From Treponema sp. UBA937 (lineage in GTDB: Bacteria > Spirochaetota > Spirochaetia > Treponematales > Breznakiellaceae): a DNA stretch of 20,951 nucleotides. Under the pieces are notes generated by a model. That model worked only from the letters and a program-made list of their open reading frames with translations. It was not told where the DNA came from and made no database searches. Both the position numbers and the translations under genes were made by a program. Within the stretch, counting starts at the first letter, position 1. Each line of letters begins with the position of its first letter. Shown here piece after piece: positions 1 through 20,951 of the stretch. The stretch is taken from contig DBDH01000102.1 of assembly GCA_002293455.1 (NCBI GenBank), forward strand, positions 26,418 to 47,368, read 5' to 3'.

Positions 1-57
1 TTTCTCGTCAACGATCCCTTGGATCGCGGGCTGCGAAACATGCGTTTTTAAGAAGTT

Positions 58-89
58 GAAATTGCAAAAAATTGAAGTTTTGCAATTTC
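58..89. promoter_or_regulatory. Perfect 12-bp inverted repeat GAAATTGCAAAA / TTTTGCAATTTC with 8-bp spacer, about 75 nt upstream of pfk; candidate operator
   Basis: Read directly: arms at 58-69 and 78-89. The right arm plus flank (GAAGTTTTGCAATTTCC) recurs almost identically at 8768-8785. Confidence 0.35.
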
Positions 90-164
90 CTTTATAAAGA
101 TAAATGGGAAATCTTTAAAAAACCGCCTGGATTTTAGGGATTTCCAATAGGGGGCTTTCGTTTT

Positions 165-1514
165 ATGGATAAACATGTTGATTTTACCGTTGAAGACTTA
201 GGGAAACGGACAATTAAATCTCCGATAGAGCTGTCAAAAGTTGCTGGTGATTTTATTGCGAATTATGTCACTGATGAAGAATTGGTCAGGATGGGCATAG
301 ATGTGAAACTTGACAGTCAAGCTCCGCTCAAACGAAGCGATGTTTTTGAAGCTGCCGGTCCCAGGGAAATGATTTACTTTTCCCCCCAGCATGTTCACGC
401 GGGAATTGTCACCTGCGGCGGCCTTTGCCCGGGACTAAATGATGTTATCCGCGCCATTGTGCGCTGTCTTTGGCAGCGTTACGGCGTCCGGCGGATTTCC
501 GGCATCCAATACGGTTATAAGGGCTTTCTTCCGGAATACGGATACAAGACAATAGAGCTGAATCCTCCGGTTGTAGATGATATTCACAAGATCGGCGGTA
601 CGATTTTGGGAACGGCCCGCGGCGGCGGGAAGCAGGTTACGGAAATTGTTGACTGCATGGAACGGATGAACCTCAACATGCTTTTTACTGTCGGCGGCGA
701 TGGAACACAAAAAGGCGCGCTCGATATTGCGGAAGAAATCCAAAAGCGGAAGCTGAAGATGGCTGTCATCGGCATTCCGAAAACCGTTGATAATGATTTT
801 TCGTTTATTGATAAATCGTTCGGATTTGATACGGCGGTAACCGAGGCTGTGGGAGTGGTAACCGCCGCACACATGGAAGCTCATTCGCAGATCAACGGCA
901 TCGGTCTTGTAAAACTGATGGGCCGGGAAGCCGGGTTCATCGCGGCGCATACCGCGTTGGCAAGCCATGAAGTAAACTTTGTCCTTATTCCCGAAGTGCC
1001 TTTCGATCTTGACGGCCCCAACGGACTTTTGCATCATCTGGAAATTCGGCTTGCAAGAAGGAATCATGCCGTAATCGTTGTGGCGGAAGGAGCAATGCAG
1101 GATAAACTTGTTACAGATATTAAACACGACGAATCAGGAAACCTGAAGATGGAAGACGTAGGACGTTACTTAAAGGATGAGATACAGAAACATTTTAATG
1201 ATATGGGCCTGGAAATCAACCTGAAATACATCGACCCAAGTTATATGATACGGTCAGCTCCGGCCGCCCCCGTCGATTCAATCTACTGTGAACGTTTGGG
1301 GAACGCGGCGGCTCACGCGGCAATGGCCGGAAAAACTAAGTGTCTCATCGGTTTGATCAATAATGAATTTGTTCATCTGCCTATGAAGGCGGCTGTTTCC
1401 AAAAGAAGCTGTGTCGATCCGGAAGGAAACCTCTGGCGGGATACGTTGGACGCAACACAGCAGCCTTTCCTTATGAAGAATGACTGTGCCGTGCCGTCAG
1501 GTACGGAAGCGTAA
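165..1514 (+). CDS. pfk: 6-phosphofructokinase, long (about 450 aa) spirochete-type PFK
   Basis: 449-aa ORF with PFK signatures: GGLCPGLN nucleotide-binding loop, [22 protein letters not shown]. An AGGGGG lies about 12 nt upstream of the ATG. The G in GGDGT suggests ATP-dependent rather than PPi-dependent; this is an inference. Confidence 0.85.
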
Positions 1515-1536
1515 AACCGGAAACAGGGAACTATTC

Positions 1537-2868
1537 ATGACTTTTACGGCTGTGGGGAGCCCCCGGCATGATCTCAATGCCGGGGATATCGGTAAATATG
1601 TGACAGAAGCCTTACCGCTGGCTCTCAGCGAAGTTGACGGTTCAGGGAAAGTCCTCGTTCTTCCCCCTGACGGAACCCGCATTCATTCAAAGGCGGGGTT
1701 TATCACGGATTTGCTTTCACAGCAGCTTTCCCGCGAAGACAGGCTGGGAGCTATTACGCCTGCCCTGGGAACTCACATGCCCATGAACGAAGATGAACTC
1801 CGGCGGATGTTTCCGAAAAGTCCCCTTGACAAATTTGTCGCGCATAACTGGCGTAACGATGTCGTTGAATTGGGAAGAATAGAATCGGACTGGATTCATT
1901 CGATTTCCGAAGGAGCGGCGGATTACGATTGCCCTATCGAGGTGAACCGCCTTCTTTGCGACGGGGATTTTTCTATGATCGTTTCCATTGGGCAGGTAGT
2001 GCCGCACGAAGTAATGGGGATGGCGAATCATCTCAAGAACATTTTTATCGGAACCGGCGGCAAAGAGATTATCGATAAAAGCCATTATCTGGGGGCCGTA
2101 TACGGCATGGAACATATCATGGGACATATCGATACGCCGGTCCGCTCTGTTCTGGATGAAGGTTACTTGCGATTCGGCAGCCGGATGCCGCCCATCCTTT
2201 GGATACTGACCGTGGTAGGACCGAGAACCCCGGAAGAAGCGCTGCATGTTGGGCAGCCTGCCGGATCGCTGGCCCTTAGGGGGCTTTTTATCGGGTTCGG
2301 GAGGCATTGCTACGAAGAGGCGGCGCTCTTAGCCCAAAAAGTGAATATAACCTTATTGACCGAGCCTGTAAAAAAAGCGCTCGTGTATCTTGATCCGCGC
2401 GAGTACCGGACGACATGGCTGGGAAATAAATCGATATACAGAACCCGCATGGCTATGGCTGATGAGGGAGAACTCATCATCTTGGCGCCCGGTTTGGAAA
2501 AATTCGGCGAAGATGCCGGCATCGACGCGCTTATCCGCAAGCATGGATACCGTCCGGGCGCGGAAATCCGGGCGGCGGTAAAACAAGATGCCGAACTGGC
2601 TGACTCGCTGAGCGCCGCCGCCCATCTTATTCACGGGTCAAGCGAAGGCCGTTTTTCCATCCGCTATTGTCCGGGCCCGAAAATCAGCAGGGAAGAAATA
2701 GAATCCGCGGGCTTTGAGTGGGGCAGTCTGGATGAAATGATCAAACAGTATCCGCTTGAAAACATACATTCCGGCTGGAACACCATTGAAGGCGAAAAAA
2801 TCTTTTTTGTTTCAAATCCGGCGCTCGGCCTTTGGGCGGAAGAAAAGCGGTTTAGAAATGAAGAATAA
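1537..2868 (+). CDS. LarA-superfamily (lactate racemase-like, DUF2088) protein; function uncertain
   Basis: ORF track starts at 1480, but the ATG at 1537 has AGGGAA 7 nt upstream and lies just after the pfk stop. Blocks parallel LarA from memory: VLVLPPDGTRIHS vs IVIISSDHTRPVP; ITPALGTHMPMNEDEL vs LVATGFHRPSTHEEL; IFIGTGGKEI vs FAGFSGGRKS. The His of the LarA DHTR motif is absent. Confidence 0.5.
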   Translation: MTFTAVGSPRHDLNAGDIGKYVTEALPLALSEVDGSGKVLVLPPDGTRIHSKAGFITDLLSQQLSREDRLGAITPALGTHMPMNEDELRRMFPKSPLDKFVAHNWRNDVVELGRIESDWIHSISEGAADYDCPIEVNRLLCDGDFSMIVSIGQVVPHEVMGMANHLKNIFIGTGGKEIIDKSHYLGAVYGMEHIMGHIDTPVRSVLDEGYLRFGSRMPPILWILTVVGPRTPEEALHVGQPAGSLALRGLFIGFGRHCYEEAALLAQKVNITLLTEPVKKALVYLDPREYRTTWLGNKSIYRTRMAMADEGELIILAPGLEKFGEDAGIDALIRKHGYRPGAEIRAAVKQDAELADSLSAAAHLIHGSSEGRFSIRYCPGPKISREEIESAGFEWGSLDEMIKQYPLENIHSGWNTIEGEKIFFVSNPALGLWAEEKRFRNEE

Positions 2869-2953
2869 GATTTTGAGAATGCCGCGAAATTACAAAGCAA
2901 TTGATTGGAATGCAATTGTGGTTCATATCCCTTCCACAACATCATTTCTTTAC

Positions 2954-2982
2954 TTGTCAAGATGCTGATCATGTTATAAAAT
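2954..2982 (+). promoter_or_regulatory. sigma70-like promoter (TTGTCA-17nt-TAAAAT) firing into the tRNA-like array
   Basis: -35 TTGTCA at 2954-2959, 17-nt spacer, -10 TAAAAT at 2977-2982; predicted TSS about 2989, roughly 60 nt before the first tRNA-like unit. Confidence 0.4.
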
Positions 2983-3050
2983 ACTTATGATGTTATGGCG
3001 CAGGTCATAATGTCGCCTATTCGCTTTAGCAAAGGATTTGTATTCCTTGC

Positions 3051-3132
3051 GGCGCAGTCGGGCTCTGCCTTTCTGTGTTCCGGGTGAATAGGATTCAGGG
3101 CAAAGGCCGGCGGTTCAAATCCGTCCATCGAA
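3051..3132 (+). pseudogene. tRNA-like remnant 1 (D-arm-like GCAG-TCGGGCT-CTGC and T-arm GGCGG-TTCAAAT-CCGTC; no acceptor or anticodon pairing)
   Basis: T-arm at 3109-3125 closely resembles that of the intact tRNA-Pro at 5245-5261. Acceptor strands are not complementary. Confidence 0.35.
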
Positions 3133-3203
3133 AGATGCAGCTCAGCGGTAGAGCATTGTCCGCCAACACGGTAGTGTCGAAGGTTCAAATCCTTCACTCT
3201 CAC
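3131..3203 (+). pseudogene. tRNA-like remnant 2 (canonical D-arm and perfect T-arm, non-canonical anticodon arm, unpaired acceptor)
   Basis: D-arm GCTC-AGCGGTA-GAGC (3140-3154); T-arm GAAGG-TTCAAAT-CCTTC (3179-3195). The 5-prime (AAAGATG) and 3-prime (ACTCTCA) acceptor strands do not pair. No 7-nt loop with U33 and purine-37 is available. Confidence 0.4.
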
Positions 3204-3262
3204 GAGTTAGCTCAGTTGGTAGAGCATACCAATGTTTCATGGGTTCGAATCCCATACTCTTT
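3201..3262 (+). pseudogene. tRNA-like remnant 3 (D-arm and T-arm present; anticodon arm deleted, about 10 nt short)
   Basis: D-arm GCTC-AGTTGGTA-GAGC (3210-3225) and T-arm ATGGG-TTCGAAT-CCCAT (3239-3255) are separated by only 13 nt (normal is about 23). Acceptor pairs 4 of 7. Followed by TTTTT. Confidence 0.4.
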
Positions 3263-3270
3263 TTAACGAA

Positions 3271-3336
3271 GGAGTTAGCCAAGCGGATAAGGCACAGGTC
3301 TCATAAACCTGCAACATTACACTTCCACAGTGTAAC
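3271..3336 (+). pseudogene. tRNA-like remnant 4 (type-II-like 5-prime part with CAT anticodon arm and long variable-arm hairpin, but no T-arm)
   Basis: GGAGTTA; 3-bp D-stem GCC-AAGCGGATAA-GGC; perfect anticodon arm CAGGT-CTCATAA-ACCTG (U33, A37, anticodon CAT); variable hairpin TTACACT-TCCAC-AGTGTAA. Then a purine-rich GAAGAAAGAAGAAG instead of a T-arm. Confidence 0.4.
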
Positions 3337-3360
3337 GAAGAAAGAAGAAGCGAAAACGTC

Positions 3361-3473
3361 CTGCCGTGCGGTTTGTGCGCGGCAGCGGAAACCGGGCAGC
3401 AGCGGAGCGGATACCGCAAAACTGCCGCACATCCCATAGCCATGATGTGTCATGGAAGCCGAATGCGCGGCAG
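3361..3473 (+). other. GC-rich block of nested inverted repeats (possible structured leader or ncRNA) upstream of the SPFH gene
   Basis: Hairpin CTGCCGTGCG...GCGCGGCAG (3361-3385). Outer stem CTGCCGCACAT (3422-3432) pairs with ATGCGCGGCAG (3463-3473) with one mismatch. Inner stem CCATGA-TGTG-TCATGG (3440-3455). Confidence 0.3.
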
Positions 3474-3546
3474 ATTGCTCAAACTCTGTTCCCCTTGGGG
3501 ACCGTGGACGTTTCCGCCGATTCCCCCAACAAACGAGGTGAACATT

Positions 3547-4656
3547 ATGAAGGTTATTATCAATGAAAATGAGAGAGGCTTTCTTTTCAAAAACGGTACG
3601 TTCCGGCGTATGCTGCCTCCCGGTAAACACAGCGTTCGGTCTCTCTTCGGCGAGACGTATGTTAAAACCACTGTCGGAAGACAAGTTGTGATCAAAGATA
3701 TTGACATCAATGTACTGCTAAAAGATAAAGCCTTTGCCGAGAGCGTTACCAAAATTGAACTGCCCGATGTGCATTACGCAATGCACTATGAAGACGGCAT
3801 CGCAATTGAAGGGATGTCTACTCCCGGTACGTACTACTATTGGAATGTATTTCATGAGCATACGTTTCAACTGATCGATATAAAGAATCCTGTTGTTGCG
3901 CTGCCAGAAGAAAAAATGGCGAGAGTGCCGACCAGTTTTTATTCACGCTTTGTTGTATCGGAAGGCGAAACCGGATTGCTGTTTTTTGACGGAAAATTCC
4001 AGCGGCAGCTTGATCCCGGCTCTTATTATTTTTGGAATACGTTTGTAAAAGTGACCTGCGAGATTGTCGATGTACGTACCCAGCAGCTCGACGTAAACAG
4101 TCAGGAAATTTTGACGGCGGATAAAGTGACGCTCCGCTTGAATTTTGTCTGTACCTATAAAATCACCGACGCGGTAAGCATTCATAACAAACTGAAAGAT
4201 TTTAAAAATCAGATTTACATGACGACACAGCTTGTGCTTCGGGAATATGTCGGCCGCTTAAAGTTTGATGAGCTTTTGGAGCAGAAAGACAACATTGCGG
4301 GAATCGTTCTTGAAAAATTGAGGGAAAAGCAAAACAGCCTTTTCGTGGAATTCTCGGATGCGGGTTTAAAAGATATTATTCTTCCCGGTGAAATCAGAGA
4401 TATTATGAATATGGTTTTGATCGCGGAAAAAAATGCTCAGGCAAATGTAATTTCCCGTAGAGAGGAAGTTGCTTCAACCAGAAGCCTTTTGAATACCGCA
4501 AAATTGATGGAAGAAAACGTGACACTGTATAAACTGAAAGAGTTGGAATATCTTGAAAAGATTTGCGATAAAGTCGGCAATATTTCTGTCGGCAGCGGCA
4601 ATTTGCTTGGACAGCTTGGAGAAATTTTGACGGCAAAAAATCACAAAGATTCATAG
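3547..4656 (+). CDS. SPFH/band-7 (stomatin/prohibitin-like) domain protein with duplicated N-terminal beta-rich module
   Basis: True start likely the ATG at 3547 (GAGGTG 6 nt upstream); the ORF-track extension from 3373 lies in the GC-rich repeat region. The C-terminal half has a typical SPFH pattern (ILTADKVTLRLNFVCTYKITD..., GEIRDIMNMVLIAEKNAQANVI). The N-terminus carries two tandem copies of an E-x-E-x-G-LF-x-G-x-F-R-x-L-x-PG motif. Confidence 0.65.
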   Translation: MKVIINENERGFLFKNGTFRRMLPPGKHSVRSLFGETYVKTTVGRQVVIKDIDINVLLKDKAFAESVTKIELPDVHYAMHYEDGIAIEGMSTPGTYYYWNVFHEHTFQLIDIKNPVVALPEEKMARVPTSFYSRFVVSEGETGLLFFDGKFQRQLDPGSYYFWNTFVKVTCEIVDVRTQQLDVNSQEILTADKVTLRLNFVCTYKITDAVSIHNKLKDFKNQIYMTTQLVLREYVGRLKFDELLEQKDNIAGIVLEKLREKQNSLFVEFSDAGLKDIILPGEIRDIMNMVLIAEKNAQANVISRREEVASTRSLLNTAKLMEENVTLYKLKELEYLEKICDKVGNISVGSGNLLGQLGEILTAKNHKDS

Positions 4657-4665
4657 GAGGAATAT

Positions 4666-5010
4666 ATGCTTATTGAACGAAGCGCGATGAAAACCGAGAC
4701 CAAGGAAAAAATGCGGGGCGGCGAAGGTTCTGCGCATTTTACCCACATTGTAGACGGTGATAAAATCCCTCACGCAAGGATGATGGCTGAAATTGTTTTG
4801 CAGCCCGGCAGTTCTATCGGTGAACATGTTCATGAGAAAGAAACCGAATATTACATCATCCTTCGGGGGACCGGCACTGTTACTGACAACGGAGTATCGA
4901 AAACGATAAGACCCGGCGATGTGATGATCACGGGCGGCGGCGCGTCTCACAGTATCATGAATACCGGGAACGAAGATTTGGTGTTTCACGCAATGATCAT
5001 TTTGGATTGA
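4666..5010 (+). CDS. cupin-domain protein (RmlC-like cupin, metal-binding His motifs)
   Basis: 114 aa; G-x5-HxH-x3-E...G...H pattern (GSSIGEHVHEKETEYYIIL ... GGGASHSIMN). A strong RBS GGAGG lies 5-9 nt upstream, 9 nt after the SPFH stop, suggesting co-transcription. Confidence 0.7.
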   Translation: MLIERSAMKTETKEKMRGGEGSAHFTHIVDGDKIPHARMMAEIVLQPGSSIGEHVHEKETEYYIILRGTGTVTDNGVSKTIRPGDVMITGGGASHSIMNTGNEDLVFHAMIILD

Positions 5011-5041
5011 AAAAAAAAGCATTTTGGGAATCCATTATGTA

Positions 5042-5070
5042 TTGACATTTTTTCTTAATATCCTTAATAT
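5042..5070 (+). promoter_or_regulatory. sigma70-like promoter for the tRNA-Asp/tRNA-Pro pair (TTGACA-17nt-TAATAT)
   Basis: -35 TTGACA at 5042-5047; -10 TAATAT at 5065-5070; tRNA-Asp begins at 5082. Confidence 0.5.
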
Positions 5071-5081
5071 AACAAGCGTTA

Positions 5082-5155
5082 GGGGGCGTAGCGAAGCTGG
5101 TTATCGCGCTGGCCTGTCAAGCCGGAGATCGCGGGTTCGAGCCCCGTCGCTCCCG
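5082..5155 (+). tRNA. tRNA-Asp (anticodon GTC)
   Basis: Cloverleaf folded by hand. Acceptor GGGGGCG/CGCTCCC (one G-U pair). D-arm GCGA-AGCTGGTTA-TCGC. Anticodon arm CTGGC-CTGTCAA-GCCGG. Variable loop AGATC. T-arm GCGGG-TTCGAGC-CCCGT. Discriminator G. CCA is not encoded. Confidence 0.85.
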
Positions 5156-5156
5156 A

Positions 5157-5191
5157 AAAAGCCCGTCGTAGTGACGGGCTTTACGTTTTTT
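5157..5191 (+). terminator. Hairpin GCCCGTC-gtagt-GACGGGC followed by TTTACGTTTTTT, sitting between the two tRNAs
   Basis: Perfect 7-bp GC-rich stem at 5161-5179 flanked by an A-run and an interrupted T-run. It lies only 14 nt before tRNA-Pro, so it is more likely a processing or partial-termination structure than a full stop. Confidence 0.45.
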
Positions 5192-5192
5192 A

Positions 5193-5265
5193 CGGGCAGT
5201 AGCGCAGTTGGTAGCGCGCTTGGTTCGGGACCAAGAGGTCGCCGGTTCAAATCCGGCCTGCCCGA
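5193..5265 (+). tRNA. tRNA-Pro (anticodon CGG)
   Basis: Acceptor CGGGCAG/CTGCCCG perfect (C1:G72, typical of bacterial tRNA-Pro). D-arm GCGC-AGTTGGTA-GCGC. Anticodon arm CTTGG-TTCGGGA-CCAAG. T-arm GCCGG-TTCAAAT-CCGGC. Discriminator A. Confidence 0.85.
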
Positions 5266-5307
5266 TTAGTGTTTTCTTTAATCTCTCCGTTCTGCCTTTG
5301 CGCTCAA

Positions 5308-5337
5308 TTGAAACATACTCCAACTTCCCGATATAAT
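5308..5337 (+). promoter_or_regulatory. sigma70-like promoter for gltX (TTGAAA-18nt-TATAAT)
   Basis: -35 at 5308-5313, perfect -10 TATAAT at 5332-5337. The ORF-track ATG at 5336 overlaps the -10, which supports the downstream start at 5366. Confidence 0.5.
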
Positions 5338-5365
5338 GTCCCCAACAAAGAAAAACGGAGTTTTT

Positions 5366-6877
5366 ATGGAAATTCGAGACCGATACGCTCCCTCTCCTAC
5401 CGGGAACCAGCATATTGGCGGGGTGAGAACCGCTCTTTTTAACTATCTTTTTGCGAAATCAAAGGGCGGGAAGTTTATCCTCCGTCTGGAGGATACCGAC
5501 CGTACCCGCTTTGACGAAGCTTTTGTCCAAAACCTTTATGACACCTTCAATTGGCTCAACATTCATTGGGATGAAGGTCCTGATATTGGCGGTCCCTCAT
5601 CGCCTTATGTACAATCCGAACGCTTTGAACTCTATAAAAAAGCGGCGGAGGAATTGATCGCAAAAGGAAAGGCTTACCGGTGTTTTTGTTCATCTGAAAG
5701 GCTCGATAACATCCGGGCGGAACGGGAAGCATCCGGCTCCAGCGAGACCGGCTACGACCGGCACTGCCGATCTGTCAGCGCGGAAGAATCCGGGCGGCGG
5801 GCGGCGGCGGGCGAATCTTTTGTTATCAGGCTCAACATTCCCCTGGAAGAATCTACGAAGTTTCACGATCATATCCTTGGGGACATTGAGTGGAAAAACG
5901 CGGACGTAAATCCCGATCCCGTACTCCTTAAATCTGACGGTTTTCCCACGTATCATTTAGCAAATGTGGTGGATGATCATCTTATGAATATCAGCCACGT
6001 GCTTCGCGCGCAGGAATGGATTCCGTCAACGCCGCTTCATGTCATTATGTACCGCGCTTTTGGGTGGACGCCGCCGGAATACTGTCACCTCCCTATGGTG
6101 ATGGGTCAGGACGGGAAAAAGCTCAGTAAACGCCACGGAGCCACAAGCATTGACGAGTTTCGGAAAGCCGGATACCTTCCGGAAGCCCTTATCAACTATG
6201 TCGCGCTTCTCGGGGCTTCCTACGAAGAAGGAAAAGAAATCTACACGCTCGAAGAACTCGCGGAACGCTTCAGCCTTGATAAACTCAACAAAGCTCCCGC
6301 CATTTTCGATTATAAAAAACTGGAATGGTATAACGGTCAATATATCCGCATGATGACCGATGAAGCGCTGGCGGAAGCCGCTCTCCCTTACGCAGTAAAG
6401 GCCGCTCTCTTCGGCAGTTCCGGCGCAGCCGCCGTTCCCTCCGCCGAACAGAAAAAAACATTTATCGCAGCGATGCCGCTCATAAGAGAAAGAATCAGTT
6501 TCCTGCATGAAGCCCCTGAAAAATTAGCGTATCTTTTTTCAGAACCGCCGGTTCCCGCGGCGGAAGAATTTATCCCCAAAAAAGCCGATCTCGCGCGGAC
6601 CGCTGAACTTCTCAGCCTTGGCCGCGGTTTGATAGAACCAATGGCGGTCCTCAATGATGCCGACGCGGAAGCGTATATCAAATCATGGTGCGAAGAACAT
6701 GATATTAAGCTGGGTGATATTATGATGCCCCTCCGTGTCGCCATAACGCGCGCCAGGGTCAGCCCTCCCCTTTTCGGTTCCATCCGCATCCTTGGAGCAA
6801 AGCAGTCCCTCGAAAGAATTGACGCGGCGCTTGGAACTTTGCGGGCGGCGCTTGAAACCTCAAAGGAAACCCGATGA
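5366..6877 (+). CDS. gltX: glutamyl-tRNA synthetase (class I aaRS)
   Basis: HIGH motif PSPTGNQHIGG near the N-terminus; KMSKS variant KLSKRHG. Start chosen at the ATG with AACGGAG 7 nt upstream. Confidence 0.9.
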   Translation: MEIRDRYAPSPTGNQHIGGVRTALFNYLFAKSKGGKFILRLEDTDRTRFDEAFVQNLYDTFNWLNIHWDEGPDIGGPSSPYVQSERFELYKKAAEELIAKGKAYRCFCSSERLDNIRAEREASGSSETGYDRHCRSVSAEESGRRAAAGESFVIRLNIPLEESTKFHDHILGDIEWKNADVNPDPVLLKSDGFPTYHLANVVDDHLMNISHVLRAQEWIPSTPLHVIMYRAFGWTPPEYCHLPMVMGQDGKKLSKRHGATSIDEFRKAGYLPEALINYVALLGASYEEGKEIYTLEELAERFSLDKLNKAPAIFDYKKLEWYNGQYIRMMTDEALAEAALPYAVKAALFGSSGAAAVPSAEQKKTFIAAMPLIRERISFLHEAPEKLAYLFSEPPVPAAEEFIPKKADLARTAELLSLGRGLIEPMAVLNDADAEAYIKSWCEEHDIKLGDIMMPLRVAITRARVSPPLFGSIRILGAKQSLERIDAALGTLRAALETSKETR

Positions 6878-7782
6878 ACATCCGTGTAATAGAAATTCCG
6901 CTCGACTTCGGCGCAAGCCGCCGCGGCAGTGACATGGGGCCGTCCGCGATGCGGCTTGCGGGACTAAAACAAGAACTCAATAATCTGGGACATGAAAGTG
7001 AAGAACTCTTTCCCGGTATTCCTGTTCCGTCCCAGGAATTTCTGGAAATGGGTGATGAAAAAGCAAAGTATCTTGTGCCGATTGCCGAAGTTTGCGGAAA
7101 GCTCGCGAAAGAAGTTGAACGATGCATAGATGAAAAACTGTTTCCGCTCGTTCTCGGCGGCGATCATTCAATAGCGATAGGAACCCTTTCCGGGCTTGGT
7201 TCCGCATATAAAAAAAGAAACAAACGCTGGGGAACGCTCTGGGTGGATGCTCACGGCGATTTTAACACACCTGAAAGTACTTTGTCGGGAAACATTCACG
7301 GCATGTCTTTGGCCGCGCCCTGCGGTTACGGCCGTAAAGAATTGACAGCACTCCACGGTGATTTCCGGAAGCTGGATCCCAAGAATACGGCAATTGTCGG
7401 TGTCCGCGACCTTGACCCAAAAGAAAAAATCACTATGAAGGAAGCGGGGCTTTCGGTTTTTACGATGACCGATGTTGACCGTTTGGGAATCGCTGAAACA
7501 GCCAAACAGATCGTGCAATTTTTTAAAGATCGTGTGGATGTTCTTCATGTCAGTGTGGACATGGACGCCATGGACCCCATGACAGCGCCCGGCGTGGGAA
7601 TTCCGCTCTCAGGCGGATTTTCCTACCGCGAAGTGCTTTTCCTTGCGGAAACCCTTGCGGCATCCTCCCTGATAGGTTCAATCGAAATTGTAGAAGTAAA
7701 TCCGGTGCTCGACGTGAAAAACCAAACCGCCCGGATGGCAGTAGAGATAATAAGCAGGCTTTTAGGCGGAACTATTTATTAG
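6874..7782 (+). CDS. rocF: arginase (ureohydrolase family)
   Basis: Motifs GGDHSIAIG, VWVDAHGDFNTPESTLSGNIHGMSLA, SVDMDAMDPMTAPGVG, GGFSYRE. Collinear with Bacillus arginase from memory. Its start overlaps the gltX stop (ATGA). Confidence 0.85.
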   Translation: MNIRVIEIPLDFGASRRGSDMGPSAMRLAGLKQELNNLGHESEELFPGIPVPSQEFLEMGDEKAKYLVPIAEVCGKLAKEVERCIDEKLFPLVLGGDHSIAIGTLSGLGSAYKKRNKRWGTLWVDAHGDFNTPESTLSGNIHGMSLAAPCGYGRKELTALHGDFRKLDPKNTAIVGVRDLDPKEKITMKEAGLSVFTMTDVDRLGIAETAKQIVQFFKDRVDVLHVSVDMDAMDPMTAPGVGIPLSGGFSYREVLFLAETLAASSLIGSIEIVEVNPVLDVKNQTARMAVEIISRLLGGTIY

Positions 7783-8686
7783 GCTCCGCAGGAGGATACG
7801 CGTTAAACAGAGCCATCATTCCCGGCTTATTAAAAAGGGCGGCGTATTTCCTTGCGCTGGCTCCCAGAGCATCCGGATCATCAGCATTGGCGCCGGCTTT
7901 TAAAAGTTCGGCGGCGATTGTTTCATCATTCAGCCCGACCGCAATAACCAGGGCCGATTGACCGTCTTTGCTCCTTATGTTTACATCCACGCCAGCGGAA
8001 ATCAAATCCGTTACAATATCCAAAGACCTTCCCATACAGGCGTCAATCAAGGCCGAACTCCCCCTGTCATGCGACTGCTGGTTGATCTGGGCTCCGCCTT
8101 CAAGAAGAATCTTAACCATCAGCCTGTTACCCGTCCGGGCCGCCAGGTTCAAAAGCGGAACACCATTTGTATCCATTGCGTCCGGCAAAAAACCCGCTTT
8201 CAAAAACAATTCGGCAGCCCAGGTATTTTCTTCCCGAATACACCGCTCAAAAGATTCTTCGTTATAAGGAATTCCTATCGCTAAAAGATCATTTCTCGCC
8301 TGTTTTTGTACATCCTTGGCAATCCATACATGGAAATCTCCATTCAAAAAGACTTCCAAATCTTTTATGCTGTCACAAATCTTGATTTCATCGGAGCGGC
8401 TCGTATGAATATACGAAGGTTTGCGCCCAATTATAATAACAGGATTTTTAATACCAAAAGCATAGCCTAAACAAAGGCTTTCCCATGCTGTATCGGGATT
8501 AATAGCATTAATTATGACAAAAAGAGAAAATTCAGCAAAAATGTCTAAAAAATCATCTTTTTTCTTCCAATTTGGTCCAAATGACCTGGCACGAACATAA
8601 AGCGATCTTTCTGTAAGCAAACGCACCACTGCTTGAAGATGTTCCGATTCTTTTGCGTCATGAAGCACTAATATTTTCAACACCAT
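7772..8686 (-). CDS. TIR-like N-terminal domain fused to ankyrin repeats
   Basis: N-terminal ~130 aa parallel bacterial TIR domains from memory: LKILVLHDAKESEHLQAVVRLL vs YDLFISHASEDKEFVRPLAEAL; EFSLFVIINAINPDTAWESLCLGYAF vs SRFGVVVLSPNF..NWPQYELNGLV; NPVIIIG vs HKVILPI. C-terminal half (about 7816-8180) has 3-4 ankyrin repeats (G-xPLL-xAA-xG-x-x-V-x-LL-xGA). Lower GC by eye. Convergent 11-nt overlap with the arginase 3-prime end. Confidence 0.55.
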   Translation of the reverse strand: MVLKILVLHDAKESEHLQAVVRLLTERSLYVRARSFGPNWKKKDDFLDIFAEFSLFVIINAINPDTAWESLCLGYAFGIKNPVIIIGRKPSYIHTSRSDEIKICDSIKDLEVFLNGDFHVWIAKDVQKQARNDLLAIGIPYNEESFERCIREENTWAAELFLKAGFLPDAMDTNGVPLLNLAARTGNRLMVKILLEGGAQINQQSHDRGSSALIDACMGRSLDIVTDLISAGVDVNIRSKDGQSALVIAVGLNDETIAAELLKAGANADDPDALGASARKYAALFNKPGMMALFNAYPPAEPNK

Positions 8687-8790
8687 TCCCCTTTTTTAAT
8701 TTTCGGAAGAATAGAACATTTCGTTGACCAAAAAATGCAATATATAGAGCTCTTGCAAACTTTCGGAAGTTTTTGCAATTTTCCTGGGAT

Positions 8791-8824
8791 AAAAAAAGCT
8801 GTTTGTAAAGTATTTACAAACAGC
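8791..8824 (-). terminator. Rho-independent terminator for tRNA-Phe (perfect 12-bp stem, 3-nt loop, then T7 on the minus strand)
   Basis: GCTGTTTGTAAA-gta-TTTACAAACAGC at 8798-8824. The plus-strand A7 at 8791-8797 gives a U-tract immediately 3-prime of the hairpin on the minus strand. Confidence 0.7.
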
Positions 8825-8831
8825 CTTTGGA

Positions 8832-8904
8832 TGCCGCCAAAGGGAATTGAACCCTTGACACAAGGATTTTCAGTCCTTTGCTCTACCGACTGAGCTACAG
8901 CGGC
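8832..8904 (-). tRNA. tRNA-Phe (anticodon GAA)
   Basis: Minus strand reads GCCGCTG-TA-GCTC-AGTCGGTA-GAGC-A-AAGGA-CTGAAAA-TCCTT-GTGTC-AAGGG-TTCAATT-CCCTT-TGGCGGC-A. All arms pair; the acceptor has two G-U pairs. Confidence 0.85.
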
Positions 8905-8995
8905 CTGATAGGCTTATTTATACCTAACCAAAGAGATAATGTCAATAGATTATCAAAAAGATTTTTTCAATTCCGCAAAAAACAGGATGCGAATC

Positions 8996-10255
8996 CTACA
9001 TTTTTAACTTATCCAATGTCAAGTTTTTGAATTTTTTTATCGATTCCGCTCCCGGATCCAAAACAAGAGCGCTTTCGCAGTCAGACAAAGCCTTGGGATA
9101 ATCATTAAGATGAAAATACGCCTGCCCTCTTCTGAACAAGCAATAAGATTGATAAGGATTAATCTCTAAAGAATACGTAAAATCATCGATAGCCTTCACA
9201 TAATCCTGCAGCACTGAATAAACAATTCCCCGGTAATACGGAGCTCTGTAAGCCTTGGGGTCGAATTCCAAAACCCTGGAAAAATCATCGATGGCTTCCT
9301 GATATTTTGACTGAGCAAAAAAAGCCATTCCGCGGTGTTTATAAATAAGGGCCTTAATCACATCCGGCGGATTCAACTCAAATATTTTGCTGTATATTTT
9401 TACCGCCATGCCGAATTCGTTTTTATTGTGCGCGTACAGAGCATTCAGAAGCATATCATCAATGGAAGCGCCTGACGCGGGATAATCCAGACTTGAAGGA
9501 TCGATAAACGTATCATCTTCACGATACTTATCGTCTTGGAGAGCTGCTTTCTCATCAAAAAAGATAATCTCATCCGAAAAGTTATCAACTTTATGATAAA
9601 AAGTACCTCTTCGTTTATCCAACTGCCGGTTTAATCGGCGCTGATAGTCCCGAATTTCCTGAAATATGGTATCCGCCAATGAAAGAGACGCGTTTACCGC
9701 CGCCAGTTTTCGTTTTAAAGGAGTATCAAAAGGATTAAAATCAGCTTTGTACACCAATTCATGTTCAACTTCCGCCCACGCGTCCTGCAAAATCGTTCTA
9801 ATTTGAACTTCCGCGGCGTCCGTACCAAAATCTCCATATTTTTCCAAAATATGCGGAGGGATTTTTATGATGACATGCGTTGATTCATAGCCGAACTCTT
9901 TAAAAGAATAGTCCGATCCTTTGCGTTCTATCTCGATGATCTCAAAATTTTTTTTCAGGATTTCTTCAACATGACGCAGATCTTCCATGAAGGGACAAAT
10001 AACCCGAATTCCCATAAGATCGGCAACAAAAGGCTGTTCATCCTTGGAAGGAGAATTCTTTAACAGTCTGATATATTTTTTAAAAAAACTATTAAAATCC
10101 TTTACGCGGCTCTTAATGGAAGGAAGCGAAGGAAGCTCTTTGAGCAACAATGCAATGTCTTCGTGAAGTTCTTTTACGACGAGTATTCTTACATCACTAT
10201 GTTTATAAAATTTTTCTTGCAGCCGGCCTTTGTCAGGTAATTCTCCATTTTGCAT
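8996..10255 (-). CDS. RelA/SpoT-family small alarmone synthetase (SAS) domain fused to C-terminal TPR repeats
   Basis: Synthetase core LMGIRVICPF...YESTHVIIKIP...AEVQIRTILQDAWAEVEHELVYK matches the RelQ/RelP-type EIQIRT..W..EH..YK signature; no HD hydrolase domain. The C-terminal ~150 aa have 3-4 TPR units (AIDDF...LE.DP.....YYRG). Start taken at the ATG at 10255 (AAGGG 8 nt upstream); the ORF track's GTG at 10264 is an alternative. AT-rich by eye. Confidence 0.65.
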   Translation of the reverse strand: MQNGELPDKGRLQEKFYKHSDVRILVVKELHEDIALLLKELPSLPSIKSRVKDFNSFFKKYIRLLKNSPSKDEQPFVADLMGIRVICPFMEDLRHVEEILKKNFEIIEIERKGSDYSFKEFGYESTHVIIKIPPHILEKYGDFGTDAAEVQIRTILQDAWAEVEHELVYKADFNPFDTPLKRKLAAVNASLSLADTIFQEIRDYQRRLNRQLDKRRGTFYHKVDNFSDEIIFFDEKAALQDDKYREDDTFIDPSSLDYPASGASIDDMLLNALYAHNKNEFGMAVKIYSKIFELNPPDVIKALIYKHRGMAFFAQSKYQEAIDDFSRVLEFDPKAYRAPYYRGIVYSVLQDYVKAIDDFTYSLEINPYQSYCLFRRGQAYFHLNDYPKALSDCESALVLDPGAESIKKFKNLTLDKLKM

Positions 10256-10276
10256 CAATAACACCCTTCAGATGAA

Positions 10277-10305
10277 GTGATTGCAAAACTTTAGTTTACA
10301 ATCAC
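10277..10305. promoter_or_regulatory. Imperfect palindrome GTGATTGCAAAAC-tttag-GTTTACAATCAC just upstream of the SAS-TPR gene; candidate operator
   Basis: 7-bp perfect outer arms (GTGATTG/CAATCAC) plus inner AAAC/GTTT. Located 13-40 nt upstream of the CDS start on the minus strand. Confidence 0.3.
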
Positions 10306-10411
10306 AACTACTTAAAAATGCATTTTTCGCAGTCTGCGAACCAAGGTTCGTTGACGAGAACATGCCTGAACCTCGGCAACAATACCCAAGATTCAATTTC
10401 TGAAAAAAAAA

Positions 10412-10439
10412 CCGTCTTAAATGGTTTAAGACGGTTTTT
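10412..10439. terminator. Bidirectional rho-independent terminator (CCGTCTTAAA-tgg-TTTAAGACGG flanked by A9 and T5) ending the flaA-like gene
   Basis: Perfect 10-bp stem at 10412-10434. On the minus strand it sits 23 nt after the flaA-like stop and is followed by T9. Confidence 0.65.
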
Positions 10440-10461
10440 GTGTCAACGAATCTATACCGGA

Positions 10462-11490
10462 CTATTCGGCGCTGTCCTCGCCAGCCGGAGTGAAACTGTT
10501 TTCTGTGGCCTGTTTCTGGCCTTCAAGATACCGGAGTACCTGGGCTTCACCAAACTGGGACATTTCATAAGCCTTTTTCTGGGCTTCCCGGTCTTTGATG
10601 ATATTCCACAAGCCTTCGTCATCAATATCCCGATTATCATCCAATACTGCCCTATCGTAGATGATCCTTACGTCTTTGAAGTAAGCGATAAAATCGCCGC
10701 CTTCATGAGAAGCGTCCCTCTGAACAAGGAATCCGCCGAACTTTACGAAAGGAGTTGACTTGGGATACAAGGGATACAGCCGGAGTTCACGGTTGCGGAC
10801 TTCCTGCACATACTGGGGATTATTCCACACGAGTTCTTTCCAGCCGTCATAACGAAGATAACCCATGAACGTGGTCTGCTCGTTGCCTTCGGCATCGATA
10901 AGGATGGTGCTCAAAGCATGGGGAAAGTTAAGACCATACGCATTCACCGCAATGGCTTTAATAGTGCCGACATTCTTTACGACGCCGTATCCGTCTTCAA
11001 AACGGCTGGGATCGCTCATTGAAGCGTCTTCCGACGCGGTGATATTTCCCTGATCATCTACTTCCGCGGGAAGCTCAAAAGCGGGAATATCAAACGGCGG
11101 TTTAATAACGGCCCAAGATTGGAACGGTTCCACGGGGAAATGCACTCTTACGCCCATAACAGTGCCATACCGCGTAGAAGCAGCCTCTGAGGTATAGCTC
11201 AAAACCTGATTGGAAGTAGTCCTGGAAGAAGATGCAAGCACTACATCCCAGTTAGGAATGGCGAGAGAAGTCTTCATCACAGATCGTTGCTCTTCTGTGA
11301 AGCCGCTGCCGGCGACATTGGAAAAATCCATCATGGTTGCACGGTTTTGGTTGGGATTGTCGTCCTGATCATCGGGCATAGTGTCAATGTCTGCAATAAG
11401 CTTACCGAAATCGATCAAAACAGCCTCATCCGCAAACAAAACTCCCACAGTCAACACAACGATGGCAAAAAGAATGAACATCCGTTTCAT
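10462..11490 (-). CDS. flaA: flagellar filament outer-layer (sheath) protein FlaA-like, secreted
   Basis: Signal peptide MKRMFILFAIVVLTVGVLFA. Blocks recalled from spirochete FlaA (VLIDFGKL, NWDVVLASSSR, RVHFPVEPFQSWAVIKPPFDIPAFE, GLNFPHALS, DGWKELVWNNPQYVQEVRNREL). Monocistronic with its own sigma70 promoter and terminator. RBS GGAG 6 nt upstream. Confidence 0.55.
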   Translation of the reverse strand: MKRMFILFAIVVLTVGVLFADEAVLIDFGKLIADIDTMPDDQDDNPNQNRATMMDFSNVAGSGFTEEQRSVMKTSLAIPNWDVVLASSSRTTSNQVLSYTSEAASTRYGTVMGVRVHFPVEPFQSWAVIKPPFDIPAFELPAEVDDQGNITASEDASMSDPSRFEDGYGVVKNVGTIKAIAVNAYGLNFPHALSTILIDAEGNEQTTFMGYLRYDGWKELVWNNPQYVQEVRNRELRLYPLYPKSTPFVKFGGFLVQRDASHEGGDFIAYFKDVRIIYDRAVLDDNRDIDDEGLWNIIKDREAQKKAYEMSQFGEAQVLRYLEGQKQATENSFTPAGEDSAE

Positions 11491-11540
11491 TCACAGCTCC
11501 TTTATATTTAAAGTTTCACCTTTACTCTAGATAGTATAGA

Positions 11541-11568
11541 AGTATACGAGATACGTCTAATTTGTCAA
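11541..11568 (-). promoter_or_regulatory. sigma70-like promoter for flaA-like gene (TTGACA-16nt-TATACT)
   Basis: On the minus strand: TTGACA (rc of 11563-11568), 16-nt spacer, TATACT (rc of 11541-11546). About 40-nt leader to a GGAG RBS. Confidence 0.5.
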
Positions 11569-11587
11569 CGCCTTTTGCGCCAATTCC

Positions 11588-12079
11588 TCATATATATTTA
11601 TCATATATTGAAATATTCTGTAAAAAAACTTCATTTCCGTTAATGAACAACATGATGTTGTCAACGTAAGCGAAATTCCGTTTTATTCCCGAAACAAGGG
11701 TAAAAAGGTTTTCGTTGGCATCCTTTGTTCCGTTAAGCGGCGCCAGCGCGGCGCCTTCGGAAAGGTTAATATACACATTTTTGCCCCGGCAAAAAAGCGA
11801 TTCCAGCCTCGTTCCCTCCGGAAAAAGCGGCGCCGTATCGAGGCCTGCCGGTCCTAGAAGAACTTCATCAACATATCTTGTTAAAGATTCTTCCCCGGTT
11901 TCCGCGGCGGGAATCATCCTATCTTCGATTACAGGGATTCCATCCTTAATTGTGTAAAAAACCATGGTGTATCTGTCATTGCCGGTCACAAGGAAATCCG
12001 CCAGGGCTGCCGCTCCCAGCAAAATCAAACAGCACAGCAAAAACACCGGTTTACGCCAAAAAAAAACCTTAGAACTCAT
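11588..12079 (-). CDS. GerMN-domain (sporulation/germination-like) lipoprotein or secreted protein, last gene of the operon
   Basis: N-terminal hydrophobic segment with Cys (LLCCLILLGAAALA). GerMN-like pattern: YTMVFY...IPVIEDRMIP...LTRYVDEVLLGP...LFPEGTRL...NVYINLS. ATGA overlap with the upstream amidase stop. Confidence 0.55.
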   Translation of the reverse strand: MSSKVFFWRKPVFLLCCLILLGAAALADFLVTGNDRYTMVFYTIKDGIPVIEDRMIPAAETGEESLTRYVDEVLLGPAGLDTAPLFPEGTRLESLFCRGKNVYINLSEGAALAPLNGTKDANENLFTLVSGIKRNFAYVDNIMLFINGNEVFLQNISIYDKYI

Positions 12080-13161
12080 TGAATTTGAGTAAATCCTCCG
12101 GACCGTTCAAATCTACCGACAAAATCCACGATACCATTATACAACGCATCGGAAAGCTTCTGCAAGTAGTCCGCGTCTAGAAGCAGTTTCGCGTCATCTA
12201 TATTCGATACAAAGCCAAGTTCCACCAAAACGGAAGGCATCCGCGCGTTTCTTACGACAAACCATTCTTCGGCCTTTATGCCGCGGGATGGTCCGTAGCT
12301 CCCGATATTCCGATCAAACTGCGTCATGATGGACTGGGCGATCATGATGCTTTCGGTGGTAAATTCTTCTTCCATCATCAAATTAAGGATGTCAAGGACT
12401 TCGGAACTTCCTTCAAATGATTCTTTGTCGATCACCGTTCTGCGGTATTCCGGCGAAAGGTACCATACTTCATATCCTCTCGCCTGTTTATTGAACGACG
12501 CGTTGGCGTGAACGGAGACAAAAACGATGGCTTCGTTATCTTTCAGCGGCACCGAGTGAGCTTCAAGCACCCGGTCTTCAAGCGTTGGAAAGGTATCGCT
12601 GTCTCTGGTCATGATAATGCGTTTATCGGGATACGCGGAGGTCAGCCGCTTGTTAAGACCTGTTGATACGTGTAACACAATATCTTTTTCCACCACCTTT
12701 ACTGTTTTTCCATCAATTACATGACTTCCTACGGCTCCGCTGTCCCGTCCGCCGTGTCCGGGATCGATAATGATCGCGGCAATCCGGAGGCTGTCCGCGT
12801 CCAATATTACGGAATTTTCCAAAGCTGATGTAATATGTCCGGCAAAGGCTTCGGGAAAACAGAGAACGCCGTTTTCCAGGTAAGGATTCGGGATTCGGAT
12901 TAAATCTCTGCCGTCCACTATCGCAAGAGAATTATCTCCTCTGTTCCCTGTCTGAAACGCAATGCGATGATTTCCCAAAAGGAGCGTTCCGGATTGAAAA
13001 AAAGGATCCCATTGAAGGCTTTCCGCCCCGGTTTTTGAGAGAAGTTCCTCTGTGTTCAAAGTTACTTCGGAATTTTCTCCGTACAACGGAAGCGGAAAAA
13101 GAACGGAAACCGTTATCAATATGAGAAGAAATGTATGGTTACGAAGATCCTTCTTCATCAA
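12076..13161 (-). CDS. N-acetylmuramoyl-L-alanine amidase (Amidase_3 family, AmiC/CwlD-like), secreted
   Basis: Signal peptide. Catalytic-domain signature IIDPGHGGRDSGAVG...VFVSVHANA...GYEVWY. The frequent GerMN plus amidase pairing supports both calls. Confidence 0.8.
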   Translation of the reverse strand: MMKKDLRNHTFLLILITVSVLFPLPLYGENSEVTLNTEELLSKTGAESLQWDPFFQSGTLLLGNHRIAFQTGNRGDNSLAIVDGRDLIRIPNPYLENGVLCFPEAFAGHITSALENSVILDADSLRIAAIIIDPGHGGRDSGAVGSHVIDGKTVKVVEKDIVLHVSTGLNKRLTSAYPDKRIIMTRDSDTFPTLEDRVLEAHSVPLKDNEAIVFVSVHANASFNKQARGYEVWYLSPEYRRTVIDKESFEGSSEVLDILNLMMEEEFTTESIMIAQSIMTQFDRNIGSYGPSRGIKAEEWFVVRNARMPSVLVELGFVSNIDDAKLLLDADYLQKLSDALYNGIVDFVGRFERSGGFTQIQ

Positions 13162-13179
13162 ACTTTTACCTCTGTGTAA

Positions 13180-14766
13180 TTATCTCCGCGGCAGCATATC
13201 CAAAAAATATACCGCTCCCTGATAACCGCCGCGGATAAGGCTTTGCCAGAATTCCCTGCCAAGAAAGCTTTCATTTTGAAGATCGGCATTTTTGGGAAAT
13301 TTCCATGAAATTTCCTCCGCGATTTCCAAGGTATAGCCGCTAAGTTTTCTTAGCGCGGAGAAAACCTGAGCGATATTTCGGCCCATGTAATCGAGCGGGT
13401 TCCTCTGTGTAAATTCCGGAAAAGGATAAACCATTAAGTTTTTTTCTTTGTTTGACAAAAAATTACACAGAGGAAGATTATTCAGATGCTTGCGCGTATT
13501 TTCATCAAGAGGAAACGCGTTCGGAGGAAAATCTGTCCAAGTTTGCAGGAATTGTTCTGTTTCCTCGTTCGGCGCTTCCAAACGGATAAGGATGCTTTGA
13601 GCCGCCGTTTCCGCGGTGTGGACAGCTTCTTCACGGCCTGGAGCGGCTGTTATGATGTTTCCGCACTTACTGACATTATTTTCCGGAAACGCAACATGGC
13701 TTCCCTTTTCTATCCGTAAAAAAACATCTTTGACACGCGGCATTTTTTCCGCGTCATCTATTCCTTGAATCGATTGTACGATTCCCGGAATGGAAATAAA
13801 GGCCCGCTCCGCGCTGGTCCATTGTTTTGACGGTTCCAGGCAGTCCGGCTTTTTCCCCAGACACACCATAATCGCGGCCTTTGCGGGTTCTACGCCGGAT
13901 GCATACGGATACGTCCATCCCGACATGTATCCGCCTGAAAGCCGTGCCGCGATTTCCCCGATCATGGGGCCGCGCTTTGTCAATTTTATGTCGCCTTTGG
14001 CGGCTCCGTTCTGGATTCCCAAAACGTTTACACCCTGTGTAAAAACCTCGATAATCGCTTTTTGCTTGTCTTCATCAATATTCGTGGGCATGGTGTGGCC
14101 CATTTCAATAAAACAGGGCGGGAAAAAGATGTGCCGGTCCGCCAGGCCGCAAATCGTAATGTTTCCTTCGTAAACGACGGCATCTACCGAAAATTCGGGG
14201 CCGTCCATATATTCTTCGATGATCGCGCGTCCGGTCCGGGAAAATTTCAGGGCATCACGCGCCGCGCCGATCAAATCTTCGGAAGAAGAAACTTTCCGGC
14301 ATCCTCTGGAACCCATGTTGTCCACGGGCTTAACCACCGCGGGAAAATCGAAAGGGAGGATAAAACCATCACCGGGAACGGCATCAATTATCGTAAATTC
14401 CGGAGACGGAATTCCGGCTTTTTTAAAACGGCCGCGCATCCGCTGTTTGTCGGAAGCGTCAAGAGCGCTTTCGTAGGAGATTCCCGGAAGCCCAAGTTTT
14501 TCGGCCGTCCAGGCGACAGAAGCGGAAAAATCGGTTCCCGCGGTCATGATTCCGCTTAACCCGCCGTCATCTTTCAGGGAGCGGGCAAAATGCTCAATGG
14601 CTTGTATATCTTTTAAATCGATGCGTTCAAAATGATCCGCCAAATGTACGCAGGGAGCTTTTGGATCGGCGTCCAGTACAAAGGTTTCCAGGTCCATGTT
14701 TTTCGCAATCGTAATAGCGGGGCCCTGCATGACCCCCGCTCCAAGGATGATTATCCGTTCTTTCAT
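13180..14766 (-). CDS. ATP-grasp domain enzyme (carboxylate-amine ligase type) with ~200-aa C-terminal extension of unknown function
   Basis: N-terminal Rossmann pre-ATP-grasp module (RIIILGAGVMQGP). Central ATP-grasp features (AVVKPVDNMGSRGCRKV, IIEEYMDGPEFSVDAVV, GEIAARLSGGY). The C-terminal ~200 aa (from about FISIPGI) have no recognisable motifs. Confidence 0.55.
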   Translation of the reverse strand: MKERIIILGAGVMQGPAITIAKNMDLETFVLDADPKAPCVHLADHFERIDLKDIQAIEHFARSLKDDGGLSGIMTAGTDFSASVAWTAEKLGLPGISYESALDASDKQRMRGRFKKAGIPSPEFTIIDAVPGDGFILPFDFPAVVKPVDNMGSRGCRKVSSSEDLIGAARDALKFSRTGRAIIEEYMDGPEFSVDAVVYEGNITICGLADRHIFFPPCFIEMGHTMPTNIDEDKQKAIIEVFTQGVNVLGIQNGAAKGDIKLTKRGPMIGEIAARLSGGYMSGWTYPYASGVEPAKAAIMVCLGKKPDCLEPSKQWTSAERAFISIPGIVQSIQGIDDAEKMPRVKDVFLRIEKGSHVAFPENNVSKCGNIITAAPGREEAVHTAETAAQSILIRLEAPNEETEQFLQTWTDFPPNAFPLDENTRKHLNNLPLCNFLSNKEKNLMVYPFPEFTQRNPLDYMGRNIAQVFSALRKLSGYTLEIAEEISWKFPKNADLQNESFLGREFWQSLIRGGYQGAVYFLDMLPRR

Positions 14767-14845
14767 GTAAACCCCAAAATCAATTAACAGTGATCAATGA
14801 GCATTGAGCAAATGACAAATAGAACATCTTACTTTTGTTATTTGT

Positions 14846-16690
14846 TCATGTCTCTTTCACCGCGTATGCTTCAAACGTATCTCCCAGGCCGAAACATCTG
14901 CTGAGCCGGTTTACGGCATTATACATCATTCCTTCGTTTTTGTGTATAAAGGGAAAACGTTCGGGATGATGTCCGGTAACGGCTATTTTTTCTACATCAA
15001 GATGATACGGTTTCAGCGCATTCATTGTCTTCCGCGGATTCCAAACGCTCCAGTGATCCGCGGGACTTTTATCGAAAAAATCATTTCTGTTCCGAAGGGC
15101 TGAAATCCCCGTTCCCGACGGCGTTGAAAAAGCAAAAACCCCACCGGGCTTTAACCATGCCGCTATTTTTTTCAAAGCCGCCCTTGTGTCTTCAAAATGT
15201 TCGATAACATACCACAGGGAAATAACATCGAAGCCGTCTTTTAATACATCTTTTGGAAGATCAATGTCCGGGAAAAAACCCTGAAAGGCCGGGATTCCAA
15301 GCGTTTCAGTTACATAGTGTACGGCGTCTTGGGATGGATCGATTCCGAAGGCATCGAAGCCTTCGTCTTTGGCGGCCAGGAGAAAGGGACCATAAGCACA
15401 GCCAATGTCCAAAAGCCGGAACGGTTCGGCAGATGCTGTATGACGCAATATTTCTATAATATGTAACATTCTGTTTTTTGCCATGTTAAGCAGATGTAGA
15501 AAATCCTCCAGATATGTTTTTCCGTACTGTTTTTTATAATCGCCGAAAAAATAATCTTCCGTGTATTGTACGGAAGAAGGATAAAGCCTTAACATGTATT
15601 CCATAGAACAGTAATTGCAGCGCTTGTATGTCCGGTCATAAAAGCGCGCAGCAATAGGATGATTCAACGATGACGCGCCGCACACCGGACATGTCCGGGA
15701 AATGTTAACATCAAAAGCTCTTATTATGTCAATGAAAGATTGACGCGGAACTGTGTCCAGTTTTTGTTCGCAACATATTTTTTTTGACGCGGCAATAATC
15801 TTTTCGAGAAATTTTTTCTTGAAATGAGAAAAGTTTTTTTCCGCATTCCGCAATGTTTTTAAAGCGCGATTCTTTGTTCCTAATGTTACAAAACCGGTTC
15901 CTCTGGCAAGCTGTTCGTGGTACCTTGTAGGCGACGTGATAAGAACCGGAACGCCCGCGTGAAGCGCTTCAAAGGCGGTGATTCCAAAGTGAGTAAGCAC
16001 AAGATCGTATTGATACAGCGTTTCTCTTAAACCGGAAAAAGGCCGCACAATATTGATATTCGGCGGCAAAGTTTTTTCATCCGAAACAGGATTTTTACGT
16101 ACAACATCGATAATGATATTTTCTGTTGAAGCAAGTTCCATTGATAACAAGAGACTCATGTCGGAGGCGTCTTCCATGCCGAAGACAGAAAGAATCTTAA
16201 AAGGATTTATTTCAGAATATTGAAAAAATTGTGCGCGGCGCTTCTTCGGAAGGGAAAGCAAGGATGGGCCGGAGATATTTGCTTTGCTCCGCCCGGAAGG
16301 CCCCGGAAGAATATCGATAAGGAAATCAAACGCATCTCTTTTTGAGCCGCCTTCATCGACGGCTATTACTGGAGCAATGTTTGACCAGAAAACGTAATCC
16401 GCTTCACTGCTCTGAAAATTATCCAGGATAATGAACGACCATTTTTCTTTTTCCGGTTCAGATGAAACAATCCATTCAGGATCGATTGTAGACAAAAAAG
16501 GAAATTGCCGCGCCGCAGGATCGCTAAGGATTTCATCACGAATAAAAATATATGCTTCAATTCCCGCCTGCCGTAATTCCCCGGCATACGTTACAGAGCG
16601 GACAAGATGCCCTCCCCCTTTTCCTTTTTCAACGCGGGGAACAAAGAGGATTTTTCCAACAGTGTTTGTTTTTTCTTTTTTTAATTTCAT
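14846..16690 (-). CDS. Fusion: PseG/SpsG-like UDP-sugar hydrolase (GT-B-like) N-domain plus Zn-ribbon plus class I SAM-dependent methyltransferase C-domain
   Basis: N-terminus GKILFVPRVEKGKGGGHLVRSVTYAGEL resembles the PseG G-x-G-H-x-x-R motif. Mid-protein CPVCG...CNYCS Zn-ribbon. The C-terminus has methyltransferase motif I LLDIGCAYGPF and a post-I acidic residue (GIDPS). Its start is 1 nt after the upstream cytidylyltransferase stop. Confidence 0.55.
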   Translation of the reverse strand: MKLKKEKTNTVGKILFVPRVEKGKGGGHLVRSVTYAGELRQAGIEAYIFIRDEILSDPAARQFPFLSTIDPEWIVSSEPEKEKWSFIILDNFQSSEADYVFWSNIAPVIAVDEGGSKRDAFDFLIDILPGPSGRSKANISGPSLLSLPKKRRAQFFQYSEINPFKILSVFGMEDASDMSLLLSMELASTENIIIDVVRKNPVSDEKTLPPNINIVRPFSGLRETLYQYDLVLTHFGITAFEALHAGVPVLITSPTRYHEQLARGTGFVTLGTKNRALKTLRNAEKNFSHFKKKFLEKIIAASKKICCEQKLDTVPRQSFIDIIRAFDVNISRTCPVCGASSLNHPIAARFYDRTYKRCNYCSMEYMLRLYPSSVQYTEDYFFGDYKKQYGKTYLEDFLHLLNMAKNRMLHIIEILRHTASAEPFRLLDIGCAYGPFLLAAKDEGFDAFGIDPSQDAVHYVTETLGIPAFQGFFPDIDLPKDVLKDGFDVISLWYVIEHFEDTRAALKKIAAWLKPGGVFAFSTPSGTGISALRNRNDFFDKSPADHWSVWNPRKTMNALKPYHLDVEKIAVTGHHPERFPFIHKNEGMMYNAVNRLSRCFGLGDTFEAYAVKET

Positions 16691-16691
16691 A

Positions 16692-17369
16692 TTACGAAAA
16701 AAGTTCCTTGTGACATTTAATAATCATTTCACCGAAAGCGGGATGTATCACGCCGGTATTCAAAGCATCATACAGACGCTGGGCTTTAGTATAATCTTCC
16801 ATGGTATCAACGGTAATCCGTACTTCGGGATGCTGCCATTTCAAAGGAGGCAAAGGCCTGTGAAGGGAAAAGGTTTCCGGATGATGATACAAATATGGAC
16901 AGACATGTTCCCGTTCCGCCGGAAGGGACGCTTCCTTTTCGGCTTTGAGAAGTGCTTCGGCTTTAACCGATTCAATTCCGGCGCCGTGAGGAATACAGGC
17001 ATATCCGGCATAATCCGCGTGAAGAACGCTTGCTTCTTCATGCAGAAGATTCGCGGCATCGGCAAAGACAAAAGGATTGTCTCCTGTAGCGCGGATAATG
17101 CGCTCAGGCTTATAGACGCGGATAACATCACAGTAACGCGCAAGAACATCGTGTTTGGAACCGGCCGCGATTTCAAATCCGCCTTCTTTGGCAAGAGGTT
17201 CAAACGTTTTGTAACTGTCTTCCGGGCAGGCAAGCACAAAAATATCGGCGTGAATGTTTTTCAAGGCTTCCATAACGCGGAAAATGAGCGGTTTTCCGCC
17301 TAAGGGAAGCATCGTTTTTTGGGGAAGCCTGGAAGAATCAAGCCTTGCCTGGAGAATAAGGGCCGTCAT
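16692..17369 (-). CDS. acylneuraminate/nonulosonate cytidylyltransferase (SpsF/PseF-like, CTP_transf_3 family)
   Basis: LILQARLDSSRLPQKTMLPLGGKPLI matches the SpsF/NeuA N-terminal nucleotide-binding motif, plus GDNPFV. Start placed at the second ATG (17369) for an ATGA overlap with the upstream gene's TGA; the ORF track starts at 17387. Confidence 0.7.
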   Translation of the reverse strand: MTALILQARLDSSRLPQKTMLPLGGKPLIFRVMEALKNIHADIFVLACPEDSYKTFEPLAKEGGFEIAAGSKHDVLARYCDVIRVYKPERIIRATGDNPFVFADAANLLHEEASVLHADYAGYACIPHGAGIESVKAEALLKAEKEASLPAEREHVCPYLYHHPETFSLHRPLPPLKWQHPEVRITVDTMEDYTKAQRLYDALNTGVIHPAFGEMIIKCHKELFS

Positions 17370-18359
17370 AGAGCGGGTTTTTCCCATCGTTCTATAAGTT
17401 TGCGGGCATCACACTTAAAGCGGTACTTGTTGATTTCTACCCATTTCCGGGCGGCGAAAAAATCTTCCCAGTCTTCAAAAGGATTATCGCGAAACCGTAA
17501 CATATAAGAAGGGCAGCGCCGCAGGGGAATATGCGCGCTGTCTCCCCGGTACACGGGGGCAAGATTCTTAAGGTAAAAACGTTTGTAACTTTCTTCTACC
17601 GTTGAATCTTCCGATGGAATATCGCCGTCATAGGACATTCTCACAAGCTGAGTGCCCGCGATTTCCTCGCCCCAAAGCCAAGAACGAAATCCAAAATCCG
17701 CAAACTGCCAATGGGAATTGGAAAGCGTCTTGTCAAAACCGCCAAGCCGGATAAAACGTTCCCTGTCATAAATGCCGATACCGTCAAAAGGATAGAGCGT
17801 CATCTCCCCTTCCGTGTTTAGCGCGGAAGGAACTGTTTTTACGGAATCTTTAAAATACGCGGGCGACATTATGGTAGGAAGCGTTTCAAAATGACTGTTC
17901 TGAATAACAGGAACCGTACAAAGTCTTTTATATACTGATGTATCATCTCCCGATTCTGACGGCTTTTCGTTCAGCATCCGTTTGGCCATTTTCGCGGCTC
18001 CGCCGCCGTGAAGAATCCTGATATCATTCCATAACACAAAAAATAAAGAACCGGTAAGTTCGGACACCGCGAGGTTAACCTGTTCCCCTACAGAAACAGC
18101 TTGTTTCAAAAGAATAAATTTTACCGACGGAAAACGGATGGAAAGGTCTTCAACATCGTAGCGTTCCTCCGGTCCTTCCAGCGAAATAATGTAATCGAAG
18201 CCGTTTTTCTCCAATTCCTGAAAAAGCGTACGCCGCGGATAACGCCCGCCGCGGTTTAGGAGAACAGCCGACAATCCGCTGTTCCCGGCTCTTTGAATTC
18301 CGCCCACCACCGTATAAGAAGGCAGCGAATGATTAAAAGTTGTAGGTATAGTATTCATC
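17366..18359 (-). CDS. putative glycosyltransferase, GT-A (GT2-like) fold; start uncertain (ORF track extends to 18457)
   Basis: C-terminal GT2-like motif block (GIYDRERFIRLGGFDKTL...ADFGFRSWLWG). The 5-prime end would overlap the conserved SPASM-cysteine region of the upstream gene if started at 18457, so the ATG at 18359 (27-nt overlap) is favoured. No clear RBS at any candidate start. Confidence 0.4.
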
Positions 18360-19925
18360 GCATACCGCACATAAGGGCGGATATTTTTTATCCGCATGGG
18401 CAAGGTATATTTCCATACCCGTTTCCCAAATTGATTCAAGTGAATCACGAAAGACATTTCCTAAAACCGGACTGCCCGGAGCAGTCAATACTTCTTTGCA
18501 CAGAGGAACAGTTCCGTCAATCAAAATAGATACATCCCTCATACAATGCCAGCAAGGATTTCTGTTGATGGGAGATAAATCCGATGCTTGCAGTTTTTCC
18601 CGCGTTCCGCAAAAATCATCATATTTTTGCACGATGATGTTTACGCCGCGTTCCTTCCATCGGCGGTAAAACTGTTCGAGATCATCTTCATAGCCTTTTA
18701 CGCGGACAGCCTGAACGTAAGTATCCTTGGGAAAAAGCTGAAAGAGTTTTTCCGCGGTCTGACGCGCTTCCGTAAAACCGGGGCCGCGGATTTCTTTGTA
18801 ACGGGAAGGATTGTCTGAATCCAAGGATACAATCCACGAAAGCGGCGCTTCTCCGTTCAGCCTGGCTCCCGCTTTTTTTGCCATGAAAGCAATCTGTTCC
18901 AATTCCGCTTCAATCCAGCCGATGCCGGAAGTTTCGATAATCAAAGATAAAGCAGGACGCGCCAATACCGCCTGAATCAATTCCAGCTTTTGAGGGTGAA
19001 GCGCGGTTTCCCCCCAAAGGGAAAGATCGATTACGGCATCTCCCGAAAAGGCAATAACGCGGTCAAGAAGCGTTTCAAATTGATTAACATCCATAAAATC
19101 CCGGCGTTCAAGGATTGATGTTCCATCATGTTTTCCAAAATTAGGATAAGGGCAGATGGAGCATTCCTGCGGGCAGGGGCCGGAAACCTGAACGGCATAA
19201 AAAGCCGGCAAAGTCCGCAAAGCGGGAACATTGTTTTCGATTATTTCCGCCGCGTTTTCTGTACCGGACAATCCGGCATCGATAAGCCGTTTTAAGAGCA
19301 GCATGTTTCTTTTTGAATCGGCAGTCAGGCTCAAGCGGTATCCCCGTAAATCCACCGGGGAAATTTCAGTTTCAATATCGAAAGCATTGATGTCCTTTTG
19401 CAAGACCGAAAAGATGCAGTCGCGTTCGACAGGGCCGTCCGCATCGCCAAGAATTTTTGAAAGAATTCCGGCGGTTCCGCGGCAAAGTATTTCCGGCGCC
19501 ATCCCGTAAGGCCAGCCGTCGGCATACGAATATTCGGCAGCGTATTGCGTGTGCCGCTTGTATATTGCCAGAGCCATGTCAGGATCAAGCAAAGGAGCGT
19601 CAGCCCAGGCAAAAAAAGTATGATCGAACTGTTCCCCTTCTTTGGAAATGCATTCCAGAAGCGCCCGTTTTGTCCAGGAATCCTTACTGATTACATCGAT
19701 TTGCGGAGAAATGGATTTACAAGGCCCATCATCTTGTAATAAGAGAAGACACTTTGAAACATCGGGAAACGACCTCGCCCTTTCCAAAGCCTTTTCCAGG
19801 GCATTTTTCCCGCCGAATACCGGTTCCGCCGCAAAATGATTTAACTGTCCGCCATAAAGCACCACAAGATTATTCATACTTTCACAGTATCGGCAATTAG
19901 CAAGGAGCAATTGAGGCTGTTTCAT
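18333..19925 (-). CDS. Fusion: cytidylyltransferase-like (CTP_transf_3-like, probably degenerate) N-domain plus radical SAM domain with C-terminal SPASM/twitch cysteines
   Basis: CPQECSICPY gives a CxxxCxxC radical-SAM cluster (about 19150-19195). The C-terminus CWHCMRD...PLCKE...CAVCDEYY is SPASM-like. The N-terminal ~230 aa parallel SpsF-type cytidylyltransferases (LVVLYGGQLNHFAAEPVFGGKNAL; ADAPLLDPDMALAI) but lack the R-x-x-S-x-R-L-P-x-K signature. The ORF-track start is TTG at 19949; the first ATG at 19925 has GAGGAA about 10 nt upstream. Confidence 0.6.
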   Translation of the reverse strand: MKQPQLLLANCRYCESMNNLVVLYGGQLNHFAAEPVFGGKNALEKALERARSFPDVSKCLLLLQDDGPCKSISPQIDVISKDSWTKRALLECISKEGEQFDHTFFAWADAPLLDPDMALAIYKRHTQYAAEYSYADGWPYGMAPEILCRGTAGILSKILGDADGPVERDCIFSVLQKDINAFDIETEISPVDLRGYRLSLTADSKRNMLLLKRLIDAGLSGTENAAEIIENNVPALRTLPAFYAVQVSGPCPQECSICPYPNFGKHDGTSILERRDFMDVNQFETLLDRVIAFSGDAVIDLSLWGETALHPQKLELIQAVLARPALSLIIETSGIGWIEAELEQIAFMAKKAGARLNGEAPLSWIVSLDSDNPSRYKEIRGPGFTEARQTAEKLFQLFPKDTYVQAVRVKGYEDDLEQFYRRWKERGVNIIVQKYDDFCGTREKLQASDLSPINRNPCWHCMRDVSILIDGTVPLCKEVLTAPGSPVLGNVFRDSLESIWETGMEIYLAHADKKYPPLCAVCDEYYTYNF

Positions 19926-20139
19926 CCTCTGTGTTCCTCTGTGTAACAATTTCTTTTGCCGTGATCAATTGGCAATCCTCTATTGAACAAAACATATCCG
20001 GCTGGTAAGATAAGGAATGACATTTTTCCTACATTTTGTAATATGAAGGTCATCGGTTTGTGTTCTCTGCATCTCAGCCGTATTCAGCTTCTAATACATT
20101 AAAGTCAAGTATTTTTTGTCAATTAACATGAGAGGTTAT

Positions 20140-20951
20140 ATGCGTTCGTTAGGTATCAATATTGGATCAACAAGTTTAAAGATGGTGATGGCGGAGGATA
20201 CGCTCCCGGTTTGGAGCGCGGCGCTTCCCCATGAAGGGGATTTCGCCGCGGTTGTGCATAAGTTATTGGCGGAAGGTCATATCCCCGAAGGTATCCCAAC
20301 TCTTGTTACCGGAAATGAAGGCCGCTTTATGTTTGACGCGGCGGGAACGCTGGAGCCGCTTTGCGTAGAAGCGGCTCTTAAAGCCTTGGGCTTAAAGGCC
20401 GACGCGGTAGTCTCGATGGGAGGTGAGGACCTTGTCGTCTATTCTCTCGATAAAGACGGAAAGATTATCAATAACTTTTCCGGAAACAAATGCGCTTCGG
20501 GAACCGGGGAATTCCTGAAACAGCAGCTTGCCCGCATGGACATGACCCTTGCCGATATTGACAAAGTGCCTGACACCGCAAAGGTGCATTCGCTTTCTAC
20601 CCGCTGTTCGGTTTTTATGAAGAGCGATTGTACCCACCGCCTCAACAAGCGCGAAGCCACGAAAGACGACATCGTTTTGTCTCTGTCCGATGTCATGGCC
20701 GTAAAGGTTATCGACTTTTTGAAGCGCGCGCGCGTGAACTCTGGAAAGGTTGTGCTCACGGGGGGCATCACCCTTAACCGCCATATTATCCGCTTTATCC
20801 GGGAAAAAGCTCCGGGGATTGAGTTCATCATCCCCGAAACGGCTCCTGTGTTTGAAGCGCTTGGAGCGGCGAATCTTGCCATAACACTCGGAACGCCGCT
20901 TCCCCCGGTTGATAATCTTTTAAAGCCGAACGCCATCCGCTTTGATACGCT
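20140..20951 (+). CDS. BadF/BadG/BcrA/BcrD-type ATPase (CoA-substrate-specific enzyme activase, HgdC-like), 5-prime partial; runs off the window end
   Basis: Translated by hand from the ATG at 20140 (GAGAGG 6 nt upstream) with no stop before 20951. LGINIGSTSLKMV and NKCASGTGEFL are the two hallmark ATP-binding motifs of this family. Absent from the ORF track because it has no in-window stop. Confidence 0.6.
   Translation, partial: MRSLGINIGSTSLKMVMAEDTLPVWSAALPHEGDFAAVVHKLLAEGHIPEGIPTLVTGNEGRFMFDAAGTLEPLCVEAALKALGLKADAVVSMGGEDLVVYSLDKDGKIINNFSGNKCASGTGEFLKQQLARMDMTLADIDKVPDTAKVHSLSTRCSVFMKSDCTHRLNKREATKDDIVLSLSDVMAVKVIDFLKRARVNSGKVVLTGGITLNRHIIRFIREKAPGIEFIIPETAPVFEALGAANLAITLGTPLPPVDNLLKPNAIRFDT

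Follow-up and report, generated by a model that had tools for sequence, protein, structure and literature searches.

Vault particles are composed of major vault protein (MVP), the TROVE protein TEP1, and vault RNA. In red algae (Cyanidioschyzon merolae), the mature products of circularly permuted tRNA genes are decoding tRNAs, each with a fixed anticodon.

YrlA RNAs (RF02553; Chen et al., 2014, PMC4201824; Wang et al., 2018, bioRxiv 10.1101/312249) carry one permuted tRNA-like domain, in which the V region is followed by the T-arm, a loop-closed acceptor stem, and the D-arm, with a closing stem at the position of the anticodon stem. Their genes lie no more than about 4 kb from an rsr (Ro60/TROVE) gene, and in M. 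smegmatis RNase P cuts YrlA and CCA is added to it in vivo. [quoted passage not shown] According to the same quoted text, this prediction was without experimental validation as of 2018. An SPFH gene is also contained in the rtc locus of Pseudomonas aeruginosa.

We analyzed a stretch of 20,951 nucleotides from Treponema sp. UBA937 (contig DBDH01000102.1, positions 26,418 to 47,368; hereafter the window), in which an earlier note had described a promoter-driven array of four degenerate tRNA-like units ending at position 3340. The supposed broken-tRNA array proved to be the middle part of one conserved folded RNA of ~530 bases, located at about 2990 to 3517, directly upstream of an SPFH gene. In the reading that we favor as a whole, with a probability of roughly 0.6, this is a structured non-coding RNA that runs from a 5′ three-way-junction domain through three permuted tRNA-like modules and a hairpin to a nine-helix 3′ domain, and that most likely serves the SPFH protein as a partner or scaffold RNA within an RNA-repair or stress system.

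Architecture of the RNA and its 5′ domain

The features of the locus are collected in Table 1. Members of the RNA family range from ~400 to 600 nt and contain 1 to 4 tRNA-like modules, with three in the window copy, and the architecture is kept across SPFH divergence down to about 45-50% identity. The family is absent from Rfam as an entry and is among the larger covariation-supported bacterial RNAs outside that database; its tandem permuted tRNA mimics may be mistaken for pseudo-tRNAs or junk.

Table 1. Positions of the RNA elements, the promoter-like site, and the adjacent genes in the window.
Feature	Position	Strand	Details
Sigma-70-type promoter-like site	2954-2982	+	-35 TTGTCA, 17-nt spacer, -10 TAAAAT; consensus scan
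5′ domain	2990-3091	+	RNAalifold and iterated HMM
Hairpin P1 of 5′ domain	2990-3013	+	In most relatives capped by a GNRA tetraloop
P2 of 5′ domain	3017-3026/3082-3091	+	Closes the three-way junction
P3 of 5′ domain	3029-3036/3044-3050	+	
P4 of 5′ domain	3052-3078	+	
Module M1	3098-3162	+	Closing stem 3098-3103/3157-3162
M1 T-arm	3109-3125	+	
M1 acceptor hairpin	3126-3137	+	CATC-GAAA-GATG
M1 D-arm	3140-3154	+	
Module M2	3168-3232	+	Closing stem 3170-3173/3228-3231
M2 T-arm	3179-3195	+	
M2 acceptor hairpin	3196-3207	+	ACTC-TCAC-GAGT
M2 D-arm	3210-3225	+	
Module M3	3232-3311	+	Complete tRNA-like unit permuted at the variable loop
M3 T-arm	3239-3255	+	
M3 acceptor hairpin	3256-3275	+	8 bp, closed
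M3 D-arm	3278-3293	+	Class-II type
M3 anticodon-like arm	3295-3311	+	Loop CUCAUAA
7-bp hairpin	3317-3335	+	TTACACT-TCCAC-AGTGTAA; conserved in A1 and A7
3′ domain	3350-3517	+	168 nt, 9 helices; closed by long-range stem 3350-3361/3506-3517
SPFH/Band-7 ('slipin family') gene	3547-4656	+	369 aa; Pfam Band_7 E=8e-31
Cupin gene	4666-5010	+	Pfam Cupin_2

An iterated HMM located the 5′ domain in about 27 genome loci, in each case immediately before the first module, and 16 of its 34 predicted pairs showed compensatory changes (RNAalifold, 10 sequences). An MFE fold of positions 2985-3350, in which a long stem (3015-3026/3281-3294) closed the array, was rejected because the 3′ strand of that stem is a near-invariant class-II D-arm, while its variable 5′ strand covaries with 3082-3091 as P2.

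The promoter that had been placed in front of the array is present as a promoter-like site, although taken alone it is at chance level (1 found versus 1.0 expected). Both hexamers are kept in two independent copies of the cassette at related loci, L072 and L073 (TTGTCA/TAGTCA and TAAAAT/TAAGAT/TACAAT). Homology between the window and these copies starts at the promoter-like site, the DNA upstream being unrelated, and the site probably marks the left edge of a transferred cassette. The proposal of a promoter-driven tRNA-like RNA was right in spirit, as the region looks like a functional tRNA mimic with a conserved promoter that would drive its transcription; the framing of this RNA as degenerate or decaying was wrong.

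Three permuted tRNA-like modules

The three T-arms and three D-arms pointed out in the earlier note are real and far above chance. The string GGTTCRAATCC is found at 3112-3122, 3182-3192, and 3242-3252 and once more in tRNA-Pro, which gives four matches in the window compared to 0.07 expected. The first T-arm does agree with that of tRNA-Pro at 15 of 17 positions, as stated before, but this is no more than the T-arm consensus; the repeats in the window consist of this consensus and a 70-nt module period, with nothing further. The division into four units, in contrast, joined each D-arm with the T-arm of the following unit, a register in which the acceptor strands pair at only 57% of positions across relatives. 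When each T-arm is instead read into a closed acceptor hairpin and then into the D-arm, 99% of these positions pair, and the array resolves into three tandem circularly permuted modules of the YrlA type, each with its opening at the place of the anticodon or variable region.

With the module model R2, M1 (a seed member of this model) scored 57.2 bits, M2 scored 71.5 bits, and M3 scored 55.8 bits with its closing stem unpaired; the orthologous independent modules of L072, L073, L152, and L153 reached 56-78 bits. The real tandem-tRNA junction in the window (Asp to Pro) scored 28 bits with the same model, whereas the modules reached 56-72 bits. When 45 module instances were aligned with MAFFT, pairing was seen in 89.8% of cells versus 36-45% in slid controls, percentages that are inflated for the T-arm, acceptor, and D-arm since the instances were chosen by requiring these hairpins. 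The closing stem, which was outside the selection criteria, had 68% of its cells paired and covariation at 5 of 5 pairs. The covariation score of the modules was 0.70 compared to 0.19 in shuffles, with compensatory changes in all four helices, and such changes were found for every helix of the tRNA-like modules; the M1 acceptor hairpin, for example, is changed on both strands in L072 (CTTC/GAAG). The modules are under purifying selection for structure and each is well formed; they are conserved with covariation and show no decay.

The earlier note had also raised the possibility of a scar of stacked att remnants left by integrase. An inert region of this kind, or one of decayed tRNA genes, would agree with the tRNA-Asp and tRNA-Pro genes 1.7 kb downstream and with the horizontally acquired look of the cassette. 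It would not account for a conserved architecture with compensatory substitutions in every helix, found in the same arrangement and co-oriented with SPFH across many genera, nor for the presence of D-arms, given that att scars keep tRNA 3′ ends only. No integrase was found in the window, and no att-like repeat beyond the T-arm consensus. On these comparative sequence data the scar reading is refuted, and we leave it practically no probability.

The statement that no legal tRNA assembles in the array agreed with ARAGORN, which returned none in 2950-3350. Rfam did call a tRNA at 3201-3263 (36.1 bits, gathering score 29); this call spans two modules, has no anticodon arm, and was rejected as a false positive because its register is the one with 57% acceptor-strand pairing across relatives.

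The CAT anticodon-like arm reported previously is present in M3. Its stem covaries and the loop frame Y32-U33-NNN-R37 is kept, while the triplet varies among relatives. A putative closing stem of M3 (AATGTT, 3232-3237; AACATT, 3313-3318) can form in the window, but conservation is lacking in L004, and it was treated as a chance pairing.

We considered that the RNA might be processed into one or more functional tRNAs whose coding order is circularly permuted; RNase P/Z would open the acceptor loop, CCA would be added, and RtcB would ligate the ends. [quoted passage not shown] The arrangement also resembles that of the red-algal permuted tRNA genes in that the 3′ half (T-arm and acceptor 3′ strand) lies upstream of the 5′ half and the halves are joined by a loop at the acceptor end. 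However, unlike in those genes, the triplet is unconserved, with seven distinct 'anticodons' that differ even between close relatives (CAT, TAG, TGG, AGG, GTC, TCA, and AAA), and this speaks against an identity as decoding tRNAs. The acceptor stems of two of the three modules, M1 and M2, have just 4 bp and an anticodon loop is absent from both, the anticodon-like arm is wholly lost in some relatives, and the window lineage retains the RNA without an adjacent RtcB. A permuted pre-tRNA is therefore improbable.

The hairpin and the 3′ domain

The 7-bp hairpin downstream of M3 had been noticed before but was taken for a variable arm. In L004, L016, and L002, the RNA has two additional elements, a variable-arm hairpin and a fourth T-arm, placed after the anticodon-like arm and before the 7-bp hairpin; both are missing in the window lineage.

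The conserved structure continues well past the formerly assigned end of the feature, into a 3′ domain whose invariant blocks include GGAUACCG, CCCAU, and CUCAA. RNAalifold found compensatory changes in 36 of its 49 predicted pairs. Across the domain, 90% of cells were paired compared to 36-47% in slid controls, with both-side changes at 42 of 44 pairs. The A4 alignment was fitted to the model structure. The alignment for the 3′ domain model had 174 positions, and this model, R1, gave 37 matches at E <= 0.001, every one of them on the + strand and just upstream of an SPFH start.

Comparison with YrlA and b7a-tRNA

The modules share the permuted order of YrlA, including the closing stem at the anticodon-stem position, and both keep the same tRNA signatures (a U8-like T, the GG of the D-loop, TTCRA in the T-loop, and a C48-like C). 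Both types of RNA are also frequently linked to RtcB operons. These agreements in topology, conserved nucleotides, and gene linkage could suggest that the RNA is a true Y RNA working with a Ro60/Rsr protein encoded elsewhere. The differences make this very improbable. The partner gene here is SPFH, Pfam detected no TROVE domain in 18 proteins from the main long ORFs of the window, and no TROVE/Rsr gene was present among the conserved neighbor clusters of the first 68 (genome) loci. Matches to the Rfam YrlA model were partial, 29.3 bits for M2 and 24.4 bits for M1 against a gathering score of 69 bits, and were confined to the tRNA-like core (model positions 23-87/89), leaving positions 1-22 and 90-114, and with them the Ro-binding stem, unmatched; in 12 relatives there was likewise no call at the gathering threshold. 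The Rsr-binding motif GNCGAAN0-1G has two matches inside the RNA (3176-3183 and 3458-3465), both internal rather than near the 5′ end and at positions unconserved in relatives, and in the window as a whole it occurs 10 times versus 15.7 expected. Finally, YrlA has one module rather than three in tandem (1 to 4 in the family), and the modules here are set in an RNA of roughly 530 nt with two extra structured domains.

The RNA family matches the RtcB/Band-7-associated tRNA-like RNA of Burroughs and Aravind (2016), an equation made through secondary quotation of that work. A tRNA-like RNA adjacent to a Band-7/SPFH gene, as quoted for b7a-tRNA, is found in the window and in most related loci, and the RtcB operon of the quoted description is present in relatives but not in the window. 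[quoted passage not shown] As far as can be told from the quoted text, the large 5′ and 3′ domains are apparently new relative to it.

The SPFH protein and its genomic neighborhood

The SPFH protein has an N-terminal β domain, an SPFH domain, and a long C-terminal helix, and its N-terminal 130 aa form a partial SPFH duplication. No transmembrane segment was evident (maximum 19-residue Kyte-Doolittle hydropathy 0.92), and the protein is predicted to be soluble, without the membrane anchor of stomatin-type proteins. The AF2 model (pLDDT 82.5) placed helices at residues 281-342, and Foldseek matched it with the cage-forming stomatin, HflK/C, prohibitin, and erlin (stomatin complex, E=6e-14). A Band_7/SPFH domain followed by a long oligomerizing-type helix, as in cage formers, was thus found with Pfam, AF2, and Foldseek.

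Orthologues of this protein were collected at 68 genome and 80 metagenome loci, and a same-strand RNA was located directly upstream of them in many of 150 Bacillota and gut-metagenome loci. Where 2 kb or more of flank was available (101 loci), RtcB was encoded directly upstream in 64 loci and a divergent pair of WYL-type regulators was present in 74. Among the first 68 (genome) loci, the conserved neighbor clusters were SPFH, RtcB, and two WYL-type proteins, with no others. The closest relatives that carry the full cassette (80-81% SPFH identity) resemble the window in having three modules, and they have RtcB directly upstream. Neither RtcB nor WYL regulators are encoded in the window, where the gene upstream of the RNA is a LarA-family nickel epimerase; rtcB could be located elsewhere in the genome. 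A cupin gene next to the RNA-SPFH pair was seen, among 151 loci, in L069-L073 alone, which represent the lineage of the window.

At a threshold of E=1e-20 the SPFH family as a whole counts more than 7,900 relatives, and cultured carriers include Anaerocolumna (A. xylanovorans DSM 12503), Blautia (B. producta DSM 2950), Clostridium symbiosum, and Paenibacillus. A scan of viral contigs with the SPFH protein and a blastn search of phage genomes with the RNA gave no matches; in the PADLOC defense-system library, the SPFH protein had one match below significance (E=0.007) and its two neighbors had none. The slipin locus of E. coli scored weakly with the module model (14 bits, T-arm only), which suggests that this model does not reach the more divergent proteobacterial version.

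The close association of the RNA with the SPFH gene would also fit a cis-acting 5′ leader that controls SPFH expression, instead of a trans-acting partner; through its 3′ domain, such a leader could for example sense a ligand, RNA fragments, or factors that bind tRNA. The two are always co-oriented, no intrinsic terminator was detected between them in the window, and the 3′ domain ends merely about 30-60 nt from the start codon in most loci (30 nt in the window), where the promoter-like site would turn the RNA into the 5′ UTR of the SPFH mRNA. However, in L004, L016, L018, L059, and L063 the start codon is set off from the 3′ domain by an unconserved AT-rich spacer of 225-450 nt. The RNA is also very long and built of modules, with 1 to 4 tRNA-like ones, and RNAs that mimic tRNA and preserve its elbow typically bind proteins or enzymes. 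We regard a purely regulatory leader as unlikely, although with some chance of being right; leader and partner roles are compatible and not mutually exclusive.

Proposed function

In the partner or scaffold reading that we prefer, the RNA would relate to the SPFH oligomer as Y RNA does to Ro60, being its cognate RNA. In most family members rtcB, the RNA, and SPFH would be transcribed under the divergent WYL-type regulators. The L-shaped tRNA mimics may show their elbows and acceptor-like stems to tRNA-recognizing enzymes (RtcB, RNase P, and modification enzymes), and could in this way concentrate or regulate the repair of cleaved tRNA and rRNA under stress or toxin attack. For the window, with no RtcB or WYL gene of its own, a repair role is proposed by extension only. 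The cellular substrates and cofactors of bacterial RtcB are still poorly defined, and the family offers a concrete candidate RNA partner both for this ligase and for a soluble SPFH protein.

A more far-reaching version, which we consider quite unlikely and put forward tentatively, is that the RNA and the soluble SPFH protein form a vault-like RNP cage in which the tRNA mimics are bait or sensors for tRNA-targeting toxins, with RtcB resealing the mimics or real tRNAs. The bait would point to the last unit, with its canonical anticodon-loop frame and a triplet that differs in seven distinct versions. The SPFH protein shares with the vault and the cage-forming SPFH proteins (stomatin, HflK/C, flotillin, and prohibitin) the order of β domain, SPFH 'shoulder', and long helix, and Foldseek aligned it over its full length with MVP and with cage-forming SPFH proteins, but with low TM-scores (about 0.42) and with 369 aa compared to about 800-900 aa in MVP; this predicted resemblance is a lead only. 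If true, the cage would be a bacterial counterpart, possibly an ancestor, of RNPs of the vault/Y-RNA type, and would tie SPFH cages, so far viewed as membrane organizers, to RNA surveillance.

Horizontal acquisition of the cassette

A trimmed cassette, composed of its own putative promoter, the RNA, SPFH, and cupin but without rtcB or the WYL genes, appears to have been horizontally acquired by this termite-gut spirochete. Homologues of the RNA and SPFH are found almost exclusively in Bacillota-type loci; among the matches listed from a scan of 185,579 species genomes there was no Treponema, and the closest named relative among them was Anaerocolumna (78%). The GC content of the SPFH-cupin segment is 41-45%, compared to 50-55% in the flanks, and the cassette was found in three unrelated genomic contexts. 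The search for intact tRNAs at orthologous Treponema loci, suggested in the earlier note, was moot, since homologues are almost only of the Bacillota type and the closest cassettes lie in unrelated contexts.

Between the window and L072/L073, stems carry compensatory changes and the promoter-like site is conserved, indicating continued selection in a lineage without RtcB beside the RNA. The RNA-SPFH pair thus persists under structural selection without an adjacent ligase, which suggests that the pair is the functional core.

Circularly permuted modules upstream of the SPFH gene

The T-loop string GGTTCRAATCC occurred four times in the window against 0.07 matches expected by chance, at 3112-3122, 3182-3192 and 3242-3252 and once in the genuine tRNA-Pro. 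Three D-arm strings accompanied the array copies (see the table), and a sigma-70-like site (TTGTCA-17-TAAAAT) was present at 2954-2982; the T-arm and D-arm motifs and the promoter-like site described in the earlier note are real. That note expected tRNA finders to report nothing intact in the array. ARAGORN returned only tRNA-Asp, tRNA-Pro and tRNA-Phe over the window and no tRNA in the array; Rfam at its gathering threshold gave one 'tRNA' at 3201-3263 (36.1 bits, threshold 29), with an alignment lacking the anticodon arm.

A permissive Rfam scan gave partial YrlA matches at 3171-3231 (29.3 bits) and 3101-3162 (24.4 bits), confined to model positions 23-87/89, the tRNA-like core. The tRNA-like domain of YrlA is circularly permuted, running from variable region through T-arm and loop-closed acceptor stem to D-arm, with a closing stem at the anticodon-stem position (PMC4201824). 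In this register, the array consists of three well-formed modules (M1-M3). The degenerate units proposed previously had joined the D-arm of one module to the T-arm of the next, which explains their unpaired acceptor strands and apparently lost anticodon arms; across adjacent modules, acceptor positions were paired in 99% of cases in the permuted register versus 57% in that one.

Features of the RNA and their coordinates in the window
Feature	Position	Structure
5' domain	2990-3091	Hairpin and three-way junction; compensatory changes in 16/34 pairs
M1	3098-3162	Closing stem GGGCAA/TTGTCC; T-arm 3109-3125; acceptor hairpin CATC-GAAA-GATG; D-arm 3140-3154
M2	3168-3232	Closing stem GGTA/TACC; T-arm 3179-3195; acceptor hairpin ACTC-TCAC-GAGT; D-arm 3210-3225
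M3	3232-3311	T-arm 3239-3255; 8-bp acceptor hairpin 3256-3275; class-II-type D-arm 3278-3293; complete anticodon-like arm 3295-3311
3' domain	3350-3517	RNAalifold: 49 pairs, 36 with compensatory changes

When 45 module instances were aligned with MAFFT and no structure fitting, standard pairs filled 89.8% of cells versus 36-45% with slid partners, and the covariation score was 0.70 versus 0.19 in shuffles. Both-sided changes were seen in all four module helices, three of them (T-arm, acceptor and D-arm) biased upward by the choice of instances on those hairpins; the closing stem, outside the selection criteria, covaried at 5/5 pairs. A covariance model of the single module (R2) scored 57.2, 71.5 and 55.8 bits on the window modules, which as seed members match by construction, 56-78 bits on independent orthologues (loci L072, L073, L152 and L153), and only 28 bits on the real tRNA-Asp to tRNA-Pro junction. 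A single-sequence minimum-free-energy fold, in which a long stem including the class-II D-arm closed the array, was contradicted by the comparative data.

The Rfam tRNA model also exceeded its gathering score at module junctions in two related SPFH loci (L004 5429-5491 and L005 5609-5659); as at 3201-3263, the call combines the D-arm of one permuted module with the T-arm of the next. Annotation pipelines will thus probably give these RNAs a tRNA or pseudo-tRNA label.

Conservation and flanking domains

Searching one genome per prokaryotic species with the SPFH protein as query yielded 68 loci, almost all of them in Bacillota (Anaerocolumna at 78% identity, termite-gut and gut MAGs, Lachnospiraceae, Paenibacillus) and none in Treponema; metagenomes contributed 80 more. 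In the genome loci, the tRNA-like region is conserved on the same strand, directly 5' of the SPFH gene. Alignment extended the conserved stretch over the entire intergenic region, window ~2990 to 3520, rather than 2954-3340 as first delimited. A model of the 3' domain (R1) gave 37 matches at E <= 0.001, each just 5' of an SPFH start; in the alignment fitted to it, 90% of cells were paired versus 36-47% when slid, with both-sided changes in 42/44 pairs. The 5' domain was detected in ~27 loci by an iterated HMM. An inert scar, or the decaying tRNA array of the earlier note, is refuted: the array is a well-preserved RNA with covarying helices across relatives. Its place immediately before the SPFH gene brings to mind a cis-acting leader for SPFH, which may coexist with a partner role and which we consider unlikely.

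In L004 (5776-6000) and L016 (5704-6000), and only there, a poorly conserved AT-rich insert of 225-300 nt separates the 3' domain from the SPFH start and may carry a separate SPFH promoter. Mechanically called ORFs of 60-100 aa overlap the RNA (window 2985-3203 (-), 3075-3266 (+) and 3237-3443 (-); L001 5415-5708 (-), with similar ones in 24 loci); they cluster across loci because the RNA itself is conserved. Gene callers may label them hypothetical proteins, as with one called in L152 at 7306-7689.

Association with RtcB

Clustering of all ORFs revealed a recurrent cassette in which two divergent WYL-type genes precede the gene for the RNA ligase RtcB (Pfam E=1e-111), then the RNA, then SPFH. 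Of 101 loci whose upstream sequence reached at least 2 kb, 64 had RtcB as the immediate upstream neighbour in the same orientation and 74 had the WYL pair. The adjacent WYL genes, divergent from rtcB-RNA-SPFH (L001 1911-4281, equivalents in ~74 loci), encode one protein of ~410-460 aa and another of ~330 aa with weak WYL and WCX matches; the pair appears PafB/PafC-like and in place of the CARF regulator RtcR. In loci without upstream RtcB, Paenibacillus among them, a distant paralogue (~28-30% identity to the upstream type) occurs downstream of SPFH, ~1.1 kb past its start in L034, L038, L041 and L053 and 4-6 kb downstream in L040, L049, L054 and L066. In P. aeruginosa, the SPFH gene PaFlo8 lies inside the rtc locus.

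In E. coli STEC639 (L156, CP061233.1), a gene annotated 'slipin family protein', whose product is 34% identical to the window SPFH, lies ahead of a nucleotidyltransferase gene. Upstream of the slipin gene, at 5670-5850, a sigma-54-like TGGCAC-N5-TCGCA precedes a T-arm, ATGGGTTCGATTCCCAC, and a 7-bp hairpin; this stretch had no clear D-arm and no Rfam or ARAGORN call. This may represent the proteobacterial counterpart of the SPFH-linked tRNA-like RNA in diverged form.

Variation across the family

The number of T-arm-bearing units per RNA ranged from one to four, with mostly one in distant loci (SPFH identity ~50% or less). L004, L016 and L002 have an added variable-arm hairpin and a fourth T-arm past the anticodon-like arm, and L064, L005 and L001 are without that arm. 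The anticodon-like loop of the last unit was compared among window 3295-3311, L002, L004, L014, L016, L017, L072, L073, L074 and L153-L155. The canonical frame (pyrimidine-32, U33, purine-37) is kept and the 5-bp stem covaries, while the triplet takes seven distinct versions (CAT, TAG, TGG, AGG, GTC, TCA and AAA). Relaxed or diversifying selection, or module swapping with tRNA genes, may be the cause. Between L072 and L073, one base of the triplet differs.

The homologous RNA of L011 contains, at 5548-5621, a 'tRNA-Thr(AGU)' that ARAGORN called in canonical order just past a permuted module and that may correspond to what the literature names 'b7a-tRNA'. Because the 5' strand of its acceptor stem, ATTGATG, has the sequence of the closing-stem strand in the module before it, alternative pairings are possible.

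A ligase-less cassette and its proposed transfer into termite-gut spirochetes

The exact window SPFH protein was found on contigs of metagenome assembly GCA_003324335.1, further contigs of which (L072 and L073) encode SPFH proteins at 92% and 89% identity preceded by the same three-module RNA. Both align with the window from the promoter onwards (window ~2947), the two hexamers being kept, and the flanks on either side are unrelated. The cupin gene follows SPFH in all three contexts and in none of the other loci compared. Compensatory changes separate the window from L072/L073 in the M1 acceptor (CATC/GATG vs CTTC/GAAG) and the anticodon-like stem (CAGGT/ACCTG vs CAAGA/TCTTG), and in both of these contigs a tRNA-Leu-like D-arm takes the place of that of M3. 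Relatives at the next level (80-81% identity) likewise have three modules, within a complete WYL-WYL / RtcB-RNA-SPFH cassette in Clostridia-like surroundings.

The GC content of SPFH-cupin (window 3547-5010) is 41-45% versus 50-55% in flanking genes. The promoter-RNA-SPFH-cupin cassette recurs in three unrelated genomic contexts of one metagenome; no integrase or transposase was visible at it in the window, L072 or L073. From these sequence comparisons, the ligase-less cassette that holds the window RNA appears to have been acquired horizontally. The data are read most simply as transfer of a trimmed version into termite-gut spirochetes, minus the ligase, with selection on RNA structure still acting.

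Relation to known RNAs and proposed role

Four features define YrlA RNAs (Chen et al. 2014, PMC4201824): the tRNA-like T-AS-D domain, the motif GNCGAAN0-1G for Rsr binding close to the 5' end, an rsr gene nearby and modification of the tRNA type. The window RNA has the YrlA-type module but lacks the Rsr motif and a nearby rsr, and scores well below gathering; judged by sequence, it would therefore work like the YrlA tRNA mimic, yet it does not belong to the family, and an Rsr-type Y RNA is highly improbable. [quoted passage not shown] That the RNA is a pre-tRNA in permuted form, to be processed by RNase P and ligated by RtcB, seems quite unlikely here, with no RtcB adjacent.

YrlA occasionally adjoins a Band-7 gene, according to Burroughs and Aravind 2016 as quoted in Wang et al. 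2018 (bioRxiv 10.1101/312249), and the Band-7-associated RNA had not been validated at that time. The literature's term for it was met in no other paper of the literature searched. The window RNA shares the defining linkage to an SPFH gene but has no RtcB beside it and, relative to the class as quoted there, differs in being multi-module, ~530 nt long and flanked by large domains. No family in Rfam 15 covers it, and Rfam on 12 related loci gave spurious inter-module tRNA matches only.

We read the RNA as a probable well-preserved member of an RtcB/SPFH-associated, tRNA-mimicking class rather than a decaying tRNA array. That class is poorly characterised and uncurated, and the window member is unusually elaborate in architecture. 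Its anatomy, conservation, covariation and gene linkage are established by the comparisons above; its role is a proposal. Such an RNA would be transcribed from the 2954-2982 promoter in the window and, in other loci, within the rtcB operon. Bound by an SPFH oligomer, much as a Y RNA by Ro60, it could offer L-shaped tRNA mimics to tRNA-recognising enzymes and thereby organise or regulate RtcB-type repair of cleaved RNAs.

SPFH protein and other window genes

The SPFH protein, annotated as a 'slipin family protein' (family of >7,900 sequences), lacks a transmembrane segment; its first 130 residues partially duplicate the N-terminal strands of SPFH. The AlphaFold2 model (pLDDT 82.5) comprises a beta domain, an SPFH domain and long helices. 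Foldseek matched it to cage-forming stomatin, HflK/C, prohibitin, erlin and flotillin complexes and aligned it full-length to major vault protein at low TM-score. This resemblance supports a possible oligomeric scaffold, as a lead and not a test.

Elsewhere in the window, a gene at 8996-10264 (- strand) fuses a small-alarmone-synthetase-type RelA_SpoT domain to multiple TPR repeats and adjoins an ankyrin-repeat protein gene (7772-8686), an unusual domain combination unrelated to the RNA.

Follow-up and report, generated by a model that had tools for sequence, protein, structure and literature searches.

A TIR-like/ankyrin protein of spirochetes, probably non-enzymatic and encoded beside a CobB-type sirtuin in most relatives

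Introduction

Thoeris systems combine a TIR protein, ThsB, with ThsA, a protein of SIR2-SLOG or Macro-TM type, in a defence locus. In TIR and nucleoside deoxyribosyltransferase (NDT) enzymes the catalytic Glu lies four residues after a Trp (W+4), and the WxxxE motif is needed for TIR NADase activity; folds of this type bind nucleotides at the C-terminal strand edge. Protein deacylases of the SIR2 family are found in cAMP/lysine-acylation modules, for example the mycobacterial cNMP-regulated Pat with CobB. To our knowledge such modules have not been described with an ankyrin or TIR-like component, and a literature search returned no description of an ankyrin–CobB or TIR–ankyrin–SIR2 link.

Here we analyse a gene within a 20,951-nucleotide stretch of the genome of Treponema sp. 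UBA937 (the window). An earlier note on this DNA had read the gene as an orphan of TIR–ankyrin architecture, horizontally acquired for defence or as an effector.

Results

The minus-strand open reading frame reported earlier is present and complete (Table 1). Its alternative starts are GTG 8683 and TTG 8680; the latter is 7 nt away from a GGGG run and pairs, in the family alignment, with the orthologues' Met. It may be the true start, which would give a protein of 302 aa. The gene had been described as lying on an AT-richer segment, which is correct for its N-terminal third (GC 0.363, against 0.493 in the remainder of the gene and 0.467 in the window) but not for the gene as a whole, whose GC of 0.439 is ordinary within the 0.394-0.524 spread of window genes. 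No signal peptide was found in the window protein, the N-terminus of which forms strand 1 of its first domain. An identical copy of the gene occurs in an independent assembly.

Table 1. Coordinates of the features of the locus, numbered from the first nucleotide of the window.
Feature	Position	Strand	Basis and remarks
TIR-like/ankyrin gene	7772..8686	-	Complete, 304 aa from ATG 8686; ORF list and sequence
11-bp overlap of convergent 3' ends, gene/arginase	7772..7782		cobB and an OMP-like gene lie here in relatives
Five ankyrin repeats, residues 143-296	7799..8260	-	Pfam ankyrin matches, AF2 model
Connecting helix (residues 118-136) and conserved 'LLxxGIPxNEES' turn into the repeats	8261..8335	-	AF2 secondary structure
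N-terminal flavodoxin-like domain, residues 1-117	8336..8686	-	Strand-helix-strand-helix-strand-helix-strand-strand-helix
Codons W68-E69-S70-L71-C72	8471..8485	-	Sequence, family alignment, HMMER alignment to NDT 6qai
Terminator-like hairpin and U7 run directly after tRNA-Phe	8791..8828	-	dG -17.7 kcal/mol, z -7.4
tRNA-Phe(GAA)	8832..8904	-	ARAGORN; 145 nt upstream of the gene, same strand; ancestral neighbour

We identified a family of at least 19 members, comprising the window protein and at least 18 relatives, all from Treponemataceae/Spirochaetaceae and many of them from termite-gut-style MAG series. A search of 185,579 species genomes with a four-sequence alignment revealed 14 family loci, all spirochete. 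The species-genome scan with a single protein gave no match, the scan of metagenome contigs gave one ankyrin-only match and nothing else, and no family relatives were detected in viral contigs, phages or plasmids. At 50% identity the 1.84 billion representative proteins contain only five clusters of the family, which is thus not a core gene. The window and relatives share FlaA, RelA/SpoT-TPR and tRNA-Phe upstream and arginase and gltX downstream, and the orders tRNA-Phe–(class III cyclase)–gene and gene–(cobB)–(OMP-like)–arginase–gltX recur across species. The GC of the orthologues tracks that of the host locus, and neither an integrase nor a transposase is among the Pfam-scanned open reading frames of the window.

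The TIR-like/ankyrin gene is vertically inherited and syntenic in related spirochetes. The picture of an orphan standing alone after horizontal acquisition therefore gives way to a family that occupies the same chromosomal spot in relatives with shared flanks. The earlier note had set against its own reading the case of a core gene present in all relatives at native GC; that case largely applies, as the gene is syntenic and follows host GC, although it is lineage-restricted.

The C-terminal part of the protein consists of tandem 33-residue helix-turn-helix-hairpin repeats that match Ank profiles, and the full-length AF2 model (pLDDT 88.8, pTM 0.77) contains five of them, confirming the repeats noticed earlier while raising their number from 3-4. 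The hairpin-tip residues D207, R208, K240, D241 and Q243, and also G251, are invariant (18/18), and L252 is found in 16 of 18 sequences. In designed ankyrin proteins these repeat positions make up the surface that contacts the target, and we infer that here they form a concave groove for a conserved partner protein. The window protein keeps 48 of the 52 strongly conserved ankyrin columns and all invariant hairpin-tip residues, as well as W68, G74 and G78. Within the connector, L134 and G138 are invariant in the family alignment, and L135, P140 and S145 nearly so.

The N-terminal domain (N-domain) has no Pfam family of its own. Its structure model, built from six sequences, displays a flavodoxin-like alpha/beta fold with a central parallel sheet, and its mean pairwise identity in the family alignment is 24%, against 58% in the ankyrin part. 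The window protein gave no TIR match at a cut-off as loose as E<=10, whether against Pfam, PADLOC, NCBIfam or PDB sequences. Among the members, TIR_2 is the sole recurrent Pfam match for the N-domain, at sub-threshold level in 2 of 19 (E=0.0037 and 0.029; 18.2 and 15.3 bits; gathering score 28). The family profile yielded 13 sub-threshold matches in the PDB, with four TIR chains and one NDT among them (bacterial TIR 9m0n, E 0.097; NDT 6qai, 0.18; TIRAP, 0.7; TRAM, 0.8 and 1.2), and the fragments matched by the profile, when checked, were TIR_2 (E 1.5e-9) and Nuc_deoxyrib_tr. Taken singly, every TIR or NDT sequence match of the N-domain is non-significant. Neither the N-domain by itself nor profiles of 6 and of 19 sequences gave matches in word-indexed homology searches, and Foldseek against the PDB returned weak generic matches (PurE, PTS IIB and type II dehydroquinase; E~1e-3, TM~0.45). 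PADLOC detected no Thoeris system and placed no ThsB, TIR or other defence model on the N-domain; its match to PDC-M72A (E 2.3e-17) is confined to ankyrin residues 161-282. This faint, sub-threshold similarity suggests that the N-domain may be a remote, degenerate and poorly conserved relative of the TIR/NDT fold. Of the proposed TIR–ankyrin architecture the ankyrin part stands, and the TIR part holds only weakly, as the right fold class.

The WESL sequence noted earlier, with Glu directly after Trp, is present; W68 is kept in 17 of 19 members and E69 in two. Residue 72, assigned to the catalytic Glu position (the W+4 column) by sequence alignment rather than structure superposition, is never Asp or Glu among the 19 members (C, C, V, V, C, A, S, A, V, A, F, F, F, F, A, L, F, L, C), and residues 1-117 contain no polar residue that is invariant in them. 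Neither the nucleophile Glu of the NDT 'E-L-G-Y-A' motif nor a PF05014 profile match was found in the N-domain. Given the non-acidic W+4 column, the rarity of Glu69 and the lack of an invariant polar residue, NADase activity of the N-domain is unlikely, and the NADase competence that had been left unclear can thus be judged from the family. The low conservation of the domain is no proof against ligand binding.

The tRNA-Phe reported next to the gene was confirmed as tRNA-Phe(GAA). It also lies upstream of the gene, or of cyclase and gene, in loci L004, L006, L007 and L012, with the order tRNA-Phe–cyclase–gene in L004, L007 and L012; to judge from this gene order, the window and L006 have lost the cyclase. 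Because the order is ancestral and conserved, the adjoining tRNA does not mark an integration site. A Guanylate_cyc gene is directly upstream in 5 of the 13 loci having upstream sequence, and one further locus has a cNMP-binding protein there. In Breznakiella homolactica RmG30, a cultured member, the gene stands between the cyclase and murG. The terminator-like hairpin after the tRNA implies that the window gene has its own promoter in the ~100 nt that follow; a promoter consensus scan around the gene gave no more than the shuffled expectation. The neighbours in the window, arginase and tRNA-Phe, are housekeeping genes. L006, the nearest copy sharing the gene–arginase junction, carries a 29-aa deletion and a frameshift, and this lesion could indicate that the gene is dispensable once unlinked. 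It is also a possible assembly error in a MAG.

A PF02146 Sir2 gene follows in 11 of 18 informative loci, L011 among them (E 1e-44 to 1e-50), at a spacing of -14 to +23 nt; in L010, L014 and L018 the start was placed by homology, with a spacing of at most about 20 nt. cobB is not adjacent in the window and in 6 other loci, and the wider context differs among the cobB-linked loci. The sirtuin neighbour in relatives is a CobB-type protein of 248-286 aa without SLOG, with intact GAGxS, QNID, catalytic His and Zn-Cys motifs, and is matched by NCBIfam CobB-type deacylase models at E~1e-70, below the equivalog cut-offs. Gene order in relatives suggests that the TIR-like/ankyrin protein was most likely tied ancestrally to sirtuin signalling, and possibly to cAMP as well.

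Discussion

We put at about even the chance that the TIR-like/ankyrin protein is a cytoplasmic, non-enzymatic scaffold or adaptor of one spirochete clade. The invariant concave ankyrin groove would bind a conserved partner protein, and the long helix would join the repeats to a fast-evolving N-domain that, having lost the catalytic Glu, would most likely serve as a self-association or regulatory module and not in NAD cleavage. The ancestral cluster was probably tRNA-Phe – class III nucleotide cyclase – gene – cobB, the last encoding an NAD-dependent protein deacylase, and in most relatives the gene appears to be translationally coupled to cobB. Because of this coupling and the ancestral cyclase cluster, sirtuin-dependent protein deacylation is the most likely partner or pathway, possibly under cyclic-nucleotide control. 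The window genome would have lost cyclase and cobB from the locus, leaving the gene alone with its own promoter, and in this lineage the protein may have a different use or none.

A more specific proposal, which we regard as unlikely, is that the family is a hitherto undescribed, catalytically dead, TIR/NDT-like partner of CobB whose role is oligomerisation or the sensing of a nucleotide, NAD-derived or cyclic, and whose invariant ankyrin groove recruits or gates the deacylase or its substrates. It is similarly doubtful that the N-domain acts as a non-catalytic sensor, with a TIR/NDT/SLOG-type pocket for NAD+, nicotinamide, O-acyl-ADP-ribose or a cyclic nucleotide, and thereby gates the interaction of the ankyrin part with CobB or substrates. 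Such a sensor would accord with the nucleotide binding of TIR/NDT-type folds, with the tight linkage of the gene to a sirtuin, which consumes NAD, at 11 loci and to a cyclase at 5, and with the conservation of W68, G74 and G78 at the N-terminus of helix 3, the site of such pockets; however, the domain offers the ligand no polar or charged residue that is invariant, identity across the domain is low, and G74xxxG78 is equally explained by helix packing.

That the N-domain is a CheY-like pseudo-receiver with ankyrin output, forming part of nearby cyclase or two-component circuitry, we consider improbable. The fold search is compatible with a receiver-like origin, 13 of 19 members carry an acidic residue after strand 1, and several loci encode histidine kinases and response regulators. 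The likeness to receivers is nevertheless at fold level only: PF00072 is unmatched in the 19 members at E<=10, the PDB matches of the family profile include no receiver chain despite the abundance of receivers in the PDB, strand 3 does not end in a conserved Asp, a conserved Thr/Ser or Lys is likewise missing, and the sequence matches obtained are to TIR and NDT. There is also just a slim chance that the window gene is a relic without function, stranded when the flanking cyclase and cobB disappeared. The absence of both partner genes, the damaged L006 copy with the same junction and an N-domain that has drifted to 36% GC would fit decay, but the open reading frame is intact, the conserved ankyrin columns, hairpin tips and N-domain residues listed above are kept, an independent assembly holds the identical copy, and the L006 lesion could be artefactual.

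The earlier reading, an ankyrin-repeat protein with an active TIR domain that cleaves NAD or generates a signal, horizontally acquired beside a tRNA for antiphage or effector functions, is very improbable and largely refuted, since the faint TIR_2 matches in two relatives, the AT-rich N-terminal part, the adjoining tRNA-Phe and the ankyrin-confined PDC-M72A match are outweighed by a catalytic column that is never acidic, a Glu69 shared by two members, an N-domain devoid of defence-model matches, housekeeping neighbours, synteny that includes the tRNA across species, orthologue GC that follows the host, the lack of relatives in viral contigs, phages and plasmids, and the lack of a signal peptide.

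The analysis defines a small, uncharacterised protein family with an N-domain outside Pfam. The tight operon that most members form with cobB points to an accessory factor of a bacterial sirtuin built on ankyrin repeats; no such factor is described in the literature searched. If the reading of the family as a CobB partner is true, it would join cyclase signalling to protein deacylation in termite-gut spirochetes. The practical impact is modest, since these spirochetes have not been cultured or are difficult to grow and the copy in the window has lost its partner genes.

Comparison with described systems

Bacterial TIR domains (TIR_2, PF13676; ThsB_TIR, PF08937) have the same flavodoxin-like fold as the N-domain, and a collinear sub-threshold similarity begins at strand A, takes in the Ser/Pro-Trp motif that follows strand C and ends where helix C starts. 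In contrast, the second half of the N-domain is without a match, the W+4 Glu is replaced by C/V/A/S/F/L, and the genomic context is not one of defence. For the NDT superfamily (PF05014; e.g. PDB 6evs and 6qai), the family motif CLGYAFGIKNPV parallels NDT ELGYAAALGKVL in the HMMER alignment, but the nucleophile Glu is absent, the E-value is only 0.18 and there is no nucleoside-metabolism context.

Legionella/Coxiella Ank effectors share the canonical ankyrin repeats, and NCBIfam T4SS Ank models match the repeat region, although with scores of at most 46 bits (best 45.9 against a cut-off of 600; cut-offs 500-1400); the N-domain of the family is unrelated to them. No T4SS genes were found in the window. 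A secreted, Dot/Icm-type Ank effector was rejected on the basis of scores far under the cut-offs and the absence of a signal peptide or T4SS context, and a tRNA-targeted island on the basis of conserved synteny.

The likeness to cAMP/lysine-acylation modules is genomic only: the family gene has a cyclase and a sirtuin in its neighbourhood, and two loci add an AMP-forming acyl-CoA synthetase, whereas no GNAT acetyltransferase was seen near it.

As in Thoeris, a TIR-like protein is encoded beside a SIR2-family protein in relatives. However, the SIR2 protein in these loci is a canonical CobB deacylase (PF02146), short, with a Zn ribbon but no SLOG, and not of the defence type, the TIR-like domain is without the catalytic Glu, the locus is chromosomal, syntenic and housekeeping, and the window is without a SIR2 neighbour. 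A Thoeris-like system was thus rejected, the SIR2 being of the wrong type and the Glu missing, and the case cautions that fold-level TIR likeness and tRNA adjacency alone are insufficient for calling defence. If the protein is indeed a partner of CobB, the family would represent a housekeeping counterpart of the TIR–SIR2 pairing of Thoeris.

The gene and its immediate surroundings

The ankyrin-repeat gene and the neighbouring tRNA gene are both present as the earlier note described them. Three candidate start codons stand in series on the minus strand, ATG at 8686, GTG at 8683 and TTG at 8680. Orthologue N-termini read 'MKIL…', and in the family alignment their Met is aligned with TTG 8680; a GGGG run at 8688-8691 lies 7 nt upstream of this TTG, for which the spacing is better. 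On these grounds the product may be 302 aa, with the annotated start two codons too early. The hairpin directly after tRNA-Phe, between it and the ankyrin gene, was not picked up by a consensus terminator scan; it resembles an intrinsic terminator separating the two genes, and the ankyrin gene probably has its own promoter. The gene and the convergent arginase gene share 11 bp at their 3' ends.

The window is an ordinary stretch of spirochete chromosome, with genes for PFK, gltX, arginase, a RelA/SpoT-TPR protein, FlaA, an amidase and an ATP-grasp ligase. The RelA/SpoT-TPR protein is an unusual fusion, kept beside flaA in the related locus L007 at 73% identity. The gene run downstream of flaA may be a cluster for modifying glycans or peptides.

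Positions of features in the window and in related spirochete loci (L numbers)
Feature	Locus	Position	Strand	Description
Ankyrin-repeat gene	window	7772..8686	minus	ORF, 304 aa
tRNA-Phe(GAA)	window	145 nt upstream of ankyrin gene	minus	same strand as gene
Terminator-like hairpin	window	8791-8828	minus	perfect 16-bp stem + U7; dG -17.7 kcal/mol, z -7.4
RelA/SpoT-TPR gene	window	8996-10264	minus	RelA/SpoT-type small alarmone synthetase domain, C-terminal TPR repeats; 422 aa
Gene run downstream of flaA	window	13180-19949	minus	ATP-grasp L-amino-acid-ligase-like gene, 614-aa methyltransferase, cytidylyltransferase, unknown 363-aa protein, SPASM-domain protein
Family copy	L006	3640-4451		
Gene at the place of cobB in other genomes, and a further gene	L007	11143-12571		tRNA_anti-like OB-fold lipoprotein-like gene; secreted protein with 'NADase translocation' F5/8 type C (discoidin-like) domain
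Post-cobB ~280-aa protein	L008	8197-9021		
Post-cobB ~280-aa protein	L009	4190-5062		
Post-cobB ~280-aa protein	L010	11231-12088		
Post-cobB ~280-aa protein	L011	2232-3089		
Post-cobB ~280-aa protein	L019	11295-12113		

Domain architecture and catalytic potential

The ankyrin repeats proposed in the earlier note are certain: the protein matches Pfam Ank_2 (E=1.2e-17), and its full-length AF2 model (pLDDT 88.8, pTM 0.77) contains five helix pairs across residues 143-296. Matches in PADLOC and NCBIfam are confined to these repeats, and residues 1-145 have no match in Pfam, PADLOC, NCBIfam or PDB sequences at a cut-off of E<=10. The AF2 model of the N-terminal domain, built from six sequences (pLDDT 80, pTM 0.77), shows a flavodoxin-like sandwich leading into a long helix (residues 118-136). 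Since five of its best 12 fold matches belong to the nucleoside 2-deoxyribosyltransferase (NDT) superfamily and Foldseek gave weak generic matches, the modelled fold class fits TIR without singling it out.

A profile of the 19-member family alignment yielded 13 sub-threshold PDB matches, including the bacterial TIR-TPR protein 9m0n (E 0.097), NDT 6qai (E 0.18), TIRAP (E 0.7) and TRAM (E 0.8 and 1.2); the matched fragments checked are TIR_2 (E 1.5e-9) and Nuc_deoxyrib_tr. In a member-by-member Pfam scan TIR_2 was the sole recurrent match, in L011 (E 0.0037, residues 7-67 on profile positions 5-67 of 122) and in L014 (E 0.029). All these TIR and NDT matches fall under the gathering score and none is significant alone; they are collinear and point in the same direction. 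We infer, short of proof, that the N-terminal domain belongs to the TIR/NDT fold group as a distant and degenerate member; the faint TIR signal comes through the relatives and not through the window sequence. Rival readings make it a ligand-sensing domain or a pseudo-receiver; there is no receiver domain among the 13 profile matches.

In the HMMER alignment, the NDT nucleophile Glu ('ELGYA') falls at conserved Trp +4, where TIR domains carry the Glu of WxxxE. That column, residue 72, is C, V, A, S, F or L in 19/19 members; Glu69, the glutamate of WESL in the earlier note, is found only in the window protein and its closest relative, and the 19-member alignment holds no invariant polar residue in the domain. 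This makes enzymatic NAD cleavage by the family look unlikely, and the earlier reading of an active TIR defence gene is essentially excluded.

Family distribution and inheritance

Searched exhaustively by HMMER with the N-terminal domain, 1.84 billion cluster representatives yielded just five true relatives (four with the same ~300-aa architecture and one 158-aa fragment). In 185,579 species genomes a pattern scan located 14 family loci. The hosts of these 14 loci are all MAGs of Treponemataceae or Spirochaetaceae, many bearing names of the kind used in termite-gut MAG series; those listed include Treponema sp. TIM-1 and the cultured Breznakiella homolactica RmG30.

Gene order is shared widely. 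L007 (62% identity) reads ATP-grasp–amidase–Germane–FlaA–RelA/SpoT-TPR–tRNA-Phe–cyclase–gene, matching the upstream side of the window gene for gene except for the cyclase. In L008, L010 and L011 cobB comes next after the gene, then an outer-membrane-protein (OMP)-like gene, convergent arginase and gltX, the order of the window's downstream side except for two inserted genes; L013 has the gene, cobB and gltX, and neither arginase nor an OMP-like gene was detected there. Because tRNA-Phe precedes the gene, or the cyclase and gene, in L004, L006, L007 and L012, its adjacency is ancestral. The arrangements in the window and L006 result from deletions, at the locus, of the cyclase and of the cobB pair.

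Gene GC (0.439) lies inside the window range of 0.394-0.524, L002 and L007 likewise have an N-terminal half of low GC, and orthologue GC tracks that of the host locus from 0.47 to 0.65. Viral contigs, phage genomes and plasmids yielded no relatives. The gene is neither the orphan of the earlier note nor an island beside a tRNA.

Conservation, genomic linkage and proposed function

Conservation is concentrated outside the N-terminal domain, whose mean pairwise identity is 24% and where W68 (17/19), G74 (18/19), G78 (16/19) and L114 (18/19) are the only prominent positions. In the linker and ankyrin part the mean rises to 58%, and dozens of residues are invariant. Among these, D207, R208, K240, D241, Q243 and G251 occupy what we take, by mapping from designed ankyrin repeat proteins, to be groove-forming positions; L252 is kept in 16/18.

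A Sir2-family gene comes next after the family gene in 11/18 informative loci, while outer contexts vary. Seven junctions range from a 14-nt overlap ('ATGxxGCAAAATAA') to a 23-nt gap; in L010, L014 and L018, where the start of the sirtuin gene is uncertain, it was placed within about 20 nt of the stop. With PF02146 at E 1e-44 to 1e-50, NCBIfam CobB models at about 1e-70, and GAGxS, QNID, the catalytic His and four Zn-binding Cys all present, the neighbour is predicted to be a canonical CobB-type deacylase, unlike the SLOG-fused SIR2 proteins of defence. A conserved protein encoded after cobB has a signal peptide and a beta-rich sequence. Its C-terminal end is hydrophobic (…FG[LVFI]P[LF], with Phe or Leu as the last residue or close to it). 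It has no Pfam or NCBIfam match and resembles a spirochete outer-membrane protein of an uncharacterised kind.

Of 13 loci with sequence upstream of the family gene, five encode a class III nucleotide cyclase as the immediate upstream neighbour, a cNMP-binding transporter takes that position in one other, and an AMP-forming acyl-CoA synthetase is nearby in two. The cyclases (L002, L004, L007, L009, L012) have a ~300-residue N-terminal region without significant Pfam match and one C-terminal TPR motif (sub-threshold Pfam matches in the three scanned, L007, L009 and L012); the RelA/SpoT protein upstream in the window is likewise TPR-terminated.

The best-supported reading is that the family protein would act as a scaffold or adaptor and not as an enzyme. 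Its conserved ankyrin groove would bind a conserved partner, most plausibly CobB or its substrates, perhaps inside a cyclic-nucleotide-responsive circuit, and the degenerate TIR-like domain would supply self-association or regulation. The gene may instead be a relic in the window genome, a reading on which the L006 copy bears: it shares the gene–arginase junction of the window (N-terminal domain 51%, ankyrin part 74% identical), lacks ~29 residues (one repeat) and carries a frameshift, and is either a pseudogene or the result of a faulty MAG assembly.

Follow-up and report, generated by a model that had tools for sequence, protein, structure and literature searches.

What is the function of a protein that fuses a nucleotidyltransferase-like domain, stripped of its catalytic signature, to a radical SAM enzyme, and that stands at the head of a string of sugar genes running into flaA? 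This question is raised by a minus-strand open reading frame in a 20,951-nucleotide stretch of Treponema sp. UBA937 DNA (the window). The frame, at 18333..19949, is real, but translation almost certainly does not begin at its upstream limit, TTG 19949. ATG 19877 (MNNLVVLYGG...) is the position at which both its homologues and the TIGR04321 model start. On this comparison of sequences the true start is ATG 19877, and Met1 was found in 130 of the 138 aligned sequences. We assign the coding sequence to 18333..19877 (minus strand; 514 amino acids plus stop), with coordinates checked by translation. Residue numbers refer to the 514-residue form; 24 is added for the 538-residue frame.

The preliminary description had not recognized the fusion as a characterized enzyme. 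We found that the protein matches the NCBIfam model TIGR04321, "spiro-SPASM protein," over its whole length (599.7 bits, where the cutoff is 250; E = 4.5e-180; model positions 2-510 of 510), so the fusion is already catalogued. Scored on separate halves, the model gave 370 bits for the C-terminal half and 249.2 bits for the N-terminal half (the cutoff of 250 being that for the whole protein). We found more than 1,500 homologues at E ≤ 0.001, which share its length and domain order. Where the source gives a name, it is either spiro-SPASM protein or radical SAM domain protein, and all named homologues belong to Treponema, Breznakiella, Leadbettera, or Spirochaetia. The relatives returned by a genome scan all had at least 50% identity and were mostly from termite-gut Treponema, and the window itself encodes a spirochaete FlaA (PF04620; E = 2.3e-71). 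No informative extra domain was found in three longer family members (P0238, P0132, and P0267). Our literature search returned no paper on spiro-SPASM, and in work on spirochaetes, radical SAM, flagellin, and pseudaminic acid it found nothing about this protein. By sequence, then, the window protein is a typical member of a catalogued, uncharacterized family. The three parts proposed for it, a cytidylyltransferase-like domain, a radical SAM domain, and an auxiliary-cluster domain, were all recovered by the TIGR04321 match, Pfam, and fold comparisons.

The N-terminal domain (residues 1 to 215; 19233..19877, minus strand) aligns in hhalign with the neighboring cytidylyltransferase, and its fold matches nucleotidyltransferases (GT-A-like), as its proposed nucleotidyltransferase likeness predicted. 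It retains the DxP motif of that fold, D93-A-P95 (19593..19601, minus strand), which aligns with GDNP of the neighbor and is conserved in the family alignment (D93, 93%; P95, 96%). The reported loss of the Arg/Lys signature was also confirmed. In the hhalign comparison, the CTP-phosphate-binding motif QARxxSSRLPxK is replaced by YGGQLNH, a four-residue deletion, and FAAEP; the degenerate P-loop position is YGGQLNHFAAEP (19821..19856, minus strand), and the neighbor carries QARLDSSRLPQK at the corresponding position. The window protein has thus lost the loop that is present in SpsF/PseF-type cytidylyltransferases (PF02348; PDB 6OEW, from Leptospira borgpetersenii). We considered an active but divergent nucleotidyltransferase and ruled it out, since the Arg/Lys motif (ARxxSxRLPxK) occurs in 0 of the 138 aligned sequences. 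With this loop deleted and no PF02348 match in Pfam, the domain is almost certainly not a transferase. It is a degenerate paralogue of the adjacent active cytidylyltransferase that has kept DxP and the motifs of the sugar and dimer lobe. In CMP-sugar synthetases, this retained lobe forms the dimer interface and the sugar pocket. Inactive nucleotidyltransferase paralogues partner or regulate active ones in GMPPA-GMPPB and in eIF2B epsilon/gamma. In contrast to those systems, the inactive module is here fused to an Fe-S enzyme, and its pairing with an active enzyme is hypothetical.

The radical SAM core follows as a partial TIM barrel (residues 216 to 420; 18618..19232, minus strand). It carries the CX3CX2C cluster motif CPQECSIC (C235, C239, and C242; 19152..19175, minus strand, read from the translation), a GGE-type SAM motif, W-G-E, at residues 288 to 290, and, on the SAM side, W288 and S351. 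The remainder (residues 421 to 514; 18333..18617, minus strand) is recognized by the Pfam SPASM model (30.2 bits against 21.5). The cysteines noted there as SPASM-like were found, but they do not make up a full SPASM domain: the seven-cysteine pattern (PF13186/TIGR04085; CX9-15GX4C, CX2CX5CX3C, and a final C) is absent from this protein. What is left is C442-X12-G455-X4-C460 and C503-X2-C506, and the chain ends eight residues past C506. These four cysteines (C442, 18552-18554; C460, 18498-18500; C503, 18369-18371; C506, 18360-18362; minus strand) are 97 to 100% conserved, while C445 is not conserved and is Leu in most members. Family-wide conservation of just four cysteines, spaced much as in BtrN, implies a truncated, BtrN-type twitch domain with one predicted [4Fe-4S] cluster and not a two-cluster SPASM domain. 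The protein differs in nothing from TIGR04321. The name of that family suggests a radical SAM enzyme with a SPASM domain, yet the SPASM part is here a four-cysteine remnant.

The best solved relative in our profile search was BtrN (E = 1.9e-11), a twitch radical SAM enzyme that acts as a 2-deoxy-scyllo-inosamine dehydrogenase (PDB 4M7T/4M7S), and the VPLC and CxxC segments of the window protein align with the BtrN twitch segment. Identity to BtrN is only about 16 to 20%, and BtrN is about 250 amino acids long and has no nucleotidyltransferase domain. Likewise, BlsE (cytosylglucuronate decarboxylase; PDB 7VOB) and DesII (PDB 8HZV/8HZY) lack a fused nucleotide-recognition domain, and neither showed significant sequence similarity to the window protein in the profile search. 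The top fold matches of the predicted structure include SuiB, SkfB, CteB, ChlB, and anSME. Together with the recognized Pfam SPASM domain, these matches would suit a maturase of the RiPP or anSME type that modifies a protein or peptide such as flagellin or FlaA. We rejected this reading, which we consider very improbable. The protein has no RRE or other leader-binding domain, its N-terminal domain having instead a nucleotidyltransferase fold, and it has a single set of auxiliary-cluster cysteines. In the loci we examined, the gene calls show no conserved small open reading frame beside the gene. The upstream neighbor varies, and BtrN, the best-scoring relative by sequence, modifies a sugar.

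We then found that the radical SAM site is not a constant of the family. In an alignment of the query and 137 family representatives (50% identity), the CX3CX2C triad is absent from 69 of the 138 sequences. With the triad placed at the root, parsimony on a neighbor-joining tree required at least 21 changes of state, and triad state differs even between pairs that are 63% identical. Decay in the triad-less sequences is confined to the triad loop, P245, W288, and S351; conservation of the N-terminal domain and of the twitch domain, including its four cysteines, is equal in both subsets, and the operon is the same in members without the triad. We looked for alternative cluster ligands in the triad-less members and rejected them, as no compensating conserved cysteine column was found and W288 and S351 decay with the triad. 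With the triad missing from half of its members, the family does not have radical chemistry as a universal function. It had been suggested that the dead domain holds a CMP-activated nonulosonic acid in place for radical chemistry. Since about half of the members have lost the triad and kept the N-terminal, barrel, and twitch motifs, presenting a substrate to the radical site is not the only conserved job of this domain.

These losses would be expected if spiro-SPASM were chiefly a non-catalytic pseudo-cytidylyltransferase or scaffold, with a structural or redox-sensing Fe-S cluster, that partners the cytidylyltransferase, the GT-A protein encoded next to it, or both, the radical SAM activity being optional. 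Retention of the dimer-interface and sugar-pocket lobe in the N-terminal domain also agrees with such a role. Against it, every one of the 40 aligned homologues at ≥56% identity, the clade of the window protein, has retained the triad and with it the SAM-side residues; this indicates selection for catalysis there. We regard a chiefly non-catalytic role as possible but doubtful.

The gene neighborhood narrows the likely substrate. Spiro-SPASM is a cytoplasmic protein and heads a Treponema-wide operon, in the order spiro-SPASM, GT-A-fold protein, cytidylyltransferase, PseG-like/methyltransferase protein, ATP-grasp ligase, amidase, GerMN protein, and FlaA, which is conserved in 80 close loci and in distant members of about 35 to 45% identity. 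Upstream, the neighbor is an acyl-CoA-dehydratase-activase-like gene here, XseA in two other loci (L081 and L082), and STAS in a third (L085). The GT-A-fold partner (17366..18358, minus strand; 330 amino acids from a conserved MNTIPT start) is adjacent in 78 of the 80 loci. A 26-nucleotide overlap joins its start to the spiro-SPASM stop, and the two genes are probably translationally coupled. Pfam and PDB profile searches gave no significant sequence match for it. Its AlphaFold model (pLDDT, 84.4) best matched polypeptide GalNAc-transferases among PDB structures (E of about 1e-10; TM 0.5 to 0.6), and the protein is predicted to have a GT-A glycosyltransferase fold outside any Pfam family.

The bona fide cytidylyltransferase expected two genes downstream is present at 16692..17387 (minus strand; 231 amino acids; PF02348, E = 1.4e-26). 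It is an intact SpsF/PseF-type enzyme and was found in 70 of the 80 loci. A fusion of a PseG-like GT-B domain to a class I SAM methyltransferase follows (14846..16690, minus strand; 614 amino acids; Methyltransf_23, E = 2.7e-23). Its PseG assignment is weak (TIGR03590, E = 9.2e-6 over residues 24 to 251, 25 bits where the cutoff is 153). In other lineages, the cytidylyltransferase is itself fused to this protein (824 to 831 amino acids). The ATP-grasp carboxylate-amine ligase is of the L-amino-acid-ligase type (13180..14766, minus strand; 528 amino acids; LAL_C2, E = 2e-17; ATP-grasp_4, E = 1.6e-16). The distal part of the string (10462..13161, minus strand) comprises, by Pfam matches, an Amidase_3 protein (12076-13161), a GerMN-domain protein (11588-12079), and the flagellar sheath protein FlaA (10462-11490). 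These distal genes are syntenic in 42 to 44 of the 80 loci, a count limited by contig ends, and also in distant loci. A promoter-like site upstream of flaA (11568-11541) scores 11 of 12. None of the core Pse genes PseB, PseC, and PseI was found in the window. With its PseG-like, cytidylyltransferase, methyltransferase, ATP-grasp, and flaA genes, the operon is compatible with a CMP-nonulosonate held by the putative N-terminal site.

The peptidoglycan amidase and GerMN genes may indicate a cell-wall context. The Amidase_3 and GerMN genes always lie between the sugar genes and flaA, and the GT-A partner looks like a generic GT2/GT27 enzyme, as might be so if the operon modified an envelope component (peptidoglycan, a glycolipid, or a periplasmic glycan) for the periplasmic flagella instead of the flagellin glycan. 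We judge this to be improbable, because the nonulosonate (SpsF-type) cytidylyltransferase, PseG-like, methyltransferase, and ATP-grasp genes match what is known of flagellin glycan chemistry (PMC13439194). Four loci (L060, L061, L069, and L071) carry spiro-SPASM, the GT-A gene, and the cytidylyltransferase without the methyltransferase and ATP-grasp genes; this trio fits the envelope and flagellin-glycan readings alike.

According to PMC13439194 (citing Kurniyati 2017), the nonulosonate on the flagellins of T. denticola is of the pseudaminic type and bears a 2-methoxy-4,5,6-trihydroxyhexanoyl N-acyl group. Such a structure calls precisely for methyltransferase and amide ligase activities plus one deoxygenation or redox step, which supports the flagellin-glycan reading. 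In wild-type T. denticola, the FlaB glycan has a mass of 450.2 Da. A Maf-type flagellin glycosyltransferase has been reported in T. denticola (bioRxiv 10.1101/2023.12.03.569772), and this counts against the flagellin-glycan reading in the form in which the GT-A protein carries out transfer. In reannotated T. pallidum, a SPASM-annotated gene beside a methyltransferase has apparently been kept (TP0284_285 to TP0288_289; PMC5951579, PMC3265458).

The reading that we favor, to which we give about an even chance, is that spiro-SPASM carries out radical tailoring of the BtrN/BlsE type on a nucleotide-sugar acid of the flagellin nonulosonate pathway and has a second role independent of the radical SAM site. 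The window protein would be an active radical SAM enzyme that cleaves SAM to a 5'-deoxyadenosyl radical. This radical would remove a hydrogen atom bound to carbon in a nucleotide-linked sugar acid, and the auxiliary cluster would accept the electron, as in BtrN. The outcome could be oxidation, dehydration or deoxygenation, epimerization, or decarboxylation. From the gene neighborhood alone, the substrate would most likely be an intermediate of the flagellin nonulosonic acid glycan or of its N-acyl side chain, which the cytidylyltransferase would activate, the methyltransferase methylate, the ATP-grasp ligase acylate, and the GT-A protein transfer. The dead nucleotidyltransferase domain would bind the CMP or sugar moiety or would pair with its active paralogue as an enzyme/pseudoenzyme couple, like GMPPA-GMPPB. 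Such a second role, one that needs no radical chemistry, would account for the survival of an intact protein in the many lineages that have lost the triad.

A further reading, which we hold tentatively and consider rather unlikely, makes spiro-SPASM bifunctional. It would be universally a non-radical pseudo-cytidylyltransferase/Fe-S subunit for flagellin-glycan assembly, paired with either the active cytidylyltransferase or the GT-A protein, and its radical tailoring would be optional and lost more than 20 times independently. If this is true, the optional step could be, for example, 3-deoxygenation or oxidation of an N-acyl-nonulosonate, and whether a species has the triad or not would foretell which flagellin glycan structure it makes. 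A family that has lost its catalytic cysteines time after time, yet fully retained the rest of the protein, offers a clean natural experiment for telling a catalytic from a structural role in a radical SAM protein. The family is spirochaete specific and tightly linked to flaA. Assignment of its reaction would close a gap in a pathway on which motility depends, and the small group of twitch radical SAM enzymes would gain a member directed at nucleotide sugars.

The open reading frame (ORF) at 18333..19949 lies on the minus strand and begins with a TTG that is unlikely to be the real start. An ATG at 19877 (MNNLVVLYGG...) is where the NCBIfam model and the homologues start, and 130 of 138 aligned sequences have this Met1. 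Because this start is conserved, we take the protein to be 514 aa long, and residues are numbered accordingly (+24 for the 538-aa ORF). With these refinements, the ORF and the three-part architecture of the preliminary description were borne out. The product matched TIGR04321 ('spiro-SPASM protein', NCBIfam) over model positions 2-510 of 510 (E=4.5e-180; 599.7 bits against a cutoff of 250 bits). A search of a large protein collection gave 1,593 matches; the named ones are spiro-SPASM proteins or radical SAM domain proteins from Treponema, Breznakiella, Leadbettera, and unclassified Spirochaetia. When every 50%-identity representative was scanned, 340 clusters scored E<=1e-30, almost all of them close to 500 aa long and matching end to end, and a public sequence 100% identical to the query already exists. 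Therefore, the fusion is a catalogued family. A literature search on the spiro-SPASM protein found no paper, so the family is named but uncharacterised, and the window protein is an ordinary member of it. The earlier interpretation is partly supported: the fusion with a dead nucleotidyltransferase-like domain stood, but the fusion, which the earlier reading did not recognise as a characterised enzyme, is already catalogued.

We modeled the protein with AlphaFold2 from 146 sequences, and the model was confident (pLDDT, 93.9; pTM, 0.92). Residues 1-215 form the N-terminal domain. In profile-profile alignment, this domain matched the family to which the cytidylyltransferase two genes downstream belongs (90% probability, E=1.6e-6, 192 columns). 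That cytidylyltransferase is genuine, as had been proposed, with an intact CTP_transf_3 domain (16692-17387, minus strand; Pfam/NCBIfam search). In the same alignment, where it has the loop QARLDSSRLPQK, the spiro-SPASM protein has YGGQLNH, a 4-residue gap, and FAAEP. In CMP-sugar synthetases, the Arg and Lys of this loop hold the phosphates of CTP. We found the Arg/Lys motif in 0 of 138 aligned sequences; therefore, the degeneracy of the domain is ancestral. The domain retains D-x-P (D93, P95), the AEY..ADG.P.G..PE lobe, and the ER(D/E) and R-x-T-x-D motifs. It could bind the CMP/sugar part of a substrate and, as the earlier reading proposed, might hold a CMP-nonulosonate for radical chemistry. 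By analogy with GMPPA-GMPPB, it could also pair with its active paralogue. In enzymes of this class, the lobe in which the retained motifs lie makes up the dimer and sugar pocket, which suggests such pairing.

The radical SAM core (residues 216-420) carries C235-X3-C239-X2-C242 and W288-G289-E290. Pfam recognises the C-terminal ~95 residues as SPASM, and 8 residues follow C506 before the end of the protein. We found that only C442, C460, C503, and C506 are conserved in this region (97-100%); most members have Leu in place of the query's C445. The pattern C-X12-G-X4-C ... C-X2-C corresponds to the first half of the SPASM motif and aligns with the twitch segment (a truncated, one-cluster SPASM-like domain) of BtrN, the best solved sequence relative (E=1.9e-11). 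From these cysteines we conclude that the query probably has one auxiliary cluster, not two. The SPASM-like cysteines reported earlier are present, but as half of the full two-cluster motif.

Upstream lies a divergent, partial acyl-CoA dehydratase activase-like gene (BcrA/HgdC-type ATPase; 20152-20951, start at ~20152, plus strand; TIGR00241, E=2.4e-28), and thus the spiro-SPASM gene is the first of a minus-strand string. This neighbor is not kept in other loci, where the upstream gene differs from locus to locus. It is very unlikely that the protein is a peptide maturase, since it has no RRE and a single auxiliary Cys set, its upstream neighbor varies, and no conserved precursor ORF lies beside the gene in the loci examined.

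After the spiro-SPASM gene, Pfam/NCBIfam searches and a predicted structure identified, all on the minus strand, a 330-aa protein of predicted GT-A fold with no Pfam/NCBIfam family (17366-18358), the cytidylyltransferase, a fusion of a PseG-like GT-B domain with a class I methyltransferase (14846-16690), an ATP-grasp ligase of the L-amino-acid-ligase type (13180-14766), Amidase_3 (12076-13161), a GerMN protein (11588-12079), FlaA (10462-11490), and a RelA/SpoT-TPR protein (8996-10264). The order was the same across 80 related loci: 78 have the 330-aa partner and 70 the cytidylyltransferase, and the other genes follow up to the contig ends. In four loci (L060, L061, L069, and L071), only the first three genes are left before the amidase. 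Members only ~35-45% identical to the query have the same string. In other Treponema lineages, the cytidylyltransferase and PseG-like/methyltransferase form a single 824-831-aa protein (JGI contig c-drJIUU 12512-14986; L084 12479-14974), which supports a shared pathway. In one triad-less lineage (lacking the radical SAM cysteines), the position normally held by the partner, directly after the spiro-SPASM gene, is occupied by an integrase and a small-gene block with a reverse transcriptase, prophage- or retron-like (L082 9940-17632; L083 8400-16323). The RelA/SpoT domain, directly downstream of flaA, is small-alarmone-synthetase-like and fused to TPR repeats; synteny of its gene holds in 37 of the 80 loci. 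The top sigma-70-like site of the region (11541-11568, minus strand; TTGACA-16 nt-TATACT, 11/12) falls in the GerMN-flaA gap, and therefore flaA may have its own promoter besides read-through from upstream genes. Elsewhere in the window, a 462-aa protein (1480-2868, plus strand) matched only the LarA N-terminal domain (PF09861, E=2.6e-10), and its gene shares 35 nt with the end of the phosphofructokinase gene.

The conserved start of the 330-aa partner (MNTIPT...) overlaps the spiro-SPASM stop by 26 nt. Sequence methods alone (Pfam and PDB profile searches) gave no identification, and nearly every source lists a 'hypothetical protein', with one UniRef entry reading 'Glycosyl transferase family 2'. 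The predicted GT-A fold (pLDDT, 84.4) best matched solved polypeptide GalNAc-transferases (E~1e-10, TM 0.5-0.6). WND stands where a DxD/DxH metal motif is expected, which would fit metal-independent use of a CMP-sugar donor. The partner may belong to a new family of protein O-glycosyltransferases.

The arrangement of domains, the missing CTP-binding loop, and the conservation of the operon are established, and in the query copy the radical SAM and twitch motifs are intact. The protein would be an active radical SAM enzyme of the BtrN/BlsE/DesII kind that takes hydrogen from a sugar carbon, with the electron handled by the auxiliary cluster. The flagellin glycan of Treponema denticola is reported to be a nonulosonate of the pseudaminic type with a 2-methoxy-4,5,6-trihydroxyhexanoyl N-acyl group, and filament assembly depends on it (PMC13439194, PMC9481697, both citing Kurniyati 2017). 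Making such a structure should require cytidylyltransferase, O-methyltransferase, and amide-forming ligase activities together with a redox or deoxygenation step, and these appear to be the enzymes encoded here beside flaA. On the strength of this match, we propose with moderate confidence that the spiro-SPASM protein acts in tailoring the flagellin nonulosonate glycan. That the operon serves a cell-envelope pathway instead is improbable. T. denticola flaA (TDE1712) is cotranscribed with four upstream ORFs, the first being TDE1716 (PMC9481697), a possible spiro-SPASM orthologue. In T. pallidum, the annotations describe an Fe-S binding (SPASM) protein for TPASS_0285 and a SAM methyltransferase for TPASS_0289 (PMC5951579), and a reannotation joins TP0284+0285, TP0286+0287, and TP0288+0289 (PMC3265458); by annotation, TP0284-TP0289 would fit a candidate three-gene version of the module.

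We then compared the CX3CX2C triad in the query and 137 full-length representatives. It was intact in 64 of the 138 and a CX4-7CX2C variant in 5, and 69 had no cysteine triad; all 40 aligned homologues >=56% identical to the window protein kept it. Members with and without the triad equally conserve D93, P95, H109, G121, P123, G125, N164, E169, D176, R181, G289, E290, E315, T316, D353, Y360, Q389, R392, K418, P436, R439, the four twitch cysteines, and D507-E508. Triad-bearing and triad-less members had the same entropy in the N-terminal domain (2.51 versus 2.48) and in the twitch domain (1.89 versus 1.82); in the barrel it was slightly higher without the triad (2.34) than with it (2.20). Beyond the triad, only P245, W288, and S351 were specific to triad-bearing members. 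That W288 and S351 decay too suggests that the SAM site has truly been lost and not that its ligands have changed. On a neighbor-joining tree built without the motif columns from mostly metagenomic sequences, parsimony required at least 21 state changes, a lower bound, from a root that carried the triad. Triad state can differ even between members sharing 63% identity, for example the representatives P0369 (...CSSECTYCPY...) and P0332 (...EEGECIYSPY...), which have the same operons. The qualitative inference, that the triad was lost many times independently while constraint continued, looks robust. That the protein is chiefly a structural or regulatory subunit is a less likely reading than the tailoring role. 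Among the new findings, this erosion of the radical SAM site across the family is the most interesting. Its repetition would require some function independent of radical chemistry.
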